DNA from: a phage
Reading direction: 5' to 3' (one strand)
DNA: 64,000 nt
Sequence record: NC_101842.1
Part shown: one piece after another, positions 1 to 64,000 of the stretch
Position numbering within the stretch: position 1 is the first letter of the stretch
Layout: every line of letters starts with the position of its first letter
Translations under genes and position numbers: made by a program
The notes under the pieces: model-generated
What the model saw: the letters and a program-made list of their open reading frames with translations, nothing else
Database searches by the model: none
Told to the model about the DNA's origin: nothing

Positions 1-280
1 ATGACGGTACAACAGAGTACTACGGATTCGAGGGTATCCGGTGCGGTGAGCTTGCTCGCGACCTTAAGGAAGATCCAGACCTGGAGGATCTACCCATAAC
101 CGTGAACGGTAAAGCTTACGTTAACCGTTAACCGTGAAAAAGATAATCATTACCTTGGGGATTGTGGCGGGATCGCTGGCGCTCTTTCCCCTTATGGTTA
201 GATATGTGCTGATCAGTATTGTCCTGGTGGTCAGTGATCTACTAGAAACGGTTGGCACCTTGTTTTAAAGAGCGATAAAA

Positions 281-472
281 ATGAATGTTGAACAAGTTAG
301 AAAGGTATTGGCGGTACTGCGTTATCATAATCATAGAAAGGTCATAGACGATCCTGATTATGTTGATTCAAGTCTGGAAGAGGATACACTACAAGCCATA
401 AGTAACATGCAAGAATTGCTAAAGCGCATGACAGAGAAAAACCGACCGGACTACATAGGCGAAAAAATATAA
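281..472 (+). CDS. hypothetical small protein (63 aa)
   Basis: ORF track; ATG at 281; followed by hairpin plus T-run at about 489-517. Confidence 0.4.
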   Translation: MNVEQVRKVLAVLRYHNHRKVIDDPDYVDSSLEEDTLQAISNMQELLKRMTEKNRPDYIGEKI

Positions 473-488
473 TCCTTATTAACTAGAA

Positions 489-517
489 AACAGGGCTTGC
501 AATGGTCCTGTTTTTTG
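489..517 (+). terminator. rho-independent terminator-like hairpin (acagg...cctgt + TTTTTT)
   Basis: 5-bp stem with T6 run directly after stop of ORF 281-472. Confidence 0.5.
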
Positions 518-600
518 TTATACTTATTACACGGCAGGCACCTGGCGACGGGGGGAGACAATCACCGGGCCTGCCTGTCATATAAGAACTATAAAAACCG

Positions 601-629
601 TTGACATCTGCCAGGTGGTGGGGTAACAT
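601..629 (+). promoter_or_regulatory. sigma70-like promoter candidate (TTGACA-17-TAACAT)
   Basis: TTGACA at 601, 17-nt spacer, TAACAT; upstream of ORF 684-956. Confidence 0.35.
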
Positions 630-683
630 TTATCTTGAAGGGGCAAAAGTGCCCACACAACAACCAGAAGAGAGGAAAACATT

Positions 684-956
684 ATGTCAAGCTGGATTAA
701 TCAAGAAGTCGAATCACGTTTTAATGCTATTTGGGATCTCATCGAAAAAGAGGACGGAACATCAAGCCCTTATCTCAATAATCTTGAATTCCATTTCGTG
801 GAAGCGATGAACGCAGAACATGATCACGAAGGTGGTGCGGATGAGTTCGCTAAATGGTATGGCTTCAACAATGCCAACGAAATGATCGAGGCGGTTGTAC
901 TCCAGGCTGAGGAAGATTATCAATTAAAAACGCTTGAATTCTGCCGCCGTAAGTAA
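684..956 (+). CDS. hypothetical small acidic protein (90 aa)
   Basis: ORF track; RBS-like agaggaaaa upstream of ATG. Confidence 0.45.
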   Translation: MSSWINQEVESRFNAIWDLIEKEDGTSSPYLNNLEFHFVEAMNAEHDHEGGADEFAKWYGFNNANEMIEAVVLQAEEDYQLKTLEFCRRK

Positions 957-1018
957 TAAGATAATGACACGGGCCAAAAGGCCCACTAAACAAAAACCAC
1001 ATAAAGAGGAAAAACATC

Positions 1019-1282
1019 ATGAAACGTCTTGACCAGCTCAAACTAGTTCAATATATGGCTTATCGTGTTCTGGAAGTCCAGAAAGGTAGCAAAAAAGAGG
1101 TTTGCGAGAAAGCTTATAAGATCTTTACCCGCAAAAAAGATGACTGGATGCTACGCCAGACCAAAAAGGCTGACATCTTGGGGTACCTGGAAGAAGAGAT
1201 CCGACTTGAAGAACAAGAAGAGATCCGCCGTAGTGAGGCAGATTATCAGGCAGCTTGGGAAAACTGGATGAGCAACAAATAA
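1019..1282 (+). CDS. hypothetical small protein (87 aa), charged
   Basis: ORF track; RBS-like aagagg upstream; terminator directly downstream. Confidence 0.45.
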   Translation: MKRLDQLKLVQYMAYRVLEVQKGSKKEVCEKAYKIFTRKKDDWMLRQTKKADILGYLEEEIRLEEQEEIRRSEADYQAAWENWMSNK

Positions 1283-1301
1283 TACAACAAGATGAACGGT
1301 C

Positions 1302-1327
1302 AGGGGCTTAAAGCCCCTTTCTTTTTG
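1302..1327 (+). terminator. rho-independent terminator (aggggc-ttaa-gcccct + T-run)
   Basis: 6-bp GC stem, tetraloop, T-rich tail immediately after stop of ORF 1019-1282. Confidence 0.65.
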
Positions 1328-1934
1328 TCTTCTCTTTTCCTACCATAAACGGCCCTACCTGGCAAGTGGAATAATTGACGAGCCATCAATCCCACACACT
1401 GTACAAATATACATGGAAAATAACTATTGCATAATTTTTCATTGTGTGGTAGCAAGGCCATTTTTACCCGTTTTACCTTCCAAAATTGCACGTAATGCCG
1501 CTATTGCACAAATTTTAACCTGATGCACATCTCCAATATCTTGTCAACAACTAAAAATCTTTATAAGTCATGCACTTACATAACCACAAAAGCGTGTTCT
1601 ACGTGAAAAATCGAGTATAACTATAGCCGCCAGATCTCAGAATTTACGTACGCTCACCAGTCTATAGCCTGCTAAGTATTTATTCCAACCATAGAATAAC
1701 GGAATAGTCAATACCTGCATAAAATAATTATTCGTGTAAACTGCATAACATAAATCGGCTAGGATGTCAACATTTTTCGTAAACAGCTCGAAATTATAAC
1801 GGTGAGTTATAATAAACAGAGAAATCTTTAGTCGTCTAATGTTTACTGTACATTACTATACTGACTGGAATCATTAGATGACTAAGAGAAAGATAAGAAA
1901 TCATTAACAATGCAATTGTTTTATTCGTAACAAT

Positions 1935-2112
1935 AAGGCAACTATGCAAACGAATGGCATGGCGCGACGGAGTCGCGACATAATATAAAAGCAGTAACCA
2001 TCACCCCCGTGATAGTTTGTCTGCAAACTATTAATCAGATCATAGTTGCCTTGTATTTAGTTAATCATGACATAACAAGCAAGGCAACTATAGATCTGCT
2101 AATAGTTGCCCT
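1935..2112. repeat. two inverted-repeat pairs of AAGGCAACTAT / ATAGTTGCC
   Basis: AAGGCAACTAT at 1935-1945 and 2071-2081; inverse ATAGTTGCC(T/C)T at 2042-2052 and 2102-2112. Confidence 0.7.
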
Positions 2113-2194
2113 GCTTTTATATTATGTCATGCTAATTATAATCAGTGCGATTATTGTCATGTATAATTATTGTCATGCAAACGAATGGCATGGC
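1944..2194. repeat. 20-bp perfect direct repeat ATGCAAACGAATGGCATGGC (two copies)
   Basis: copies at 1944-1963 and 2175-2194; second preceded by tandem ATTATTGTCATG x2. Confidence 0.7.
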
Positions 2195-2204
2195 TGATTA
2201 TCGG

Positions 2205-2296
2205 TGTGTAAACAGTCAATCATGTAAATGGTTAGCATGTGAACAATCAGGAATGTAAACAATCCAGTGTGTAAACTAATAGGTGTGTAAAAGTGT
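2205..2296. repeat. six iteron-like direct repeats of consensus RTGTAAAC
   Basis: gtgtaaac, atgtaaat, atgtgaac, atgtaaac, gtgtaaac, gtgtaaaa spaced about 15 bp. Confidence 0.6.
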
Positions 2297-2854
2297 CATG
2301 TTGTGTCAGTTAGGTCACATTATGTCAGACAAGTTTTTCCCCTCTTTGTCAAGTGCTGCATGAAAAATTTACAAGCTTGTATGGTAGCATTTTTGCGGCC
2401 CTGTTTACATTCAGGAGTGTATGTATAATCCTTGGTGTGTGGGCGTTTAGACGTCTAGACGGTTGGAAGTATGCAGGTCAATATCTAATCTATTGGCTGC
2501 TAACTATATCCCACACAAATGATAAGAAATATAATTGTTATATGCGTAAACTGTAACTCATGTTATCAATCCCTGTATGTATCGCCAGTGGTGCGCATAA
2601 TGGGTATTATGTTAAATTGCCCGTAATGATAACTATTCTCACAATGATAGGTATTCTCATTCACCCCCACAAGATAGGTTGCAAATGTTGTGCCACTGTG
2701 TGAACGGCCTAGCCTATTAATTTGCCTCACTGCCTTGATATTTGAGAATTGTTATAAGAATGAGAAGTATTCCCATTTCGTCCGCCTGGCAGCACTCCTG
2801 TAGGTCAGGTCAAAATCGTGGTAGAATTGGGCCTGTTCAGATATTTCTGGCTGA

Positions 2855-4064
2855 CTCTTCAGGTCTGTGTGGGAAAAGCCAACCTCTCCGGCGGGGCATG
2901 GGGTCATGACGGGAAAATTGCAGGTCAATTAAAAAATTTACGTGGTGTATGAAGCGCTCTTCAGGTAAGGCATGTATTATGGGATGAAACCCTCTTCAGG
3001 CAATGATATTTGTGGGTGTGATATTTGCTGGAAAGCCAGATATGACGGGACTCCCGGCGGGGCAGGGGTAGTACAGACAGGGAAAATATGGAGGATGTGG
3101 TTGGGTAAATTGATCAGGCAGGTAGAGTATGGAATATGTTACAGGTATGTTAAATAGGGAGGCTGAATATCTGTAGGATTTGTGTGTAAAATCAAAGACT
3201 TAAGTGGTGTTGTGGTATTTTCTATAAATAATTCAAGTTTAATAGGTAATATTTGTCTCTATTCGCTTTGTGTGGTAAACAGATTCAGATGAGATTGGTT
3301 TACAAGTGTATACATAATATACAAATTAAAGATACAAGAAACCCCCCTCCCCCTTCGGCTACCATTCACCTTTTCCTCTGACTGGTACTTAAACACTTAT
3401 TCAGACTCTTCAGGTTATCACCCATATATCATATGGCAGTGACTGGTGTCCTCCGGCCCCTCTTTCGTCACCCGTCCGCTTCGCCATGCTAATGCCATAG
3501 CCAATGGTTCGGTTGTTCACCCTGCTCACTCAGGTGTATCTCCATACCCCTTCAAACCGAAGAGAACAGAAAACCCGAATTACTCGGTAAAAGAAAAGAG
3601 AAGAACTTAATTTTATCAGGATAGGCAAGAATGTCAAGGCATGACTGCTCACTAAACAAGCAAACAGTCATGTGTGGGAGGTAAGTGATTGTGGTGGTGG
3701 GAAATTTAGTTGAAAGATGTGCTACAGGTGCGCTTCCAGCACTTTAGCAGGGCAGCTAATTGTGTGTCAGTCCAGCGGTTCATCCTCTACTTCACTGAAA
3801 TCAATGTTCATGGTCTCTTCCCAACCATCGATCTCAGCACAAGAGTGGAGTTCTTTAGGACTTACTCCCAAAGCATCAGCAACAGAGTCCATATTTAACA
3901 CCTCTGGCAGGTATGATTCATCGAATTCAAGGTAAATCAGGCCACGAGTGTTGTCAGCTCCACCAAATATTTCTATCTTCATGAAATCTCCTCTGGAAAT
4001 GAGAGTGTGAACAGGGTTTTATACGTTCCGATGCACAGGAATTATGCACGTTTGCCTCTTCAGG
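2855..4064. repeat. dispersed 9-mer CTCTTCAGG (5 copies) plus duplicated CCGGCGGGGCA(T)GGGG block
   Basis: CTCTTCAGG at 2855, 2957, 2992, 3406, 4056; ccggcggggcatgggg at about 2886 and ccggcggggcagggg at about 3052. Confidence 0.65.
3767..3982 (-). CDS. hypothetical small acidic protein (71 aa)
   Basis: ORF track; N-terminus MKIEIFGG resembles other MK(I/V)E(I/L) small proteins in the array. Confidence 0.4.
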   Translation of the reverse strand: MKIEIFGGADNTRGLIYLEFDESYLPEVLNMDSVADALGVSPKELHSCAEIDGWEETMNIDFSEVEDEPLD

Positions 4065-4103
4065 TCATGCTTTAGCATGAGGAACCTGTGTGGGCTCGGT
4101 GCT

Positions 4104-4316
4104 TCATAGTCTACCACCCCTGAACTCTTCGTGCTCAGGCATAATAGAGAACCAGATATCTACGATGTCCTCCCACGTCAGGTCATCAGCCTCAGGATCT
4201 GTCTGGGACGAAGATGAAGAGTCCTCAGAATATAAGTTTTCCTCTTTAACTGGCTCATCCAAGGGACATATGGTCACTCCTTCGGATGTCTCTTCAGATA
4301 CATGTGTGTTGATCAT
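4104..4316 (-). CDS. hypothetical small acidic protein (70 aa)
   Basis: ORF track; very acidic, Ser-rich. Confidence 0.35.
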   Translation of the reverse strand: MINTHVSEETSEGVTICPLDEPVKEENLYSEDSSSSSQTDPEADDLTWEDIVDIWFSIMPEHEEFRGGRL

Positions 4317-4402
4317 GTTCCACCCGTGAGTATTCCGGCAACAGCCGCTATGGAAGTAATGATCATCAGGATCACCACTAAAACTTCAGACAATGTTCTC
4401 AT
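4313..4402 (-). CDS. putative 29-aa single-pass hydrophobic peptide (MRTLSEVLVVILMIITSIAAVAGILTGGT)
   Basis: hand-translated; ATGA start/stop overlap with ORF 4104-4316; promoter-like TTGACA-17-TAGTAT upstream on minus strand. Confidence 0.3.
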   Translation of the reverse strand: MRTLSEVLVVILMIITSIAAVAGILTGGT

Positions 4403-4618
4403 TGTGTATTCCATATTCTCCAAACTGTGTGGATACTATCACGGTAGCGGTAATGTGTCAACAGAAACGCCGCGAGGGTTTGGTTAAAATCCGAGCGTAT
4501 GGTGATTTGGGTCAAAACGGACGTGCGTTCTCGCTACGCTCGAAAGAGAGATTTGTTTGTAGGAAGCTCTTAAACGCTCTGTAATGAGATTATCTGTCCA
4601 AGGTATGCAATCGTGCAC

Positions 4619-4650
4619 CAGATAAAGAAAAGGACGCCACAGAGCGTCCT
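4619..4650 (-). terminator. rho-independent terminator-like hairpin (minus strand)
   Basis: 7-bp stem aggacgc/gcgtcct; T-rich tract follows on minus strand; after ORF 4675-4986. Confidence 0.45.
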
Positions 4651-4674
4651 AGGTGTCTTAAATTTGATATTTTG

Positions 4675-4986
4675 CTATACCCATGAGGGCTTATCAAGGT
4701 TGGAGTAGCTGAAAGGTGTCAAAAGGTGACTGTCAAAATCTCTCAAACTATCTAAATCTTTTTCCTCGTCCTGACACCATCTGTGCCTACATTTATTGTT
4801 GTAGTGCATAGAATGCATAGCGTTCTGCAATTTAACAGGCACAAGTGATTCAGGAGTAGATAGTATTGTTGGGTATGCCAGAACCACCTCAAACAGTGGA
4901 AACACATCGAAACTAAAGTCTACCTCTGCAGAGGTTGATGGCATGTAAGAGTATTTAGCCGCCTTTGTAGACATAATCCACCTCAC
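4675..4986 (-). CDS. hypothetical protein (103 aa)
   Basis: ORF track; 4-nt overlap with upstream ORF. Confidence 0.4.
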   Translation of the reverse strand: MRWIMSTKAAKYSYMPSTSAEVDFSFDVFPLFEVVLAYPTILSTPESLVPVKLQNAMHSMHYNNKCRHRWCQDEEKDLDSLRDFDSHLLTPFSYSNLDKPSWV

Positions 4987-5309
4987 ACAGGTTTGATAAT
5001 ACCTTTACCGAATAACTCTTCGTATCTAATCTTATCCGGATCCCACTCCTGGATAATTTCGAAGACAATATCCAACCCTGGGATAATCACTTCTCCAGTG
5101 TCGAGCTTAGCAAGAACAAAACCGGAAGGTTGAATGGTTTCCCAGTTGCGCCGATTGGAATAGAAGACCTCGAAAATATCGCCGACCTTTATCTGTTGAT
5201 CAAGATGTTCAAGATTCTCTTTCATATAGACGCAGCGGATTTTTCGTGCAGGCCATAGACCACCTGCATCACGTTCATTTAGCTCTTTTACAGTAATCGG
5301 TATACCCAT
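4983..5309 (-). CDS. hypothetical protein (108 aa)
   Basis: ORF track. Confidence 0.45.
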   Translation of the reverse strand: MGIPITVKELNERDAGGLWPARKIRCVYMKENLEHLDQQIKVGDIFEVFYSNRRNWETIQPSGFVLAKLDTGEVIIPGLDIVFEIIQEWDPDKIRYEELFGKGIIKPV

Positions 5310-5332
5310 CTCAAATCTCCTTCATAGATAGT

Positions 5333-5362
5333 AAAAAGAGGGGCCCAAGCCCCCCCTCTTTG
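5333..5362 (-). terminator. terminator-like GC hairpin flanked by A-run and T-run (possibly bidirectional)
   Basis: aaaaagagggg-cccaagcc-cccctcttt between ORFs 5366-5671 and 4983-5309. Confidence 0.45.
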
Positions 5363-5365
5363 TCA

Positions 5366-5671
5366 TTATTCTACAGAGCGTTTGAACAGAATGTCTGCCT
5401 CAGACATGTGCTCAACCTCTTCTTCGATTTTAGCGCGACGTTTTTCAGCCTCATAGCGAATATCGAACTCGGTAGCCACCAGAGATTTGATGAATTTAGG
5501 AGAATACAGGTGATCCTGCTTCTCAACGAGAATGATATCCTTAATGGCATCTTTCAGATCTTTAATCTGAAGTTGGAGTTCTACCAGTTCTTCGATTGTT
5601 TTGCGAAGGCGATCACGCTCTGCAGTGTCAGAAGGAAGAGAGGTGAACAGTTCAACTTTAGATTTAGCCAT
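5366..5671 (-). CDS. hypothetical coiled-coil protein (101 aa)
   Basis: ORF track; charged heptad-like sequence. Confidence 0.45.
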   Translation of the reverse strand: MAKSKVELFTSLPSDTAERDRLRKTIEELVELQLQIKDLKDAIKDIILVEKQDHLYSPKFIKSLVATEFDIRYEAEKRRAKIEEEVEHMSEADILFKRSVE

Positions 5672-5699
5672 AGTAAGAGTCTCCTTATATTGTTTTAAA

Positions 5700-5951
5700 T
5701 TAACGTTCTACAAAAATACCGTTCAGTTCAATAACCAGGAATTTCTGGTCTTCACTATCGTCTCGTGCCAGCACCTCACAGACGTATCGGTCATCCCCAT
5801 CATCATCGCAGTCAAATACAAGACTGAGGACTTTATCATGGTAAACCTTCGCCACTACCGCCTCGTAAGTATTGCCGATTGTGAATCCAAGATAATCTCC
5901 GATGCATTTGACAACAACATGGTCTCCAGCATTTAAGTCAATCTTCGTCAT
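5700..5951 (-). CDS. hypothetical protein (83 aa, start refined to MTKIDLNAG)
   Basis: internal ATG preceded by aaggag RBS; listed longer ORF start lacks RBS. Confidence 0.4.
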   Translation of the reverse strand: MTKIDLNAGDHVVVKCIGDYLGFTIGNTYEAVVAKVYHDKVLSLVFDCDDDGDDRYVCEVLARDDSEDQKFLVIELNGIFVER

Positions 5952-6106
5952 TACTGCGCTCCTTGGGTAATAATACTGTATGTAAAACTTTAACCAGAGA
6001 TGTGAATAACGCCCCAAAACACACCGATAGCGCTAAAACAGACAAGGCCATCATTAAAGCTTCAGTAAAATCAGTCATTCCTCACCTCTTGTTAGTCACT
6101 ATACTA

Positions 6107-6370
6107 TCATTTATCCTTGTCGTCAAGAACTTTTTTAAATCTTTCAGGGATATCTCCCGTTCTTAGATAGTTCATGACCTCGCAAGGTTCCCACTTGAAT
6201 TTCTTACAGAGCAGGGCGGCTGAGATTGTTTCATTGCGAAAAGAAAGGATATTAATATCCCACTCTGAGAACCCCAACTTCCGAAGGGTAGCTACAGAAA
6301 TCCTCACCGCAACCCAGCAGCAAAAACATGCAACAAACGCCACTGCTACAACCCACATCAGGATGTTCAT
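6107..6370 (-). CDS. hypothetical membrane protein (N-terminal TM helix)
   Basis: MNILMWVVAVAFVACFCCWVAV hydrophobic N-terminus. Confidence 0.4.
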   Translation of the reverse strand: MNILMWVVAVAFVACFCCWVAVRISVATLRKLGFSEWDINILSFRNETISAALLCKKFKWEPCEVMNYLRTGDIPERFKKVLDDKDK

Positions 6371-6459
6371 ATAAGCACCTTACTGAAATACAAGACACAG
6401 TGTTAAGGTTACTGACCAGCAAATAATTAGCAGGACCATTGCAACCTTGGCAAGATTTA

Positions 6460-6747
6460 TCATAGTGCCTCTAAGATTTCATATCCTTCAGGTCGAAATA
6501 CAAGCCACTCCGTGGCTCCGTTTGGTCGATACGCTTTATACAGAACAACCTGATCTCGGCACATGCACATGGCTACATAGTTTTCATCCACACCTGCAGC
6601 CTGCATTGCATCTTCTTCTCCGGCAACTGCTTTGCTTACAACTTCCTTGGTAGGCAGGTGTGCGATCAGCTCGTCACCATCATTAATTCCAAAATGACTG
6701 AGTTCTCCATTGGTATCTTTAATCTTAATCTTAACCAGATCTTTCAT
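6460..6747 (-). CDS. hypothetical small acidic protein (95 aa)
   Basis: ORF track; start codon overlaps upstream stop. Confidence 0.45.
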   Translation of the reverse strand: MKDLVKIKIKDTNGELSHFGINDGDELIAHLPTKEVVSKAVAGEEDAMQAAGVDENYVAMCMCRDQVVLYKAYRPNGATEWLVFRPEGYEILEAL

Positions 6748-7076
6748 TAGTCTTTCTCCAGGTTCAAAGGTCCTAAGATTTCATATGCCAGATTAGAAGT
6801 TACCAGAGGGTCTTCTGCATCTTTAGTATTGTACCACCCGTGAATAACCAGAGTCCCACTTTGTTTCATATCCAACTGGAACTGTTCTGCAGTTTCCTCA
6901 TCCAGCTCCAAGATTTCCATAAGGTATTTGATGTTAGGAAGGTATGCAGCTGTTACAGTTCCCTCCACCAAACCTTCGGGCCAACCTACATCCGGATGAC
7001 AAGTAGGAACCAGGTTGGTCAACTTAATGGTGTACGCTTTTTCTGCACGAGCCTTCAGTAACGGGTCAATCTTCAT
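6747..7076 (-). CDS. hypothetical small acidic protein (109 aa)
   Basis: ORF track; start codon overlaps upstream stop. Confidence 0.45.
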   Translation of the reverse strand: MKIDPLLKARAEKAYTIKLTNLVPTCHPDVGWPEGLVEGTVTAAYLPNIKYLMEILELDEETAEQFQLDMKQSGTLVIHGWYNTKDAEDPLVTSNLAYEILGPLNLEKD

Positions 7077-7426
7077 TATTCGTCCTCCTCTTCGGTGCCT
7101 GCTTCCAGTAATAAGTTAAGAATATCTTCTGCACAAGGCTCATAGAACTCTTGGCCTTCATTATCGATGATTTTGTAGTCATCTCCACGAATAATCAGGG
7201 GATCACTCTCAAAATTATCGAGACCTTTAACAACGACAACACGATCGATTGCCATCATTGTAAGAACTTTATCGACATCTTCCTCTGCTACACCATACTG
7301 CAGCAGAATGTCTTTGGTAGGAGGAACAGCATCCACCACAACGCCGTTACCAAAACCTTCTGGAAGTTTAGCTAAAATATCTTCCGGAACCACATTCACA
7401 TCAAAACCGGTAATTTCTACTTTCAT
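7076..7426 (-). CDS. hypothetical small acidic protein (116 aa), MKVEITG N-terminus, acidic C-tail
   Basis: ORF track; resembles neighbours 7427-7687 and 8851-9120. Confidence 0.5.
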   Translation of the reverse strand: MKVEITGFDVNVVPEDILAKLPEGFGNGVVVDAVPPTKDILLQYGVAEEDVDKVLTMMAIDRVVVVKGLDNFESDPLIIRGDDYKIIDNEGQEFYEPCAEDILNLLLEAGTEEEDE

Positions 7427-7687
7427 TTACAGCACCTCTTCGTCAACTACTTCATAAAAATGGCCTGGGATTGCAATAGCGTTCTCACCTTCACCTACAA
7501 ACACAGTTCCGTCAAGAATCAACATCATAAGAATTTCTGTAATATCCTCTTCCGGAACGTTGCCAAAACCTTTAATCAGCTCGTAGGTTGGAATATTTAC
7601 CTCTAAGATGTCACCATCTTTAGAACGGAAATCAACACCGTCCTGAATCTCTGCCGTTTCAAGGTTTTTCAATTTAATCTTCATCAA
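7427..7687 (-). CDS. hypothetical small acidic protein (86 aa)
   Basis: ORF track; MMKIKLKNLE start, EVVDEEVL end. Confidence 0.5.
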   Translation of the reverse strand: MMKIKLKNLETAEIQDGVDFRSKDGDILEVNIPTYELIKGFGNVPEEDITEILMMLILDGTVFVGEGENAIAIPGHFYEVVDEEVL

Positions 7688-7763
7688 TCGGTCTCCTGTC
7701 TTGTTAAGATGAAGGTATTATTTCACACAGGGTTGGCGTTGTCAACACCTGTGTGCAAGAAAA

Positions 7764-8159
7764 TTACTGAAACAGTGCGGATAAATTACCTTCTGGTGGG
7801 AACTTATCTGCCAAAAACGGTGTTAGCACAGTAGCCTTCTGAAGATCTGGGGTCCACTCGTTGTTCAGAACATCCCAGTAGTACGCAATGTTGCTGTGTG
7901 GGTGCCGCATTACGAACTTTTTCCCTTCGTAGTCGTCTGAAACCTCTACAGAAGAAATAACAACAGAATCTTCAAGGGTTTCTTCATAGAAAGATCCCCC
8001 TTCAAATTTCCAACGAGATGCAAGAGCCCCTGCCTTGAACGCTGCAGATAACGGACTGTCGGCAAGAACATACATTTCTTGCACTCTGTCGCTGCGATCT
8101 TTGCTTCTTACGTTGTATACAGTATCTGAGCTATACTCAACACGGTATAGGCTTACCAT
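7764..8159 (-). CDS. hypothetical protein (131 aa), paralogue of 9966-10364
   Basis: shared motif HP(H/D)S..YYW/HYW....(E/K)TWTP with ORF 9966-10364. Confidence 0.5.
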   Translation of the reverse strand: MVSLYRVEYSSDTVYNVRSKDRSDRVQEMYVLADSPLSAAFKAGALASRWKFEGGSFYEETLEDSVVISSVEVSDDYEGKKFVMRHPHSNIAYYWDVLNNEWTPDLQKATVLTPFLADKFPPEGNLSALFQ

Positions 8160-8518
8160 TACCGCACCTCCTCAATAACTTCCACATCTGAACCTACCAC
8201 AAATGCAAAAGGACAGGTTTCATGAAAGACATCTGGATCGCCGCCAAGCTTGCTAACAATCTCTCCACCACTAATAAACACAAGCTCACCGATATTCATC
8301 AGATTGCTGAAATAGTACCCATAATGATTAAAGAATGCAGCAGGGTCAGGTAGACTGGTAGCCTCAAGCACTACATCGGTTGAGGTTACTTTCTTATCAT
8401 AACCTCTCGCCTTTTGAGATGCAAGATCTGCAGAATCCTCAGGAGACCGGAGATGCACAGGAATTGTTTCACCAATAAAGCGTACTTTCATATTATCACC
8501 CAACAACCATAGCTTCAA
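8159..8518 (-). CDS. hypothetical small protein (119 aa), member of MK(V/L)-...VEVIEE family
   Basis: C-terminal GSDVEVIEE resembles GSDADIVEL and GEDVEIVED of ORFs 10377-10631 and 10621-10848. Confidence 0.5.
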   Translation of the reverse strand: MKLWLLGDNMKVRFIGETIPVHLRSPEDSADLASQKARGYDKKVTSTDVVLEATSLPDPAAFFNHYGYYFSNLMNIGELVFISGGEIVSKLGGDPDVFHETCPFAFVVGSDVEVIEEVR

Positions 8519-8759
8519 AAGGAGTCATGAACGAATAAACGGCATCATCATCTGCTTCAGGGAATGCTCCCAAAGACTTCATATCTGAACCCTTGACAAA
8601 TACAAGGTTTTGATCAAAGGCTTCTTGGGGGTCAATCCGATACATATTTCGTAGAATATCGCTTACCTCCTCATCAAGAGGTGAGTATGCTGTGCACGTT
8701 TTTCCGATCAAGCTTTGAGAATCAGGGTATCCACCTGAAGTTTTAAAATAAACAATCAT
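8496..8759 (-). CDS. hypothetical small protein (87 aa)
   Basis: ORF track; overlaps upstream ORF by 23 nt. Confidence 0.4.
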   Translation of the reverse strand: MIVYFKTSGGYPDSQSLIGKTCTAYSPLDEEVSDILRNMYRIDPQEAFDQNLVFVKGSDMKSLGAFPEADDDAVYSFMTPFEAMVVG

Positions 8760-8850
8760 ATAGTATCACCTCTGGTAAGAGATTGGGATTCCTTTCCCAC
8801 AAATAATTACAAATCTTCCTTATCGAGGAAGTATGCTAATCCAAGCAGGA

Positions 8851-9120
8851 TTATTCCTCTACAATCTCATACACATCAGGAGTTACAATCAATTCTTCTC
8901 CGTTACCCGGTGCAACAAACACCACCAAACCTTCAGGTGTGTGCTTTTTAGCCATCTCGATAACATCTTCTCGCAGAGCTGGCTCCATCAGATCAAAACC
9001 TTCACCCAGGGCATCACGAACCACCTTCATATAGTCCACTGGTTGTGCTTCAACAATCATGCCTTCAACCAGTCCACAGTTTTTGTCTGCCAGCTCAGTT
9101 TTGAATAATTTAATTTTCAT
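8851..9120 (-). CDS. hypothetical small acidic protein (89 aa)
   Basis: ORF track; MKIKLFKTEL start, YEIVEE end. Confidence 0.5.
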   Translation of the reverse strand: MKIKLFKTELADKNCGLVEGMIVEAQPVDYMKVVRDALGEGFDLMEPALREDVIEMAKKHTPEGLVVFVAPGNGEELIVTPDVYEIVEE

Positions 9121-9257
9121 TTAGAGGTCTCCTCAATTATTTGATATTAATAGCCGTAACCTAACACATTAACTACAACTGCGATTGCAAACATAATTTC
9201 AAAGCATGCAATCTCTACATTTGGGACTAATTTCTTAATCACACCCATTGTAGCACC

Positions 9258-9575
9258 TCATTCTCCAAAGTCAATCTTTACTTTGCCTTTCCCCTTACCT
9301 TTCTTTCCACCGCATTTAGCCAGCTGACGTGCTGCAACATCTACCATACGGTCAGTTGCCTCGTAAGCATCACTACCTTTAGCCTTGGCAATAACTTCTT
9401 TTCCAGAATTGTCAAAAATGAACGCCATAACTTCCTGGTGATCATTTTCAACTTTTACACTCACACGTGCATAGTTGGCAGAGGGGTGCAAACGCTCCAG
9501 TTTAGACATTTTGTTGGAAATGAAAGACACCATACCTTCAGTGATTTCTACGTTGCCAGTGATTTCAATTTGCAT
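9258..9575 (-). CDS. hpf: ribosome hibernation promoting factor / RaiA (YfiA) family homologue
   Basis: MQIEITGNVEIT...KLE...VSVKVE...KAKGSDAYEATDRMVDVAARQL aligns along its length with E. coli HPF (MQLNITGNNVEIT...KLEQY...VVLKVEK...SAEGQDMYAAIDGLIDKLARQL); Lys/Gly-rich C-tail. Confidence 0.75.
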   Translation of the reverse strand: MQIEITGNVEITEGMVSFISNKMSKLERLHPSANYARVSVKVENDHQEVMAFIFDNSGKEVIAKAKGSDAYEATDRMVDVAARQLAKCGGKKGKGKGKVKIDFGE

Positions 9576-9657
9576 AACGTGTTCCTTTTAAAGAAGAGGG
9601 AACCAAACCCTCTTTGAAAACAATGATACTAAATCTGAAGCGTTGTGTCAACAGTTT

Positions 9658-9948
9658 TTACAGATTGTTGTCGATAGTTTTTAAAATATCCACAGCAAGA
9701 TCTGCCATTTTTCGAACATACTCTGCAAACTCAACAGGATCCTTGATCAAAGAATTCACAGGGTCGTACCCTAGAGCGTTCAAAATGGCTGCAGCATCTA
9801 CAACCTTCTCATCATTTGCGAAGATCTCTCCATCAAACTTGTAGGTCCATTTTGAGTCAATCTTGGCAGGGAAGGATTGGTCAACGCTTGTTACACCATC
9901 CTTTTTAAACGCTCCGGTGTTATCAGTGTCCAGAACTAAATCCATCAT
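9658..9948 (-). CDS. hypothetical protein (96 aa)
   Basis: ORF track. Confidence 0.45.
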   Translation of the reverse strand: MMDLVLDTDNTGAFKKDGVTSVDQSFPAKIDSKWTYKFDGEIFANDEKVVDAAAILNALGYDPVNSLIKDPVEFAEYVRKMADLAVDILKTIDNNL

Positions 9949-9965
9949 GTTAGTACCCCACTGTT

Positions 9966-10364
9966 TCAGTTTAGCTTTTCTTCAACAACCCCATAGCTCG
10001 GGACAGAGTCAAGAGCTTTCTGGTTTAAAAGTGGTGTAGCAGAATCTGCAAACGGTGTCCAAGTTTTTGTTCTGGCATTCCAGTAATGCTTCACTCTGGA
10101 ATCTGGATGCACTATAACAAAAACTTTTTCACTTGTCAACACATTAATTTCTTCTACACCCTTGCTGATAATTTCTCCGTCATAGCCCCCAGTCTGGTAT
10201 CCTTCGTACCAGGTTCTTGCATAGGCATAGCCAGCTTGCCAGCATGCAGCCTCCTCCGAGGTGGAGACTACGTAGAAGTCTTTCTCAAATTCTGGAATAC
10301 GCCCTTGCTTTATGCTCCAAGCTCCGCGAATTTTCATTGTAACTTTGAACAGTTTATTTTTCAC
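9966..10364 (-). CDS. hypothetical protein (132 aa), paralogue of 7764-8159
   Basis: shared HPDS..HYW....TWTP motif. Confidence 0.5.
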   Translation of the reverse strand: MKNKLFKVTMKIRGAWSIKQGRIPEFEKDFYVVSTSEEAACWQAGYAYARTWYEGYQTGGYDGEIISKGVEEINVLTSEKVFVIVHPDSRVKHYWNARTKTWTPFADSATPLLNQKALDSVPSYGVVEEKLN

Positions 10365-10376
10365 AACGGTTACCCA

Positions 10377-10631
10377 TCACAGCTCTACAATATCTGCATC
10401 TGACCCTACCCCAAAGGCATAATAGGACTCTTCCCCGAAATAATATTCAGGTGCACCAGCGGTGATCAGGTCTGCTCCTAAGATAAACACTACGTTGTGG
10501 CCTACATAACTGTGATGTTGCCGAACAGGATCATCCCACGGCAACCCTTCAAAGTATACCGCAGGAACGACCTTTCCCTTCAGGAAGGATTGTCCCAAGT
10601 AGACGTTAGAATCAAGAATTTTAACCTTCAT
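10377..10631 (-). CDS. hypothetical small protein (84 aa), MKVKILDS family
   Basis: near-identical N-terminus pattern to 10621-10848 (MMKVKVLDSSFYIGQ) and 14279-14512. Confidence 0.5.
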   Translation of the reverse strand: MKVKILDSNVYLGQSFLKGKVVPAVYFEGLPWDDPVRQHHSYVGHNVVFILGADLITAGAPEYYFGEESYYAFGVGSDADIVEL

Positions 10632-10848
10632 GATTGTCCTCCACTATCTCTACATCCTCACCTAGGGCAAAGTTGTAGGTCCACTGACTGTCAAAGCATT
10701 CCTGAGATGCACCAGCGGCAATAAGATCTGCCCCTTTTATTTTTAAAAGGTCGGGGTAATCTTCGTTAGGGACAGCAGTAAACACTTTCCCCACTAAGGG
10801 CTCCTGACCAATATAGAAGCTTGAATCTAAAACTTTAACTTTCATCAA
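10621..10848 (-). CDS. hypothetical small protein (75 aa), MKVKVLDS family
   Basis: paralogue of 10377-10631. Confidence 0.5.
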   Translation of the reverse strand: MMKVKVLDSSFYIGQEPLVGKVFTAVPNEDYPDLLKIKGADLIAAGASQECFDSQWTYNFALGEDVEIVEDNHEG

Positions 10849-11132
10849 CGGTCTCCATCAGGTGGTTGTGGGACGTAAACACTGTTACGAATATCGTCCG
10901 CAGTATAGTAATAAGTGTCTCCAACCCTATCTCTGGCTGCAATGTACTCTGCTATACCAATAAGTGCCATTGATTTGGTGGCGTATCTTCCCCACTCGTT
11001 AGCTCCCCAGTAGAATTTAGACCAGTAAGGAATAAGACCGAACAAATATACCTTTTGACGAACTTCCCAGTAAGTGCCTTTTCCGACAAGTTTAAACTCG
11101 ACTTCACTACTGTTAATCTTTTTCATTATCAA
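10845..11132 (-). CDS. hypothetical protein (95 aa), aromatic-rich
   Basis: ORF track. Confidence 0.45.
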   Translation of the reverse strand: MIMKKINSSEVEFKLVGKGTYWEVRQKVYLFGLIPYWSKFYWGANEWGRYATKSMALIGIAEYIAARDRVGDTYYYTADDIRNSVYVPQPPDGDR

Positions 11133-11425
11133 TCTCCCTCTACCGTGGTAGGATTGTCAGTAAGAAATTGAGCATTGGCTGGAGGCACGCCTGACATTTT
11201 CCACACAACCATAAGTTTGTAACCAGGCACTCTATTAAGTGCAGATCGAGTAGAGTTTGTGCACGTATACTTTCGCTTTCCAAACCCGTTCTCCATCATA
11301 ATCCAGTACCCAGTATCTTTGTCACCAGGTATCGGTAGACCACCTTCATCAACCCACTGAATGGACCACGGCACGATGGCTACAGCTTTATATTTAAACT
11401 TTTTAAACCACTCAAAAAGTTTCAT
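11129..11425 (-). CDS. hypothetical protein (98 aa)
   Basis: ORF track. Confidence 0.45.
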   Translation of the reverse strand: MKLFEWFKKFKYKAVAIVPWSIQWVDEGGLPIPGDKDTGYWIMMENGFGKRKYTCTNSTRSALNRVPGYKLMVVWKMSGVPPANAQFLTDNPTTVEGD

Positions 11426-11520
11426 AATTCAGCCTCGCATAGACATAATCACTATAAACAGGCAAACAATGAATCCGAATGCCACGCCACCCATAAACGT
11501 TAATATTGATGCAATCATAG

Positions 11521-11706
11521 TCAATCAGCCTCGCTTGGCAACTCTTCTACCTTAACATGCCGAAAAGTGTTACCGTAATGGTTGATCCATGACATCAGCT
11601 CGCTTTCTTGCTCTTCCTCTGGGATGAACTCTCGAATGCTGACAAGTTTTAAGAAAACCCAATCACAATCTGCACCCATTCTACCAGACAGGCAATAGTG
11701 CTTCAT
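11521..11706 (-). CDS. hypothetical small protein (61 aa)
   Basis: ORF track. Confidence 0.35.
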   Translation of the reverse strand: MKHYCLSGRMGADCDWVFLKLVSIREFIPEEEQESELMSWINHYGNTFRHVKVEELPSEAD

Positions 11707-11724
11707 AAAACCCTCCCGCCTGGT

Positions 11725-11919
11725 TTAGAATATTGCTTCTTCCATTGCGCCTGAGAGCAACAAAGAGGTGATCTGGCTAACATTCATCTCAGACTCTACT
11801 TCCTCCCCTTTGAAAGGTTCGCGGCAGAATAGGACTGTTTCAGGACTTTTACTTCGAACAATATAATACAAATCATTCAATGTGTTGTAGTAATAAGTGT
11901 TAAAACGTAAGTTTTTCAT
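11725..11919 (-). CDS. hypothetical small protein (64 aa)
   Basis: ORF track. Confidence 0.35.
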   Translation of the reverse strand: MKNLRFNTYYYNTLNDLYYIVRSKSPETVLFCREPFKGEEVESEMNVSQITSLLLSGAMEEAIF

Positions 11920-12203
11920 TTTCTAGTCCTCTTCTTAGATTTTTGGGGAGAAACGCTTTCTGCAATACGAGACAGACGTTCTTCTGAAGCCTTACCTACT
12001 CCAGGTTTTTTGAGTGGATTATCTTTATGACCACAATCCAACTGGATATTGGATACCTCTCCAACTTTGTAAGTCAATTCTAGCAAAAGGTTGTCGTCCT
12101 TGTCAAATGTTTTTACGATAAATTTTTTATCGTTCTCCTGAACTTCATATCTGGTACCTGCAGTATACAGCATGGTGCCATCAGCATAGGATATCCAAAT
12201 CAT
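11916..12203 (-). CDS. hypothetical protein (95 aa), basic C-tail
   Basis: ORF track. Confidence 0.45.
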   Translation of the reverse strand: MIWISYADGTMLYTAGTRYEVQENDKKFIVKTFDKDDNLLLELTYKVGEVSNIQLDCGHKDNPLKKPGVGKASEERLSRIAESVSPQKSKKRTRK

Positions 12204-12547
12204 TGAGCCTCCTTTTGCTGCAACAGCATTAACTCTTTGTTAGAAATCTTTACTGCTGTTTTTATTGTTCCATCTTCACGAAACCACGACCAGAACTCTA
12301 CAGTGTCACCACTATCAAGTAAAGCATGCCCATGGTAAAAATCTTTGTCCTTAGACAGTTTCTCATCTATATCTGCATCAACACATTCGTGATCCATAGC
12401 ATTTTGCCTGAACGCATCGGTTATGCCAATGCACGCCTTGCTCTCAAGACTGGTATATCCGATATCTTTTAATTCAGTTTCCCAAGTCCAGTACCCTATA
12501 AAAGCTAAAACAGCTACCCACAGTAATAACGTTTTAATCTTTGGCAT
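12200..12547 (-). CDS. hypothetical exported or membrane-anchored protein (N-terminal signal anchor)
   Basis: MPKIKTLLLWVAVLAFIGYWTW hydrophobic N-terminus. Confidence 0.45.
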   Translation of the reverse strand: MPKIKTLLLWVAVLAFIGYWTWETELKDIGYTSLESKACIGITDAFRQNAMDHECVDADIDEKLSKDKDFYHGHALLDSGDTVEFWSWFREDGTIKTAVKISNKELMLLQQKEAQ

Positions 12548-12609
12548 TCTCTCTACCTCTTTCTTAGTTTATTTCACTATGGCACATCCTTTGTGCCATA
12601 TCTCAACTA

Positions 12610-13080
12610 CTATTTAAATAGTAGTTCAAAATAGTGCAAAATTAACAGAAGTTGAACTACACCTAGTGCAACGGCGAGTATGTTAATCTTAGAATCGAAA
12701 AACTTCTTAACTTTTACTCTAAAAGGTTCCTTAATGTCCTTTACGATCCTATCTATAGATGACCTCATATCTCTGATTACCATCCTGAACATTAAAGACG
12801 GATGCTCCCCCATCTCTGTAACGGAATCGAAAACATACTCTCTTCGGTCATAAGGGCCGCCAGCTCTGCGTATTAACCTCTCCACAGAGACCTCGAACGT
12901 CACACCTGTAACGTAATCATCTATAACAAGTCGTGACGGGTCTTTACCTTTACTATCAAGAGGTATCAAAGTTATCTTTCCAGATTTTGTTAAAATTTCC
13001 CCTTTTTCAAGCAAGGTGTACCAATGCTCTCTGCCAAGACTGTTGAGGCACGTTTTTACATATTTAACAAACATCGTCAC
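12610..13080 (-). CDS. hypothetical tail-anchored membrane protein (C-terminal TM helix)
   Basis: C-terminal ILAVALGVVQLLLILHYFELLFK. Confidence 0.45.
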   Translation of the reverse strand: MTMFVKYVKTCLNSLGREHWYTLLEKGEILTKSGKITLIPLDSKGKDPSRLVIDDYVTGVTFEVSVERLIRRAGGPYDRREYVFDSVTEMGEHPSLMFRMVIRDMRSSIDRIVKDIKEPFRVKVKKFFDSKINILAVALGVVQLLLILHYFELLFK

Positions 13081-13280
13081 CCCTCATCGCACGTCTGATA
13101 TAACCACTCTATAAAATCTTGATACCATTCGCCCTCTGAGCGCTCCGTAGGCCAATAATCTTCACCCTCTCGTGCATTAAAATCTGAGTATTCAACTTTC
13201 CACTCCTTTACCAGCTCGTGGAGAAGGTTTTCAGCCTGCTCTAAAGATTTATTTTTTACCATTGCTGTCTCCTTTTTCAA
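13077..13280 (-). CDS. hypothetical small protein (67 aa)
   Basis: ORF track. Confidence 0.4.
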   Translation of the reverse strand: MKKETAMVKNKSLEQAENLLHELVKEWKVEYSDFNAREGEDYWPTERSEGEWYQDFIEWLYQTCDEG

Positions 13281-13481
13281 GATAGTTATACATCAGAACT
13301 GCACCACCTAAGATGGCTACCAGTAACAATACCCCAGATAGCATCTCAATAAACATGGCTTGAAACACTGGAAGGCCTCCCTAAATTAACGCACCATTTT
13401 AAATACATGCTCTTTTCCCATAAAGGTGCCTGGCTAAGATCTGCGTAGAACGCAATCTCTTTAAGAACAGTATAAACAGTT

Positions 13482-13718
13482 TTAGGTGCGGTCTCCATCC
13501 CTACCCTCCTTTTTCTCCTTACGGATATTCTTGTAGTAATCAACCAGGCACATTATCACGATGAAGATAACAACAGGCCAAAAAGGTGCAGCAGTGATGA
13601 TGGTGATAAAATCATCAAACTTCACCCTTCGTCTGGACACGATGCATACACCTGTCAAGAATACCGCTGTTATAACGGACATTACCAGGTAACCTATTAG
13701 CACAACATTTATACTCAT
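13482..13718 (-). CDS. small two-TMD membrane protein with charged C-terminus (holin-like topology)
   Basis: two hydrophobic segments then KNIRKEKKEGRDGDRT; not adjacent to the endolysin. Confidence 0.3.
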   Translation of the reverse strand: MSINVVLIGYLVMSVITAVFLTGVCIVSRRRVKFDDFITIITAAPFWPVVIFIVIMCLVDYYKNIRKEKKEGRDGDRT

Positions 13719-13748
13719 TGGTCCTCCCTTTGTAGGTTAAATTGTATA

Positions 13749-14282
13749 CTACAAATGGCAACTGAGGGTGTCAAGAAAATTATCCCGTTCTTTCTCAGAG
13801 TTTTCATGGGTGTAGCTGAAAAACATATCGAGAATAACCTTATTGATATATTCCAGCTCCTCTGTGTTCAGATGCTTAGCAGGATCTACAATGACATCCC
13901 AAATATCATACAGACCACACTCATGATACCCATAACGCCACTCAATTGTCAAGCTGAGCGGCAAATCTTTACCGTCACAAACAACCTTCCATCTACATAT
14001 GTTGGTATCTGGTCGTATCTGTGCACGGTACACCTGTACAAAATCCAATTTGAATTTGAGGTACTCGTCATACAATTTAAGCACAAAGCTCTCGATTTGT
14101 GGAGACACTTTTGCAGCAAACTGTGCGTATTTGTACTTGCACTGGATGATCTTTCTGCGTTTTGCAGTTAAATTTTTTGCCGCCAGTTGTTCTTCAGTGT
14201 ATCTCCACCTACGATCAACAAACGCAACAGGGTCTTTGTCCCCATAGAGGTCTTCCCAGTTAATCAGAAGCATACCTGTCAC
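13749..14282 (-). CDS. hypothetical protein (177 aa)
   Basis: ORF track. Confidence 0.45.
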   Translation of the reverse strand: MTGMLLINWEDLYGDKDPVAFVDRRWRYTEEQLAAKNLTAKRRKIIQCKYKYAQFAAKVSPQIESFVLKLYDEYLKFKLDFVQVYRAQIRPDTNICRWKVVCDGKDLPLSLTIEWRYGYHECGLYDIWDVIVDPAKHLNTEELEYINKVILDMFFSYTHENSEKERDNFLDTLSCHL

Positions 14283-14512
14283 TCCTCCACAACTTCAAGG
14301 CCTTTACCGCCTCGCTCTGGCAGATTACTTAAAGATAGGTAATACATATAATCAGGAGAGATCCTGCCAGACTCTGCACCTGCAGCTAGTAAATCCTTCC
14401 CTTTAACCAGGACAACATTCTCGTTTGCAGATAGCTGTTTTGCTTCCACAATTTTACCAACACAGTCAACCAAGGAAGGGTACCCTAAATCTGTAAGAAA
14501 TTTAACTTTCAT
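14279..14512 (-). CDS. hypothetical small protein (77 aa), MKVKFLTD family
   Basis: MKVKFLTDLGYP...LEVVEE resembles 10377-10631 family. Confidence 0.5.
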   Translation of the reverse strand: MKVKFLTDLGYPSLVDCVGKIVEAKQLSANENVVLVKGKDLLAAGAESGRISPDYMYYLSLSNLPERGGKGLEVVEE

Positions 14513-14551
14513 GCTACCTCCTGCTTCTACCGTCCCTGGTAAGATAAATTA

Positions 14552-14953
14552 TTACTGAACAGAGCGCGGGGCTAGGAAGGATAACTCTTCTAAAGAGAAG
14601 ATTTCATTTCCTACCACCCAAGTTGCTGGATCATCTGGGTCAACAGGCTGGATAATCATTACCTCATCCGCCTCGCACACACGTTTCCCACCTATAGTAG
14701 CGGAGTCAGCCACTAGCATACGAGGCTCTTCAGAAATGCACAGGTAACCTCCTCGGCCCACTGTTCCTTCCACAGGATCCTGCCCTTTGACCACAATGAA
14801 TACCTTCTCTCCTGTGGCGATATTACTTTGCACACTAACAGTTTGACCAACTTTAGATGTACCGATCTTGGTGGCTTCAAACATTAAATCCCGAATTACT
14901 GTTGCATAGTTGCCGGACACTTTCTTACCTTCTTTAGTAATCTCAATCTTCAT
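14552..14953 (-). CDS. hypothetical protein (133 aa), MKIEITKEG N-terminus
   Basis: ORF track. Confidence 0.45.
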   Translation of the reverse strand: MKIEITKEGKKVSGNYATVIRDLMFEATKIGTSKVGQTVSVQSNIATGEKVFIVVKGQDPVEGTVGRGGYLCISEEPRMLVADSATIGGKRVCEADEVMIIQPVDPDDPATWVVGNEIFSLEELSFLAPRSVQ

Positions 14954-15225
14954 AATCTAGGCTCCTTAAATGAATCTATGTAATCAATTAAATCCCAAGC
15001 ATCGCGATGGGCTGTCAGAGGGTATACTTCTCCGAGAGGGATCATAGCAATAAGTCTATCAAAAACCCAGTCTGGACGCAACATTTTATGGTGATATTCC
15101 CACTCACCTTCCACAGATTTTTTCTGAGTGATCAGGATCTCTGTGTAGTGTTTCGACTGTCTTGAGTAGATTGAAAATGACTTGTACATAAATGACCCCC
15201 TCTTGTTGAAAACAACAATACACAA
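14950..15225 (-). CDS. hypothetical protein (91 aa)
   Basis: ORF track. Confidence 0.4.
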   Translation of the reverse strand: MCIVVFNKRGSFMYKSFSIYSRQSKHYTEILITQKKSVEGEWEYHHKMLRPDWVFDRLIAMIPLGEVYPLTAHRDAWDLIDYIDSFKEPRL

Positions 15226-15510
15226 CTACCAGGTTACTGTCAAGTAGGCAACCGTATTATTTTTCTCTGGGGAGATGCCAACAACATCTACCTGCAGACC
15301 TCCTGCCCTTAAATCTCCAACAATGTGCGGGAAGTAATCTGAGAGATGCGATGGTAGATTTATCGAAAATCCGCACCCCAGAAAGCCTGCTAACGCTTTA
15401 TTTTGTATCTCCCCTACAATCGCATCATAAATAGAGTTAAGCTCGTCAGGAAGCGTTACAGGACGTTTTAGCGCTAACTGGTGTAATTTGTCCTTAGCAC
15501 TCATTTTCAT
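15226..15510 (-). CDS. hypothetical protein (start refined to MKMSAKDKL, ATGA overlap with upstream stop)
   Basis: upstream gene ends at 15507, so start at 15510 is the first ATG compatible with coupling. Confidence 0.4.
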   Translation of the reverse strand: MKMSAKDKLHQLALKRPVTLPDELNSIYDAIVGEIQNKALAGFLGCGFSINLPSHLSDYFPHIVGDLRAGGLQVDVVGISPEKNNTVAYLTVTW

Positions 15511-16040
15511 TTCAGGTCTACCTCTGGAGGTGCCAACCACATAAATGGCGGCAAGTCTAAACGGTTTTTCTTATCCCAGACAAAATATGCATATGCTTGC
15601 CCGTCAGTTCTGCCATTTGATTGAAAAGATGGACGCTTAGATATTGTGATCACAGTGGTAGGTGCATTATCAAGCCACCATTCAAATCTGGCTTTGCTTT
15701 CCAGAAAATTAAGACGCAAAAGCATAATAACTACGTCAGCATCTTTCAACGCCTTGTCTACAAACTCACGAGCCAAACTGTATGGTGGGTTGGTGATAAT
15801 ACAGTCAACATGGTTGTATTCTGTATTCAGATAGTCAACACCTTCTTGGATTTCTCCCCATGCAGATCCTAACGGCATACGTGAGTAGAACACACCTGAG
15901 GCACTATTCCTGCAAGGCTCTAAATAGGTCCAGTCTTCTGGGAACGTAATAAGGTCATACAGCCCTTCTGCACACCACTCCGGTGTCACATACTCATCGT
16001 AAGCGTTACGTTGTTCATCAGGTTTTCTAGCACAAGTCAT
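15507..16040 (-). CDS. DNA N6-adenine methyltransferase (small, NPPY motif)
   Basis: YVTPEW, EPCRNSASG, IITNPPYS motifs. Confidence 0.6.
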   Translation of the reverse strand: MTCARKPDEQRNAYDEYVTPEWCAEGLYDLITFPEDWTYLEPCRNSASGVFYSRMPLGSAWGEIQEGVDYLNTEYNHVDCIITNPPYSLAREFVDKALKDADVVIMLLRLNFLESKARFEWWLDNAPTTVITISKRPSFQSNGRTDGQAYAYFVWDKKNRLDLPPFMWLAPPEVDLK

Positions 16041-16055
16041 GCAAATCTCCAGATC

Positions 16056-16081
16056 ATAAAAGCCCTCCGAAGAGGGCTTTA
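16056..16081 (-). terminator. intercistronic GC hairpin (aagccctc-cgaa-gagggctt)
   Basis: 8-bp stem, tetraloop, between ClpP-like gene and methyltransferase. Confidence 0.4.
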
Positions 16082-16091
16082 GAATTAATGT

Positions 16092-17138
16092 TTAAGCTTC
16101 TTCGACAATTCCTGCACCCAGGATTTTTTCATTGAGCTCTTTTGCTGTTTTAATAATATTGTCCACCAGACGCTTGCGAGTCTTATCTTTTACCTTAACC
16201 TCTTCACCGCCGTTCAGGGTTGTCTTCAATTGGGACAGAATGTCTTGAAGTTCAACGACAGAGAATCGCTGCAGATCTTCTGAGGTAATCTCACCTAAGG
16301 CAATCTTAATGGTCTCACCACTTTCCATCTGCAGATTTAGGAACACAGTGTGAACATCACCTTTCGAACCAACCGCTTTCGCAGATTCAACAGCATGAAC
16401 TAGCTCATCTAAAGAGGTGCACTGGTGAATCTCAGGAAGACCTGCTTCACCTAACACGCCTTCATCACCTTTTGCCAGAAGCTTTTTAGGTTTTTGTCCG
16501 TTCTGGATGCGCTGTATGTTACCTTCATCCAGAATGATGGCTCCAGTTCGAGCTGCCAGCTCCTCTCCGTCCAACCACACTTCACCACCAGCTGTGATGG
16601 ATGCGATCTCATCTTCTGTCAGCACCCCACCGTAGTATTTTTCGATCAGGCGTTCAAAACGTTTTTTCCAGTAGCTGACCTGAGTATTCATGTTCACACC
16701 GTTACCATAAGTGCCACCTTGATAGTAGTGGAACATAAATTCTGTGTCCGGAGCCACAGTGCGTTCTTTACAACCCAGCCATAAGATTGTTCCCGCAGAG
16801 CAGCACATCCCTTCAGCATGTGCAACAACGCTTGCCTGAGACTCGCGGAATGCCTGTAGATAAGCCATTGCAATGTGCACGCAACCACCAGGGCTATTGA
16901 TGATCACCCGAATGCTTTCTTCCGGCTGAGCCATACGGATCGTCTGCAGACGAGACATATGATCCTGCAGGTCTTCCAAATCGTCGATATAAAGAACGTG
17001 GTCAACAACAGGTGTTGGGTAGCTGTATGTTTCCATGATACCGCCCGGCATACCAAACATTTTATTACTCATAGGTTCGAAACCGTTCTGTTTTTCTTTC
17101 ATGCCGTGTACCATGGTGCTGCGAGGTGTTAAATTCAT
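16092..17138 (-). CDS. ClpP / S14-family serine peptidase homologue with about 150-aa C-terminal extension
   Basis: VIINSPGGCV...GMCCSAGTILWLG...FMFHYYQGG aligns with E. coli ClpP INSPGG...GQAASMGAFLL...VMIHQPLGG. Confidence 0.65.
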   Translation of the reverse strand: MNLTPRSTMVHGMKEKQNGFEPMSNKMFGMPGGIMETYSYPTPVVDHVLYIDDLEDLQDHMSRLQTIRMAQPEESIRVIINSPGGCVHIAMAYLQAFRESQASVVAHAEGMCCSAGTILWLGCKERTVAPDTEFMFHYYQGGTYGNGVNMNTQVSYWKKRFERLIEKYYGGVLTEDEIASITAGGEVWLDGEELAARTGAIILDEGNIQRIQNGQKPKKLLAKGDEGVLGEAGLPEIHQCTSLDELVHAVESAKAVGSKGDVHTVFLNLQMESGETIKIALGEITSEDLQRFSVVELQDILSQLKTTLNGGEEVKVKDKTRKRLVDNIIKTAKELNEKILGAGIVEEA

Positions 17139-17198
17139 GAGAAATCCTTAATATTGGAAGTTGAAAGCTATTTATTTAAACCTGATTCACATTTACCT

Positions 17199-17510
17199 TT
17201 ATTTAGCAATCACTATGGAATACTTACGATTGTCAGAAGCATCACAACTCAATGATTGCCAGTCTACCACATACCACGTATCATTGTCAACAATTACTTT
17301 ATCGCCTGTTCTGTAGCAGGTGCTGCTTTCAATAATTCGAGACTCGATAAAGAATCTGTGTCGGCGCTCACGTAGCAACGCTAAGTTGATTATATTACCA
17401 CCACTGTCCTTGATCCACACATTCTTGGATCCTTTATTTGCCAAAATTGTCTCACCGTTGTAGACGAACAGGCAGTATATTTTATTCAGTCTCTCTTGTA
17501 TTGTAGCCAT
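17199..17510 (-). CDS. hypothetical protein (103 aa, start refined to MATIQERL)
   Basis: aaggagaaggag RBS immediately upstream of internal ATG. Confidence 0.4.
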   Translation of the reverse strand: MATIQERLNKIYCLFVYNGETILANKGSKNVWIKDSGGNIINLALLRERRHRFFIESRIIESSTCYRTGDKVIVDNDTWYVVDWQSLSCDASDNRKYSIVIAK

Positions 17511-17614
17511 ACTATCTCCTTCTCCTTGTTTTGTCCGATGATAATATCTAAAGCTTACCTGTTTGTCAACAACTGTTTTAGATATTTTAAGGGTGGAATA
17601 ACCACCCTTCTGTA

Positions 17615-18403
17615 TTACTCGGAAACAGGGGTCCAAATATGATTTGCACGATCTTCAATAAGATTGAGTGCAATCTGACGACCCAACCCGGAACGAACGA
17701 CATCGTCTGGACTATCAAAGCTAATCATTCCAACCTCAGGATCTGGATGACGAGTAAAGAAATCCGTCACCCATGCGAGGCCAGATTTACCAGGGATGTC
17801 ACGTTGGCTATTATCACCCATAATTACAAGGGTGGCTTGATCAGAGATCCTTGTGATAATTGACAACATTTCTTCAGGGTTAGTTTGCTGTGCCTCGTCA
17901 ATCAGGACAAAGCATCGCTCATCGAAACTACGACCACGAATGCTTTCAACTTCACAAATCTCGATACGACTGTTCTGACCGTCTCCCAGCATTGCGGTAA
18001 AAGCACCTTTGCCAACACGACGACAAATCGTGTCCATCATGCTTCGAAGATAGGGCCACAGTTTCTGCATTGCATTTCCGGGTTTAAATCCTGAAGTCTT
18101 TCCTGTCTGGACGTAAGGACGTGCAACAATGATCTTATCAATCTCGTTCTTACGCAGAAGATCACCTGCATATGCAGATGCCATAAATGTCTTACCGGAT
18201 CCAAACACACCGTTTACAATAATAATCTTACGTGACCCTAGATAATCAAGATACTTTTGCTGCTTCTTATTCATTGGTCGGAGAGCTGGAGCGGTGTGCT
18301 CTCTTTCGTCAGCAAATTTCTCAGCAGCCTTACGCAGGCGATCAGATTTGCGAGCCTCTCTAGCTTCATCACGCATGCGTTTTGTTTCTTTAGCTCGACC
18401 CAT
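17615..18403 (-). CDS. phoH: PhoH-like ATPase
   Basis: Walker A GVFGSGKTF, LIDEAQ motif, PhoH-like length. Confidence 0.8.
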   Translation of the reverse strand: MGRAKETKRMRDEAREARKSDRLRKAAEKFADEREHTAPALRPMNKKQQKYLDYLGSRKIIIVNGVFGSGKTFMASAYAGDLLRKNEIDKIIVARPYVQTGKTSGFKPGNAMQKLWPYLRSMMDTICRRVGKGAFTAMLGDGQNSRIEICEVESIRGRSFDERCFVLIDEAQQTNPEEMLSIITRISDQATLVIMGDNSQRDIPGKSGLAWVTDFFTRHPDPEVGMISFDSPDDVVRSGLGRQIALNLIEDRANHIWTPVSE

Positions 18404-18441
18404 GTTGGGACTCCTTTCAGATTGAGATGTGCCAAGTACTT

Positions 18442-18792
18442 TTACTGCAACAGTTTTTCAATAGCCGCTTCCATGCTGCTTGCAACAGCCTGAACTCGGA
18501 TATTCATCTCTTCTTGGTGGATCAGCTCCTTAAGCTCTTTAATGGTAAATTCTTTAGAGAAACCTTCCACCATAATCTTGTGCAAGGCTTCTTGCGTGTC
18601 TACTTGCAAGAACTTTTCCAGTTTGTTGGCAGAGGCTTCTAAATCAGCCCGAATACGAGGGTCATCTGTGCGATTCAGCATTAGGCGTAAGCCATCAAGA
18701 TTAGTAGAAATAGCATCTGCATGTTGAGTAACTAACCGTGGCAAAATGAGATCTACAAACTTATTAGCCAAATCGATACGTTCTTGTGTCAC
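18442..18792 (-). CDS. hypothetical protein (GTG start)
   Basis: ORF track; small Lys-rich upstream ORF ends with GTGA overlap. Confidence 0.4.
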   Translation of the reverse strand: MTQERIDLANKFVDLILPRLVTQHADAISTNLDGLRLMLNRTDDPRIRADLEASANKLEKFLQVDTQEALHKIMVEGFSKEFTIKELKELIHQEEMNIRVQAVASSMEAAIEKLLQ

Positions 18793-18964
18793 TGTTGCAC
18801 CCCCTCTTCATCTTCATGATGTTTATTTTCACGCTTGTGTTTTTTCTTAAGCTCAAGCGCAATCTCTTTCTTGTACGCCTTCTTCAAGGCTTTTTTAGCC
18901 ATTTGGCACCTCCTCTGCTTTCATTACGACAATTATAACCGACTTAACAAAGCTTTGTCAACGA

Positions 18965-19438
18965 TTAGTCAACCTGAACCCAACCATCTGCTACCTTTTT
19001 AAACATTCTTTGGTTATCACTGCCTCTAAAGGGTTTTTTGGTGGGGTTATCTTTTTCGTACTTACCGTCCATAATGTAATCAACACTATCTTTAATGTAA
19101 TCGGGGACTTCTTCAAACAAATACCCTGTGTACACCCAGATAGTTTTTGTGTTGCCGAAGCGTTCACGGATAGCGCAAATGATTGAATACATACCATCAA
19201 TATTGTAAGGTGCTAAAGGCTCTCCACCGCATAATGTAACGCCGGTAATATGGTTTGGTTCTATAGAGCTAAGTATGCTCTCGATTGTGTCATTTGTTAA
19301 CGGTTCCCCTTTAGCGGGGGACCAAACACTTTTGTTTTGGCAACCGACGCAGTGATGTGGACAACCAGAACAGAACACCGTTGTCCTGATACCTGGGCCG
19401 TCAACCATGCTACACTCTATAATATTGACAACATTCAT
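18965..19438 (-). CDS. nrdG: anaerobic ribonucleotide reductase activating protein (radical SAM)
   Basis: Cys cluster FCSGCPHHCVGC near N-terminus; about 157 aa; adjacent to nrdD. Confidence 0.75.
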   Translation of the reverse strand: MNVVNIIECSMVDGPGIRTTVFCSGCPHHCVGCQNKSVWSPAKGEPLTNDTIESILSSIEPNHITGVTLCGGEPLAPYNIDGMYSIICAIRERFGNTKTIWVYTGYLFEEVPDYIKDSVDYIMDGKYEKDNPTKKPFRGSDNQRMFKKVADGWVQVD

Positions 19439-19671
19439 TCCTTACCCTCTTTGAGATAGGGATATTCAGGCCCACAATAAGCTCTATCTAAGAAAACAGC
19501 TTCTTCCCCTCTGGAATCAGTAGATCTATAATACCCATCACCCTGGTAACTAACGAACCAGTAGCACCCATCATTACTTTCTACTGTTGTGGCTCTGTCC
19601 GAATGAAAGATAATTTCGTAATCCTTACCGAATGTAAACCATCTGTTAGCTTTTACACAGACACCTATCAT
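19435..19671 (-). CDS. hypothetical protein (78 aa)
   Basis: ORF track; ATGA overlap with nrdG. Confidence 0.4.
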   Translation of the reverse strand: MIGVCVKANRWFTFGKDYEIIFHSDRATTVESNDGCYWFVSYQGDGYYRSTDSRGEEAVFLDRAYCGPEYPYLKEGKE

Positions 19672-19822
19672 AAGGAACCTCTCTTCTGTGGTGTGCTTCT
19701 ATTCAAGATAAACTTATAAAAGTCCATTTGATGAAGCCGTATAACTTTTTATACTTACGCTTCAGTGCTAACAATTTTATCTTGATTTTCTTGATAGATT
19801 TCCGCATTTCGACCCCTTATGC

Positions 19823-19939
19823 TTATAAGTACTCCGCATCGCATTCAGGGCAATGCCAAATAAAATCGTCCAGTGCCTTGCACCAACGAAGATTGCAATG
19901 ACAGCCGCACTTGCAAATTTTATAAATACCTGTAGACAT
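19823..19939 (-). CDS. putative 38-aa Cys-rich zinc-ribbon peptide
   Basis: hand-translated MSTGIYKICKCGCHCNLRWCKALDDFIWHCPECDAEYL; strong RBS aggaggtg; between nrdD and nrdG. Confidence 0.35.
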   Translation of the reverse strand: MSTGIYKICKCGCHCNLRWCKALDDFIWHCPECDAEYL

Positions 19940-20008
19940 ACTGCACCTCCTACTCCTAGCTCACTGTGTGTCAATAATATGCCACATCCTTGTGGCTTTT
20001 GTCAAGTA

Positions 20009-22132
20009 TCAGCAACCACAACTTCCGTAGTGCTTAACTCGCTCGATAACTTCCGCTTGCTTACCTTTATTGTAAGGACGAGAGTTAGGACTGGAAAGGT
20101 ATCCAGACACACGTCGAATTACGCTGATCGTTCCCTCTTCATGGTTTCCACACTCTGGGCATACAAAGCCTTTAGCTGTTGCACTGAACTCACCAGAGAA
20201 ACCACACTTGAGACATTTATCCACAGGCTGGTTGATACCAAAATACATAATGTGTTTATATCCGAAATCAACAAGAGCTTCCAAAGCATCTAAGTTGTTT
20301 TTCAGATTTGGTGTCTCTACGTATCCGATGTTGCCACCAGAGGAGATCATAGCAAAACCTTCCTCATACTCCCACTTATCAAAAGGAGAGCTATTGATCC
20401 ATACTGGCTGATGGAAACTGTTGGTGAGATATTCATGCTCGTGCTTCAACACTTCAGGATATTCACGATCCAGACAGGTTGCAGCTTTATAGCATAGACT
20501 CTCAGAAGGGGTGCCGTACAAGCTAAACGCTAGTCTACTTTCCTTCTTGTATCTCTCACAAGCATCTCTCATGTGCTGAAGTATTCCAAGAGCTAAAGCC
20601 TTGTCACCCTCCCTGCCCAAAATCTGACAGGTTTCATACACACCAATATACCCAATACTGATGGAAGCGTACCCGTCGTAGAAGAGTTTATCAATACTCT
20701 CTTCAGGGTCCAGGCGAGCAAGAGCGCCTTCACACCACATGATAGGGTTCTGCCCTGCCTTTGTCCCTTTTAGACGATTAACCCTTACAAGGTGAGCCTC
20801 GTATGCAAGATCCAGGTATTCGTCAAGAACTGCAAAGAAATCAACACCTTCCGTTTTAGCTTTTGCCGCAATCATTGGCAGATTAAGGCTAACAACGCCT
20901 AAGTTAAATCTGCCAAGGTATTTCTCCTCGCCTGTTTCCAAGTCATTGTATTTGCTAAGAAAACTCCGGCAACCCATGCTCGTTACTTTACCATCTGTCG
21001 AGCCTGTCACTTTACGATTTAGTGGAACAGAAACAAAGTCAGGATAAATCCGCTCTGCAGAGCATTCCAGAGCTAATCGTTTCAAATCATAGTTAGGATC
21101 TCCAGGGTTCATGTTGACACCCTCTTCTAGGAAGAACAACACTTTAGGGAACACAGGTGTGATACGTTCTTCACCAAGACCCATTTTGTGGACTTTCAAG
21201 TAGTTTTTGGTAATCATTCTACCAAAGACTGAGGTGTCCAGACCTAAACTTAATGTGATGAATGGGGTTTGCCCGTTGACAGAAGTTAACGTATTGATTT
21301 GATAGAGTAAAGTCTGCATGCTGTCAAATACGTCTTTATCTGTCATCTGCATTGCAACAGTCTCAGCATCTGGCAACCAATGTTCCTGGCAAAATTTAAG
21401 GTTCTTCTCATAAGTCGCCTCAGCATACTGTGCCAGATAATGATCAATATGGCTCATAGTCTGACCCCCATATTGAGCACTAGCTACCGCACTAGAGATT
21501 TGGCTAAGGATTGTTGTTGCAACCCCTATTGACTTCGGCTTACTGACATGGGCGTTACCAATGTTGAATCCGTTTTCCAACATATCTGGATAATTTACCA
21601 AACAACAGTTTGTTAACGGACTGATCAAGTAGTCAAGATCATGCACATGGATGAAGCCTTTATTGTGCTCTTCTGAGACACGGTCTGGCAGGATCTGTGT
21701 TGATGCAAGGTGTTTGCTAAGGATGCCTGCAAGCAGGTCACGATGAGTGTGTACATGATTGGTAGGCTTATTTGCGTTTTCTTTTGTAAATTCATCACAA
21801 GTTCGATCCAAGAAGCCACTAATATCTGCAAGCAGTTTTCCACCTGCCTCTCTGTTATTATCTCTTGTCTGTCTATACTGGATGTATTCTCTGGCTGCAC
21901 ATTTTAAACCCATATCCATAAGAGCATCTTCAACAAGGATATGGATATTTTTTACAGAGATCGTGCACTGGTCGGTTGGTAGATTGTTAGCAACAACTTC
22001 ATTAACCGCACAAGCGATCCGGTAAGCTTCTTCTTCAGTATGTCCAGACTCAAGTAAGGCGGACTCTGCCGCCTTGATCACCTTAATTCCGTTATAGAAC
22101 TCTTCTCTACCGTCCCGTTTTACAACTTTCAC
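20009..22132 (-). CDS. nrdD: anaerobic ribonucleoside-triphosphate reductase (class III)
   Basis: N-terminal ATP-cone (MKVVKRDG), C-terminal glycyl-radical motif RRVSGY and Cys zinc ribbon; 707 aa. Confidence 0.85.
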   Translation of the reverse strand: MKVVKRDGREEFYNGIKVIKAAESALLESGHTEEEAYRIACAVNEVVANNLPTDQCTISVKNIHILVEDALMDMGLKCAAREYIQYRQTRDNNREAGGKLLADISGFLDRTCDEFTKENANKPTNHVHTHRDLLAGILSKHLASTQILPDRVSEEHNKGFIHVHDLDYLISPLTNCCLVNYPDMLENGFNIGNAHVSKPKSIGVATTILSQISSAVASAQYGGQTMSHIDHYLAQYAEATYEKNLKFCQEHWLPDAETVAMQMTDKDVFDSMQTLLYQINTLTSVNGQTPFITLSLGLDTSVFGRMITKNYLKVHKMGLGEERITPVFPKVLFFLEEGVNMNPGDPNYDLKRLALECSAERIYPDFVSVPLNRKVTGSTDGKVTSMGCRSFLSKYNDLETGEEKYLGRFNLGVVSLNLPMIAAKAKTEGVDFFAVLDEYLDLAYEAHLVRVNRLKGTKAGQNPIMWCEGALARLDPEESIDKLFYDGYASISIGYIGVYETCQILGREGDKALALGILQHMRDACERYKKESRLAFSLYGTPSESLCYKAATCLDREYPEVLKHEHEYLTNSFHQPVWINSSPFDKWEYEEGFAMISSGGNIGYVETPNLKNNLDALEALVDFGYKHIMYFGINQPVDKCLKCGFSGEFSATAKGFVCPECGNHEEGTISVIRRVSGYLSSPNSRPYNKGKQAEVIERVKHYGSCGC

Positions 22133-22407
22133 TTTTTCTCTCCAAAACCATTCTTAACAAAAGAGATGAAATCGTCGGCACCGCCTATATGGATACTGTC
22201 AAGATCGCTTTCTAAGAAGATCTGCGGCAACGTTCTGGGGACGATTGGACTACACTTCTCAATAAGCTCTTCTTTTGTGTATCCCTCGCCAAGTGTCTTA
22301 TATACAAAAGGCAGACCTTTGCTGATTGCAAATTCTTTTGCTCTGACACAATGTGGGCAGTTATCCTTACCGTAAATGATGATGAAAAAAGATTTTTCGC
22401 AGCTCAT
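22129..22407 (-). CDS. glutaredoxin-like redoxin (CPHC)
   Basis: NCPHCVRAKEF, TLPQIF, HIGGADDF resemble T4 NrdC-type redoxin. Confidence 0.75.
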   Translation of the reverse strand: MSCEKSFFIIIYGKDNCPHCVRAKEFAISKGLPFVYKTLGEGYTKEELIEKCSPIVPRTLPQIFLESDLDSIHIGGADDFISFVKNGFGEKK

Positions 22408-22410
22408 ATA

Positions 22411-23499
22411 TTAAAACTCCCAAATTTCTTCTTCAGCGTCGTTAACAGTTGTGTTGACGCGGTAGTCAGTGTTCGACATTTCTTGGTTCGCCGTCTGTTG
22501 CAATGAAGGTTTCATCCACACCTGCATAAACGGTAGCGGGTCCTTTGTTGGCGGCACAAAGTCTTTGTCGATGTCGTAGTAATCATAAATCGGTGAACAG
22601 TTATAGTCAACCCATTCTTTAAGCAACGGTGAGTTAAGACCTATAATCGCTCTTCCTTCGCTGAAAATATAGTCACTCCAACCGTACTCTTTGGTTCGTA
22701 CTTCATCAAGAATCTCTTTTAACTCCCCTTTTATCTCCAGGAAGCTTTTCTCCCATGCGGGATCGTTAAGCAAGATATCAATGATGGCAAAATCACCTTT
22801 CGAATGTAGCATTTCGTCAAGCATGATTTTTTGAACAAGCTGCGCCACCTGAACAAAAATACCCTGTTCAGCTACTGCGAAAGTGCATGCAAAACTTGCA
22901 ATAAACTCAATACTTTCCAGGGCTAAAAGTGCAAAAAGCGCTCTAAGAATGCATTTCCGCACAATATCTTCTTCAACACTAGAAGGATCCAGTCGGTATT
23001 TTGCACCAATAACCTCAAGCTCTTGCATGTATTTGACAATAACGCCAGATCTGCTCAGAACGTTTTGGTTTTCCTGAATCTCTTCTATAATCTCACGGGC
23101 ATTGGGGAGGCATTGTCTAACAATCTCTGAGTAAGTTAGTGCGTGAAGAACTTCAATCTCTGACTGTTTCATCAATAGAGTGAAAAGCTCACTATTAGTG
23201 ATGAATGGTGAAAAGAGGCAGATGATCGATCTTGCCGCAACGCTATCAGCCTCCCATTGCCACATCAAGGTCTGCACCATCACGTCATAAGTTGACTTTG
23301 AGCATGTTACAAAATCTGAAATAGATTGCGACAAATCCACTTCATCCTCTGCCCAATCTTGCTCTTTTTGTTTTTTGTATAGTTCAAACAGTTGTGGATA
23401 TTTTTTGTTGATAGAGTCGTACATACCCATTTGCTGTCCCAGAAACAGCGGATAGTCACCAGTTTTATGAGCGGTGTTCTCAGCATTAAATACAGCCAT
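22411..23499 (-). CDS. nrdB: ribonucleotide reductase class Ia beta subunit
   Basis: ferritin-like R2 pattern; start refined to MAVFNAENT at RBS. Confidence 0.8.
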   Translation of the reverse strand: MAVFNAENTAHKTGDYPLFLGQQMGMYDSINKKYPQLFELYKKQKEQDWAEDEVDLSQSISDFVTCSKSTYDVMVQTLMWQWEADSVAARSIICLFSPFITNSELFTLLMKQSEIEVLHALTYSEIVRQCLPNAREIIEEIQENQNVLSRSGVIVKYMQELEVIGAKYRLDPSSVEEDIVRKCILRALFALLALESIEFIASFACTFAVAEQGIFVQVAQLVQKIMLDEMLHSKGDFAIIDILLNDPAWEKSFLEIKGELKEILDEVRTKEYGWSDYIFSEGRAIIGLNSPLLKEWVDYNCSPIYDYYDIDKDFVPPTKDPLPFMQVWMKPSLQQTANQEMSNTDYRVNTTVNDAEEEIWEF

Positions 23500-23537
23500 T
23501 ATTCTACCTCTAAAATGGGGCCGAAGCCCCTTTAAAA

Positions 23538-25853
23538 TTATAGTGCACAGCTTTCGCAATACGGATCTTCAACTGAACTATCTGCAATCAAAGGATAGTT
23601 CTTTCTGGTTTCATCTTCAGCCTGTTTCTTGGCATGAAGTTCCTCTGCCAAGGAGTCACCAGCACCAACCCTAGAGTTTAAATAATACCATGTCTTCATC
23701 CCGAATTTAGTGGCACGGATAAGGTACCCTAGCTGCTCCTTCATTGAAATTTTACCATCTTTCAACTTGGTGTAGTCTATGTATAAATCCGCGCTGATTG
23801 CCTGACCTGTGAATTTTTGAATCACAGCATACATATCGATCATGTCGTTAGTATCAACGTCCCAAGCCGAAGTGTAATACTCTTTCAACTCATCGTATTC
23901 AGGAACGATAAACAGCACCTGCCCTTGTGGCGACTTTTTAAAGATAATGTGCTCACGGACAGGATAAACCCCGTTAGTGGTGTTTGTTGCCAGCGAAGAG
24001 CTTTCATTAGGCATATATGCTTCAAGAACGCTATTACGTAGCCCACCATTTTCAATGATTTCTTTACGTAACCCTTCCCAATCCTGTTTAAGAGAAGGAT
24101 CTTTCACCACACTATCGACCTCTTTGTTATAAGTGTCGATTGGTAACCAACCTTCTGGATATTTTGTTTTATACATCCACTCGCAGACACCACGCTCTTT
24201 TGCCAACCGTAAACTTGCCTTATGCAAGCTGTAGCTGTGAAGTTCTGCAAGATCGTGAACAAGCTGTTTACTTTCAGGAGATCCGTAAGTAACCTTGTGG
24301 CTGGCAATAAAATGTGCAACATTGGTAAGGCCAACCCCGATGGATCTGCGTTTTTTAACAGTACTCTCCATGTTTTCATACGGATATGTCATGATTTCCA
24401 TAACATTGTCAATCATAAGCACCGTGTAGTATGCAACATCCTCATACTCCTCTGGGGTAACCCTTCCAGCTACAAGAGATGACAGGAAGCACAATGCAAC
24501 CTCACCATCATCAACATCGTACTTGAAGATATTACGCATATCTGAATAGCCTTTTGTCGGGAGGGCTATTTCTGCACACAGGTTGCTTGAATAGATCACA
24601 TCTTTAAAAGGTGTATGTCTATTCATCTCATCTGTCCAGTATACGTACAGCCTTCCCACCTCAGTACGCTGCGTGATCAGCTCAACAGCAAGATCTCTAG
24701 CCCGGATCCATGTCTTAGGAATACTGTCATCTTTAGCAATACGCTCAACCTCTGCATCGAACTCCTCCATAGACATGGTGAAGATACCCTCATGCAGTTG
24801 AGGAGCGTGCTTATAAGAAACAAGCATCCAATCTAAATTCTTAGCCACACGGTTGATAAACGACCTATTAATACCGATGGAGTAGTCCATGGTGTTGATT
24901 CTTTTTGAAGCAACAGTCATAGGGTTTCTCAAACGGATTAGCTCATCAATCTGCGGGTCCAGTGCAAGGAATGATACTGTTGCAGAACCGCCACGTGATT
25001 GTTGTCTGTTCTCCTTAACACCAGCATCAATACCTCGATAATATGGAATCTTACCCATGTGTTTAATAGTGTTACCGCGAACACCATCACCTGCAGATCT
25101 TGATGATAAATAGTAGCCGATACCTGCTTGGTTAACCGTCATTGTGTACGCAACTTCACGTGCCACACCAATAGATTTTGCTGTATCGTCAGCTTTTATT
25201 ACACAACAAGATGCATACCCTGTCTTACCTGTGCGCAGCCCGTTTAAGTACGGTGTCGGGGCATTGATCTTTAAGTCGGACAGATAAGTGTATAATTTTA
25301 CAACATCGTTGATACGACGTTCTTTCGGCATATTCTTCATGACAGCCATTGCTATCCCCATAAACATCATCTGGGGAGATTCAAACAAGGTGTCTTTAAG
25401 AGTATCCTTGATCCCGTATTTGTCGCGAAACTGTTTAAGGACTGCATAGCCATAACCGAGATCTTTACTGTGGTCAATAACAGCGTCTAAAGTGTTTAGC
25501 TCGGTAAAGCTATATCCCATATCCTCCCAATACCCTTTCTCAACCATGTCGTTGTAAAATGATGGTAAGGAAGGGATCTTTGTAAACCCTCCAAAAGCCT
25601 CTTTATAAATCTGACCAATAAGAACACGACCAGCCATACGGGAATGTGCTTCGTCTTTACGGCTAACACAGGAGTCTATGATAGCTTGGTTAACTTCTTT
25701 GGTTGTACATCCATCATACAGTCGTTTGTATGCATCCAGTGCAATATGTGACCAATTGCCGTTACCGTCGTCACCGAAAATAGCTGCCTTATTTAAACGT
25801 TCTGGATCGAATGCCACTTCACATCCGTTGCTTTTAATTACCTTGGTGATCAA
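23538..25853 (-). CDS. nrdA: ribonucleotide reductase class Ia alpha subunit
   Basis: ATP-cone (VIKSNG), 771 aa, C-terminal Cys pair. Confidence 0.85.
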   Translation of the reverse strand: MITKVIKSNGCEVAFDPERLNKAAIFGDDGNGNWSHIALDAYKRLYDGCTTKEVNQAIIDSCVSRKDEAHSRMAGRVLIGQIYKEAFGGFTKIPSLPSFYNDMVEKGYWEDMGYSFTELNTLDAVIDHSKDLGYGYAVLKQFRDKYGIKDTLKDTLFESPQMMFMGIAMAVMKNMPKERRINDVVKLYTYLSDLKINAPTPYLNGLRTGKTGYASCCVIKADDTAKSIGVAREVAYTMTVNQAGIGYYLSSRSAGDGVRGNTIKHMGKIPYYRGIDAGVKENRQQSRGGSATVSFLALDPQIDELIRLRNPMTVASKRINTMDYSIGINRSFINRVAKNLDWMLVSYKHAPQLHEGIFTMSMEEFDAEVERIAKDDSIPKTWIRARDLAVELITQRTEVGRLYVYWTDEMNRHTPFKDVIYSSNLCAEIALPTKGYSDMRNIFKYDVDDGEVALCFLSSLVAGRVTPEEYEDVAYYTVLMIDNVMEIMTYPYENMESTVKKRRSIGVGLTNVAHFIASHKVTYGSPESKQLVHDLAELHSYSLHKASLRLAKERGVCEWMYKTKYPEGWLPIDTYNKEVDSVVKDPSLKQDWEGLRKEIIENGGLRNSVLEAYMPNESSSLATNTTNGVYPVREHIIFKKSPQGQVLFIVPEYDELKEYYTSAWDVDTNDMIDMYAVIQKFTGQAISADLYIDYTKLKDGKISMKEQLGYLIRATKFGMKTWYYLNSRVGAGDSLAEELHAKKQAEDETRKNYPLIADSSVEDPYCESCAL

Positions 25854-26080
25854 TTTGCTTCCTCCACTTCATCAACGTATTTATCAAGGCAGGTATCAGT
25901 ATCTTGCTGGATAAAGGTATCCTCTTCTACAGAGATATTTATAATTTTGCCTGTATACTCGTCATAATAAACATCATCATACATTTTAATATCGTTTGTC
26001 AGGCCGTTGAACCAAAGCCAACCAACATACTCTGACCGACTTGCAAAACCAAGATCCTTCCACTTGGAGTTATGACTCAT
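25850..26080 (-). CDS. hypothetical protein (start refined to MSHNSKW at aggtgg RBS)
   Basis: ORF track with refined start. Confidence 0.35.
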   Translation of the reverse strand: MSHNSKWKDLGFASRSEYVGWLWFNGLTNDIKMYDDVYYDEYTGKIINISVEEDTFIQQDTDTCLDKYVDEVEEAN

Positions 26081-26090
26081 CTTCACCACC

Positions 26091-26564
26091 TTAGCTTTCA
26101 ATACCGAATAATTTTTCCAGGCGATGCAGATCTTCAAAATTGAAAGGTTCATCAACAATATGAATATCTTCAGCCTTTTCAGATTGTTTTGTATACTTTC
26201 TTACATTAACACGATCCTCTACAGGAATATCATACGGAAGATCTTGAACAAGCATTGCCTCACCAGGTGCTTTATCCACATCTAAAATATCTACACCGTT
26301 ATACATTTGCGGGTATCTAAAGTCTGCACGCATGACACCAGCAAATACATCTGCCTTTCGATAATGTGTTGGCTTATTTTTGCATCGAACGTTTTTTCCA
26401 CGAAGAACATCAATACTTTTTAAATCAAACCCTACGGCAAAGAGTGCAGCTCGGAGACCGTTTCGTGTGCGAACGTTAAACCCGGGAACGGTAGATAGGA
26501 AATCCAAAGTAACTGAAATAAATGTCTTTTTAGGAATCATAACATTACTCATATCTGTCTCCAT
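26091..26564 (-). CDS. hypothetical protein (start uncertain)
   Basis: ORF track; ggtgag SD-like sequence before internal Met. Confidence 0.4.
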   Translation of the reverse strand: METDMSNVMIPKKTFISVTLDFLSTVPGFNVRTRNGLRAALFAVGFDLKSIDVLRGKNVRCKNKPTHYRKADVFAGVMRADFRYPQMYNGVDILDVDKAPGEAMLVQDLPYDIPVEDRVNVRKYTKQSEKAEDIHIVDEPFNFEDLHRLEKLFGIES

Positions 26565-26650
26565 TTCTGGCTCACCAACAAAGTGAGCCATTATTATAGA
26601 TTATCTAATACTATTAGTCAACACAAAAGTTACCTATCGCTGTGATAGGA

Positions 26651-27634
26651 TTAACCTTTCACGAAGTGGTTATTAAGCAGTTGTCTGTGCTGAACCCACC
26701 CACAAAAGTTGGCAGACCAGAATTTACCATCACGGTCTTGATGGGTTACACCTTCCTGCCAAGTACTGATGTCTTGTGTGATTTCACATGAAGACAGGTA
26801 GTAGTTTAAACGTTCCATTGCGTTATCGTGATCCATAGGTGTTGCCTGGTGCTCGTAAGGGCTTGCATGAATACGATCCCCACCAATCAATTTTTTAGCC
26901 ACACTGTCTGCCTTTTCAAACGTGCTGTCAATATTTCGATAAGATACTTGTGCACAGCAACTAGCACTGATAGACAGAGCTTCTTTAGTATCGAGAATGC
27001 AGAGCTTTCCTTCTGTGTCACGTACAGCGTAGTTAAACTCCCCGTCCAAATAAACGTGCTCTACATATGGAGTGTGCCATTGACCCGGTTTAAGGATTTC
27101 AGGAGTGCTATTCACAAGAGCCTCCCACATACAATTAGCTAACATCTGAATCGTAGGATCCGCATCGTGCCAGCAACGGAGGTGGAAAAAATTATTCCAC
27201 TCGGTGCTTGTTACAACTGTTTTCATGCGCTGAAAAGGCTCCACTAAGCGGTTACATACTTGCTTATGGTAACCAGCAAGGGCAAACTTCTCTGCATGCC
27301 AAGCGGCGTTTTTTGCAGCTTCTTTCCAAAACTCTTCCGGAGTTAGCTCCATATCAGTGTACTCTACACGGATCTTTTGATCGTGTTCCCCACCATCTTC
27401 CATTCCTCGCTTATTTACACCGAAGCGAACTGGCATTGCCGGATTCTCCACAATCTGTTGCAGCATCTTTCCGACAGGCACTGCACGGGAAGACATGGCG
27501 TTTCGGCTGAACACTCGGTGCGTCATAAGCTCTGAGTGAATAATTCGAGGATACTCTAGCTCAAAAGTGGTGATGCGCTTACCTTTCTCGGAAATGCTGT
27601 CAGCAATGATCTTTGCAGTGCACAGTTTTAGCAT
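26651..27634 (-). CDS. thyX: flavin-dependent thymidylate synthase ThyX-like, with C-terminal extension
   Basis: THRVFSRNAMSSR matches ThyX RHR-x7-S signature; 327 aa is longer than typical. Confidence 0.7.
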   Translation of the reverse strand: MLKLCTAKIIADSISEKGKRITTFELEYPRIIHSELMTHRVFSRNAMSSRAVPVGKMLQQIVENPAMPVRFGVNKRGMEDGGEHDQKIRVEYTDMELTPEEFWKEAAKNAAWHAEKFALAGYHKQVCNRLVEPFQRMKTVVTSTEWNNFFHLRCWHDADPTIQMLANCMWEALVNSTPEILKPGQWHTPYVEHVYLDGEFNYAVRDTEGKLCILDTKEALSISASCCAQVSYRNIDSTFEKADSVAKKLIGGDRIHASPYEHQATPMDHDNAMERLNYYLSSCEITQDISTWQEGVTHQDRDGKFWSANFCGWVQHRQLLNNHFVKG

Positions 27635-27834
27635 TATTTAGCTCTCCTTGTTTTAATTTTGGAAATTTCGTCTGGGTTTATGTTGGCCTTAAATGCAAGG
27701 TATCTGTTGAACATATCGGAGCACATGTCTTGGGTGATCCTGGAGGCATACACCAGCTTACCTCCCAGATCATACACCTCTAGCCAGTCACCGTATCTGA
27801 CTACAGGATCGCCACCTTTAGAACATCTGCCCAT
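27634..27834 (-). CDS. hypothetical small protein (66 aa)
   Basis: ORF track. Confidence 0.4.
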   Translation of the reverse strand: MGRCSKGGDPVVRYGDWLEVYDLGGKLVYASRITQDMCSDMFNRYLAFKANINPDEISKIKTRRAK

Positions 27835-27835
27835 T

Positions 27836-28429
27836 TCAAATACCTTCTAAAAACTTTCCTATTTTATACCAGCTATTAGCGGTATAGTCAACACTGACCT
27901 TTAACTCCTCAAATTGCTCATAAGGCGTATCTTTTAGGATTTTAATAACTTCAGGGCGTGAAGCGAATTGGTTCAGGTATTCATGCCTGTCGTCAATTAT
28001 AACATCTACAGCCACATTTCCCTTGAAATGCGTGGCGTAGAAGCCGTGACCCTGGGTGTGATCGTCCAGATCCATAAAATCACTAGTCCAACGCTTTAAG
28101 AACCTTGATTTAGATGCAAGGTGACCTTTCTTGCATACCGAGATAAATGCAAGCTTGTGACCACGAGCCACCAAATCTTTCATAACCTCAATAGCCCCCT
28201 CTTCAGGCTTAAGAAAGTCGTAGAGGAACGGGTCACTCCAGAAATCAAAAGGCCCTATGATGTTTTCTTTGGGGCGATCAGGCCAATACTTTGACAGATC
28301 GTAATACATTAACCCATTAGAAGGTTTAGTGACTGTCTTACTGGCTGGACCATATAAACGCTCCAACCACTCCCACCATGCTGTTCCTGAATCTACCAGT
28401 GTCAAATCTACATCAATACCGATTAACAT
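27836..28429 (-). CDS. HAD-superfamily phosphatase (putative nucleotidase)
   Basis: N-terminal IGIDVDLTLVDS DxDxT motif. Confidence 0.55.
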   Translation of the reverse strand: MLIGIDVDLTLVDSGTAWWEWLERLYGPASKTVTKPSNGLMYYDLSKYWPDRPKENIIGPFDFWSDPFLYDFLKPEEGAIEVMKDLVARGHKLAFISVCKKGHLASKSRFLKRWTSDFMDLDDHTQGHGFYATHFKGNVAVDVIIDDRHEYLNQFASRPEVIKILKDTPYEQFEELKVSVDYTANSWYKIGKFLEGI

Positions 28430-29040
28430 TCTTCTTGGGCCTCTTTAGCATCAATATACTTGCACACAATCTCCGATGCACATTCCCAAGGTGCACCTTC
28501 AGGGTTTACAACATCGAACTCAATTCCTTTTATTCCGTTCTTTTCCAGACTTAGATAGGTTCTGGAATCATTTCCCCAGTCATATCCGACACGGTGAATA
28601 CGGAACAACAACAGATCTCCACCTGTGCTGTACGCGTACTCGCTAAGGCATGCCAGCTCCTCTTTGAATCCACCATCGGAGTAAACAACAACCCCTTTAC
28701 CTTTAGGGAAATCTTTCTTCAAAGATGCGACTGCGGCTTTACCGAAAGCATCTTCACCAAAGATAGGTTTAATCAGATTTTCACTACAATGGATCATCCA
28801 TTCTCGCGGAGAAACATGCTTGCCGTCTATCATTAAGAAAGGGCAAGGCTCTTCTTTGTAGTGGCGGTCATAAAGTGCATTCCAGAGTTGAGGAGTTACA
28901 CCAGCTGCCTTAATTGCCACACTGAAGAGCATCTCCTTAACCTCACGGTGGTGTGAGTTAGGAATAGCTTCCAACAAGAGATCTGCAATGTGATCCTTAC
29001 CACTGCTGGGTGGGGCGTTAAGAACAATAATATCCATCAA
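28423..29040 (-). CDS. P-loop nucleotide kinase, dNMP-kinase-like
   Basis: N-terminal LNAPPSSGKD P-loop as in T4 gp1 (SGVKRSGKD). Confidence 0.5.
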   Translation of the reverse strand: MMDIIVLNAPPSSGKDHIADLLLEAIPNSHHREVKEMLFSVAIKAAGVTPQLWNALYDRHYKEEPCPFLMIDGKHVSPREWMIHCSENLIKPIFGEDAFGKAAVASLKKDFPKGKGVVVYSDGGFKEELACLSEYAYSTGGDLLLFRIHRVGYDWGNDSRTYLSLEKNGIKGIEFDVVNPEGAPWECASEIVCKYIDAKEAQEEC

Positions 29041-29240
29041 AAACCTCCGTGGTATTCTTCAACTGCATCAATAATACTTTTACACTTATCTACCAGCTCG
29101 TTAGCCACTACAGCATCGTCTTCCCAAACAGCTTCCTCGATCTGATCAAGCAATGATCGCATCTTACCCATCATTTCTGGGATAAAGTCTTCTGAAAAGC
29201 TGTCTGGAATTGTTAACTTTAGTGTCATTGCGTTCTCCAA
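29037..29240 (-). CDS. hypothetical small acidic protein (67 aa)
   Basis: ORF track. Confidence 0.4.
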   Translation of the reverse strand: MENAMTLKLTIPDSFSEDFIPEMMGKMRSLLDQIEEAVWEDDAVVANELVDKCKSIIDAVEEYHGGF

Positions 29241-29255
29241 TCATACTATGCGTTA

Positions 29256-29714
29256 TTAGAAGTTTGTTTTTACACGTCCCTTTTCATCAACCTCGTTGTT
29301 GGCTAGAAGCGTTACAAAGTCTGTGAAACGGACATGAAGAACTCTTTTCTTATCAAGGTATCCTAAAGCCACCCCTGAGAAATTTAGCATCAAAGGGGCT
29401 AAAGAAGCTCTGGCACTGAAATGCTGTTGTTCTACCCTTCCAACACCCTTAGTGTAGGATGGGTTAAGATTGTAAGTTCTGAATCCCAGTTTTGTTGGAG
29501 CTTTAGAATTAAAAACAACTTTATAGCGTTTCTTACTCAACTTATGCTCCAGGATAAGCATTCCCTTATCACCCTTGATAAGTTGAAAATCTGTAAAGTG
29601 CTCTTTTAATACGAAAGGTAGTGCCAGTCCCATCGCCTGCCCCCTTTGTACCGCTGTCTCACCAAAAGCTTTTGCATCAGTAAGTTCTTTGGTCAAGTCT
29701 ATGCTTTTGATCAT
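29256..29714 (-). CDS. hypothetical protein (152 aa)
   Basis: ORF track; start may be internal. Confidence 0.4.
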   Translation of the reverse strand: MIKSIDLTKELTDAKAFGETAVQRGQAMGLALPFVLKEHFTDFQLIKGDKGMLILEHKLSKKRYKVVFNSKAPTKLGFRTYNLNPSYTKGVGRVEQQHFSARASLAPLMLNFSGVALGYLDKKRVLHVRFTDFVTLLANNEVDEKGRVKTNF

Positions 29715-30525
29715 ACCTAGTCTCCAAAATGTATTGTAGTTCTTTCTTACCTATACTCTTCATTCCGGCAGTCTTACCTGCTTCTTCTTGAAAAGAAGAA
29801 TAGCATTCAGCAAACACTCTGTCAACACCGTCAACTAAAGATTTTATGAAATATGTTGATTCTTCAGATTTTGGGTCATCCTCCCCCAATACTTTTCCAG
29901 CATTATACCCAACACGTCTTACACAGAAGTCGTAGTCATCTGGAGTGCTAAAAGAAAATAACTTATTCTCCCCAATCTCTACAGGATCCCTGTTGCACGC
30001 CTTTTTCTCCCAAATTTGGAAAACACACGGCACGTCATAAGGTTTGCCATTAAGTAGAAACGAGTTCTTAGGGCACCTTTCACTGTAGACAAGGTGCATC
30101 GACATGTCCAGTTTGTTTGCAAAAAATATTTTTTCAAATGTCCGTGGCAAGATGAAGGCTATAGCCCCTCCAAGCTCTAGCAATGATGCACAATGGTTAA
30201 AGAATTTGCAAGCTAAAGATGAATTCTTGCCAAATGGTGGGTTACCTATGAAGACATCTGCCTTGGGATGCACCTCCAAGAAGTTTGCCTGAATGCACGG
30301 TGTTGGTCCTTCAAATTCAGGATCTGGTACTAGATCGTAAGACAGTATCTCTGAAAATAGTTTTGAAAAAGAACCCCTTCCAGCAGAAGGCTCAACGTAT
30401 GCACAATTTCCATACTTATCTTTTACTTTACCAACAAGATATTCTGCATACTCAGGGTTTGTGTAATATTTGTCGTTGGACTCTTTCTTGCTCAAAGTGC
30501 CTCCAAAAGGAAAAGGGAGGCGCAA
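29677..30525 (-). CDS. DNA N6-adenine methyltransferase (second)
   Basis: YYTNPEYAEY, VEPSAGRGSF, FIGNPPFG motifs. Confidence 0.7.
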   Translation of the reverse strand: MRLPFPFGGTLSKKESNDKYYTNPEYAEYLVGKVKDKYGNCAYVEPSAGRGSFSKLFSEILSYDLVPDPEFEGPTPCIQANFLEVHPKADVFIGNPPFGKNSSLACKFFNHCASLLELGGAIAFILPRTFEKIFFANKLDMSMHLVYSERCPKNSFLLNGKPYDVPCVFQIWEKKACNRDPVEIGENKLFSFSTPDDYDFCVRRVGYNAGKVLGEDDPKSEESTYFIKSLVDGVDRVFAECYSSFQEEAGKTAGMKSIGKKELQYILETRYDQKHRLDQRTY

Positions 30526-30541
30526 GCCTCCCTATACTTGA

Positions 30542-31531
30542 TTAGATTATCTGAATCAGGGTGTTTTTCATTTCTTCTCTGGTACGGATGTTGTTACGGT
30601 CACGAACAACAGATCCACAACCTTCGCAGCGATATGTTTTAAATGCACTCAGTTGAGTATACGCCAAAGCTTCTTCCTCGTGAAGGTGTTCTCCACCGCA
30701 GCGTGGGCAACGAACTTTTGGCTCCTCATCCTGGTAGTACAATGACATGTTGGGGTGCTGCTTAGCAAACGGGCGTGCCAGCAAATACAGGCCTTCCAGA
30801 GATAGGATATCACCAACATTGTACTCCCGCATCTGTTTAAACGCCTCAAGATCACCATGAACACACTTGATCCACATTTCAAATGTGTGGTCAATCAGTT
30901 TCTGTCGGGCAAGTTGGAAGTATTTGCATGCATACTCCAAAGTGTTTGCATTCAAACGGAATGCCTTCTTGATCATTTTAAGGGTGTCAACCTCTTTGTA
31001 TGGGCTTGTTGGAGGCAACCCGTGAAATGCAAATCGTTGGTTTGCCCACCCACAGTCAAAACCTGAATTGTGGGCTACTGCGACATCACATTTATCCAGA
31101 TAATACCACAAGTCCTGAATCAATTCGAGGTCATTGTGAATATCCTCATCCCACATTTTGTAATCGGGAAGAGCGCAGTCAACCACACTAGGACTGTCTA
31201 ACCACTTACCTGCGAAAGTTAGCATATAGGGCATAATTTCAATACCGCAGGTTTGAATGTTGGTCTTATAGTGCCCAAAGAACCAGCCGTTTGTTGGTGA
31301 TGTTTCTGTATCATACACCCAAACTTTAGCTCCTTTGTGTTCTTCAAGGAAGCGCTCCGTTGCTTCTCCTACAATCTCTGACATATTCTCTTGTGCACGT
31401 TTAAGCTGTAGTCGGATCCAACTCTCACGTGACTCACGGCCTAAAAATTCACGAGCAATTTGTCTATTAGTGTATCCCTGCTGCTTTAGTGTTAAAATTT
31501 GCTCAAGAGTTAACTTTGTCATCATCGTCAA
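30542..31531 (-). CDS. DEDD-type 3'-5' exonuclease with N-terminal HTH and C-terminal Cys4 zinc ribbon
   Basis: VWVYDTETS, HNSGFD, CPRCGG...CEGCG. Confidence 0.5.
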   Translation of the reverse strand: MTMMTKLTLEQILTLKQQGYTNRQIAREFLGRESRESWIRLQLKRAQENMSEIVGEATERFLEEHKGAKVWVYDTETSPTNGWFFGHYKTNIQTCGIEIMPYMLTFAGKWLDSPSVVDCALPDYKMWDEDIHNDLELIQDLWYYLDKCDVAVAHNSGFDCGWANQRFAFHGLPPTSPYKEVDTLKMIKKAFRLNANTLEYACKYFQLARQKLIDHTFEMWIKCVHGDLEAFKQMREYNVGDILSLEGLYLLARPFAKQHPNMSLYYQDEEPKVRCPRCGGEHLHEEEALAYTQLSAFKTYRCEGCGSVVRDRNNIRTREEMKNTLIQII

Positions 31532-31537
31532 AATTCC

Positions 31538-31759
31538 TTAGTAAAACTGAAGAATGTCTTTTAAAGCGAAGTCACGATATTCGCCCTTGTCTACATCAAA
31601 GGCATGCATCAACCACTGCTCTTCTTTATGATACTCTGTAGAGCCAAACCATAAATTAGGCTCAGTAACGCAGCGATCTGCAACAACACCTTTCCAGTTA
31701 CGGTATTTCATCCTGATCAGGACTGAGTCGCAAGGATTGAATACCTTTTTCATCCCCAT
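31538..31759 (-). CDS. hypothetical small protein (73 aa)
   Basis: ORF track. Confidence 0.35.
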   Translation of the reverse strand: MGMKKVFNPCDSVLIRMKYRNWKGVVADRCVTEPNLWFGSTEYHKEEQWLMHAFDVDKGEYRDFALKDILQFY

Positions 31760-32303
31760 AGAAATCTCTCTCCTCAGTTTTCTTTATAAACTCCTGCATG
31801 TAGGACTCAATAGCCTCATGCTTGGTGCACTCTGGATTAATGACAAGATTGAGATCTGATTCTGCTCGTGCAATAATCGTAGCTTTAGAGCATCTCCTCA
31901 AGAACTTTGTCATATCATCTCTGTAGTTTTTGTGGAGCGGGAAGTCGCTGTAGTCTTTCTCCAGATAGTCAGCCATCCGGCGCAACGCCTCTGATAAACT
32001 GCAATCTGTATACTCGTTACAGTATTTCATCCAGTATTTAAGCACATACCCCTCAAAGGTATTAGTGCACTGAGACAAAACACCCCTGCAACGACCAGTC
32101 AGATGATCATGATCTAAACAAGGCTTACGAAGTGGCTCGCACAAGATCGGATCAAGACCATCCTGCTCCTCTGACAATTCTTTTCGAAAGTTGGCTATGT
32201 CCTTAGAATCTTTTAGCCACCCGCTATGAACGGGGGCTTTGACAGCTTTCTTTCTTATTTTACGCTTTGCGATAACCCCTCCAGATGCGCCCTGCCTATC
32301 CAA
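31698..32303 (-). CDS. recombination endonuclease VII-like Holliday junction resolvase
   Basis: CLDHDHLTGRCRGVLSQCTNTFEG matches T4 endonuclease VII HLDHDH...RGLLCNLCN core; start uncertain. Confidence 0.65.
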   Translation of the reverse strand: MDRQGASGGVIAKRKIRKKAVKAPVHSGWLKDSKDIANFRKELSEEQDGLDPILCEPLRKPCLDHDHLTGRCRGVLSQCTNTFEGYVLKYWMKYCNEYTDCSLSEALRRMADYLEKDYSDFPLHKNYRDDMTKFLRRCSKATIIARAESDLNLVINPECTKHEAIESYMQEFIKKTEERDFYGDEKGIQSLRLSPDQDEIP

Positions 32304-32884
32304 TAAGCATCTGCGAGATCGGCCTTACCTTGTACCAAATTGATCCCATCTAGGAACCCAGGTTCAGATACTTCGCAGGCCTTAACCATCAACTTTTTAT
32401 CCATCGTAACAGGTTTCTTCACAGTATGCTCTTTACCTGTCTTTTTGTCAAGCTTTTTCTTCTCCTCAAAAGCAAGTTCCTCAGGAAGATGACTACGAGC
32501 AAACTTTTTGGCAGTTGTTGGTGTCACGGTGTGGACCTTAAACAGGCCGTCATTTTCACAATCAGCTAAAGCATCCCAAAGCATAACTTCAAGACCGTAA
32601 AACAACCCAGCCAGTTCGCGTGTGGCATCCCCGCGTGATCCAAAGGAAAGCCCTTCCATAACCACGGTGTCAACGCCGTGCGTGTGGATGTAATATCTGA
32701 CCTGTTTGCAGATCCAGTCAATACGCTCAGCAGCTGTTGCAAAAGAAACCGTCCCTGGTTTCTTCTCTTTTGCAGATGAGCTTTGAGTTCGTAACACAAC
32801 CTTATGAACAGGCTTTCCATCGTCCCATACAACGCAAGCTGTGTGTGTCAACGACTGGTCTATGGATAATAGACGCTCTCTCAT
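32255..32884 (-). CDS. RuvC-like resolvase (RNase H fold)
   Basis: LSIDQSLTHTACVV, MEGLSF, ADLADAYWIG parallel RuvC motifs. Confidence 0.5.
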   Translation of the reverse strand: MRERLLSIDQSLTHTACVVWDDGKPVHKVVLRTQSSSAKEKKPGTVSFATAAERIDWICKQVRYYIHTHGVDTVVMEGLSFGSRGDATRELAGLFYGLEVMLWDALADCENDGLFKVHTVTPTTAKKFARSHLPEELAFEEKKKLDKKTGKEHTVKKPVTMDKKLMVKACEVSEPGFLDGINLVQGKADLADAYWIGRAHLEGLSQSVK

Positions 32885-33213
32885 GCTTCCTCGTCCTCCT
32901 CTCCTTCATCAGGAGCATAAGCCTTATCTTTGAACAAGACGAGAGAGCAAAGCTTAACATCTGTTTCCACACTGGTGAACATGCATAACCGCTCGCCCTC
33001 AATCAGCTCACAATCCTCTTTTAAAACAGCAGACCATACACGGTCATCTGCGTAATCATCCGTGTACAGGATGTATGAAATGGTGTCATCTTCATACAAC
33101 CGCCACATACCTGTGGCAACAACGAATGTATTTTTTGTTTTAAGTGTCCCTGTTGTGTGATCATCCTCAAAAACAGCTTCCATAATTGCGTTATCTACAG
33201 CATTTTTAGTCAT
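32881..33213 (-). CDS. hypothetical acidic protein (110 aa)
   Basis: ORF track. Confidence 0.45.
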   Translation of the reverse strand: MTKNAVDNAIMEAVFEDDHTTGTLKTKNTFVVATGMWRLYEDDTISYILYTDDYADDRVWSAVLKEDCELIEGERLCMFTSVETDVKLCSLVLFKDKAYAPDEGEEDEEA

Positions 33214-34352
33214 CAGATTGCTCCAACATTTCTAAGAACGTTAACAAGTTTTGTCTGGTCATTAAATGTCCGCTTCATATACAAACAGTCAAAAATTATA
33301 CTCATCCATTGACCTACGGAAATTCTACGATCAATACCATTGAAGTCAGTATACTTAACAACACCTTTCGGGAACCACTTCTTGTACTGATCAATAATAG
33401 CCACCCACATCTCCTTTGGAGTGCTGCACTGAGACAGTAGGTAGAATGCTGAGGCATCCCCGAACTTACCCTTACCGATAAGTCCTTGATACGGCTTGAT
33501 GTTGTCAGCAGAGTCACCACACAGCATTTGGTATCCGAAGAACAGCATACCGTAACCGCCAACCTCTCCATTAGGCTTCATGAAGATGTTCCCCATACCG
33601 TTATCGATCAGCATAGGGGTTTCCCTTACAAAATCTCCCTTATCGTTTCGCATGGGATCGAACACAAGCCCCGGTAGTGTTCTTTGGTCCTTATCAATAG
33701 AGATAATAAACTTGTTGAACTTACCTGTTTTTTGGTAGTGGTTCCAACCTTCAAATTGCTGGATAGCTAACCAGTCGTCAGCCTCGATACCGTTGATCAC
33801 TTGAGCATTGTACTGCTTTTGGAGATACTGTCTTGCATCTCCAAGCAGCAGTGGTCGAAGAGTATTGTTACGGTTGGCTTTATATCTTTCCGGCATGGGA
33901 AGATCTAGTCTGAAATTACCTGTGCCTCCAAGTACCCCCACGCACCGATCTTCCGGAATACCGAGATAATTAAGGACTGCATTAGCTTTACACTTAATTG
34001 TGTGCAAGCAGTTCTCTACAGGATCAGGGGTTTGGATATCCAAGACATCGAAATCTTCTCGTGTCCACGGAATAAACTCCTTGCCAGCCTTTTTACATGC
34101 AGCTTCACGGTTGGTATTCTCAGCTTTTAACCAACCACCAACGGTGTTCTTCTGCCGCCCCCAGAACTCTGTTCGTGTTTTAAACATCTTCTTACGTCCG
34201 GAGGCTTTGTGTGTTACCTCAATTGTCCTTTTTTCACAACTTGCTGCAGCTTGATATGCAACCTGATCGAAGTCATAATAAACTATAGCGTCAGGTTCAA
34301 GAAGATCAGCTAGACAATCTATGGACTCAATAAGTGGATATTCTCTACTCAA
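33213..34352 (-). CDS. 5'-3' exonuclease / flap endonuclease-like nuclease
   Basis: GIEADDWLA, ISIDKDQ, CGDSADNIKPYQGLIGKG resemble T5 D15 / T4 RNase H motifs. Confidence 0.55.
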   Translation of the reverse strand: MSREYPLIESIDCLADLLEPDAIVYYDFDQVAYQAAASCEKRTIEVTHKASGRKKMFKTRTEFWGRQKNTVGGWLKAENTNREAACKKAGKEFIPWTREDFDVLDIQTPDPVENCLHTIKCKANAVLNYLGIPEDRCVGVLGGTGNFRLDLPMPERYKANRNNTLRPLLLGDARQYLQKQYNAQVINGIEADDWLAIQQFEGWNHYQKTGKFNKFIISIDKDQRTLPGLVFDPMRNDKGDFVRETPMLIDNGMGNIFMKPNGEVGGYGMLFFGYQMLCGDSADNIKPYQGLIGKGKFGDASAFYLLSQCSTPKEMWVAIIDQYKKWFPKGVVKYTDFNGIDRRISVGQWMSIIFDCLYMKRTFNDQTKLVNVLRNVGAI

Positions 34353-34653
34353 AGACCCTCCTGTTAGTTATTCTGCAAGATGGTTGGATGCTGTAATGAA
34401 ATGCATCATCACTCTCTGCAATAAGTGACTCAACATCCCAATACTTTTCAAAAAGGAACGGATTAGACCCCCAGTGGTGGGTTATTTTCATCAATGAGTC
34501 TGGTAGCAGATAGCCACAGATCTTAATTACATCACCAGGTTGAATTGTGTTTTCATAGAGGTTGCTTTCCTTCTTCAGAATAATACCTTTATGATTCTCG
34601 TTTGCATACAACTGGACAATATCTTTATCTTCAACAATAAAAATTTTAAGCAT
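34345..34653 (-). CDS. hypothetical protein (102 aa)
   Basis: ORF track; promoter with overlapping palindrome upstream. Confidence 0.45.
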   Translation of the reverse strand: MLKIFIVEDKDIVQLYANENHKGIILKKESNLYENTIQPGDVIKICGYLLPDSLMKITHHWGSNPFLFEKYWDVESLIAESDDAFHYSIQPSCRITNRRVFE

Positions 34654-34683
34654 GTCTAGTTCTCCTAGTTTATAAATATCTGA

Positions 34684-34716
34684 CTGATAATATCAGATTA
34701 ATAACACTTTTGTCAA
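34684..34716 (-). promoter_or_regulatory. minus-strand promoter (TTGACA-17-ATATTA) overlapped by palindrome CTGATA-A-TATCAG
   Basis: rc of 34711-34716 is TTGACA; 13-bp palindrome at 34684-34696 covers the -10 region. Confidence 0.4.
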
Positions 34717-35009
34717 GACTTTTTAGTCTTTCTTGGAGAGCTTTTTGTTGATCTTTTCCTTTTGTGGTAGATTCCAAGTGCAGCGTTTTCTTGGGCGCAC
34801 GTTTTAACAGTTCTCAGAGAAGAACTTTCAGCTTTAGGCAGGTTTAACTCCCACCAACCGAGCCAGTAAAGTTCTGATTCCGACAGCTGCTCAGATTCAG
34901 CCTTCCGATACAATGATTGCATACCTCTAATGATGTCGTCCAGAGGTGTATCGAATACAAAAGCTGTCTTATCAAATTTCTCTTTTACAGGTTTCTTAGC
35001 CATGCTCAC
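34713..35009 (-). CDS. hypothetical basic protein (98 aa)
   Basis: ORF track. Confidence 0.45.
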   Translation of the reverse strand: MSMAKKPVKEKFDKTAFVFDTPLDDIIRGMQSLYRKAESEQLSESELYWLGWWELNLPKAESSSLRTVKTCAQENAALGIYHKRKRSTKSSPRKTKKS

Positions 35010-35880
35010 CTCTCACACAATCATCCACTGACTTCATAAACTCTTGCACCCAAAGTGCCCCTATTTGAGGAACTATGGCGTTACCGAAGCCTTTGTGGCG
35101 AGACAATCCCATTGGGGTGGATAGCCCATCAACCAACAAGGGAATGCCGGGTTCAGGAAGTTTACGCCATTTTCCGTCTCGGCATAGATACTGTCTTGTA
35201 TGCTCCCACACCCGTAATACATCCTCACCTGCTCCCACAGATTCCCAGGACTTAATGACTTCCTGCCAGTTGCTAAGCGTTGTTGCTTGCGCCTTTCCAT
35301 CGCTTCCTGAGATCTGCACCCTACCTGAGTTACCGTAGGGGTTAACCACGTTGCTAACTGCCCCGAAGTAAAGTCGTTCGCGGCGGTGCGGGGCGTTGAG
35401 GATTGCAGCATTAAGTATGGAAGCCCCGAAGCTGTAACCAGCGTTTTCCATTTCATTCTGCATATCGTCGAGCCATCCGGATTCAATCGCTTTTGCAACC
35501 TGCTCTCCAAACATGAACTCAGGTTTAAGCTGTTTAACGAGCCGGAGGTATGTTGGTGCAAGATGTCTTGGGTCAAATTTTCCACGTTGCTTACCTGCTT
35601 GAGAGAAAGGTTGGCAGCACGGAGATCCTGTGCATACCGACCAAGTTTCTGGAATGCCAGCAAGTTTCAAGGCCAAAGGCCATCCACCTATGCCAGCGAA
35701 GAAGTGCCACTGTGTGAAACCTCTAAGATCTTCTACAGTAACCTCTGTAATAGAACGATCATCCACCTCGCCTTGAGGAAGTAGTCCTAAAGATATTAGA
35801 TTCTTCAACCAAGCAACTGCATCTTTATCATTGTCATTGTAGTATACCACACTTAATTCTCCAAATACTGATGTATCCAA
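34996..35880 (-). CDS. DNA cytosine-5 methyltransferase
   Basis: motif I FAGIGG, motif IV GSPCCQPFS, ENV-like FGEQV, HRRERLY, GFGNAIVPQ. Confidence 0.8.
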   Translation of the reverse strand: MDTSVFGELSVVYYNDNDKDAVAWLKNLISLGLLPQGEVDDRSITEVTVEDLRGFTQWHFFAGIGGWPLALKLAGIPETWSVCTGSPCCQPFSQAGKQRGKFDPRHLAPTYLRLVKQLKPEFMFGEQVAKAIESGWLDDMQNEMENAGYSFGASILNAAILNAPHRRERLYFGAVSNVVNPYGNSGRVQISGSDGKAQATTLSNWQEVIKSWESVGAGEDVLRVWEHTRQYLCRDGKWRKLPEPGIPLLVDGLSTPMGLSRHKGFGNAIVPQIGALWVQEFMKSVDDCVRGEHG

Positions 35881-36368
35881 GAAAAGTCAGTCTTCCATTC
35901 CGGAACCTTGCTAAGCTCCCGCCACTCTGCAAAGCAGTCTCGATAATAAGCCTCTGCCATGCCCTTGGTGATCTTATTCACCTTAGCCAACTGATTAACT
36001 GCCTGAGCATACTTTCCACGGATATTTGCTAACCCAGGGTGCACCGATGTGTGACAATCCGGGCACAACGCTATCAGTCCGACAAGACGGATCACTCCAT
36101 CTTCGAAAGTGTAAAGTTCATGACACTCCACTGGGTGTTTGCTGCCCTTACCGCCGCACACCTCACAAGTGTAGTTGGCTTCTCTGTAGCACTTCTTACG
36201 GATCTTATCCCACTCACTCTTCTTCACAGCGTTTCGGAGGTTATTATACCAAGCTGTTTCTGGGATCAGTTGCACAATAAGCCTGCGTTCAGACTTCATT
36301 AAACGTCCGTCTTCCACGTGTTCTCCCTCATTCAAAGAAATGGGTGCGAGGGCAGGAACCTGCCTCAC
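35853..36368 (-). CDS. HNH endonuclease-like protein
   Basis: CEVCGG...HPVECHELY...CPDCH; overlaps start of C5-methyltransferase gene. Confidence 0.55.
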   Translation of the reverse strand: MRQVPALAPISLNEGEHVEDGRLMKSERRLIVQLIPETAWYNNLRNAVKKSEWDKIRKKCYREANYTCEVCGGKGSKHPVECHELYTFEDGVIRLVGLIALCPDCHTSVHPGLANIRGKYAQAVNQLAKVNKITKGMAEAYYRDCFAEWRELSKVPEWKTDFSWIHQYLEN

Positions 36369-36534
36369 CTTGTTTCACAAGCTCGTAGAGCTCACCTTGG
36401 CTTGTCTCATAAAGGCAAATACGTTTACCATTGTCCCGATATACATCGACAAGATACGCTGTTTCACCTGCAAACACGACACCACAGGCCAGACATGCTG
36501 TCATGAACAAAATTGCCAACAGAAAATCTTTCAT
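36328..36534 (-). CDS. small secreted or lipoprotein candidate (68 aa)
   Basis: hydrophobic N-terminus with Cys (MTACLACG); directly downstream of lysozyme. Confidence 0.4.
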   Translation of the reverse strand: MKDFLLAILFMTACLACGVVFAGETAYLVDVYRDNGKRICLYETSQGELYELVKQGEAGSCPRTHFFE

Positions 36535-36597
36535 GGTTAAACCCTCCTAAACATTTTATGAGGTAACAATACCACGTCCGTGTGGTTATGTCAATGA

Positions 36598-37068
36598 TCA
36601 ATCCAGGACAACGCCACCTGCTTTTTTAAACACATCGATCAACTTCTCGATCTTCTGTTCATGCTGACCATATCCAGCACCAGGTAACGAAGCCCAGCGG
36701 GAACGGCATTTGTGGATAGCTTCGTGGATACGCCCTTCGTCAATGTCAGCGAGAGCCTTGCACTCACGGATCAGTTGCAACGCAATCTTGTCCTGACTGG
36801 CAGGGCCAAAATCTGGTAATCCTAGCTGCTTCATATAGTGTTTAGCGAACTTCTCCAAAACCTGGTAACGCCCAGCAGCGGAGGAGGTAAGTTTAGCATT
36901 TAGCTTAACGTAAACACCGGGATGCTTGCTGTAATCGCTGAACAGCTTGCCACCGACTATGACATCGTATCCACGATCCTTGGTAGGTTGTCTACCATTA
37001 TCTGTGCCTTCCGAATATGCGATCATATCCAAGAAAGCTTTTCGTTGAACATTTTTATCAAGTTTCAT
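36598..37068 (-). CDS. endolysin, lambda R-type lysozyme (lytic transglycosylase)
   Basis: QRKAFLDMIAYSEGTDNGRQ...YDVIVGG...AAGRYQVL...RWASLPGAGYGQ closely parallels lambda R. Confidence 0.9.
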   Translation of the reverse strand: MKLDKNVQRKAFLDMIAYSEGTDNGRQPTKDRGYDVIVGGKLFSDYSKHPGVYVKLNAKLTSSAAGRYQVLEKFAKHYMKQLGLPDFGPASQDKIALQLIRECKALADIDEGRIHEAIHKCRSRWASLPGAGYGQHEQKIEKLIDVFKKAGGVVLD

Positions 37069-37136
37069 TTTTCATACTCTCCAGTTTACTCATAACTAAC
37101 CCGATCAACAACACTGCATAGTGTGGTTATGTAGGT

Positions 37137-37165
37137 GCCAATTGAAAAACCATCATTCAATTGGC
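37137..37165. promoter_or_regulatory. perfect 10-bp inverted repeat GCCAATTGAA-N9-TTCAATTGGC
   Basis: between ligase stop and lysozyme start. Confidence 0.4.
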
Positions 37166-37192
37166 TACCGTTGCCTACTAAACCTTCCTACA

Positions 37193-38476
37193 TCATTCCA
37201 GAACCTCCCAAGTGTCTGGGTTAACATTCCGGACGCAGATACCGACAGGGAATTGGTAGTTGTTGTCTTCTGTCCTTGCTTGATATTTGAAGGTGACAAA
37301 CTTGCCGATCATTTCCTGCATTCTGTCATAGCTACGCTCCTCGTGCGTACCTTTCATCTTCATTTTAACAACAACACCTTCCTTGTCAACACAGATAAGA
37401 ACACCTTCATCATTCTTATCTTTCTCAACGTCAATAACTTTCACCTCTGCGTCGTTGAACTTTTTCCATTTCAATGCTTCAGATGTTCGCTGACCATACT
37501 CATATTTACCGCAGAAATTACGCATGATAGTACCTTCATATCCTTCGGACATGAATATACCAACAGATTCTTCGCAATGATCAACTGTGTACGCAAGCTC
37601 TGCGTCAACAACCTTGATATGATCAAGCATCAGAGTGGTAACGGTATCCTCTGCATCCATAAGATCCTTGCAGCGTCCAGACTCTGTTTCTGGATCCCAC
37701 CACACCTTGTCGCTAGGAATATCAAAAATGTGATACTCCAGATCGTAGCTACAGTATCCACCGTAACGCAAATCATCACGAACAGGCTCAACATCGACAG
37801 GAATATCTACCTTGTTGAAGTTTTTGTATGTTGATAAGCCTGCCTTAATTGCTGCATGACGGCGTTTTTTATCTGCCTCATAGTCTTTATCGATCTCGGC
37901 CTGAATCTCTTCCTGTGTGCGCCACCGTTTAGCAAGAGACACTATTTTCTGCAAAGGAAGACCATGAATGTATAGTTCCCCGTCAAGTTGTTTAATCCCA
38001 GTGGTAGAATGGAAAGAACGAAGTTGCTCTAAAAGCTTTCCTTGAATAGGGTAGGACTTATTACCACGGGAAATAAATTTAGGCTCACCATTTTGGAAAA
38101 CAACAAGCAGACGAAGGCCATCTAACTTACGCAAGATCCAGCAAGGTAATTTAAGTGCCTTGCCACGCTTCAGGTAGTCATGCACCAGCATAGGTAAAAG
38201 ATCAACACCCTGCTCGCAATCTTCCATGTTTTCAACATACCCCAGACGGACTTGTTTTTCCCACTTGCTGATAGCCTCAAGCTCGGCCTGTTGCTCAGCT
38301 GTAGTCTCGTTGGCACGACCTACGTTTTTAGGTGTGCATACCGTCTCTTTGTACTGCAATTTACCGTCAAGCTTGCCAAACTCTACGATAACCTTTTCGC
38401 CATCAGTGAATACTTTCCACTGTTGGTAGCTGCCATCTTTGTTCAGTGCGTACAGTGTTGTTTTGATTTGATGCAT
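37193..38476 (-). CDS. ATP-dependent DNA ligase
   Basis: motif I KLDGLR, motif III DGELYIHG, motif IV EGTIMRNF, motif V KWKKF. Confidence 0.75.
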   Translation of the reverse strand: MHQIKTTLYALNKDGSYQQWKVFTDGEKVIVEFGKLDGKLQYKETVCTPKNVGRANETTAEQQAELEAISKWEKQVRLGYVENMEDCEQGVDLLPMLVHDYLKRGKALKLPCWILRKLDGLRLLVVFQNGEPKFISRGNKSYPIQGKLLEQLRSFHSTTGIKQLDGELYIHGLPLQKIVSLAKRWRTQEEIQAEIDKDYEADKKRRHAAIKAGLSTYKNFNKVDIPVDVEPVRDDLRYGGYCSYDLEYHIFDIPSDKVWWDPETESGRCKDLMDAEDTVTTLMLDHIKVVDAELAYTVDHCEESVGIFMSEGYEGTIMRNFCGKYEYGQRTSEALKWKKFNDAEVKVIDVEKDKNDEGVLICVDKEGVVVKMKMKGTHEERSYDRMQEMIGKFVTFKYQARTEDNNYQFPVGICVRNVNPDTWEVLE

Positions 38477-38745
38477 TACTCGGCCTCTTCCTTAAAAATT
38501 TTAAACATCTCTTCTTTACTCATTACCAACCAGTCTCCCATAAAGTCAACTAACCAATCTCCCTGGTACAAAACCAAGTTGCCAAACGGCTCAACAAGCT
38601 CACACATGCGACGAATATCTCTGGTCCGAACAGGTGACGATGTAAACACACCTGTATCAATCCACCGTTGCAGATCAGATACTGATGAAGAGCTTCCATC
38701 AAACTGGTGTGCTTCTACAGGTTTAGCAAGATTAAATAACGGCAT
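38476..38745 (-). CDS. hypothetical protein (89 aa)
   Basis: ORF track. Confidence 0.4.
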   Translation of the reverse strand: MPLFNLAKPVEAHQFDGSSSSVSDLQRWIDTGVFTSSPVRTRDIRRMCELVEPFGNLVLYQGDWLVDFMGDWLVMSKEEMFKIFKEEAE

Positions 38746-39040
38746 TGCAGTCCTCCTTCTGTAGTAGGTCTTTTATAGGATAAACAAGTAAGTGTGGATC
38801 GGAATAACGTATAGTCCTATTCTGCCACACTATGAACTTTATTACAACCAAATTTACAATATCTTTATCACCATGTAGCCCAACACACACATTTGTCCAT
38901 ATTTTGTGGTTGAAGATCTTGCTATCGATGTAGATTTTAGTGTCAAACTTATCTTCCATTCTACCTATAAGTTTGATCAGCTCCTTCATCTGGTCGCCAA
39001 ACACAGCATCTTTTTCAAGATCTCTGGAATGCTTGTACAT
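38732..39040 (-). CDS. hypothetical protein (102 aa)
   Basis: ORF track. Confidence 0.4.
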   Translation of the reverse strand: MYKHSRDLEKDAVFGDQMKELIKLIGRMEDKFDTKIYIDSKIFNHKIWTNVCVGLHGDKDIVNLVVIKFIVWQNRTIRYSDPHLLVYPIKDLLQKEDCNAVI

Positions 39041-39102
39041 AACTAACTACCTCACTGCATACTTTCCATAATAAGTAAAGCCGGGTAATCCCGGCTATGT
39101 TG

Positions 39103-39816
39103 TTAAATATACTCTGTTACATCCTTGAAGCTCGAAGGCTTCATAATCTTACCTTTACTGTCAAGGAATATAATAACTTTATTACCGTTGTAGAACTCCT
39201 CTTTAGCAACGAAACCTTCGTAGCGACCACCAAAACGACGCTCAAGATCTTCAATCTCTAACTCTATGAGCAATTCAGTAGACATATCTGCACTGGCACC
39301 GTGAGAATATCGTAGATGGTTGATCCGTGCAAACTTGCTGTCATTAGATTTGAGAACCTTCCGCATCATCCCACACACATCGCCGCGAAGCTGGAACAGC
39401 AAAGCTGTTGACAACTCCGCTAAGCGGTAAGCTGACGCTCTTTGCTTGGATGTGTTTTTCGCAGCGATCAGTGTATCATAGAACTCACCGATCTTGAACT
39501 TAAGACCTCGTGGATTATCAAACAGGTTTGACCACTTTTCGTGATTATCATTAACAAGATAAGCGGCATAACTTGTGACAACGTGAAGATCGCAGGCCTC
39601 TTTTAGCAGGTGATCTCCACCATCACCTTTCTCCAGCTCTTCCAAAACCTCATTGAACTCTTCCTCAATGAAGCTAAGCTGTAATTCGAATGGTGTGTAT
39701 GATTTTTTCACTTTAGCTGCCACACGGTTCCAGTTTTCCACCCAGTTGGCAGACCAAAGGTAGTTTTCAGGCTGAGACAGTTTTTCCAGGTTGTCGATCA
39801 GTTTAGTATTCAGCAT
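39103..39816 (-). CDS. MazG-like / all-alpha NTP pyrophosphohydrolase-like protein
   Basis: FIEEEFNEVLEEL...EACDLH resembles EExxE...ExxD metal-binding pattern. Confidence 0.4.
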   Translation of the reverse strand: MLNTKLIDNLEKLSQPENYLWSANWVENWNRVAAKVKKSYTPFELQLSFIEEEFNEVLEELEKGDGGDHLLKEACDLHVVTSYAAYLVNDNHEKWSNLFDNPRGLKFKIGEFYDTLIAAKNTSKQRASAYRLAELSTALLFQLRGDVCGMMRKVLKSNDSKFARINHLRYSHGASADMSTELLIELEIEDLERRFGGRYEGFVAKEEFYNGNKVIIFLDSKGKIMKPSSFKDVTEYI

Positions 39817-39829
39817 TAAAGGTCTCCTT

Positions 39830-40591
39830 TTAAAGTTCCATAAAGTTTTCTACAGTTTCAATAAATGCTTTATCAGAGAAAGCGTCAACAGCACCGTTAA
39901 ACCATACAGGGATCCCGCGATCCTCATATTGATAAAGGTCGCTACGTGAAATGCCACTTCCATCTGCACTCTGCGAGTCATACTTGTTTACAATCAGCAG
40001 TTTTGTGCCTTTACAAGTAGCAGGAAACAATTCCCAGTTAAAATTAATAACTGTGTTAGAACAACCTACTAGGATCACCATATCATTGCTTGTGAGAGAT
40101 GTCAACAGGTCATACATGTCTGTATACTTAGGAGCAACCTCACCGAAGAACACTACATTGGGCTTAACCCAGGTATACTTGCCTGTATCTACCTCCGTGT
40201 ATCCGATATTTTTAATTACATCATTACCTTCAGCATCTTCGTAGGTGATTTCAGGCAAATACCCGTGGACATGTAAAATATCTTCATGTTTTACACCAGC
40301 ACGCTCCAGCAAATCATCTACATTGGTGGTAAGGTTGATCACACGACCAGACCAGCGGGAATACCACTCAGCGATCCGAAGATGTGCAAGGTTAGGATCA
40401 ACACTGCCCAGAGCTACACGACGTGCATTGTAAAAGTCATGCACCTTATAGTAATTCTTGGCAAAGGTGTGGATGTTGCACACCTCATCGATGCTGAAAT
40501 TCTCCCACATTGCAGTGCTACCAGATCGGAAAGTGGGAATACCAGATTCAGCGCTCAAACCAGCACCGGAGATAATAATCAGTCGTCGCAT
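39830..40591 (-). CDS. Sir2/CobB-family NAD-dependent sirtuin-like protein lacking zinc-ribbon cysteines
   Basis: GAGLSAESGIPTFR, FYNARR, TTNVDDLLERAG, HVHG, PNVVFFGE parallel E. coli CobB; no CxxC pairs where the Zn module should be. Confidence 0.75.
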   Translation of the reverse strand: MRRLIIISGAGLSAESGIPTFRSGSTAMWENFSIDEVCNIHTFAKNYYKVHDFYNARRVALGSVDPNLAHLRIAEWYSRWSGRVINLTTNVDDLLERAGVKHEDILHVHGYLPEITYEDAEGNDVIKNIGYTEVDTGKYTWVKPNVVFFGEVAPKYTDMYDLLTSLTSNDMVILVGCSNTVINFNWELFPATCKGTKLLIVNKYDSQSADGSGISRSDLYQYEDRGIPVWFNGAVDAFSDKAFIETVENFMEL

Positions 40592-40599
40592 AAGTGTCC

Positions 40600-40950
40600 T
40601 CAGTAGATGTTTTGTTTAATCTCTATTCCAAACTTCTTGAATGAGTCAGCAGCAAGCATAAATTTACGAGCTGCCGATGGATTAGAAGTATGCACGAAAA
40701 TAATCACGTTGTCAATAAGTGGTGGCTTTCCGAATACAAGTTTCTCCTCTAGCGCAGAGAAGCAGTCGTACCCTTCAAGCACTTCACCTAGATCATTGTC
40801 AAAATACCACTCAGATACGCGTCTGTAGAGCTTTCTCTTATCATTAAGAAAATCCATAAACTCAGAAGAATTCTTTAGCCACAGAGCGTCTAGGAGTCCA
40901 TAATCTGACGGATCTCTAAAATCATCAAGCCACACAATCCACTTCTTCAT
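40600..40950 (-). CDS. hypothetical protein (116 aa)
   Basis: ORF track; ATGA overlap with upstream gene. Confidence 0.45.
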   Translation of the reverse strand: MKKWIVWLDDFRDPSDYGLLDALWLKNSSEFMDFLNDKRKLYRRVSEWYFDNDLGEVLEGYDCFSALEEKLVFGKPPLIDNVIIFVHTSNPSAARKFMLAADSFKKFGIEIKQNIY

Positions 40951-41882
40951 TGCATATAGTCCTCGTTGTGGAAATAGCAGTCAAGTATCTCACGGCGTTC
41001 CTGCTCCAGGAGGCAGTTCCATACATCCTCTGTGTAGTTGTTACGAATGAAGTTTACCATGCCGTAAAACTCTTCGTCAACACGTTTAAAGATATCATCA
41101 TCCCAAATCTTCCAAGCTTTACCCCTCATTACGGCCTTTCGTGCCAGATAGTATGGAGACTTGATCTTCAACTGCAGATCATAAGGGTAGTAAGGCTTAC
41201 GAATCATATATCCTTCACCTCTTGTTTCTGCAGCTAACTCTTTTGCATAGCTGAACGGAATTTCACGCACAGTGTGAGGACGTTTTGCACCAAGGTATTT
41301 GGCAATCCCATCTAAAGCGGCTTCTGGTAGCATTATTCCAGAATCATTATATCTGCAACCTATCAAATATGCGCCATGATCTTCCTGAACAATATGCGGA
41401 TCTGAAGGGTGACAAATTTCAAACATGAATGTCATGTTTTCATTGCCCATAACCTTCTTGATAAGATCTAAATTACCGCATTGCTCCTGGATGGTTTCCT
41501 TTGCAAGGTTACAATATGGGGAATCAAGAGACCCGGTTGTTGAGAACAATAGTTCACCTTTATGAGATGACACCACACCAAGGAATCCGTTCTTTTTCTC
41601 TACCGCCGTCACAAGCTTATTGTCAGGCAGGTTGGTGGAGTTTTCTCCCAAGTTAAACACTTTTGTGAAGGGCCATGCCACAACATTTCCTTCATTACCG
41701 ACAACAATGCCTCGGCACTCCAGTAATCGAGGAGACAAATGCCATAAGTTGTTGTAGAATACTTTTCTGGCATATTTATAGATCTTTAACCCAAGATCTG
41801 GGTAATATCTGCTGGTTACAAGACCTTTGTCAACTAGGTCGTCTGCATTAAAATACTTCATCATACGTTCCTCATTTGTCAT
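40947..41882 (-). CDS. RNA ligase, T4 Rnl1-like
   Basis: LSPRLLECRGIVV and KVFNLGEN match T4 Rnl1 LPDALECRGIMF and KFFNLNEN; motif I lysine in VEKKNGFLG. Confidence 0.7.
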   Translation of the reverse strand: MTNEERMMKYFNADDLVDKGLVTSRYYPDLGLKIYKYARKVFYNNLWHLSPRLLECRGIVVGNEGNVVAWPFTKVFNLGENSTNLPDNKLVTAVEKKNGFLGVVSSHKGELLFSTTGSLDSPYCNLAKETIQEQCGNLDLIKKVMGNENMTFMFEICHPSDPHIVQEDHGAYLIGCRYNDSGIMLPEAALDGIAKYLGAKRPHTVREIPFSYAKELAAETRGEGYMIRKPYYPYDLQLKIKSPYYLARKAVMRGKAWKIWDDDIFKRVDEEFYGMVNFIRNNYTEDVWNCLLEQERREILDCYFHNEDYMQ

Positions 41883-41925
41883 TTTGTCCCTTTATCCTGC
41901 CACACAAATAACCCAGTGTCAACAC

Positions 41926-41954
41926 TTGAAATTAACAAAACAGTTAGGTATACT
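41926..41954 (+). promoter_or_regulatory. sigma70-like promoter TTGAAA-17-TATACT
   Basis: consensus-like hexamers, 17-nt spacer, about 30 nt upstream of kinase start. Confidence 0.55.
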
Positions 41955-41982
41955 ATCATTGAAATTAAAACGGAGGGTTACT

Positions 41983-42390
41983 ATGTCTAAAATGCTATAT
42001 ATCGTGCGTGGTCTACCAGGGTCTGGCAAATCAACACTGGCAAATGCGCTATCTTTAGAAGGTCTGTACCCACATTTTGAGAACGACATGTTCTGGTACG
42101 ACGATGACGGCAATTACAACTGGGATGCAAGTAAAGTAACACTTGCAGCAAAATGGTGCAAAGATCACGTAGAAGATATGATGCGTATGGGATACGACCG
42201 TATCGTGGTAAGTAATACGTTTACAAAAGAAAAATACGTGCAAAAATATATTGACATGGCAATCAGCTATGGGTATAGTTATACCGTAATCGTGGTTGAA
42301 AACCGCCACGGTAATAAAAGCATTCATGCTTCAGACGAGGTTGTGGATCGTATGGAGCGCCAGCTTAAAAACTGCATCAAACTTAAATGA
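41983..42390 (+). CDS. polynucleotide 5'-kinase-like P-loop kinase
   Basis: LYIVRGLPGSGKST resembles T4 Pnk kinase N-terminus; start refined to ATG after acggaggg RBS. Confidence 0.65.
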   Translation: MSKMLYIVRGLPGSGKSTLANALSLEGLYPHFENDMFWYDDDGNYNWDASKVTLAAKWCKDHVEDMMRMGYDRIVVSNTFTKEKYVQKYIDMAISYGYSYTVIVVENRHGNKSIHASDEVVDRMERQLKNCIKLK

Positions 42391-42397
42391 GGAATGT

Positions 42398-42952
42398 ATG
42401 AAATACTTTGTAACAAGCGACACACACTTTCTCCACCAGCGGGTCATGGAGTTTGATTCATGTCAAAAACACAGATCTCAATATGATCACAATCTTGACA
42501 GTATGAATGCGGGAATCATCACCAAGTGGAACTCTGTTGTGTCACCTGCAGACACTGTGTTCCACCTGGGAGATATTGCGTGCACTAATGATAAGAATAT
42601 CAACAACTTACTTCCAGATATTCTAAATATGTTGAACGGACATATTATTCTTGTTCGTGGCAACCATGACACAAGGACGACTGTCAGAATTATGAAAGAG
42701 TTCGGTCATGAGGTTGTAGATTATTACGAGCTTCGCCACAACAAGAATTTGATCTGTATGAGCCATTACCAGTTTGCAAAGTGGAACAGAAAGCCTCACG
42801 GATCAGTCCAACTGTTCGGTCATGCTCACGGAACCACACAACAGTTGTTTGGCAGACAGTTTGATGTCGGTTGGGATGTGTGGGGGAGACTCTTACCATT
42901 AGAAGAGGCATACCGTATTGCAATGAGTTTTGCTATTGACAGCGGGGAGTAA
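42398..42952 (+). CDS. calcineurin-like metallophosphoesterase
   Basis: SDTHF, GDIACTN, GNHD, GHAHG motifs; start refined to MKYFVTSD. Confidence 0.7.
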   Translation: MKYFVTSDTHFLHQRVMEFDSCQKHRSQYDHNLDSMNAGIITKWNSVVSPADTVFHLGDIACTNDKNINNLLPDILNMLNGHIILVRGNHDTRTTVRIMKEFGHEVVDYYELRHNKNLICMSHYQFAKWNRKPHGSVQLFGHAHGTTQQLFGRQFDVGWDVWGRLLPLEEAYRIAMSFAIDSGE

Positions 42953-42999
42953 TCCCTGCTATTTTAAAGAAAATTGCCACACAAGGAGAATCAGGAGAT

Positions 43000-43350
43000 A
43001 TGAAAGATGGGGATAAGCTGCTATATCTTAAAGTCCCCCTTGAAATACTATCTATGTCAAAAGTTTTGAATGACACAACTGGGGAGGTTGTTGTTCTTGA
43101 CTTGTATGACAAGATCGTATACTGCTACCTGCACAACTGGTATAAGCTTGGAGGAAGTTCACGCTTCACACCCAGCACAAGGAAAATTGCAGCAGATGTT
43201 GGAATAAAGAAAACAAAAGCAGCAGCGTGCGTTAAAACTTTAGAATGTGCGGGAGTGGTTGAAATATCCACACAAGGGAGAGGTAAAAGATGCACATTTT
43301 CCAAAGTTTTGCCACCAGAAGAAGTTATTCGAATGTCAACAACTGGTTAG
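43000..43350 (+). CDS. small putative HTH DNA-binding protein (116 aa)
   Basis: helix-turn-helix-like segment TRKIAADVGIKKTKAAACVKTLE; tandem palindromic repeats immediately downstream. Confidence 0.4.
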   Translation: MKDGDKLLYLKVPLEILSMSKVLNDTTGEVVVLDLYDKIVYCYLHNWYKLGGSSRFTPSTRKIAADVGIKKTKAAACVKTLECAGVVEISTQGRGKRCTFSKVLPPEEVIRMSTTG

Positions 43351-43425
43351 ACCAGTAAAAACTTAAATATCTGTACTATAAGGATTCGTATGTTTTATGT
43401 TCGCTCTGGAGCAGAGGTTAGTAAC

Positions 43426-43507
43426 TGTCCGTGATACGGACACTACTGTCCGTCACGCGGACACATCTGCCCGTAATACGGACACTAACTGTCCGTGATA
43501 CGGACAC
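43426..43507. repeat. four tandem 18-bp palindromic iterons (TGTCCGT-N-ACGGACAC), period 21-22 bp
   Basis: copies at 43426-43443, 43447-43464, 43468-43485, 43490-43507. Confidence 0.8.
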
Positions 43508-43640
43508 ATAAAGAATATAACTAAAATAACTAAATAATAAAAAATAAAAGATCTAGTACTTATGGTACTAAGTACATATACTTAACTTATGTAGAATATA
43601 CTAGATCCTAAGTACCATGTTTTAAATTTATTACTTACTA
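43508..43640. other. AT-rich tract with short inverted repeats, adjacent to iterons
   Basis: strongly A+T-biased with TAGTAC/GTACTA and CTAAGTAC repeats. Confidence 0.5.
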
Positions 43641-43905
43641 TGGGCAGTGTCGGCCCTTCATTGGCACTCGCCTACGAGGGGCGAGATGCCGGGCCTCTTT
43701 GGTGCACACAATAACAGAAGTTCATACATACAGGTCTGTTAACATGTGTGGGAGCGAAGCGATAGCGCAGGCCAAAGGCCGAGCACTGATGTGGACCACC
43801 GACGAAAGCTTGCCAGCGCCGTAAGGAGTCGGTTGAGAGTCTCCCGCGCGAGCTTGGATGAAGTTTATGTGTGGAAACTGACAAGAAGGCCCCTAAATCG
43901 CTCCA
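43640..43905 (+). ncRNA. candidate structured non-coding RNA (G+C-rich island with nested stems); strand unknown
   Basis: G+C-rich relative to flanks; nested pairings ggccc/gggcc, ggca/tgcc, ctcgcc/ggcgag at about 43650-43695; only ORF is an antisense low-complexity frame. Confidence 0.25.
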
Positions 43906-44010
43906 CAGCTATATAAACTATACCAGGTAATGCAATCGCACCAGTTTGGTAGAAAAGCTCGTTACAAAGCGATACAGTGAGTTTTTCTATAACTTGAAGA
44001 GGAGGCAGCT

Positions 44011-44589
44011 ATGGGTTCACGCAAAGATGACCGTGAAAAGATTGCAAAACGTTATCAGAATGAAGAACAGATGGAGAAAACTTTCAAGTGGAAGCCCGGT
44101 TTCCAGCGTAATCATTCTAACGCTCGTGATCGTAAGCATCCGGATAAGTGGCTAACACCGCCAAATGATGGCATGCAGGTTGGGGATGAGAAGGAGATGT
44201 CGCCTGGAAAAGATGGCAACTACATTCGCACTAAGGACGCTGGTCCAAAGGATGACAGCTATCTTGTAGATAAGGTTCTTGATGGTATCAATGTAGATGT
44301 TGACACTGCACGAAACCTTTTTCTTGGGTGGTATCGCACAGGTTTTTTCGACATCAAGGCTATTCGTCGTGTTTGTGATATTAAAAAGTCTGCATATGAT
44401 GACGACTCGTTACATCGCACCCTGAGACAATATTCAGAAAGATATGGTCATCCGGTTATCACTCTTGACGATGTTAACGAAGTGATGTATCATGCAGAGG
44501 TTGTTGCAGGAAGATTTGGTGATGCATATCTTGATATCCTTTCTGCAAAGGATGAGGTAATGTTAAATAAGATTTACTATGAACGCTGA
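44011..44589 (+). CDS. hypothetical protein (192 aa)
   Basis: ORF track; strong RBS gaggagg. Confidence 0.5.
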   Translation: MGSRKDDREKIAKRYQNEEQMEKTFKWKPGFQRNHSNARDRKHPDKWLTPPNDGMQVGDEKEMSPGKDGNYIRTKDAGPKDDSYLVDKVLDGINVDVDTARNLFLGWYRTGFFDIKAIRRVCDIKKSAYDDDSLHRTLRQYSERYGHPVITLDDVNEVMYHAEVVAGRFGDAYLDILSAKDEVMLNKIYYER

Positions 44590-44788
44590 GGAGCGCTTAA
44601 TGAACAACCCGGTAGCAAAGAACTGTAATAAGTTCAACAAGTCTGCAATTCACACTGACAGGAAAAAGAGCTGGTCTCCTGACATTGACGAGGAGCTTGA
44701 GAGTTACTTTGAAGACCTGGTCACTAATGCAGATGAGGTTGCGATTAAAGAATACGCAGACAGGAAGGATAAGGCCGGAATCTGTTGA
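44579..44788 (+). CDS. hypothetical small protein (69 aa)
   Basis: ORF track. Confidence 0.4.
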   Translation: MNAEERLMNNPVAKNCNKFNKSAIHTDRKKSWSPDIDEELESYFEDLVTNADEVAIKEYADRKDKAGIC

Positions 44789-44864
44789 CAAAAATAGTGT
44801 TACCTGATAAGATCTGCAATATGATGTGATGCAATTTTAACTTACGAGGTCTACAGGTAATGCT

Positions 44865-45107
44865 ATGTTTAAGGTTAAGCTCGTTTTTCGTTCCATGAAT
44901 GAGGATTATTTAGAAGATGAAGGTGAATTTCGTGCACTGGATGATGCAATAGATTTTGCCAACGACTTAGCTTGTATGAATACGGGTTATGGGCTATGCT
45001 GTTGGGATGGTGGTGTTCAGATCGGTGATAGCAAGATCTTCTACTTCTACCCTGAGCCTGATAACAAACAAATTAAGTATGTTTTATTTATTTGTGCTTT
45101 ACAATGA
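44865..45107 (+). CDS. hypothetical small protein (80 aa)
   Basis: ORF track. Confidence 0.4.
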   Translation: MFKVKLVFRSMNEDYLEDEGEFRALDDAIDFANDLACMNTGYGLCCWDGGVQIGDSKIFYFYPEPDNKQIKYVLFICALQ

Positions 45108-45139
45108 GGTTGTTTTCGTGTATCATGATGAATATCCAA

Positions 45140-45420
45140 TTTAAAGATGAATTTGATGGCTTTATCTCCGGATGCTTTGAAACAGGGTTCGGAGAAGGCT
45201 GAGTTCCCCTTAGAGGGCTTGATAGTGCACCACACTTAAAATGGTAGGGGCAGCCAGCACATGACGATGTGACCCCGGCCAACCTGTAATAAGGTCGAGC
45301 CAAAGTGCGGTAATGGGCTCTGGTAACCCACTTGTTGGGTCTTGCTGGTCCAGGACGCTGGACAAGTCGCATGGAATACCACCCTGCGGCGAACTTGACA
45401 ATCAGTATTTGCTATGATAA
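45140..45420 (+). ncRNA. candidate structured non-coding RNA (second G+C-rich island); strand unknown
   Basis: four overlapping minus-strand ORFs in different frames over the same span indicate stop-codon depletion from composition. Confidence 0.25.
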
Positions 45421-45452
45421 AATCCACCTATCACGTGATAATGGAGGAAACA

Positions 45453-45790
45453 TGGCGGATACAACTAAAAAGCGTCGCCGTAGAGGCAGACCTCTGAAAG
45501 AGGAGTCCAACGCCATTCAGCTAGAGAAGAACATCCTTGATATGAAGGAATCTTTTATAGCGATGGTTCCAGAAGCTCACAAAGTTTTAAGAGAGCTGAT
45601 GTTGGACCCGAAAACCAAACAAAATATTCGTCAAAGCATTGCAGAGTATGTTCTTGATAAGGCAGACCGAATGCAGGAAGAATATGATGAGATGTTTGGT
45701 GAAGAGGAAGAGGTGGTAGTAGAAGAGGCTGAAAAACCAGCACCTTTTATGCCATTTACCACAGAAATACAACCTGTTAGCAATAGCTAA
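45453..45790 (+). CDS. hypothetical protein with N-terminal basic RGRP (AT-hook-like) motif and acidic C-tail
   Basis: MADTTKKRRRRGRPLKEES...; RBS ggagga. Confidence 0.5.
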
Positions 45791-45799
45791 AATATTTTC

Positions 45800-45828
45800 T
45801 TGACAAACTTTGCTTAACAGTGTAATAT
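45800..45828 (+). promoter_or_regulatory. sigma70-like promoter TTGACA-17-TAATAT upstream of tRNA cluster
   Basis: consensus -35, 17-nt spacer, TG immediately before -10. Confidence 0.6.
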
Positions 45829-45886
45829 TGTAAACATGGTCTCCCACCTTTTCTGGCGGCTAAGGTGTAAAAGAAAGCCACCCAGT

Positions 45887-45961
45887 GCCCTGTTAGCTTA
45901 GTGGATAAAGCAGCGGCCTTCTAAGCCGTTGACACTGGTTCGAGTCCAGTACGGGGTGCCA
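45887..45961 (+). tRNA. tRNA-Arg (anticodon TCT)
   Basis: hand-folded cloverleaf: acceptor gccctgt/acggggt, anticodon loop cttctaa, T-loop ttcgagt, encoded CCA. Confidence 0.7.
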
Positions 45962-45965
45962 AATT

Positions 45966-46052
45966 GGGGAGTTATCCCGTAGGGGTAGCGGTGTAGACTG
46001 TAAATCTATTGTCATTGCGACTCGGGTGGTTCGACTCCACCACTCCCCACCA
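45966..46052 (+). tRNA. tRNA-Tyr (anticodon GTA), long variable arm
   Basis: acceptor ggggagt/actcccc, anticodon loop ctgtaaa, T-loop ttcgact, encoded CCA. Confidence 0.75.
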
Positions 46053-46166
46053 AATTTATAGTTTTAAATGCATAAATCATACAGATAATGGCATTGATAT
46101 TTATCGTCGTTTATACTAGTCACTAACTGCTCGAAAATCAGTGTCATTATTAGTATTGTTTATAAA

Positions 46167-46257
46167 TGAGGGTAGGGAGCAATGGTGCTCAAGCGGTCTT
46201 GAAAACCGTCCCGTTGAGGATGACTTGATGATGGTTCGATTCCATTACCCTCAGCCA
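46167..46257 (+). tRNA. tRNA-Ser (anticodon TGA), long variable arm
   Basis: acceptor tgagggt/accctca, 3-bp D stem, anticodon loop cttgaaa, T-loop ttcgatt, discriminator G, encoded CCA. Confidence 0.65.
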
Positions 46258-46355
46258 TATTGTTGACCTTGTAATTAAGCGAAAGCCGGAAGCAGAACCG
46301 GATTATCAAATGTTACAGTCGTCATCGCCGACTAGCAACATGGTCAACATACTGA

Positions 46356-46452
46356 GCTAGGTAAGCCCTTTGGCAAGGGCGAGGATTTTTAATCCTGAAA
46401 ATAGACGAGGTAGTCGTTGAATACATAGGTGGTTCGATTCCATCACCTAGCA
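46356..46452 (+). tRNA. atypical tRNA-like element (97 nt)
   Basis: perfect 7-bp acceptor gctaggt/acctagc, canonical T-arm, D-arm-like hairpin, but irregular anticodon arm and about 29-nt variable region; no CCA. Confidence 0.4.
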
Positions 46453-46459
46453 CCTTTTT

Positions 46460-46535
46460 GCTGATGTAGCACAATTGGTAGTGCAATTGATTTGTAATCA
46501 ATAGGTTGCAGGTTCAAGTCCTGCCATCAGCACCA
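46460..46535 (+). tRNA. tRNA-Thr (anticodon TGT)
   Basis: acceptor gctgatg/catcagc, anticodon loop tttgtaa, T-loop ttcaagt, encoded CCA. Confidence 0.75.
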
Positions 46536-46536
46536 T

Positions 46537-46611
46537 GGCCCTGTAGCTGGAAGGTTCAAGCAAGCGACTCATAATCGCCAGACGGTGGTTCAATTCCACC
46601 CAGGGCCACCA
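46537..46611 (+). tRNA. tRNA-Met or tRNA-Ile2 (anticodon CAT), elongator type
   Basis: acceptor ggccctg/cagggcc with G1-C72, anticodon loop ctcataa, T-loop ttcaatt, encoded CCA. Confidence 0.65.
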
Positions 46612-46622
46612 AATAATAAATA

Positions 46623-46699
46623 CTCCGCGTAGCTCAGCTTGGTAGAGCGCCTGATTTGGGATCAGGAGGTCGAGTGTTCGAATCACTCCGTGGAGACCA
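46623..46699 (+). tRNA. tRNA-Pro (anticodon TGG)
   Basis: C1-G72 start, D-loop agcttggta, anticodon loop tttggga, T-loop ttcgaat, encoded CCA. Confidence 0.75.
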
Positions 46700-46745
46700 C
46701 TTTCAGTTATACTTTAAACATATACAAACAAAAGGAACCTTTAAA

Positions 46746-47015
46746 ATGTATACACTTAAAATTGTAGAGCGTGTAAATCCAACCCATACCGTAGATTTTC
46801 GTGACGATTTCAATCCTCTGGCTGTAAATCTTCGAGAGTCATATCATGAACTCAGCTGCGATGCAGTGGTGGTCTTTTTTGAAGACAACTCTGAAGGGGC
46901 GGTAGCTTGTGTTGTTGATAGTGAGCAGAAGTTTTATATTTACAGAGATGTAGATGCATACTTGATGAATGAAAATGCAGTTACTGTTAGAATCATCCAC
47001 CGAGTGCCTCGATAA
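46746..47015 (+). CDS. hypothetical protein (89 aa, start refined after tRNA-Pro)
   Basis: listed ORF start overlaps tRNA-Pro; internal ATG has aaggaa RBS. Confidence 0.45.
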   Translation: MYTLKIVERVNPTHTVDFRDDFNPLAVNLRESYHELSCDAVVVFFEDNSEGAVACVVDSEQKFYIYRDVDAYLMNENAVTVRIIHRVPR

Positions 47016-47071
47016 GTATTAGTCTCCTTTTAGTTAGTTTCGATCTATTTAGGTTACTCAATTTTAACCCG

Positions 47072-47103
47072 CCCCGTTAGCTGTATAGCTGCGGGGTTTT
47101 TTC
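47072..47103 (+). terminator. rho-independent terminator (ccccg...cgggg + TTTTTT)
   Basis: GC stem enclosing inner agct/agct palindrome, then T6. Confidence 0.65.
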
Positions 47104-47120
47104 GTTTCTGGAGCCTTAAA

Positions 47121-47519
47121 ATGATTTCAGTTTTAACATGGCTGAGCAGGTATAGAGGGATCATAAAAGGTTTAGTTTTTGCAGCTGCGATAGGTACAGC
47201 TTATCTTGGGGCCGTGTATTGGTTTAACTCTAAGCTTAATGATGCCTACCAAGAAGGTGTGTCAGCAACAGAGTTAAAGTGGGAACGGATCCTTGATCAG
47301 CAACAAAAGCAGGCCGACAAAATTAAAATGGGCCACGCAGAGGAGGTTAAAAACCTTGAAAAATCCCTTTCTGATCTACAGGATAAATTAAATATGGCTG
47401 AGAAGGCAGGTAAAGAAAAGCAGATTATTTACCTCCAGTCACCTGAGGGTAAGAAGTCAACACTCCCTGATCAGCTTATAGATATTTATAATGAGAGTAT
47501 TAATCAGGAGGGTAGATGA
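47121..47519 (+). CDS. i-spanin-like protein (N-terminal TMD plus coiled coil)
   Basis: TM helix GLVFAAAIGTAYLGAVYWF then charged helical region; ATGA overlap with next gene. Confidence 0.55.
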   Translation: MISVLTWLSRYRGIIKGLVFAAAIGTAYLGAVYWFNSKLNDAYQEGVSATELKWERILDQQQKQADKIKMGHAEEVKNLEKSLSDLQDKLNMAEKAGKEKQIIYLQSPEGKKSTLPDQLIDIYNESINQEGR

Positions 47520-47803
47520 GAGTTGCTACACTGTTTATTGTGTGCTTGTTATTATGTGGGTGTGCAACCAGCGTTGAGAGAGAATACAAGATTGACCCTC
47601 CGGATGTAGGAAGGTTGATTGTTAAACCCCCGGAAGGTGCCATGAAACCACCTGCTAAAGCTATGCCTTTGAAGAAAGGTGCGCCAGATGCAGTGAATTC
47701 TGGCATTATGAGGGATAATAATCTGTCTTGTAGCAATGATAGAGCTAAATTGATCATTTTGCAAGACTATATTAGAACACTGTTTCCAAAGGAGAGAGGT
47801 TAA
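47516..47803 (+). CDS. o-spanin-like outer-membrane lipoprotein (Pro-rich)
   Basis: signal with LLLCGC lipobox-like site, Pro-rich mature region. Confidence 0.55.
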   Translation: MRVATLFIVCLLLCGCATSVEREYKIDPPDVGRLIVKPPEGAMKPPAKAMPLKKGAPDAVNSGIMRDNNLSCSNDRAKLIILQDYIRTLFPKERG

Positions 47804-49350
47804 TGTCTAAGATTTACGGACCGTGTTCTGAAAAGCAGAAGATGATCCTAGAAAACGATGCAGATATTTTGGTAATCGGCGGTGCCGCAGGGTCTGGCAA
47901 GTCGTTCCTCTTGCAGTTGATGCCACTTAAAATTATTGATGACCCCCACAGCTCTGTGGTTATGTTCCGAAGAACAACCCCACAGTTGGAAGGTGAGGGT
48001 GGACTATGGCCTAAAGCAGTAGCTATTTATAGTGATCTGCCTGAAAACATTAAGCCAAAGTTCAGAGAGAAGGATCATAAGTTCATTTTTCCACGGTTTG
48101 ATCCGAACACTGGTAAGTGGGATAGAAGCAAAAAGGGAGCTGTTGTAAAATACTGCCATATGGAGTATGTACAAGATAAGCTTAACCATCAGGGGCTTGA
48201 GTACACCATGGTTTGCTTCGATGAGGGCACGCAGTTCGAATGGGAGCAGATAGACTATCTGATGTCTCGTCTGCGATCTCAGTCAAAGTATCCATCAAGA
48301 ATGGTTATCAGCTGTAACCCCGATTCAGAACACATGCTTGCCAAACTGGTTAGATGGTGGTTGGACGATGAAGGGTATCCAGATCCGGAGAAATGCGGTA
48401 AGAAAAGATATTTTATCCGACGCGACGGTGAATTTATCTGGGGAGACTCTAAAGAAGAGTTGATAGAGAAATACACCACGGTTAACGGACTTGGCGTAGA
48501 GATCAAGCCAAGACCGTTGTCATTCTCGTTCATAGGCGCAACAATATTCGATAATCCTGTCTGTTTGAGAGACAACCCAGAATACCTTGCTTTCCTCGAA
48601 GGTCTACCAGAGCTGGAAAAAGCTCAGCTTCTCCATGGTAACTGGTTTGCAAAGCCTGAGGGTGCAAACTATTTTCAAAGATCTTTCCTTCGTGATGCCG
48701 ATAGAGTACCTCTTGGGTCAGTATCTTGCAGGGCATGGGATAAGGCAGGAACCGAGAGAACTTCCGGTAATAAATTTCCTGACTTTACTGCCAGTATTAA
48801 GGTAAGTAAAGATAGCGACGGCTTTTATTACCTGTCCGGTGATTATTGTCCTGAGAACGTGGATGACGGGAGGTATTCCACAGGTCTGGAAGGCAAGTTC
48901 TGTAAAAAGGCTGGTGAACGAGATGTGATCATCAGGAAACAGGCGCAGTTCGATGGTGATGATTGCATAATCGTCTTCTCTGTGGACCCAGGGCAGGCAG
49001 GTAAGAGTGAGTTCTTAACCTCCTCCAGATCCTTGCTTGCCGAAGGGTTCAGGGTTGAAGAAGACCCAATGCCTTCCAACAAGTCTAAACTGACAAGGTT
49101 CTCACCTTTTGCCAATCTTGCCCAACAAGGAATGGTGAGGATTGTAAAATCCAGTTTCCATCCTGATACTCTGGAAGCATTTCTGACTGAACTTGAAAAA
49201 TTCAACGGGGAAAGATCAACATTTAACAGAAAAGACGACTGGGCCGACTGTGTAGCTTCTGCGATTAATTTCCTAGAGAAAGAGGAGGTAGCACTTCCTT
49301 GTGTGATTCCATCAATCTCATCACCTTCTATGTTCAAGCGTTTTATCTAA
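47803..49350 (+). CDS. terminase large subunit
   Basis: Walker A GGAAGSGKS near N-terminus, 515 aa, directly upstream of portal. Confidence 0.8.
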   Translation: MSKIYGPCSEKQKMILENDADILVIGGAAGSGKSFLLQLMPLKIIDDPHSSVVMFRRTTPQLEGEGGLWPKAVAIYSDLPENIKPKFREKDHKFIFPRFDPNTGKWDRSKKGAVVKYCHMEYVQDKLNHQGLEYTMVCFDEGTQFEWEQIDYLMSRLRSQSKYPSRMVISCNPDSEHMLAKLVRWWLDDEGYPDPEKCGKKRYFIRRDGEFIWGDSKEELIEKYTTVNGLGVEIKPRPLSFSFIGATIFDNPVCLRDNPEYLAFLEGLPELEKAQLLHGNWFAKPEGANYFQRSFLRDADRVPLGSVSCRAWDKAGTERTSGNKFPDFTASIKVSKDSDGFYYLSGDYCPENVDDGRYSTGLEGKFCKKAGERDVIIRKQAQFDGDDCIIVFSVDPGQAGKSEFLTSSRSLLAEGFRVEEDPMPSNKSKLTRFSPFANLAQQGMVRIVKSSFHPDTLEAFLTELEKFNGERSTFNRKDDWADCVASAINFLEKEEVALPCVIPSISSPSMFKRFI

Positions 49351-49353
49351 GTG

Positions 49354-49382
49354 TTGCCAATCTTAATTAGATGTGGTACAAT
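49354..49382 (+). promoter_or_regulatory. promoter candidate TTGCCA-17-TACAAT
   Basis: between terminase and portal; followed by hairpin agccctc/gagggct with T-run at about 49399-49424. Confidence 0.4.
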
Positions 49383-49450
49383 AAAGTAATTGGAGATACT
49401 AGCCCTCTGACGAGGGCTATTTTGTTATACTGTTTTGAGGGGTAAAGCTT

Positions 49451-51007
49451 GTGTCCAAAAAGAACCGCAGGAAACACAACGCCACAGCCAAAACTGTGAA
49501 TAAATCTGGGAACGCAGGCGCACCAACTCATAATGTTCGTATGAGTGAGATCGGTTCTGGCGCACTTTCCCAAATTATGGCAGAATCGCAATCTATGATG
49601 GTTGAGGAATTGCGTTGGCCTCAGCTGATTGCCACAGTGGAGACTATGAAATGTGATTCCACAGTTGCTACTGCCTTAGATACAAAATATGTTTTCATCA
49701 CGAAAGCATTCAATGATTTTAAGATCCTTTATAATGTTAAAAGTGAAGACTCTAAGAAAGCTGCCGAGCTTATAGAGTATTCTTTGCGTAATTTGGCAAA
49801 CCAACAAACTCTTCGAGATATTGCAAGAAGCGCAGCTACCTTTAACGAGTATGGTTTTTCACTGTTTGAGAAAGTATACCGCAGAGAGAAAGAAGGTAAA
49901 TATGCCGGGATGCTTCTTATCGATAAAATTGCATTCCGACCTCAGGCCAGCCTGTCCAGATCAGAGCCGTTTGTTTTTGATAAGAATAGCAGAACACTGA
50001 CAGGTATTTATCAGTCACCTAATGCATTTCTAAACACTCAGAATGCACGCTGGGCTGGACCTCTTGCTGCAATGCCTTCAAAAGGCTTTAATGAGCCTGA
50101 AATTTTCATCCCTGCTAAAAAGCTTATGCTCATGACCCTGTCAGGAACAGAATCTAACCCTGCAGGTGTGTCACCTATGATAGGTTGCTACAGATCTTTC
50201 CGTGAGAAAGTTCTGATTGAAAACCTTGAGGTTGTTGGCTGTTCCAAAGACCTTGGTGGTGTGCTTGAGCTGAAAATTCCTTCCAATATTTTGAACAAGG
50301 CCAGCATTGACCCGAATTCAATGGAAGGGAGAATGGTTGCAGACCTTATGCTTGACGCAGCAAACGCCCATAGTGGTGAGCAAAGTTTCTTTATACTTCC
50401 GTCTGATAGAGATAAGTCTGGTAAAGAGCTTTACTCCATGACCCTGAAGGGGGTTGACGGTATGGGTAAGCAGTATTCCACTAAAGATTTGATTGATGCC
50501 CGTAAGAAGGCGATTCTTGACCGTTTCGGTGCTGGCTTTATTAACCTCGGTAACGATAACGTTGGATCCTTCTCTCTGTCTGAGTCAAAACAGTCTATCC
50601 ATGGTCATTTTGTTCAGCGTGATATAGATATTATCACTGAAGCCTTCAATAAGGATCTTATTCCACAGCTTCTGGCATTGAATGGTATCATCCTTGAAGA
50701 TGATGATATGCCTAAACTGAAACCTGGTCTGATTGAAGAAGTGGATATGGAGAGCTTCTCCAAGTTTGTCCAGAGGATCGGTGCTGTAGGTTACTTGCCA
50801 AAAACTCCTGCAGTAATTAATAAGATTCTTGAAGTAGGCGGGTTTGATGAAAGATTTGACGAGGACATGGATCAGGAAGAGCTGATGAAGCTCTTGGGCC
50901 AGGACATCAGTAGAGCTGGTGATGGAATGGCTGCAGGATCCACTGGCAACGGCACTTCTAAGATATCATCAACCAGAGATAATTCCATATCCAACATGGA
51001 AAATTAA
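49451..51007 (+). CDS. portal protein (putative; GTG start)
   Basis: 518 aa immediately after large terminase, acidic C-terminus; assignment by synteny and size. Confidence 0.55.
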   Translation: MSKKNRRKHNATAKTVNKSGNAGAPTHNVRMSEIGSGALSQIMAESQSMMVEELRWPQLIATVETMKCDSTVATALDTKYVFITKAFNDFKILYNVKSEDSKKAAELIEYSLRNLANQQTLRDIARSAATFNEYGFSLFEKVYRREKEGKYAGMLLIDKIAFRPQASLSRSEPFVFDKNSRTLTGIYQSPNAFLNTQNARWAGPLAAMPSKGFNEPEIFIPAKKLMLMTLSGTESNPAGVSPMIGCYRSFREKVLIENLEVVGCSKDLGGVLELKIPSNILNKASIDPNSMEGRMVADLMLDAANAHSGEQSFFILPSDRDKSGKELYSMTLKGVDGMGKQYSTKDLIDARKKAILDRFGAGFINLGNDNVGSFSLSESKQSIHGHFVQRDIDIITEAFNKDLIPQLLALNGIILEDDDMPKLKPGLIEEVDMESFSKFVQRIGAVGYLPKTPAVINKILEVGGFDERFDEDMDQEELMKLLGQDISRAGDGMAAGSTGNGTSKISSTRDNSISNMEN

Positions 51008-51074
51008 AAATTATCAACACAGGGGGTTGCAAAACCTCCTTTGGCGTGATAAAATAATCCACATGGGGAATAAG

Positions 51075-51494
51075 ATGCCACAGGAAGAAATGATTTCCTA
51101 CGAAATCATCTACGAGCCTGACACTAAAGATGCTCACGGTGAGTGGATGAGTAAAGACACCATCAAAAAGGCTAAAGATAACTGGGACGCAGCATACGCT
51201 GCAGGCCTAGTTTCTGAAAACCTTTTCCACTTGACCTCTACAGATGCTTTCACTATTGAAAAGACGTGGATTCAAGAAGAGTTTGATGTTGTAGTAATTG
51301 GCACTGAGCAGGTCATCAAGGCTGGCTCTTGGGTTGCTAAAGTTAAATACAATAATCCTGAATTATGGGAAGCTAAGAAGGCTGGCATTGTTGGTGGCCT
51401 AAGCATTCAGGCAACAGGTAATGTTGATGAAGAAACTGGTGAAATTACCAACGTAAACTTCGGGATCAGTGTTGTAGAAGAGGGCAATGAATAA
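51075..51494 (+). CDS. hypothetical head-module protein (about 139 aa; start uncertain, 51063 also possible)
   Basis: ORF between portal and scaffold; no protease motifs recognised. Confidence 0.4.
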   Translation: MPQEEMISYEIIYEPDTKDAHGEWMSKDTIKKAKDNWDAAYAAGLVSENLFHLTSTDAFTIEKTWIQEEFDVVVIGTEQVIKAGSWVAKVKYNNPELWEAKKAGIVGGLSIQATGNVDEETGEITNVNFGISVVEEGNE

Positions 51495-52471
51495 TGTCTG
51501 AAAAAACGATTACTATTAAAGAGAAGGGGATTGCCCTGTGCCATAAGGCGCAAGGCTATAGCGCTAACAACAGACCTGTATCTCTTTTGATGAAGAGTGA
51601 TCTTAAGCCTGAGCAGTTAACAGACGATATTGTTAAGGCACTTCGCCAAGTTACTGTGGAGCTTAGTTTTGAAGAATACCTGCGTCGTTTCTTCGATATG
51701 TGGTATGATGATGCTAAAGCACTTGCACACATGCTTGGTTTTGAGATTGAAGAGGAGGCTTGGGCTAAAGAGCATCCTGATTGGGAATGGGCGCAAGCTG
51801 ACGCAGAGTCTTGTATTGCATGGCTGGAAGAGCGTTGTGATAACGTGACCATTCATAAGGCTGCAAAAGAAGGCAAGCAGCTTAGTGTAGTAGATCAGTA
51901 CAGCCTGTTAAAAACACAACAGATTTTTGAACAAGTAACCGCTGATCTCTTCGATAAAGAAGGGAACCTGATCAAGGCGGTACAGGAACCTGCTGAGGTG
52001 GATAAAACTACCGAGGTGGATGATGTTGCAAAATCCGCAAATACCGAGGAGAATCCGGTGGACGTAACCAAAACTAAAGAGTATCTGGATCTGCTGAAGC
52101 AAGTAGAAGAGCTGAAAGCAACCCAGAGTAAAGCTGAAGAAATCATCAAGGCCCAGGTTGAAGTTGAAAAAGCTAAAATGCTGACTAAGGCTCAAGCTTT
52201 AAGCTTTGTTGGTGAAGAAGATCATGCAACCCTGGTTGACTTCATGCTGGAAAAAGCTAACGAACCTATCGTAGCTATGCTGGAGAAAGCTCAAGCAAAA
52301 ATTGAAGAGCTGGAAGCAGAGGTGCATAAAACCAAAGAAGAGTTTGCCACCACTGAACATGGTAATGATGGCGAACCTGTTGTGGATGATATTGCAAAAT
52401 CCGCAGAAGAAATTCTTGCTGAAAACGTTGCAAAAGCACTTGCTCGTGCACGTGCAGAATCTACCAAATAA
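51494..52471 (+). CDS. capsid scaffolding protein (putative)
   Basis: acidic, helical, E/K/A-rich with repeated VDD(V/I)AKSA motif; between portal and major capsid. Confidence 0.55.
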   Translation: MSEKTITIKEKGIALCHKAQGYSANNRPVSLLMKSDLKPEQLTDDIVKALRQVTVELSFEEYLRRFFDMWYDDAKALAHMLGFEIEEEAWAKEHPDWEWAQADAESCIAWLEERCDNVTIHKAAKEGKQLSVVDQYSLLKTQQIFEQVTADLFDKEGNLIKAVQEPAEVDKTTEVDDVAKSANTEENPVDVTKTKEYLDLLKQVEELKATQSKAEEIIKAQVEVEKAKMLTKAQALSFVGEEDHATLVDFMLEKANEPIVAMLEKAQAKIEELEAEVHKTKEEFATTEHGNDGEPVVDDIAKSAEEILAENVAKALARARAESTK

Positions 52472-52491
52472 GACATTAACGGGGGAAATAA

Positions 52492-52881
52492 ATGATTACC
52501 GCTCAATATTCTGATATCGTGCTCGGCAAAGTTGATTCTAGCGATGCTGGCTACAATTTTAAAGAGATGGAAATTACACTGACAGAGCACCATCATGCTG
52601 GCACGGTAGTGACAAAAGATGGTAGCATTGCCAATCAGGACGGTTCAGACGCATATGGCGTTCTGGTGGATCGTGCTTTAATTCCAGACTCTGCTGGTAA
52701 AGTACATATCGCTGAACCTCTTGGCACAAAGAAATATAAACTGGTTGTTGCTGTGCGTGGTGTTACTTTTGCCAAGGATAAATTACTGGCAACTGGTGGC
52801 GCTAAAGCAGCACAGGCTGTGTTAGACAAGCTTGAGGCTCTGGGTAACAAGGTTCAAGTCCAGACCCTTGGTGATGAGTAA
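52492..52881 (+). CDS. hypothetical capsid-associated protein (possible decoration protein)
   Basis: 129 aa directly upstream of major capsid gene. Confidence 0.35.
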   Translation: MITAQYSDIVLGKVDSSDAGYNFKEMEITLTEHHHAGTVVTKDGSIANQDGSDAYGVLVDRALIPDSAGKVHIAEPLGTKKYKLVVAVRGVTFAKDKLLATGGAKAAQAVLDKLEALGNKVQVQTLGDE

Positions 52882-52929
52882 GCCCTAAATTGTTCGGGAA
52901 AATATTTAAGTTTTACTTTGGAGAAATAA

Positions 52930-53940
52930 ATGATTACTCGTAAAGATGAATTCGGCATTGTTGATTTAGGTGCTACTCTGGACCTTGTTCCTCGCCAATT
53001 CCGACCGATTACCGGTATGGATCTGTTCGAAACCCGTCTCGGCACCTCAACGATTGCTCAGATCGAGCGTGTTGATGAAGTTGTAACCGACATTCCGGCA
53101 CGCCGTCGTGGTGGTGAGCGTAACTACGTTGGTAGTGAACGTGCTCAGGTTAAAAACCTGAACATCCCGTTCTTCCCTCTGGACAAAGGCATCACTGCCG
53201 CAGATGTTCAGAACTTCCGTCGTTACTTCACCCCTGATGCTCCGAAAACTGTTCAGGACGTAGTAACCCGCGTTGTTCGCCGTATCCGTGTTTCTCATGA
53301 AGCACTGCGTGAGAAAGCGCTGTTCCAGGCTATTCTGGGTAAATCCTATGCACCTGGTGACACCACTTGTCAGTATGATTACTACACTCTGTGGGGTGTG
53401 TCTCAGAAATCTGTTGAAATTGATCCTGCAAAAGCAGATCAGGATCCTATGGAGGTTCTGGAAGAAGCTCGTCTGCACATCGCGCTGCAGGCTGGCGATA
53501 ACGCAGCTGGCTATCGCATCGTAGCCCTGTGCTCACCAGAGTTCTTCAGTGCTATTACCCATCACCCGCTGGTAGAACTGGCATACACCTATTATGGCTC
53601 TGCTCAGGAACCTCTGCGTCGCCGTCTGGGTGCTGGCGGTCAAGACAGCGTATACCGTGTGTTTGAGCATAAAGGTATCACCTTTATCGAAGATATCTCT
53701 GGCAATATTCCGAAGAAAGAAGCTCGCATTCTGCCGATGGGTATTGATCAGATGTTCCAGCTGCACTTTGCTCCGGCAGACGATGTTAACGAAGCAAACA
53801 CTCCAGCACAGGAACTGTACATGTGGTATAAACACTCTGCATACCTGCGTGAAGAGAAGATCGAATCTGAAACTTCTATGCTGGCAGTTAACACCCGTCC
53901 AGAGCTGGTTGTTAAAGTAACTCTGAAAAACGGTGACTAA
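52930..53940 (+). CDS. major capsid protein (putative)
   Basis: 336 aa after scaffold, strong terminator downstream, codon usage shifted relative to early genes. Confidence 0.65.
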   Translation: MITRKDEFGIVDLGATLDLVPRQFRPITGMDLFETRLGTSTIAQIERVDEVVTDIPARRRGGERNYVGSERAQVKNLNIPFFPLDKGITAADVQNFRRYFTPDAPKTVQDVVTRVVRRIRVSHEALREKALFQAILGKSYAPGDTTCQYDYYTLWGVSQKSVEIDPAKADQDPMEVLEEARLHIALQAGDNAAGYRIVALCSPEFFSAITHHPLVELAYTYYGSAQEPLRRRLGAGGQDSVYRVFEHKGITFIEDISGNIPKKEARILPMGIDQMFQLHFAPADDVNEANTPAQELYMWYKHSAYLREEKIESETSMLAVNTRPELVVKVTLKNGD

Positions 53941-53964
53941 TCACTAAGGTGATTCATCCCATAC

Positions 53965-53995
53965 GGGGAGGGGGTTCTCCCCTCCCCTTTTTATT
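53965..53995 (+). terminator. strong rho-independent terminator (ggggaggggg-ttct-cccctcccc + T-run)
   Basis: about 9-bp GC stem, tetraloop, T-rich tail after capsid gene. Confidence 0.8.
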
Positions 53996-54020
53996 TATTA
54001 GGGCTTAACAGGAGTGTCCC

Positions 54021-54866
54021 GTGAAGAGAGCTGTATATCCAGTTGAGTATGATCCTCTATTAAGAGTTTTCAACAATCAGTTAAGTTTTTATCAATTTTT
54101 AGCACAATATAACCCAGAAATCAATGTTGGTTTATCAGCCCTGCTGCCACCAACAGAATTCGTTATTGGCAGTGTTCACTATCCATGCAGAACGATTGTA
54201 GACTTCTTCGAGAAGATTGCAAAACATACAGGTCTGCCAATTGATACTGGTATTTCAACTATCCGTATGGGTGTTATTCTTCTGTTCTTCACAGAGAACC
54301 TTGATGAAAGCACTTTAACACTGCAAAGCGGGGATGTCAATATCACCCTCACCCCGTCAGTGTTTAAAGAGGTAGATGCTGCTTTCCAAGTTTCCGTGGC
54401 AGAGGGGCATCTATGGGACCCTGTAGGGATGCCTAAAAAAGTGACCATAAACGATGAGCAATGCAACATTGTTTATGAAGAAGATACCCAAACTTTCACC
54501 ATTGAGTGGCCTAAGAAACGTTCTCAGGTTGTAAATCTTGGACTGGTTTCTACGATAGCTCCACCGCCTGAACCGGAACCGGAGCCGCCTGTAGGTCCTA
54601 CTGAACCTGGTGGTGACGGTGAAGAATCCCCAGATCCGGCTGCACCGGGAGGCACTGAGCAGGATCCTGAACAGGCACAAGAATCAAGATCTTCTCGCAG
54701 TGATATTGATGCTATACTACAGCATGCCGCAGCTCTTAACAACGAAGATGACAAAAGTGGTTCAAAAGATGCACTTCAAGCCTTCGCTAAAGAGTACGGT
54801 GTTACCTTAAGTAAGGCAAAAACTTTCCAAAATATGATGAAAGATTTTGAGGCTGCACTGGCATAA
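54021..54866 (+). CDS. hypothetical structural protein with Pro/Glu-rich linker (GTG start)
   Basis: PPPEPEPEPPVGPTEPGG linker between two domains. Confidence 0.45.
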   Translation: MKRAVYPVEYDPLLRVFNNQLSFYQFLAQYNPEINVGLSALLPPTEFVIGSVHYPCRTIVDFFEKIAKHTGLPIDTGISTIRMGVILLFFTENLDESTLTLQSGDVNITLTPSVFKEVDAAFQVSVAEGHLWDPVGMPKKVTINDEQCNIVYEEDTQTFTIEWPKKRSQVVNLGLVSTIAPPPEPEPEPPVGPTEPGGDGEESPDPAAPGGTEQDPEQAQESRSSRSDIDAILQHAAALNNEDDKSGSKDALQAFAKEYGVTLSKAKTFQNMMKDFEAALA

Positions 54867-54875
54867 TTTTGTTAA

Positions 54876-54910
54876 GGCCCCTTCCAAATCAGGAATGGGG
54901 CTTTATTTTT
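54876..54910 (+). terminator. rho-independent terminator (gcccc...ggggc + T-run)
   Basis: hairpin then ctttattttt. Confidence 0.55.
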
Positions 54911-54925
54911 ACGAGGTATTTTCAA

Positions 54926-55546
54926 ATGGCATGGTATGAAGATGAAGAGATTATCCCGTCCCCGCCTAACCATGATGGTGTAGTCGATACCCCAGAAGAA
55001 CCACCAAAAGAAGATCCTGTACTTCCGGAACCTGATCCAGACCAACCTCTTATTAATATTATGAGGTTGTTGCTCGGCAATGTTGATGAGGAAACTCTCC
55101 CTGATGAGGTAATTAAAACATTCCTTGACATGGAGAAGTTGAAACTAAATTATCCGGCAGACCCTGATAAGCTACCTCTGCTTAAGTACAATGTACTTGT
55201 GCAGCTTGTGCGGTGGCTAATGATGCAGGAAGTGTCCAGCGGTAATGCAAGTATAACTTCCCGTCTGGAAAAAATAGGTGATGAGACCATAGAGATTCGT
55301 GGAGGATCTTCCTACGCCCAATGGAAAGATTTCCTTGATTGGCTGCTGGCACACCCAGACTATGTAGATTCTGAGCTAGATGCTTACAGCAGAATGATTA
55401 TCATTGGTGGTGTTCGTGTAGATGAAGGAATTCGGGTTAAATTTAATGAAAACAGCAACGGACCGTTCGATGTCCAGGGGATTACACCTATCAGTGGTCT
55501 AAATAACCAACCTCCTCGACACCCAAGACGCAAACGCAGTTTTTAA
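54926..55546 (+). CDS. hypothetical structural protein (start refined to MAWYEDEE)
   Basis: listed start lies inside terminator; refined ATG has gagg RBS. Confidence 0.45.
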   Translation: MAWYEDEEIIPSPPNHDGVVDTPEEPPKEDPVLPEPDPDQPLINIMRLLLGNVDEETLPDEVIKTFLDMEKLKLNYPADPDKLPLLKYNVLVQLVRWLMMQEVSSGNASITSRLEKIGDETIEIRGGSSYAQWKDFLDWLLAHPDYVDSELDAYSRMIIIGGVRVDEGIRVKFNENSNGPFDVQGITPISGLNNQPPRHPRRKRSF

Positions 55547-55552
55547 AAATTG

Positions 55553-55581
55553 TTGCTTTTGATGTATCTTTGTGGTAAAAT
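55553..55581 (+). promoter_or_regulatory. promoter TTGCTT-17-TAAAAT with TGG immediately upstream of -10
   Basis: -10 context tgGTAAAATAC shared with promoter at 59074-59102. Confidence 0.5.
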
Positions 55582-55599
55582 ACATTAGTGAGGGATATA

Positions 55600-56058
55600 A
55601 TGCTAAAGGTTAAATGTCAAACAAGGTTCAACCTAAAGCGTTTAGATCGCTTCTACAAAGAACTTGTGAGACTTGAAAGTAAAACAATAACCTACGGCTT
55701 TTATGACGAACCTCACCCGTCAGGCTTAAATATGGCAACATTGGCAGCCATTCACAACTTCGGTTGGAACGGGCTGCCTGTTCGCAATTTCATGGAGACA
55801 GCTTTTGCATTTCACAGCACTCAACTACAGACCTTGACAGAAAAATTGTTGAGAGCTATGGCTAGAGGATCAAGTGCAGAGGCTATTCTTAAGCAGATGG
55901 GGGACACAGGGGCCAAAGCTATCCAGTTTGTTATTGAGGCTGGGCAGTTTAGTAATCCTACTGTTAGTGAGCAGTGGGCACAAGAGAAAGGCTTCAACGA
56001 GGCTATGCGGCATTACGATGTGCTGCTTGAATCTGCAACCTTTAAAATCGGACAGTAA
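55600..56058 (+). CDS. hypothetical head-tail joining or structural protein (start refined to MLKVKCQ)
   Basis: ATG with gaggga RBS. Confidence 0.4.
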   Translation: MLKVKCQTRFNLKRLDRFYKELVRLESKTITYGFYDEPHPSGLNMATLAAIHNFGWNGLPVRNFMETAFAFHSTQLQTLTEKLLRAMARGSSAEAILKQMGDTGAKAIQFVIEAGQFSNPTVSEQWAQEKGFNEAMRHYDVLLESATFKIGQ

Positions 56059-56073
56059 AAATAAGGGGGTTGA

Positions 56074-56499
56074 GTGGCAGCAGGTTATAAGCTGATAGGA
56101 AAGAACAGACTAATACCTCGTAAAACATTCAAAGGTCGCCACAGAGTGTATAACAAAACAGTTGGTGGCCCTTTTGCCAACGAGGGGTTAGAACTTGAGT
56201 ATGAAGAGTTTGATGTCTTAGAGTGTGTTGTGCAGCCGTTGACAGGAAGGGCAGCTAAAGATTACTCCTCTCAAATAAACCCCGAAGGTGACAGACAGTA
56301 CGAGGCTTTTACAGTTTACTCCTCAACCAAGTTGTATAGTCCGGACGAAGGAACATATGCAATGGCTGACCAAATTCAGCTGCCTGACATTCGTGGTGAC
56401 TTGAAATGGTTTACCGTTTTAAAATGCGATGCATATGTTACCTCTGGTGGTGGAAGATATAGATTTTTTGTGGTAGAAGAGCCTGAAGGAGAAAACTGA
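56074..56499 (+). CDS. hypothetical structural protein (GTG start)
   Basis: ORF track; RBS aaggggg. Confidence 0.4.
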   Translation: MAAGYKLIGKNRLIPRKTFKGRHRVYNKTVGGPFANEGLELEYEEFDVLECVVQPLTGRAAKDYSSQINPEGDRQYEAFTVYSSTKLYSPDEGTYAMADQIQLPDIRGDLKWFTVLKCDAYVTSGGGRYRFFVVEEPEGEN

Positions 56500-57050
56500 T
56501 GGAAGCTTTCGAAAAAGTTTTTTCTGATCTTGAAACAACCATTGCTAAGCTCGTCAAAGTTGCCACAGGAAGAACTGTAGTTCTGGCAGAAAGCTCTACC
56601 ATACCGAAGCCGGAAGGTGAGTTTGTACTTTTACAAACCTTGGCGATCAATCCCACCACTTGGGAAGATAATGAGTTTCAAGATGCGGAGGGTAATGCTT
56701 ACGTCACCCACAGCTACACTGTTACTTATCTGTTAACAGCTTATCGTGGCAGGGCATATGCTGCACTTAGCAGAGTATTGCAAGCAATAAACCTTCCAAT
56801 GTTTTATGACAAGTATTTCCCTCTGGGATCGTGCTTTGCCTACTCTAACAATTCAACAATCTCACCTCAAAGAGTGCCGTTGAATAAACAGACGTATGAA
56901 AATAGAGCCACTGTGATGCTGACATTTAACGTAAGGTTTGTTGAAACAGACATTGGGGCTTTTGAGGATCTTCAGGGAATTAAGGCTGAAATAACCACAC
57001 ACTTCCCTTCACCCAATTCTGGTAAAGCGGTTACAGACAGTGGTCAGTAA
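56499..57050 (+). CDS. hypothetical structural protein (183 aa)
   Basis: start codon overlaps upstream stop. Confidence 0.45.
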   Translation: MEAFEKVFSDLETTIAKLVKVATGRTVVLAESSTIPKPEGEFVLLQTLAINPTTWEDNEFQDAEGNAYVTHSYTVTYLLTAYRGRAYAALSRVLQAINLPMFYDKYFPLGSCFAYSNNSTISPQRVPLNKQTYENRATVMLTFNVRFVETDIGAFEDLQGIKAEITTHFPSPNSGKAVTDSGQ

Positions 57051-57122
57051 TCGTTATAATTGTGTAGTGTAATGATTACACTGCGTGTTTGATATCCGTG
57101 CACAGATATTAAGAGGAAACAA

Positions 57123-58499
57123 ATGCCATATTTAGATAAAGTGGTAGATGTTACAGTTAACCTCGGAACCCAGCCTATTGACACTGTAGGTTTCGAAACT
57201 CCCCTGTTCATCGCTATCCACAACAACTTTACTGAGCGAGCTCGCGTATATGCAGAGCTGGATCAGATGGTGGAAGATGGTTTCGCACAAGGCTCTGCAG
57301 CGTATGAGTTTGCAGCAAAAGCTTTTGGTGGTGTATTCCCTCCACAATACGTTATGATCGGCAGACAGGCCAAAGAAAAGACCACTGTAGATTTTAAAGG
57401 TATTGCTGCCGCAGCTGATACCGATGTCGTAATGACTATTGCAAAAGGTAGCTACAATACCTCTTTGATAGTCCCTATCTCTGGTGGAACAGCTGCAACT
57501 CAGATTGCAGAGTCAATGAAGGCTAAAATCGAAGCAGATGATAACTTGGACGATATCACTGTAGAGGCTGCTGATGGTGTTATCACCATCACTGGTGACT
57601 GTACTGTTGGTTACCATACTGGTAACTATACAATCAAAAATATCGCCAATGCTGAAAAACCTTCTACAGTAGTTGATAAGATCAATGCTGAGCGTGACAA
57701 TTGGTACTTCCTGTGCCATGAAGACCACACCGACATTGAAGCATGTGCTAAGTGGGCTCAGGCTAACTACAAGCTGCATGTCTACTCTACTGCAGAAGAT
57801 GTGACTGGTAAAGATAATAACATCGCCACCAAACTGAAAGCTGCACAATATGACAGTGTCGGCATGTACGATCCTCGTGCAGATAAGGACTTCCCGGAGG
57901 GTGGTATCATAGGTGCTATGGCATCCAACGATCCGTCTTACGGCGACAGCTTGCACTTAAAACAGATGCCAGGTGTGATTGCACCGTCTCTGACTTTAAC
58001 TCAGCGTATGGCTATTTGGGAAAACCACGTTAACTTCTACAGAATGATTAACGGTGTTGGCGCTTTCTGGGAAGGTAAGTGTGCTTCAGGTCAGTATGCA
58101 GACGCTATTCGTTTTGCACACTGGATCAAGTTCAGATCTGAAGAATCTATGTTTGGGTACATGCATCGTCGCTCCAACATGGGTTTAAGCATGAAGATGT
58201 CTGATGATGATCTTCCGGTTATCAAGTCTGTCCTGATGAACAACCCAATCAACACTGGCATTAAGAATGGTGCGATCCTGACAGGTTTCGACGAAGACAA
58301 TAATGTATTCTACGACCCGATCATCACAGTTCCTAAACGTGCAGAAATCCCAACCAATCAGTTGGCTGCTCGTGTTCTGGAAGGTGTGAAAGTAGAACTG
58401 GTGTATAACAACGCCCTGCACTTCGTTCGTATCCGGATCAACGTCCTTCTGGACAAAGTTGGTTCTAAATCCACCAATGCTGTTGCAATGACTGAATAA
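57123..58499 (+). CDS. large tail or virion structural protein (possible major tail tube protein), 458 aa
   Basis: position between head-tail genes and chaperone/tape-measure block; codon usage like capsid gene. Confidence 0.4.
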   Translation: MPYLDKVVDVTVNLGTQPIDTVGFETPLFIAIHNNFTERARVYAELDQMVEDGFAQGSAAYEFAAKAFGGVFPPQYVMIGRQAKEKTTVDFKGIAAAADTDVVMTIAKGSYNTSLIVPISGGTAATQIAESMKAKIEADDNLDDITVEAADGVITITGDCTVGYHTGNYTIKNIANAEKPSTVVDKINAERDNWYFLCHEDHTDIEACAKWAQANYKLHVYSTAEDVTGKDNNIATKLKAAQYDSVGMYDPRADKDFPEGGIIGAMASNDPSYGDSLHLKQMPGVIAPSLTLTQRMAIWENHVNFYRMINGVGAFWEGKCASGQYADAIRFAHWIKFRSEESMFGYMHRRSNMGLSMKMSDDDLPVIKSVLMNNPINTGIKNGAILTGFDEDNNVFYDPIITVPKRAEIPTNQLAARVLEGVKVELVYNNALHFVRIRINVLLDKVGSKSTNAVAMTE

Positions 58500-58509
58500 G
58501 GAAGACTAG

Positions 58510-58983
58510 ATGGAAACTCAAATTTTAACTCCTTATGCTTATGATCCTAAAAAGGTCAAACTGTATCTGATGCAGCAGCGTGTCACTGGCTTCGCTGCTG
58601 ACACCAAGATCGTTGTTTCAAGAAACGAAGACAACATCTACCCTCACGTTGGTGTGGATGGCGAAATGTCTGCTGCCCTGTCTCGTAACCAATCTGGTGT
58701 TATGACTGTATCTTTGCAGAACACTTCTGTATGGAACGCTTACCTTTCTGACTGGCAGAAACAGGCATCGATTACTGGCCTGGTATTCTTCCCGGTTCTG
58801 CTGGAAGGTAGCCAGGGCCCTGGTATTTCCACAATTGGTTGGATCCAGAAACAGCCTGACCTGACTTACGGAACCGAAGTAGGTCAGCTGGACTGGGATA
58901 TCGGTATTCTGGATGCATGGCTCAACCGTGATAACATCACTGGTGCTCTTACTGGCCTCGCAGGTCTTGCAGGTATTATCTAA
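58510..58983 (+). CDS. tail structural protein (possible major tail subunit), 157 aa
   Basis: followed by terminator and new promoter before chaperone genes. Confidence 0.35.
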   Translation: METQILTPYAYDPKKVKLYLMQQRVTGFAADTKIVVSRNEDNIYPHVGVDGEMSAALSRNQSGVMTVSLQNTSVWNAYLSDWQKQASITGLVFFPVLLEGSQGPGISTIGWIQKQPDLTYGTEVGQLDWDIGILDAWLNRDNITGALTGLAGLAGII

Positions 58984-59002
58984 GGGCACACTTTAGCATA
59001 CG

Positions 59003-59027
59003 CCTCACCTTCGGGTGGGGCTTTTTG
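59003..59027 (+). terminator. rho-independent terminator (cctcacc-ttcg-ggtgggg + T-run)
   Basis: 7-bp stem with two G-U pairs, tetraloop, T5. Confidence 0.6.
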
Positions 59028-59073
59028 CTTTTATGGTTTTGACACACGTTCTTGAATTGCTTGAAAGGTTAAA

Positions 59074-59102
59074 TTGACAATGCACCATAATCATGGTAAA
59101 AT
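59074..59102 (+). promoter_or_regulatory. promoter TTGACA-17-TAAAAT with TGG upstream of -10
   Basis: consensus -35, 17-nt spacer; -10 context catgGTAAAATAC. Confidence 0.6.
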
Positions 59103-59145
59103 ACACAAATATGGTGCACAACATGACTAATAAGGATGCTATAAA

Positions 59146-59619
59146 ATGGCTATAAACTTTAGACCTACAACAGAGATTGATTTAGCAGGGCACAACTTTG
59201 TGATCACCCACTGGGGACCGATGAAAGCAATGAAAAACATGCCTAAAATCGGTAAGATTGTGGCTGTCCCGCTAGGTGCTATCGGTGGATCTATTATCTC
59301 TGGTGGTCAGAATATGGCAGAGGTCCTTCCTACTGCTCTGGCTTACCTGTTCCAAGAACTTGATGATAGCTCTATTGAAGAGTTATTTAAAATCTTGTTC
59401 GAAGATATTACCGTAGATGGTGTGGATAAGCTTAACCCAGATGTTGTGTTTGCAGGGCATCTGCTGGAGATGATTAAGCTGGCAGGTAAGGTTCTGGAGG
59501 TTAACTACGGCTGTTTTTTCACACAAGACGGTTTAGGAAGCCTTCTGGAGATGTTACAGCAGATGGGTATGATTCAGCAGGTGAACAACCTGGATCAGAC
59601 TCCGGAAGAGCAGGAATAA
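59146..59619 (+). CDS. tail assembly chaperone (G-like)
   Basis: 157-aa acidic protein immediately upstream of tape measure; contains slippery heptamer near 3' end. Confidence 0.6.
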   Translation: MAINFRPTTEIDLAGHNFVITHWGPMKAMKNMPKIGKIVAVPLGAIGGSIISGGQNMAEVLPTALAYLFQELDDSSIEELFKILFEDITVDGVDKLNPDVVFAGHLLEMIKLAGKVLEVNYGCFFTQDGLGSLLEMLQQMGMIQQVNNLDQTPEEQE

Positions 59620-59879
59620 GCAAGGTTGTTGTGAGGGCCAGTGAGTGGGCAGCCAAGAACAGTTCACTCAACTGGTTCGACTTTCTTTGGTGTAGGGTGC
59701 TCAAGAATTTCAAAGGGGAAAATTTTGAATCGCTAAATCTTGCAGATATGGCGTATTTCCTGAAGCTCTGTGAGTATCTTGATATCGAAGAATTCCTAGA
59801 TACCGTCCAAAACAGGGAAATGGAGCGGGAGCAGAAGGCTGCCGCAGCTGCTGCGAAAGCTAAGCGCAGGAGAGGATAA
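59146..59879 (+). CDS. tail assembly chaperone -1 frameshift product (GT-like fusion), slip at TTTTTTC 59514-59520
   Basis: T_TTT_TTC in the zero frame; -1 frame open from 59505 to stop at 59879. Confidence 0.5.
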
Positions 59880-59884
59880 TCTAA

Positions 59885-59921
59885 GGGCCGGATTCCTTTT
59901 CTGGGATCTGGCCCTTTTTAT
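59885..59921 (+). terminator. terminator-like hairpin (gggcc...ggccc + T-run)
   Basis: hairpin followed by ttttta after frameshift product stop. Confidence 0.45.
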
Positions 59922-59933
59922 TATGAGGAAACC

Positions 59934-62270
59934 ATGGCTACAAACAAAATAGTTGCCACAACAGTCAACAAGATTGGCTTTGAGATAGAGAACTCCTCCT
60001 ACAAAAAAGCTGTAGAGAAAATTCGCAGTATTGGGAGGGAGTTCAGGAAACTGGGCGAGGATTTTAACTCAGCCAACCCCATGAGTAGATGGCAGGCGGT
60101 AGCTGTTAAAACCCAGCAGACAATGCAGAGGGTTGCCAGACAGCAATCTCAGGCAAATGCTAAACTGCACAGAGAGAGCGTAGCACAGGCCAAGAAAGAG
60201 GCTGCAGTAAGGGCTGCAATAGAACGTAGGGAGAATGCGAGACGTAAACAAGCTGTAGGTAATCTTACCGCTAAAAATCCAGAAATGGCTAGGATGCGTA
60301 AGTTCTACCAGCAGCAAGCTAAAGAGGCCAAAAAGGCTGCCAAATCTGCACCAGTGTCTTACGGTGGTTATAAGGCACCTAAGGCAAGAGTTTTGGCTAA
60401 TGCCAAATCTTTCAAATATATCCCCGGTAACCCTAATATGGGTGGTGTGGCTTCCGACCCTAACCTTGTAAAAGCTCAGACAGCCGCTATGAATCGTTAT
60501 CATAGACAGCTAAGAAGAGACAGTAAAGCTGGTATGGATAATAGGCTTATGTCGGATCGTGAGGCAAGGAGAACCCACCTATACAACTCCGCGATAAGAC
60601 TTTCTGCCAAGTATGGGGCCGGATTCCGTGGAAGCTTGCCAGGATACTCAGAGTTAGAGTCCAGGTTTGCTCGCGGGGAGATGAAGAAGTCAACCTTTAA
60701 CGCCCACCTGTCAGCGCTGCAGTCTGGGTTTAAAAGCGCCACCAGCCAAACGCTTACACTAGGCGATGCCATGAGAGACTTACGTAGATCTGTTATTAAT
60801 GCAACAGCTGCGTATACAGCTTTTTCTGGATTTGCTGCGGTTAACAGATCCGGTCACATGATGGAGGGGGCAAGTGCTGCTCTTACTGCTGTTACTGGAG
60901 ATCCAAACAAAGCCAACAGTGAGGTTGCGTTTGTCCAGCAAGAGGCTATGCGTCTTGGTTTTGATCTCAAATCTGGTCTTCAAGGTTACGCCCAGATGTC
61001 GGTAAACGCCAAAAACCAGATGACAAATCAGGAAGTGCATGAGCTGTTTTCTGCATACTCCCAGTATGCTGCTGCTTATGGTGCCGATGAGGTAAAATAC
61101 CAGCGCGGTATTATGGCAATCCAACAGATGCTCGGTAAAGGGCAAGTAATGTCCGAAGAACTGAAGCAACAACTTGCTGAAGCATTGCCTGGTGCATACG
61201 AACCTTTTATCAAGGCCACCAAAGAGGCTTTTGGTCTTTCTGAACTCTCCATGGATCAGTTCATGGACATGATGAAGAAAGGTGAGGTTAAAACAGCCAA
61301 GATCATGAAGTATGTGGCTAAGTACATGAACGAGGCATCTGCAGCTGGTTATGAAAGAATGCAGAAGTCTAACGTGCTGGCAGAAAACAGGCTGAAAACC
61401 TTCATCGAACTGACTCGTCAGAAACTGTTCACCCGTTGGTCTGACGAACTAACAGAGTTCTATTATACACTAATCCGCACTGGTGAGACTCTGCAATTTG
61501 TGTGGGATGCCTCTGGTGATTTTGTTAGCGGGTTTGTGAGAGGCCTTAACTGGGTAGTTGGTGAACTAAACAACACTATAGTCAAGATCCGCATGTTTTT
61601 CCTTGAATGGGGGATTAAATGGGGATTCATAACAGCTAAGACGAAGGAATATTCTGAAGAGCTTCATGACACCTTTAGCTATGCTAAATGGGCAGGGTTT
61701 GCTGCTGCCATCATGCTGGTAGTCAATGCCCTAACAAAAGGTTTTGTCATGGCATCCATGCTTGTAAAAACCTTTAAATTCCTTAACTCTCTAAGGGGTG
61801 CAGCTGGAGCAGCGGGTGCCGCTACTACAGAAGGATCTGGTGGTGGAGCTCCGGCAGGAAAAGGTGGTGGTGGCCTCAAGACACCTGGTGGCAAAGTTGG
61901 TCTGCTCGGTAAGCTGGGCATTATCGGTACAATACTAAGCGCCGGGGAATTATTTAATGACCGTTACAACCCACTAAGTGAAAGAAATCAGCAGCTGGAT
62001 ACTATCAGCGATATGATTCGCAAAGATATCATATCGGGAGGTAACGGGTTTGTTAATCCTTTGGACACCTTACCGGGCGGGACTCTTCCGTTGCCGGGTG
62101 GCCCTGGTTTTGCTTCTCAATTAAGAACTATGGAAATGCTACCTTTAGAGATCAGTGATGGGAAAATCACGATTTCAATAGATGAGGGTGAGTTTAACAA
62201 AATATTTGATGCAAAACTTGAGTGGGAGAACAATAAAGATATCAACTTCATGTCTACCGACCTTTGGTAA
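59934..62270 (+). CDS. tail tape measure protein
   Basis: 778 aa, helical and Ala/Gln/Lys-rich, Gly-rich hydrophobic segment, directly after chaperone pair. Confidence 0.8.
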   Translation: MATNKIVATTVNKIGFEIENSSYKKAVEKIRSIGREFRKLGEDFNSANPMSRWQAVAVKTQQTMQRVARQQSQANAKLHRESVAQAKKEAAVRAAIERRENARRKQAVGNLTAKNPEMARMRKFYQQQAKEAKKAAKSAPVSYGGYKAPKARVLANAKSFKYIPGNPNMGGVASDPNLVKAQTAAMNRYHRQLRRDSKAGMDNRLMSDREARRTHLYNSAIRLSAKYGAGFRGSLPGYSELESRFARGEMKKSTFNAHLSALQSGFKSATSQTLTLGDAMRDLRRSVINATAAYTAFSGFAAVNRSGHMMEGASAALTAVTGDPNKANSEVAFVQQEAMRLGFDLKSGLQGYAQMSVNAKNQMTNQEVHELFSAYSQYAAAYGADEVKYQRGIMAIQQMLGKGQVMSEELKQQLAEALPGAYEPFIKATKEAFGLSELSMDQFMDMMKKGEVKTAKIMKYVAKYMNEASAAGYERMQKSNVLAENRLKTFIELTRQKLFTRWSDELTEFYYTLIRTGETLQFVWDASGDFVSGFVRGLNWVVGELNNTIVKIRMFFLEWGIKWGFITAKTKEYSEELHDTFSYAKWAGFAAAIMLVVNALTKGFVMASMLVKTFKFLNSLRGAAGAAGAATTEGSGGGAPAGKGGGGLKTPGGKVGLLGKLGIIGTILSAGELFNDRYNPLSERNQQLDTISDMIRKDIISGGNGFVNPLDTLPGGTLPLPGGPGFASQLRTMEMLPLEISDGKITISIDEGEFNKIFDAKLEWENNKDINFMSTDLW

Positions 62271-62280
62271 TAAACTGTGC

Positions 62281-62306
62281 AGGGGGCTCCGGCCCCCTTT
62301 ATTTTA
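62281..62306 (+). terminator. rho-independent terminator (agggggc-tccg-gccccct + T-run)
   Basis: 7-bp GC stem, tetraloop, T-rich tail after tape measure gene. Confidence 0.7.
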
Positions 62307-62374
62307 TCGGTGTTGTAAAAACAGCTATTTTATGATACAATATCTAGATGGTATAGGAGTGTCCTGGAGAGGTT

Positions 62375-63259
62375 ATGCCAAGCAATATAGTTGATGAAAA
62401 AGACCTGTACAAGCCTCAAGAGGTTAAATCTCCAAAGGCTGAAAAGGCAGAGCAGCAAACTGAAAGCGATGTAAAGTATACTATGTTTGTCAGCGGTCTT
62501 AACTATGGTGGTCGCAATACGGAGATGAAGGGTAAAAACTTTACTAACGATCTTGCCATTATCTTCGACCAGGTTGAGAACTATTCTTTCAAACATTCTG
62601 TTGATAAAACTGGTTTTGCAGTGGAAGATAAATCTACCATGTCAGACCACGCTGTAATTAAAGATGGTGTATTTTCTTTTACTGGTAGGGTAAATACATC
62701 CCCACATATAATTTATGAGCAAAACTACATTGATAGGAATACTGACTCTAAAAACCCTGCAGCATCTATGCGACCAGGTGCCGCACTGGAGGCTTTGACT
62801 GAGATCATTAATAAGCGACAGTTGGTTTCTTTGGTTACCGAGGAGAGACTTCTTGAGAACTACATCATAACCAGCCTTTCTGCCAGCAAGTCTGTTGGTG
62901 AAGGTGCTGCAATGGTTTTTGATGTAGAACTTACAGAGTTCCGCACATTCTACTTGAACAAGGTTGTTAATGCAACCGTATACAGCAACCCTAAGAAAGT
63001 AGGCAAGACCCAACAAAAAGGTGCTGTCAACGACTGTAAGAATGGTAGTAACGTAGGTAACAAGAGGGACACAGGGGCATTTGCAGACACTGCATCCACA
63101 AATGCTGCAGAGGAGTGGCAGCCATATAAATCTATGATGTGGACAGATGAAAACGGTGTCACCCAATCGGCTGCTGATTGGTATTATCAAGAATATGGAA
63201 GACCTTCTACCATAGTCCCATCTGAGCAGGGAAACTACGACAAAGTTAACGGGAAATAA
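62375..63259 (+). CDS. distal tail protein candidate (294 aa)
   Basis: first gene after tape measure; assignment by synteny only. Confidence 0.4.
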   Translation: MPSNIVDEKDLYKPQEVKSPKAEKAEQQTESDVKYTMFVSGLNYGGRNTEMKGKNFTNDLAIIFDQVENYSFKHSVDKTGFAVEDKSTMSDHAVIKDGVFSFTGRVNTSPHIIYEQNYIDRNTDSKNPAASMRPGAALEALTEIINKRQLVSLVTEERLLENYIITSLSASKSVGEGAAMVFDVELTEFRTFYLNKVVNATVYSNPKKVGKTQQKGAVNDCKNGSNVGNKRDTGAFADTASTNAAEEWQPYKSMMWTDENGVTQSAADWYYQEYGRPSTIVPSEQGNYDKVNGK

Positions 63260-63271
63260 GGGGAGCGTATA

Positions 63272-63652
63272 ATGGAGCTTAAAGATTGGTGCATAATCAC
63301 CTTTGTGTGGGACATTGACGGCTTTCCTGATCAAACCATGCGTGTTGTTTTAGACAACGAAACGTATGAAATGCGTATGCAATGGAATGAGAGGGATGAG
63401 TCCTGGTGGTTATCTCTTGGCCCAGTAGGTGACAGCCCTTTAGTAACTAGAAAAGTAACAGCTTGCCAAGATATTTTAGACGGACTGCATTACAGAGATG
63501 ATTTACCGAAAGGTAGACTGATGGTGCTGTCGTTTAAAGACGATCAATATTGGGGTAGGGTTGGAAGATATAACCTTGGTGCGAGATCTGAGCTACAACT
63601 TGTATACGGCACCCCGGTTGATCTTTACAAGGAACAGCAAGGGTTAGAATAA
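63272..63652 (+). CDS. hypothetical tail protein (126 aa)
   Basis: ORF track. Confidence 0.4.
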   Translation: MELKDWCIITFVWDIDGFPDQTMRVVLDNETYEMRMQWNERDESWWLSLGPVGDSPLVTRKVTACQDILDGLHYRDDLPKGRLMVLSFKDDQYWGRVGRYNLGARSELQLVYGTPVDLYKEQQGLE

Positions 63653-64000
63653 TGGCAGAGTACAGACGTAGAACATGGCGATTATTGTTTGGTCGTCCGG
63701 TAGAGCATGGCGGTAAATCAAAAACCAATATCCCAAAATCTGTTGAAAAGAAAGGGGAGAGTGATTCCGGAGTTTATGAAGTTAGCTCAGACACTGGTGC
63801 CGCCAATATAGAGTTTGACATACAAAAGGACAATACCAAAGAGCCAAACAAAGGTTATGTGACAGTTTACAACCTGTCTGACGATACAGTTAACTATCTG
63901 GATATGCATCAGGCTGATGCCCTTGCAGTTATGTTTGAAGCTGGCTATGATGATGAGAACCAGTTGATATTCTCCGGAACTGTAGAGTTTGTTGAAGACA
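63652..64000 (+). CDS. tail protein, 5' partial (runs off window end)
   Basis: ATG overlapping upstream stop (TAATG); open to window end. Confidence 0.4.
   Translation, partial: MAEYRRRTWRLLFGRPVEHGGKSKTNIPKSVEKKGESDSGVYEVSSDTGAANIEFDIQKDNTKEPNKGYVTVYNLSDDTVNYLDMHQADALAVMFEAGYDDENQLIFSGTVEFVED

Follow-up and report, generated by a model that had tools for sequence, protein, structure and literature searches.

The island described here lies on record NC_101842.1, a stretch of phage DNA of 64,000 nucleotides that is referred to as a whole as the window. Over 44800-45900 the window matches rV5-like coliphages (genus Vequintavirus) with 99.5-99.9% identity, and in the rV5 record the island falls between ORF75 (window 44865-45107) and ORF74. 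There are two sites of the sigma-70 type at this locus (Table 1). The upstream promoter-like site is present in all rV5-like variants, one of which reads TATGAT, and the downstream one is annotated as P74 in rV5. Bases ~45203-45394, which lie between them, do not code for protein and are read as a structured RNA; no intrinsic terminator was found 3′ of this RNA in the window. A sister genus within the Vequintavirinae has the same arrangement, with its own promoter (TTGACA-16-TATACT with TG, i.e., an extended -10; 11/12 consensus positions) directly 5′ of the RNA and a second promoter directly 3′ of it, in the same place as P74. An earlier reading made from the letters alone (the sequence-only reading) had placed the island just upstream of an AT-hook protein gene and a tRNA promoter, and this is correct: ORF74 starts at 45452, the tRNA promoter is at 45800-45828, and the tRNA cluster begins at 45887.

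The boundaries of 45140-45420 given by that reading hold for the central RNA part and have to be withdrawn at both edges. Bases 45140-45202, the first ~60 nt, are part of a candidate small ORF and of a hairpin inside it (45165-45195), which is outside the RNA core. This ORF is annotated in some phage records; its peptide KDEFDGF is retained in the sister genus, in an ORF of 8 codons that follows a Shine-Dalgarno-like GGAGAGG, and in one close relative (L042) it carries two substitutions, both synonymous and pair-preserving. Its coding status is uncertain. The last 26 nt of the island are the sigma-70 promoter of ORF74. As ORF74 has its own promoter inside the edge of the island, it would be too simple to take the island for a leader of the AT-hook gene. 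The N-terminus of ORF74 reads KKRRRRGRP, and homologues of the protein are confined to the Vequintavirinae and unclassified relatives. At the six Vequintavirinae loci that were examined the homologue lies inside a tRNA cluster in five, and the RNA core is absent from all six; a partnership of the RNA with ORF74, of the kind formed by N and boxB, was therefore rejected.

The composition of the island is unusual. Its G+C content is 0.498 (0.557 for the inner 192 nt, 45203-45394), compared with 0.43 for the whole window; only 3.5% of 281-nt windows reach the value of 45140-45420, and the sole richer island is the G+C maximum of the window at 43631-43942, which the sequence-only reading had called the first. 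Four ORFs on the minus strand (Table 1) overlap across the island and together occupy all three frames, as that reading had described. The triplets TTA, CTA and TCA, which are stops on the antisense strand, occur 6 times in 45140-45420 where 12.1 are expected (P ~0.016), and twice in 45203-45394 where 6.8 are expected (P ~0.01); plus-strand stops in the island are not depleted. Thus, the G+C enrichment and the antisense stop depletion that had been noticed in the sequence are real, the latter being moderately significant. The depletion reflects the composition of a structured RNA rather than coding.

Table 1. Features at and around the island, in coordinates of the window
Feature	Position	Strand	Remarks
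Minus-strand ORF 1	45047-45235	-	62 aa
Minus-strand ORF 2	45088-45372	-	94 aa
Candidate small ORF	45092..45202	+	36 codons from TTG, 25 from ATG 45125; phrog_6828, E=3.5e-9
Sigma-70-type promoter-like site	45098..45126	+	TTTACA-17-TATCAT; 10/12 consensus positions
5′ arm, hairpin CCCCUUAGAGGG	45206-45217	+	near-identical in the sister genus
5′ arm, linker CUUGAUAGUGC	between the two hairpins of 45203..45246	+	
5′ arm, hairpin ACCA-loop-UGGU	45229-45245	+	near-identical in the sister genus
Minus-strand ORF 3	45210-45401	-	63 aa
Minus-strand ORF 4	45236-45427	-	63 aa
P1, GGGG / CCCC	45247-50 / 45273-76	+	replaced by other complementary sequences elsewhere
Internal loop CAGCCAG between P1 and P2	within 45247..45276	+	
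P2, CACAU-GACG-AUGUG	45258-45271	+	replaced by other complementary sequences elsewhere
Conserved core, 46 nt	45275-45320	+	column n is window base 45274+n
P3	45277-81 with 45314 and 45316-19	+	bulged G45315; three-way junction
P3a, ACCU-GUAAUA-AGGU	45282-45295	+	followed by the CGA junction
P3b, GC/GC	45299-300 / 45307-8	+	loop CAAAGU
Closing junction GGUAA	45309-13	+	
3′ arm	45320..45394	+	three hairpins and UGCUGG
3′ arm, variable hairpin	45326-45340	+	deleted in L044, where UGCUGG persists
UGCUGG	45343-48	+	candidate pseudoknot strand for CCAGCA 45254-59
Hairpin GUCCAG-GACG-CUGGAC	45348-63	+	
Hairpin GCAKGG-AAUACCA-CCCUGC	45369-87	+	holds the cctgcggcg singled out by the sequence-only reading; A-to-G changes give U-G pairs
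Sigma-70 promoter of ORF74 (P74)	45395..45423	+	TTGACA-17-TAAAAT, TG-extended; 11/12; annotated in rV5
ORF74, arginine-rich / AT-hook-like	45452..45790	+	phrog_3330 (family without assigned function); neighbour, not part of the RNA

The RNA comprises a 5′ arm, a domain of two helices (P1 and P2), a core of 46 nt and a 3′ arm. Between Vequintavirus and the sister genus the 5′ arm is nearly identical and the core is about 100% identical, whereas the flanking DNA and genes are ~66% identical; indels in the 5′ arm are found in the hairpin loop only. The sister genus has a second copy of the CCCNUAGAGGGCUUGAAAGUGC-plus-hairpin unit 3′ of its core.

Statistics of the core were calculated from 52 distinct sequences, with pairing and covariation scored on a subset of 35. 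The three inner pairs of P3 are paired in all 52, each by three to five types of pair (CG/GC/AU; CG/UA/GC/AU/GU; AU/UG/UA/CG/GC), and the bulged G (G41) is kept in 49. Within the subset, pairing extends to 96.9% of cells, and covariation scores 0.357, compared with 0.083 for shuffled controls and at most 0.056 for structures slid along the alignment. P3 holds G-U pairs; read on the opposite strand, these would be A-C mismatches. P3b consists of two pairs, G25-C34 and C26-G33, the second of which is seen as CG, UA and GC; positions 26 and 33 co-vary in four lineages. P3a shows a single covariation: a T4-like contig (L071) has the element in tandem just upstream of a start codon, and its second copy reads GCCU/AGGC. 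This copy, which also has a U-A pair in P3b, was found by the second of two covariance models (R2). The form of P3a (ACCU-GUARNA-AGGU) and of the junctions was preset by the search patterns, and their invariance is partly a matter of ascertainment. The window's own core scores 70.0 bits with model R1 and 68.7 bits with R2, where members reach at least 37 bits and chance pattern matches at most 27 bits.

Two other pairings were rejected. A first register of P3b (C22-G35, G23-C34, G25-Y32, C26-G31) leaves the change G23A uncompensated 8 times, and a long helix ACUAACCU/AGGUUAGU in the group of phage Pylas is contradicted by a U-to-C change in two members (L063, L074) that is compensated within P3. 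Minimum free energy folds are not more stable than those of shuffled sequences on either strand in any lineage (z = -1.4 to +1.0), so the case for structure rests on covariation and not on energy. Three structural features draw support from covariation: the three-way junction with its bulged G, the hairpin domain 5′ of it and, for some lineages, a pseudoknot. It is very probable that these sequences form a family of structured RNA under selection; the sequence-only reading had already pointed towards a structured RNA.

A 5′ hairpin domain precedes the core in nearly every lineage, with sequences that are unrelated between lineages yet complementary within each. P1 is GGAAC/GUUCC in the sister genus, GGGAA/UUCCC in T4, GGGAG/CUCCC in Dhakavirus, and AAAGG/CCUUU, AAAGC/GCUUU or AAAGA/UCUUU in T4-like type B; P2 is CUACG-GACG-CGUAG in the sister genus and CCUCAU/AUGAGG in T4. 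The GACG loop of P2 is common to the CACAU/AUGUG and CUACG/CGUAG versions. A reduced copy in Mosigvirus (L050) appears without the domain. An unpaired stretch of the 5′ domain can pair with bases that follow the core at a distance of 5-25 nt. Three pairs of this pseudoknot are fully paired in 15 sequences of T4-like type B (CG; CG/AU/GC; GC/CG), and for that type the pseudoknot is supported by covariation. In the other lineages it is suggested by complementarity that is specific to each (CGGAA/UUCCG, CGGUU/AGCCG, CUCCGG/CCGGAG, GGACC/GGUCC, UGAGG/CCUCA), T4-like type A having only a 3-bp candidate. A shuffle test of the duplex energy was significant only in the group of Pylas, Phapecoctavirus and siphoviruses, where an outer stem contributes. 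The CCAGCA/UGCUGG pairing of the window's lineage, for which the energy test was not significant, is a candidate; one relative (L033) reads UGUUGG, by which a G-C pair becomes G-U.

The core is found in about 800 phage records from at least 8 lineages, 118 of them full-length rV5-like. In a blastn search with the island, about 690 T4-like phages matched a piece of 43 nt (45275-45317) with 90-97% identity, mostly in DNA without annotation. On one side of this piece is vs.8, and on the other denV or an internal-protein gene, in Tequatrovirus, Dhakavirus, Mosigvirus, Jiaodavirus, Kanagawavirus and Tegunavirus. In the T4 record the vs.8 coding sequence is annotated as covering the core, as the N-terminus of Vs.8; this extended frame is broken in RB10 and unused in other annotations. 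Further carriers came from pattern scans of IMG/VR and metagenomes followed by the two covariance models. These are the sister genus (L034, L038, L070, L077-79), some Phapecoctavirus (between tRNA-Thr and tRNA-Gly), the N4-like Klebsiella phage Pylas, Klebsiella siphoviruses of ~46 kb (250-400 nt upstream of their tRNAs), Kagunavirus-like siphoviruses, a jumbo-phage contig of 359 kb (52 nt after tRNA-Glu) and several unclassified contigs. Matches judged to be due to chance in coding DNA were excluded (L030, L069/75/76, L083, L085-89, L093, L100, L101, L103, L106). All classified members infect Enterobacterales, and several divergent members are on contigs of unknown host. The core was absent from 5,426 E. 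coli genomes searched by blastn, and 185,579 reference bacterial genomes (GTDB) gave one match, a chance match inside a coding region.

The surroundings of the core vary, with two regularities: wherever orientation is readable, the core is in the sense of the flanking genes or tRNAs, and it is often inside or beside tRNA clusters. Downstream there may be vs.8, another gene (in L018), tRNAs, non-coding hairpins, a promoter or a distant terminator. In Pylas, Phapecoctavirus and the Klebsiella siphoviruses the motif is within a non-coding cassette of 0.4-1 kb made up of long hairpins. A promoter-proximal position is seen in the Vequintavirinae only, where the distance from the end of the -10 hexamer to the core is 156 nt in Vequintavirus and 88-89 nt in the sister genus; it was not found in T4-like phages, Phapecoctavirus, Pylas or the siphoviruses. 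One further member (L080) has a weaker promoter-like site that was recognised by eye, below the 10/12 threshold of the scan.

Comparison with known RNAs bears out the statement of the sequence-only reading that no full match is evident. Among 4227 families of Rfam 15, only tRNAs pass the gathering threshold in the window; in searches of 2.6 kb and of 206 nt the best match overlapping the element was to an archaeal snoRNA (12.8 bits), and no family matches the copies from T4-like phages, Phapecoctavirus, Pylas, the sister genus or L048. The 7 genes detected by ARAGORN are at 45887-46699; neither it nor the Rfam tRNA model (RF00005) finds anything in 45140-45420, and tRNA or tmRNA identity was rejected. 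The claim that short stretches resemble conserved elements of known structured RNAs did not survive. The island has in common with E. coli M1 RNA or rRNA just a 9-mer and some words of 10-11 letters, of which the best are GUGCGGUAA (M1 position 185) and an 11-mer in 23S rRNA; shuffled controls give equal ones, and no local alignment with M1 RNA, 16S, 23S or 5S rRNA or tRNAs, i.e., with host RNAs that might be mimicked, reached P<=0.05 against shuffles. In Pylas a weak match to tmRNA_permuted lies 400 nt downstream of the motif and not on it. No description of the element was found in the literature; it could be among the ~8,500 candidate phage RNAs that were catalogued in 2023 (PMC10690425).

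One of the closest analogies is offered by the putL and putR RNAs of phage HK022, antiterminator RNAs that work independently of any protein encoded by the phage and bind E. coli RNA polymerase (PMC9378689). They are folded RNAs of ~70 nt that are transcribed from early sigma-70 promoters, are host-specific and are highly conserved in sequence; they consist of two stem-loops with a triple helix and act via the zinc-binding domain of the β′ subunit of RNA polymerase (PMC9378689). Like put, the element is without a co-occurring cognate phage protein, and in the Vequintavirinae it follows a strong promoter. Unlike put, it is a three-way junction with a pseudoknot (a comparison by description, not by sequence), and it is promoter-proximal in one group of lineages only, with the next promoter directly after it. 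The element is rated as a new RNA family within phage structured RNAs.

Other RNAs associated with phage tRNA genes are also similar in part. The T4 species 1 and 2 RNAs (rnaC and rnaD) are stable RNAs in the tRNA cluster, presumably co-processed with the phage tRNAs. They are thus, like the element, non-tRNA RNAs co-located with tRNAs, but they have no sequence similarity to it (blastn-short and nhmmer found nothing in window 43000-47000, and homology was rejected), and the T4 copy of the motif is ~6 kb away, between denV and vs.8. GOLLD and ROOL are, similarly, structured RNAs borne by phages or prophages and frequently beside tRNA genes; however, there is no Rfam match to them, the module is 5-8 times smaller, and they occur in Lactobacillales or rumen organisms whereas the element is in phages of Enterobacterales.

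The comparisons demonstrate, at the level of sequence, a selected, strand-specific and pseudoknot-prone RNA fold that is autonomous of context and often beside tRNA genes. The following mechanism is proposed for its action. Host RNA polymerase would transcribe the region early in infection from the promoter-like site at 45098-45126, together with read-through from the promoter of ORF75, and the 3′ end of the RNA would be formed at the next promoter or by processing near there. The centre of the transcript would be an autonomous module of about 100 nt, in which the P1/P2 domain is followed by the 46-nt three-way junction (P3 with its bulged G, P3a capped by GUARNA, P3b of two pairs, and the junctions CRA and GGUAA), and in at least some lineages a pseudoknot would form between the 5′ domain and bases that come shortly after the core. 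The near-invariant surface of this module may be offered to one conserved host macromolecule. We infer a single host partner because the cargo is varied, there is no co-occurring protein, the junction is near invariant, promoters flank the element and the hosts are enterobacterial. A surface of 46 nt that is near invariant over at least 8 lineages and absent from bacterial genomes likewise points to a common interaction with the enterobacterial cell. The partner might be guessed to be the transcription or termination machinery, or an RNA-processing or defence protein, and the RNA could be a decoy that is present in abundance, or else modify RNA polymerase in the manner of put.

The degrees of confidence in these statements differ. 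Whether the element works by binding a host macromolecule is, in our judgement, evenly balanced, and the same middling confidence attaches to the proposed explanation as a whole. Either sub-mode, decoy or put-like modifier, taken singly, is doubtful, to about the same degree; the tandem copies just before a start codon fit a cis-regulator better than a decoy. The broader idea of a new functional class of RNA, which would reprogramme RNA polymerase or termination on the untranslated transcripts of tRNA clusters, or be a decoy for a defence or RNA-processing protein, or be a ribozyme, is put forward tentatively.

The strongest of the rival explanations sees the element as a self-cleaving ribozyme of a new class, or else as a recruitment site for a host RNase; in either form it would cut polycistronic transcripts at the boundaries between an ORF or tRNA and the next unit. 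The fold is compact (~100 nt) and pseudoknotted, its near-invariant nucleotides are clustered in junctions and loops, and its placement is independent of context and always between units (tRNA-tRNA, ORF-tRNA or ORF-ORF). Small HDV-like theta ribozymes also occur beside phage tRNAs, and like the element they are of at most ~100 nt and patchily distributed among phages. The helix order, in which P1 is followed by a pseudoknot strand outside P1 and P3, resembles the nested double pseudoknot of the HDV-like type. However, P3 of HDV-like ribozymes has 3 bp and a 7-nt loop, whereas P2 of the element is a hairpin of 5-6 bp with a tetraloop or hexaloop (4-6 nt); neither a catalytic C nor a site of cleavage can be pointed to, and no Rfam ribozyme model, including the HDV-type models, matched at E<=10 in the 206-nt search. 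Moreover, a simple processing site would need neither a dedicated strong promoter nor conserved lineage-specific arms. A role in cleavage or processing is regarded as unlikely.

It is less likely still that the element is a sensor acting in cis, i.e., a riboswitch or a translational operator that works via the pseudoknot strand near a ribosome-binding site or terminator. The T4-like phages are suggestive, as a Shine-Dalgarno sequence of the GGA type and an AUG upstream of vs.8 follow 8-20 nt after the 3′ pseudoknot strand, and one of them has its two tandem copies upstream of vs.8; in a Kagunavirus-like phage an intrinsic terminator follows about 95 nt after the element. A riboswitch would be expected to precede one class of downstream gene and to overlap an expression platform. 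What follows the element differs from lineage to lineage, in the Vequintavirinae a strong promoter parts it from the next gene, no conserved alternative pairing with a Shine-Dalgarno sequence was found, and the terminator is too distant for a usual expression platform.

A role at the level of DNA, as the target of a homing endonuclease or of recombination, with near identity maintained by gene conversion, is very improbable. The patchy distribution, with presence/absence polymorphism inside Phapecoctavirus, would suit it, and genes for homing endonucleases are common here (segB in the T4 tRNA cluster, another near the relatives of L105). Against it, orientation follows transcription, compensatory changes keep RNA pairs including G-U, the flanking helices vary in sequence and stay complementary, and conservation of the core across deeply diverged T4-like genera argues for selection. 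A functionless relic of composition, such as decayed tRNA genes, has even less in its favour: PVP-SE1, 4MG, BIS47, Hena1 and PBES02 do carry tRNA genes ahead of the ORF74 homologue where rV5 has the island, but the tRNA searches find nothing here, the core is conserved well beyond its flanks and common to unrelated phages, and the covariation contradicts such a relic. Least credible of all is a protein-coding role, either for the minus-strand ORFs or for a plus-strand ORF at 45313-45417: reading frames of 34-94 codons exist and T4 annotates its copy as part of Vs.8, yet no minus-strand ORF matches PHROG at E<=0.01 (one marginal match has E=0.05), coding was rejected for the plus-strand ORF as well, in a 231-nt slice of every rV5-like variant the three antisense frames are open simultaneously over 63-76 of 77 codons (63-69 in one count), close relatives differ by indels of 1, 3 and 10 nt that would shift any reading frame, frames are broken by indels between RB10 and T4 and in L020, L033 and L044, and the variable positions lie together in one loop, not at third codon positions, and give Gly, Trp and Arg on the antisense frame. 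The sequence-only reading was thus right to ascribe these ORFs to compositional bias.

The element is unannotated, or misannotated as the N-terminus of Vs.8, in T4, which is among the best-studied viruses, and in hundreds of its relatives, including phages used for phage therapy and for research on defence systems (the BASEL collection among them). If its partner is RNA polymerase, Rho, an RNase or a defence protein, it would provide a new tool and expose a further layer of the conflict between phage and host; a catalytic element would amount to a new class of ribozyme. Phage tRNA clusters, beside which it so often lies, are thought to counter host defences that target tRNAs. In T4, the element is upstream of the gene block from vs.8 to vs.4, the last of which we take to be the anti-CBASS sponge Acb2.

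The RNA motif, which has a conserved 46-nt three-way junction at its core, forms one of the units in a non-coding cassette, composed of long hairpins, that is common to Pylas, Phapecoctavirus and ~46-kb Klebsiella siphoviruses; this cassette is flanked by GUUGUG...CACAAC, and the motif within it is enclosed by an outer stem. One unit of the cassette carries a T-arm-like GCGGUUCGAUUCCGC, and there are weak matches to tmRNA_permuted and beta_tmRNA (E about 1e-3) at Pylas 1939-2074. In a T4-like contig of 177 kb (L071 5094-5250, minus strand), the motif is present upstream of vs.8 in two tandem copies with a spacing of ~70 nt, the second of which contains the sole covariation seen in P3a, the hairpin inside the core (GCCU/AGGC). 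A Kagunavirus-like phage (L105 9195-9305) has a promoter-like TTGACA...TACTTA directly 3′ of the motif and, about 50 nt beyond it, a strong intrinsic terminator, CCCGGC...GCCGGGAUUUUUUUU; these two elements could constitute a tiny sRNA unit.

Features in the window and in related phage loci
Feature	Location	Remarks
Non-coding cassette with the motif	L049 (Pylas) 1290-2300; L052 1020-1500; L063 and relatives	
vs.8, T4 reference annotation	L031 (T4) 2754-3413 = NC_000866 64253-64912	
Small ORF, phrog_6828	window 45092-45202; counterpart L038 (sister genus) ~4554-4580	
Four tandem repeats	window 43422-43507	21-22 nt each
tRNA-like gene	window 46356-46454	99 nt; ARAGORN and Rfam tRNA model

The ATG chosen as the start of vs.8 in the T4 reference annotation is situated within P2, the hairpin in the 5′ domain of the RNA motif, and vs.8 gains ~40 codons through this upstream ATG. 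The extended N-terminus in the T4 record is probably a mis-annotation, given that its start lies inside P2, that the protein begins at MRTF.../MKF... in other T4-like records, and that a frameshift in RB10 falls within the region matching the extension. The 18 records named “Campylobacter phage” (MG0656xx), which have 96-99.6% identity to rV5-like coliphages over the motif region, probably carry a wrong label or represent contaminants.

At the 5′ edge of the G+C-rich island that holds the motif is the small phrog_6828 ORF, whose KDEFDGF segment has 100% nucleotide identity between the window and the sister genus. In the sister genus, the ORF is shortened to 8 codons, preceded by a Shine-Dalgarno-like GGAGAGG and followed by a promoter, an arrangement in which it may encode a leader peptide. 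Window 45201-45209 reads GAGTTCCCC, the same 9 nt with which the E. coli type I-E CRISPR repeat begins, and a short CCCC/GGG hairpin follows. The likeness to the repeat is probably due to chance, as GAGTTCCCC is retained only in part in the sister genus (as GCGTTCCCC and GCGTATCCC).

The highest G+C content in the window (0.544) is that of another, “first” G+C-rich island (43631-43942). The 118 rV5-like records alone carry this island; the sister genus lacks it. Within it is rV5 “ORF78” (43746-43916, arginine-rich), which looks spurious. The island has no Rfam match besides a weak one to rli43 (21.9 bits), which lies mostly on the A+T-rich stretch upstream and touches only the 5′ edge of the island. 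Each of the four tandem repeats is a palindrome, TGTCCGTNANNCGGACA, of the GT...AC type; located about 350 nt downstream of the gene for a GntR-like regulator (rV5 ORF79), they look like an operator array.

The large terminase gene in the rV5 record is joined from three pieces (window 47400-52500), which implies two introns; no group I intron match was obtained in this region in Rfam at E<=0.01, and the sister-genus locus has two sub-threshold Intron_gpI matches (40-43 bits). In a Phapecoctavirus-like contig (L036 1670-1698), 29 nt just upstream of tRNA-Thr have 90% identity to the 5′ end of rnaD, the stable RNA (species 2) of T4 (E about 6e-4). The tRNA-like gene of the window, which is without annotation in the rV5 record, is positioned between tRNA-Ser and tRNA-Thr, has a 4-base anticodon, “atcc”, according to ARAGORN, and scores 35.5 bits with the Rfam model. 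The same oddity is present in locus L096. The gene of the window contains two terminator-like hairpins with T-runs, at 46365-46380 and 46426-46449.

What the first reader, a model, noticed from the sequence alone, without database searches (positions are those of the whole stretch)
46356..46452. Atypical 97-nt tRNA-like element inside the tRNA cluster
It has a perfect 7-bp acceptor stem and a canonical T-arm, but the anticodon region folds irregularly (4-bp stem with TTTTTAA loop, or 5-bp stem with a 5-nt loop) and the variable region is about 29 nt, with no CCA. It could be an unusual functional tRNA (anticodon TTT would read Lys), a suppressor-like tRNA, a tRNA-derived regulatory RNA, or a pseudogene.
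Basis: seen in the sequence. Interest (0 to 1): 0.5.

Follow-up and report, generated by a model that had tools for sequence, protein, structure and literature searches.

The report
Conserved phage tRNA-shaped RNA, probably non-decoding
This odd "tRNA" is a real RNA gene kept in tRNA shape by selection in more than 150 phage genomes, but its anticodon arm is too short and too variable for a normal tRNA, so it probably acts as a tRNA mimic of unknown purpose.

Summary
Window 46356-46452 (+) folds into a five-arm cloverleaf with a perfect 7-bp acceptor stem and a canonical T arm, a short "anticodon" hairpin, a 31-nt extra region and no CCA. The window is an rV5-like Vequintavirus.

It is not a decaying pseudogene. 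Homologues occur across Vequintavirinae (named genera Vequintavirus, Avunavirus, Seunavirus, Mydovirus and Henunavirus), in phi92-like Justusliebigvirus and in one N4-like Salmonella phage. They always sit inside tRNA arrays. None was found in 185,579 bacterial species genomes.

- **Structure is under selection.** 97.5-99.5% of pair cells are standard pairs, and 10-11 pairs carry compensatory changes. One of these is the tertiary G19:C56 pair, which switches to U19:A56.
- **The anticodon-like arm is abnormal.** It is 15-16 nt instead of 17, with loops of 5-7 nt. U33 is absent outside the rV5/Av-05 clade and one metagenomic variant, and there is no shared anticodon.
- **The extra arm is swappable** between lineages, but its A-rich tethers are conserved.

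The best reading is a processed, L-shaped tRNA mimic that does not decode. A role as a decoy for a tRNA-directed host enzyme is inference only. The main rival applies to the rV5 lineage alone: its UUUUUAA loop and A73 could make it a nuclease-resistant tRNA-Lys. No Rfam family or paper describing this RNA was found.

The parts
45800..45828 (+). Promoter-like site (TTGACA, 17 nt, TAATAT) upstream of the tRNA array. Likely start of the transcript that carries the element.
   Evidence: Consensus scan, (10 of 12 matches). This is a consensus match only; function is inferred.
45887..46699 (+). tRNA array that contains the element, in this order: Arg-tct, Tyr-gta, Ser-tga, the element, Thr-tgt, Met-cat, Pro-tgg.
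   Evidence: ARAGORN; Rfam.
46356..46362 (+). Acceptor stem, 5' strand (GCTAGGT). Pairs with 46445-46451.
   Evidence: The 7 pairs are 100% paired in 28 homologues, and pairs 3, 4 and 5 show compensatory changes.
46365..46380 (+). D arm GCCC-TTTGGCAA-GGGC. The minimum-energy fold draws it as a 6-bp stem with a 4-nt UGGC loop. It contains the G18 G19 equivalent at 46372-46373.
   Evidence: Three of the 4 core pairs covary. Loop G19 covaries with T-loop C56 (GC in 10 sequences, UA in 9).
46382..46396 (+). Anticodon-like hairpin AGGATTTTTAATCCT, 15 nt against 17 in a tRNA. It can be read as a 5-bp stem with loop UUUUA, or as a 4-bp stem with loop UUUUUAA. It is flanked by G46381 and G46397.
   Evidence: The fifth pair is C-G in 14 sequences, U-A in 3 and non-standard in 2 (MAFFT alignment). 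Loop sequence and length differ between lineages.
46398..46403 (+). Conserved A-rich 5' tether (AAAATA) between the anticodon-like stem and the extra arm.
   Evidence: Three A columns are invariant in 27 aligned sequences.
46404..46418 (+). Extra (variable) arm hairpin GACGA-GGTAG-TCGTT.
   Evidence: Av-05 has GACGG-GCTAG-CCGTT, a compensatory A-U to G-C change. In other lineages it is replaced by unrelated hairpins.
46419..46427 (+). Conserved 3' tether (GAATACATA) between the extra arm and the T stem.
   Evidence: ATAC is invariant. ATACATAGG is present in all but the Justusliebigvirus copies, which have AAATACGAAA.
46428..46444 (+). T arm GGTGG-TTCGATT-CCATC, with canonical T54 T55 C56 R57 A58.
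   Evidence: Pair 51-63 is U-A or C-G. Pair 50-64 is G.U, G-C or A-U.
46445..46452 (+). Acceptor stem 3' strand (ACCTAGC) plus discriminator A.
   Evidence: The discriminator is A in rV5-like copies, U or C in the Av-05 clade and U in all other lineages.
46453..46459 (+). 3' trailer CC-TTTTT up to the first base of tRNA-Thr. It encodes CC but not the final A. Flagged as terminator-like together with the T arm and acceptor hairpin.

Best explanation
The element is a genuine, selected RNA gene. It is the rV5-lineage version of a phage-specific family of tRNA-shaped RNAs that has no family or description in any source searched here.

**Shown**
- It lies in the tRNA array.
- Outside Vequintavirus, it starts 1-5 nt after the preceding tRNA.
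- It folds into an L-shape-compatible cloverleaf: acceptor, D arm, T arm and the D-loop/T-loop G19:C56 contact, all kept by compensatory change.
- Its anticodon-like arm is one layer short, with a 5-7-nt loop. U33 is absent outside the rV5/Av-05 clade and one metagenomic variant, and no anticodon is shared.
- It carries an extra hairpin, swappable between lineages, on conserved A-rich tethers.

**Inferred**
- It is co-transcribed with the tRNAs.
- RNase P cuts its 5' end, and its 3' end is trimmed and completed to CCA. Most lineages encode U73-CCA.
- It then acts as a tRNA mimic rather than as a decoder. It would present the acceptor end, elbow and core to a tRNA-binding factor, while the shortened anticodon arm keeps it from decoding on the ribosome.

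**My committed guess, which is speculative:** the partner is a host tRNA-directed enzyme, most likely a defence tRNase, which the RNA occupies or diverts.

Approximate confidence for each step:
- real, structured, selected RNA: 0.97
- non-decoding across the family: 0.65
- decoy of a host tRNA-directed enzyme: 0.25
For: **Structure**
- MAFFT alignment of 19 distinct homologues: 99.5% of pair cells are standard pairs, 11 of 22 pairs have changes on both sides, and the covariation score is 0.437 against 0.161 for shuffles (0 of 500 reach it). Controls with partners slid by 1-3 columns give 0.00-0.09.
- Model-based alignment of 28 homologues: 97.5% paired, 10 of 20 pairs changed on both sides.
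- Tertiary pair G19:C56 is GC in 10 sequences and UA in 9.
- All 19 sequences fold by minimum free energy into the same five-arm cloverleaf.

**A distinct family**
- A covariance model gives members 87-120 bits. Canonical tRNAs score 28 or less and the V18 chimera 34.5. The window holds one copy.

**Distribution**
- Vequintavirinae genera, Justusliebigvirus and the N4-like Salmonella phage UTK0002.
- None of 24 pattern hits in bacterial genomes is real.

**Non-decoding**
- Arm length is 15-16 nt and the loops differ between lineages.
- ARAGORN does not call the element in the seven non-rV5 loci scanned.
- In the four non-rV5 loci scanned with Rfam it gave at most sub-threshold tRNA-Sec hits.

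**Accessory character**
- Two independent natural deletions, in V18 and in O157 typing phage 4.
- Horizontal spread between phage families.

**Purifying selection inside Vequintavirus**
- Substitutions are changes among G.U, G-C and A-U pairs, or lie in loops. The 16-nt leader changes faster.

**Context for the decoy idea**
- Phage tRNA arrays counter the tRNases PrrC, AriB, PtuAB and OLD (PMC11555353, PMC12445682).
- The AriB paper raises competition by viral tRNAs as a possibility (PMC12409363).
Against: - No expression, processing, CCA or binding data exist for this RNA.
- The partner is unknown. A decoy against enzymes that act on the abundant bulk tRNA pool would need high affinity or high copy number.
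- In the rV5/Av-05 clade, to which the window belongs, the 3' end is less conserved: the discriminator is A, U or C and there is no CCA. This weakens the argument from acceptor-end conservation for this particular copy.
- In that clade the loop has the canonical Y32-U33-NNN-A37-A38 signature, so decoding cannot be excluded.
- Functional phage tRNAs with a 27-43 mismatch, and hence a 4-bp anticodon stem, are documented (PMC12445682).
- Loop and extra-arm variability could be neutral drift rather than an arms race.
Confidence: 0.5

Rival explanations
1. In the rV5 lineage the element is a working tRNA-Lys(UUU). The loop UUUUUAA sits on a 4-bp stem capped by a G.G mismatch. LysRS would charge it through U34-U35-U36 and A73. 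Its odd anticodon stem and extra arm would make it resistant to Lys-tRNA-cleaving defences (PrrC, PARIS AriB), so it would replace destroyed host tRNA-Lys.
For: - The loop reads U32 U33 U34 U35 U36 A37 A38 and the discriminator is A.
- UUUUAAUC is identical to the E. coli tRNA-Lys loop plus the first two 3'-stem bases (sequence).
- BASEL and other GenBank records label it tRNA-Lys.
- The Rfam tRNA score is above the gathering score.
- rV5 has no other tRNA-Lys.
- The rest of the small array (Tyr-GUA, Thr-UGU) matches known tRNase targets (PMC11555353, PMC12445682).
- Functional phage tRNA-Thr with a 27-43 mismatch resists OLD.
Against: - The nearest relatives (Av-05, TH18, L080) have UUUAUAA with discriminator U or C and no CCA.
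- All other lineages have 5-7-nt loops, nearly all without U33.
- Position 26 would be missing.
- A 31-nt extra region on conserved tethers is foreign to tRNA-Lys.
- It is the only gene of the array without an encoded CCA.
- Justusliebigvirus carries both the element and a canonical tRNA-Lys.
Confidence: 0.25
2. It is charged but not used by the ribosome. In most lineages G1:C72, C2:G71 and U73-CCA resemble the E. coli glycine acceptor identity set, and loops hold UCC or GCC. The RNA would be aminoacylated and serve as a regulator or as an amino-acid donor outside translation, as proposed for B. cereus tRNA-Other.
For: - G1:C72 is kept in 26 of 28 sequences (G.U in two), C2:G71 in all 28, and U73-CCA in all lineages except the rV5/Av-05 clade and Justusliebigvirus, which keeps U73 but not CCA.
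- Phage and host tRNA-Gly share G1, C2 and U73.
- The loops CAUCCA and CUUCCA resemble the CUUCCAA loop of tRNA-Gly(UCC).
- The GlyRS identity rules are taken from prior knowledge, not tested here.
Against: - The third pair is not G3:C70.
- The window's own copy has A73, no CCA and no UCC.
- No phage enzyme that would use such a substrate is known.
- Nothing was tested experimentally.
Confidence: 0.1
3. It is a processing or punctuation element. A tRNA-shaped spacer would be kept only so that RNase P and 3' exonucleases cut the polycistronic transcript correctly. In rV5 the T arm and acceptor hairpin plus the U-run could act as an attenuator.
For: - Outside rV5 it begins 1-5 nt after the preceding tRNA and is often followed by long spacers or homing-endonuclease remnants.
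- A terminator-like hairpin with T-run is present in the window.
Against: - Any ordinary tRNA would do this job.
- Selection also keeps the D arm, the G19:C56 contact, the anticodon-like stem, the tethers and the extra arm. RNase P does not need these.
- The T-run is specific to rV5.
Confidence: 0.08
4. It is a recoding tRNA: an opal suppressor (UCA inside CAUCAAA) or a frameshift suppressor with an 8-nt loop.
For: - Henunavirus, UTK0002 and Justusliebigvirus loops read C-A-U-C-A-A-A, against CUUCAAA in tRNA-Sec.
- Seunavirus and Mydovirus copies can be drawn with the 8-nt loop CCAUCCAG.
- At least two GenBank records, one of them an rV5-like phage, call it tRNA-TERM.
Against: - Position 33 is A, not U.
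- The candidate anticodon changes between close relatives (UCC, UCA, GCC).
- The closing C-G pair makes the loop 6 nt.
- The window's copy has neither sequence.
- The tRNA-Sec model scores at most 37.6 bits against a gathering score of 47.
Confidence: 0.04
5. It is a decaying pseudogene of a class II tRNA.
For: - Low tRNA model score.
- Some records label it tRNA-Pseudo.
- It can be lost.
Against: - 97.5-99.5% pairing with 10-11 compensatory pairs, including a tertiary pair, across phage subfamilies.
- Conservation ends at the element's borders in Av-05.
Confidence: 0.02

Closest known systems
Phage T4 stable RNAs C and D (species 1 and 2; rnaC, rnaD)
   Same: - Small stable non-tRNA RNAs encoded at the end of a phage tRNA gene cluster.
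- rnaC has a tRNA-like T arm.
- From prior knowledge: they are processed with the tRNAs and their function is still unknown.
   Different: - No sequence or model similarity: the family covariance model finds no hit on them.
- They are 119 and 139 nt.
- The present family keeps a complete cloverleaf, including the D arm and elbow contact.
Canonical class II tRNAs (Leu, Ser, Tyr) and Rfam tRNA RF00005
   Same: - 7/5 acceptor and T branch.
- G18 G19 and T-loop contacts.
- A long extra arm.
- Location in a tRNA array.
- The window copy passes the Rfam gathering score.
   Different: - The anticodon arm is 15-16 nt with a 5-7-nt loop, nearly always without U33 outside the rV5/Av-05 clade.
- The extra arm is tethered by 6-9 conserved unpaired bases on each side.
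- The four non-rV5 homologues scanned gave no tRNA-model hit at E-value 0.1 or better, and the seven scanned with ARAGORN were not called.
tRNA-Sec (RF01852)
   Same: - Possible 6-bp D stem with a 4-nt loop.
- Long extra arm.
- The loop CAUCAAA in some lineages is one base from CUUCAAA.
   Different: - 7/5 rather than 8/5 branch.
- U73 or A73 rather than G73.
- A33.
- Scores of 27-37.6 bits against a gathering score of 47.
- The window copy has no UCA.
allo-tRNAs and other irregular tRNAs (Mukai et al. 2017, PMC5389517)
   Same: - Non-canonical cloverleaves, often missed by tRNA finders, some in phages.
- Proposed to be suppressors or regulatory RNAs.
   Different: allo-tRNAs are defined by 8/4 or 9/3 branches and serine identity, with normal anticodon loops. 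This family is 7/5 with a shortened anticodon arm.
Bacillus cereus tRNA-Other (PMC3399842)
   Same: A pseudo-tRNA that does not serve translation but has a cellular role. It is a precedent for a non-decoding tRNA-shaped RNA.
   Different: It is bacterial and chromosomal, and it was not compared with the element here. That it is charged by a LysRS1:LysRS2 complex is stated in PMC5389517.
Nuclease-resistant phage tRNAs (T5 tRNA-Lys, phage tRNA-Thr, tRNA-Tyr)
   Same: - Encoded in phage tRNA arrays.
- Altered anticodon stems, including a lost 27-43 pair.
- The window copy shares UUUUAAUC with host tRNA-Lys.
   Different: Those RNAs keep a 7-nt loop, a fixed anticodon and a normal variable loop, and were shown to decode. 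Here the anticodon is not conserved across the family.

Membership tests
Elongator tRNA (RF00005) | 7-bp acceptor stem, 5-bp T stem, T loop T54-T55-C56-R57-A58 | tested here: met
   100% paired in 28 homologues.
Elongator tRNA (RF00005) | D loop G18 G19 contacting the T loop (G19:C56) | tested here: met
   GC in 10 sequences, UA in 9: covariation of the tertiary pair.
Elongator tRNA (RF00005) | 5-bp anticodon stem with a 7-nt loop, U33 and a purine at 37 | tested here: not met
   The arm is 15-16 nt and the loops are 5-7 nt. Outside the rV5/Av-05 clade U33 is absent except in one metagenomic variant. In the window a 7-nt UUUUUAA loop is possible only with a 4-bp stem.
Elongator tRNA (RF00005) | Anticodon conserved among orthologues | tested here: not met
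   UUU, UAU, UCC, UCA, GCC or none, depending on lineage.
Elongator tRNA (RF00005) | Score at or above the Rfam gathering score (29 bits) | tested here: inconclusive
   The window copy scores 35.5 bits. The homologues in L004, L008, L010 and L012 gave no tRNA-model hit at E-value 0.1 or better; two gave sub-threshold tRNA-Sec hits and two gave no hit at all.
Elongator tRNA (RF00005) | Aminoacylation and use on the ribosome | not testable with these tools
   Needs tRNA sequencing, acid gels and reporter assays.
tRNA-Lys(UUU) | U34 U35 U36 plus A73 (E. coli LysRS identity, from prior knowledge) | tested here: inconclusive
   Present in the window copy if the 7-nt loop is assumed. Absent in the sister clade and in all other lineages.
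tRNA-Sec (RF01852) | 8/5 acceptor and T branch, G73, UCA anticodon, score at or above 47 bits | tested here: not met
   7/5 branch, A or U at 73, no UCA in the window. Best homologue score is 37.6 bits.
tRNA-Sec (RF01852) | 6-bp D stem with a 4-nt loop | tested here: inconclusive
   Predicted by minimum free energy in all homologues, but the two extra pairs (U14, U15 with the two A's at the 3' end of the D loop) never vary, so there is no covariation evidence.
tRNA pseudogene | Loss of pairing and no selective constraint | tested here: not met
T4 rnaC / rnaD | Sequence or structure homology | tested here: not met
   No hit of model R1 on L035.
allo-tRNA | 8/4 or 9/3 acceptor and T branch | tested here: not met
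   7/5 in all members.
Anti-defence tRNA decoy (proposed here; not an established family) | Binds or inhibits a host tRNA-directed defence enzyme, and its loss sensitises the phage | not testable with these tools
   Only indirect: accessory distribution, natural deletions and variable distal arms.

The most novel reading that the evidence does not exclude
Virulent enterobacterial phages of at least three lineages carry a dedicated, horizontally exchanged tRNA mimic. It would be an L-shaped, CCA-ended RNA that cannot decode. Its job would be to trap or mislead a host tRNA-targeting immune nuclease or another tRNA-sensing factor. Its rapidly changing anticodon-like loop and swappable extra arm would be the specificity modules. 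That would make it an RNA-based anti-defence factor hidden inside tRNA arrays.
Probability: 0.22. Interest if true: 0.85.

Novelty: new variant of a known kind. Interest (0 to 1): 0.58.

Why it matters
Phage tRNA arrays are now read mainly as counter-measures to tRNA-cleaving immunity, and every member is assumed to be a decoder. This family shows that the arrays also hold a strongly selected tRNA-shaped RNA that standard finders either miss or mislabel. GenBank records call it tRNA-Lys, tRNA-OTHER, tRNA-TERM, tRNA-Pseudo or a small "hypothetical protein".

If it does not decode, it is a new handle on what else a tRNA shape can do during infection, whether as a decoy, a sensor blocker or a non-ribosomal aminoacyl carrier. 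It would also be a modern, tractable counterpart to the T4 RNAs C and D, whose function is still unknown.

If instead the rV5 copy is a working tRNA-Lys, it would show how far a tRNA body can be remodelled and still function. Either way, annotation of well over 150 phage genomes should be corrected, and the family deserves a covariance model.

Tried and rejected
- **Pseudogene:** rejected by covariation.
- **ARAGORN's fold with a 4-base anticodon 'atcc':** it relies on an ATTTT/AAAAT stem that does not exist in other lineages.
- **The extra arm as the real anticodon arm:** candidate anticodons GTA or CTA appear in rV5 and Av-05 only, there is no U33, and the arm is not conserved.
- **Homology to T4 rnaC/rnaD:** none.
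- **Bacterial origin or a host copy:** all 24 pattern hits in 185,579 species genomes are chance matches.
- **Primer-binding-site-like complement of the 3' end in the window:** none apart from the gene itself.
- **Protein-coding reading:** only short unconserved ORFs overlap the element, and the substitutions are compensatory in stems.
- **Further lineages in the viral collection:** two extra pattern scans found nothing new.
- **Literature:**
  - The rV5 genome paper lists six tRNAs and does not mention the element.
  - Searches for tRNA-like RNAs, Vequintavirinae and decoys found no description.
  - The supplements that could show whether the rV5 'tRNA-Lys' was tested against AriB or PrrC are not held.
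- **Y RNA, tmRNA and other Rfam families:** no hit on the element.
Full report
**1. What is in the window**

Positions 46356-46452 (+) lie inside a seven-gene tRNA array at 45887-46699. The order is Arg-tct, Tyr-gta, Ser-tga, the element, Thr-tgt, Met-cat, Pro-tgg. A strong promoter-like site sits upstream at 45800-45828.

The sequence reads as follows:
- GCTAGGT (acceptor 5' strand), then AA
- GCCC-TTTGGCAA-GGGC (D arm), then G
- AGGATTTTTAATCCT (anticodon-like hairpin), then G
- AAAATA (5' tether)
- GACGA-GGTAG-TCGTT (extra arm)
- GAATACATA (3' tether)
- GGTGG-TTCGATT-CCATC (T arm)
- ACCTAGC (acceptor 3' strand), then A, then CC-TTTTT

- ARAGORN reports 'tRNA-??? (atcc)'.
- The Rfam tRNA model gives 35.5 bits against a gathering score of 29, with a 26-nt insertion and a broken 27-43 pair.
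- The minimum-energy fold is a five-arm cloverleaf with z = -4.09.
- The six canonical tRNAs of the array all encode CCA. The element encodes only CC.

**2. Source and annotation history**

The window is 99.9% identical to rV5-like Vequintavirus phages of E. coli. GenBank records label the element tRNA-OTHER, tRNA-Lys, tRNA-TERM, tRNA-Pseudo or tRNA-???(atcc), or leave it unannotated. The rV5 genome paper lists six tRNAs and does not mention it (PMC3606486).

**3. Homologues**

BLAST and pattern scans recovered the element in these groups:
- Vequintavirus: 113 records cover at least 80% of the query.
- Avunavirus: Av-05, plus the Av-05-like phage TH18, which has no genus assigned. The similarity stops at the element's borders.
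- Seunavirus: PVP-SE1, SSE121, 4MG, GAP31, FENT2, NINP13076 and others.
- Mydovirus: Mydo, KPP-1, VIK251, DP, Ro1.
- Henunavirus: Erwinia phages.
- Justusliebigvirus, the phi92-like group within Stephanstirmvirinae.
- One N4-like Schitoviridae phage, Salmonella phage UTK0002.
- Metagenomic contigs.

In total, 181 GenBank phage records matched the Seunavirus query, and the Justusliebigvirus and UTK0002 records come in addition.

The same pattern gave 24 hits in 185,579 bacterial species genomes. All are chance matches without an acceptor stem or T loop, and all score 20 bits or less with the family model.

The element always lies in a tRNA array. Outside rV5 it starts 1-5 nt after the preceding tRNA. 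ARAGORN did not call it in any of the seven non-rV5 loci scanned. In the four non-rV5 loci scanned with Rfam it gave at most sub-threshold tRNA-Sec hits of 27-37.6 bits.

**4. Structure is under selection**

On a MAFFT alignment of 19 distinct sequences:
- 99.5% of pair cells are standard pairs.
- 11 of 22 pairs carry changes on both sides.
- The covariation score is 0.437, against 0.161 for shuffles (0 of 500 reach it) and 0.00-0.09 for slid partners.

On a model-based alignment of 28 sequences the figures are 97.5% paired and 10 of 20 pairs changed on both sides.

The tertiary Watson-Crick pair G19:C56 switches to U19:A56. D loop TTTGGCAA goes with T loop TTCGATT, and D loop TTTGTCAA goes with T loop TTAGATT (GC in 10 sequences, UA in 9). 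This argues for a true L-shape.

Within Vequintavirus the few substitutions are changes among G.U, G-C and A-U pairs, or lie in loops. The 16-nt leader changes faster.

A covariance model separates the family (87-120 bits) from canonical tRNAs (28 bits or less). It finds one copy in the window and nothing in T4 rnaC or rnaD. The pseudogene reading is therefore rejected.

**5. What is not tRNA-like**

(a) The anticodon-like arm has 15-16 nt instead of 17. Flanked by G and G, it reads:
- AGGAU-UUUUA-AUCCU in rV5
- AGGAU-UUAUA-AUCCU in Av-05 and TH18
- AGGUC-CAUCCA-GACCU in most Seunavirus and Mydovirus copies, with loop variants CUUCCA, CCUCAA, CCUCCA and CAGCCA
- GGGC-CAUCAAA-GCCC in Henunavirus and UTK0002, and AGGC-CAUCAAA-GCCU in Justusliebigvirus
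- GGGC-AAUCAAG-GCCC and AGGG-GUGAUA-CCCU in metagenomes

The fifth pair covaries: C-G in 14 sequences, U-A in 3. Outside the rV5/Av-05 clade the loop core is CAUCMA, with A where a tRNA has U33, apart from one metagenomic variant with CUUCCA. The E. coli loops CUUCCAA (Gly-UCC) and CUUCAAA (Sec) differ from these by that one base. No anticodon is shared across lineages.

(b) The extra arm is tethered by conserved unpaired stretches: G-AAAA(A)UA on the 5' side and (N)AAUACAUA on the 3' side, which is AAAUACGAAA in Justusliebigvirus.

(c) The arm itself comes in unrelated versions:
- GC-rich hairpins with an apical GYGUGGAGU motif
- a type with the conserved apex GAACUAACAGUA
- a Justusliebigvirus type
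- the rV5 type

These versions are distributed as a mosaic across genera. Homing-endonuclease remnants lie next to the element in some phages, and recombination around them may drive this mosaic. That link is inference.

(d) The D arm can form 6 bp with a 4-nt loop, as in tRNA-Sec. The two extra pairs never vary, so this is untested.

**6. The acceptor end**

All lineages outside the rV5/Av-05 clade have U73, and all of these but Justusliebigvirus encode CCA. G1:C72 is kept in 26 of 28 sequences and C2:G71 in all 28. These features match the glycine acceptor set of E. coli as I know it, and the phage and host tRNA-Gly sequences.

In the rV5/Av-05 clade the discriminator is A, U or C, and CCA is replaced by CC-U5 or ACA. 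The 3' end is therefore less constrained in the very lineage of the window.

**7. Dispensability**

V18 and O157 typing phage 4 carry independent deletions that remove tRNA-Ser and the element. In typing phage 4 the breakpoint lies in the similar T arms of tRNA-Tyr and the element. The element is therefore accessory under laboratory conditions.

**8. Interpretation**

What is shown: this is a selected, tRNA-shaped RNA family restricted to phage tRNA arrays and exchanged between phage families.

What is inferred: it is co-transcribed, cut by RNase P at the 5' end and completed to CCA at the 3' end.

The shortened, variable anticodon-like arm argues against decoding across the family (about 0.65). 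The parts under the strongest constraint are the acceptor end, elbow, core and tethers. These are the parts read by tRNA-binding proteins rather than by the ribosome's decoding centre.

I therefore favour a tRNA mimic. I commit, with low absolute confidence (about 0.25), to a decoy or competitor of a host tRNA-directed enzyme such as a defence tRNase. The supports for that are all indirect:
- the accessory, horizontally mobile distribution;
- the variability of exactly the regions such nucleases recognise;
- the current evidence that phage tRNA arrays counter PrrC, PARIS, retron Eco7 and P2 Old (PMC11555353, PMC12445682, PMC12409363).

**9. Main rival for the window's own copy**

With a 4-bp stem the rV5 loop is U32-U33-UUU-A37-A38 and the discriminator is A73, which is the tRNA-Lys signature. 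The stretch UUUUAAUC equals host tRNA-Lys. rV5 has no other tRNA-Lys. Functional phage tRNAs that have lost the 27-43 pair are known.

Against it:
- The sister clade has UAU with U73 or C73.
- Position 26 would be missing.
- The long tethered arm is foreign to tRNA-Lys.
- CCA is missing.
- Justusliebigvirus keeps both the element and a canonical tRNA-Lys.

I give this rival about 0.25. Other rivals (charged non-ribosomal carrier, processing spacer, suppressor, pseudogene) are scored in the report sections.

**10. Novelty**

No Rfam family and no paper in the library describes this RNA. Conceptually it is closest to the T4 stable RNAs C and D, to irregular tRNAs such as allo-tRNAs, and to B. 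cereus tRNA-Other. It fails the defining tests of each. I class it as a new variant of a known kind: non-canonical tRNA-like RNAs in phage tRNA clusters.

Noticed in passing
L001:1798-1883 (Escherichia phage Av-05): A second odd tRNA-like gene: acceptor GGCGGTG/CACCGTC, loop CUUCUAA (Arg-UCU), canonical T loop, ACCA end, and no normal D arm. ARAGORN does not call it. It gives a sub-threshold tRNA-Sec hit of 29.6 bits.
   Followed up: partly
L004:927-1002, L007:927-999, L012:928-1002, L014:928-1002: The tRNA directly upstream of the element in Seunavirus and Mydovirus also has a non-canonical anticodon loop. It reads AAGAUUC or ACGAUUC (no U33, U at 37), and Mydo and VIK251 have the 6-nt loop ACGAUA (ARAGORN: 'tRNA-??? 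(ga)'). GenBank calls it tRNA-Ile or tRNA-Ser. These arrays may therefore hold several tRNA genes with abnormal anticodon loops.
   Followed up: partly
L031:437-522 (Salmonella phage vB_SenP_UTK0002): An unannotated tRNA-Ser(tga) with an 8-bp acceptor stem, GGAAGATT/AATCTTCC-G-CCA. This closely resembles the E. coli selC acceptor GGAAGATC and fits the phage (8/4) tRNA-Ser class of Mukai et al.
   Followed up: partly
L003:1477-1543 (phage V18) and L119:about 850-928 (O157 typing phage 4): Natural deletions that remove tRNA-Ser and the element and leave chimeric genes. In typing phage 4 the breakpoint lies in the similar T arms of tRNA-Tyr and the element.
   Followed up: yes
L002:about 3040-3290 and L030:728-900: Downstream of the element in GE_vB_MG there is an HNH-endonuclease-like reading frame with frameshifts, in an 'UNVERIFIED' record. 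A stretch of about 170 nt starting GTGCATTAGCTCAG follows the element in GAP31 and GE_vB_MG; its opening bases also follow it in 4MG, NINP13076, LNA4 and CspD17. This may be an interrupted tRNA or another structured RNA.
   Followed up: no
GenBank MG0656xx records: Eighteen 'Campylobacter phage' records match the element region, and those listed are 98-100% identical to E. coli rV5-like phages there. The host label looks doubtful.
   Followed up: no
window 46537-46609 and 46460-46533, minus strand: Rfam 'Plastid-ycf2 5'UTR' hits (41.3 and 25.3 bits, below the gathering score) fall on the antisense strand of tRNA-Met and tRNA-Thr. The same family also hit the antisense strand of tRNA genes in the related loci scanned, so these look like model artefacts rather than features.
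   Followed up: partly
window 45887-46699: The small rV5 tRNA set (Tyr-GUA, Thr-UGU, Pro-UGG and the Lys-like element) overlaps the published targets of retron Eco7 PtuAB, P2 Old, PARIS AriB and PrrC. This is consistent with an anti-nuclease role for the whole array.
   Followed up: partly
window 46455-46459: In rV5 only, a run of five T directly after the element, together with the T arm and acceptor hairpin, matches the simple terminator pattern. tRNA-Thr, tRNA-Met and tRNA-Pro lie immediately downstream with no promoter between them.
   Followed up: no
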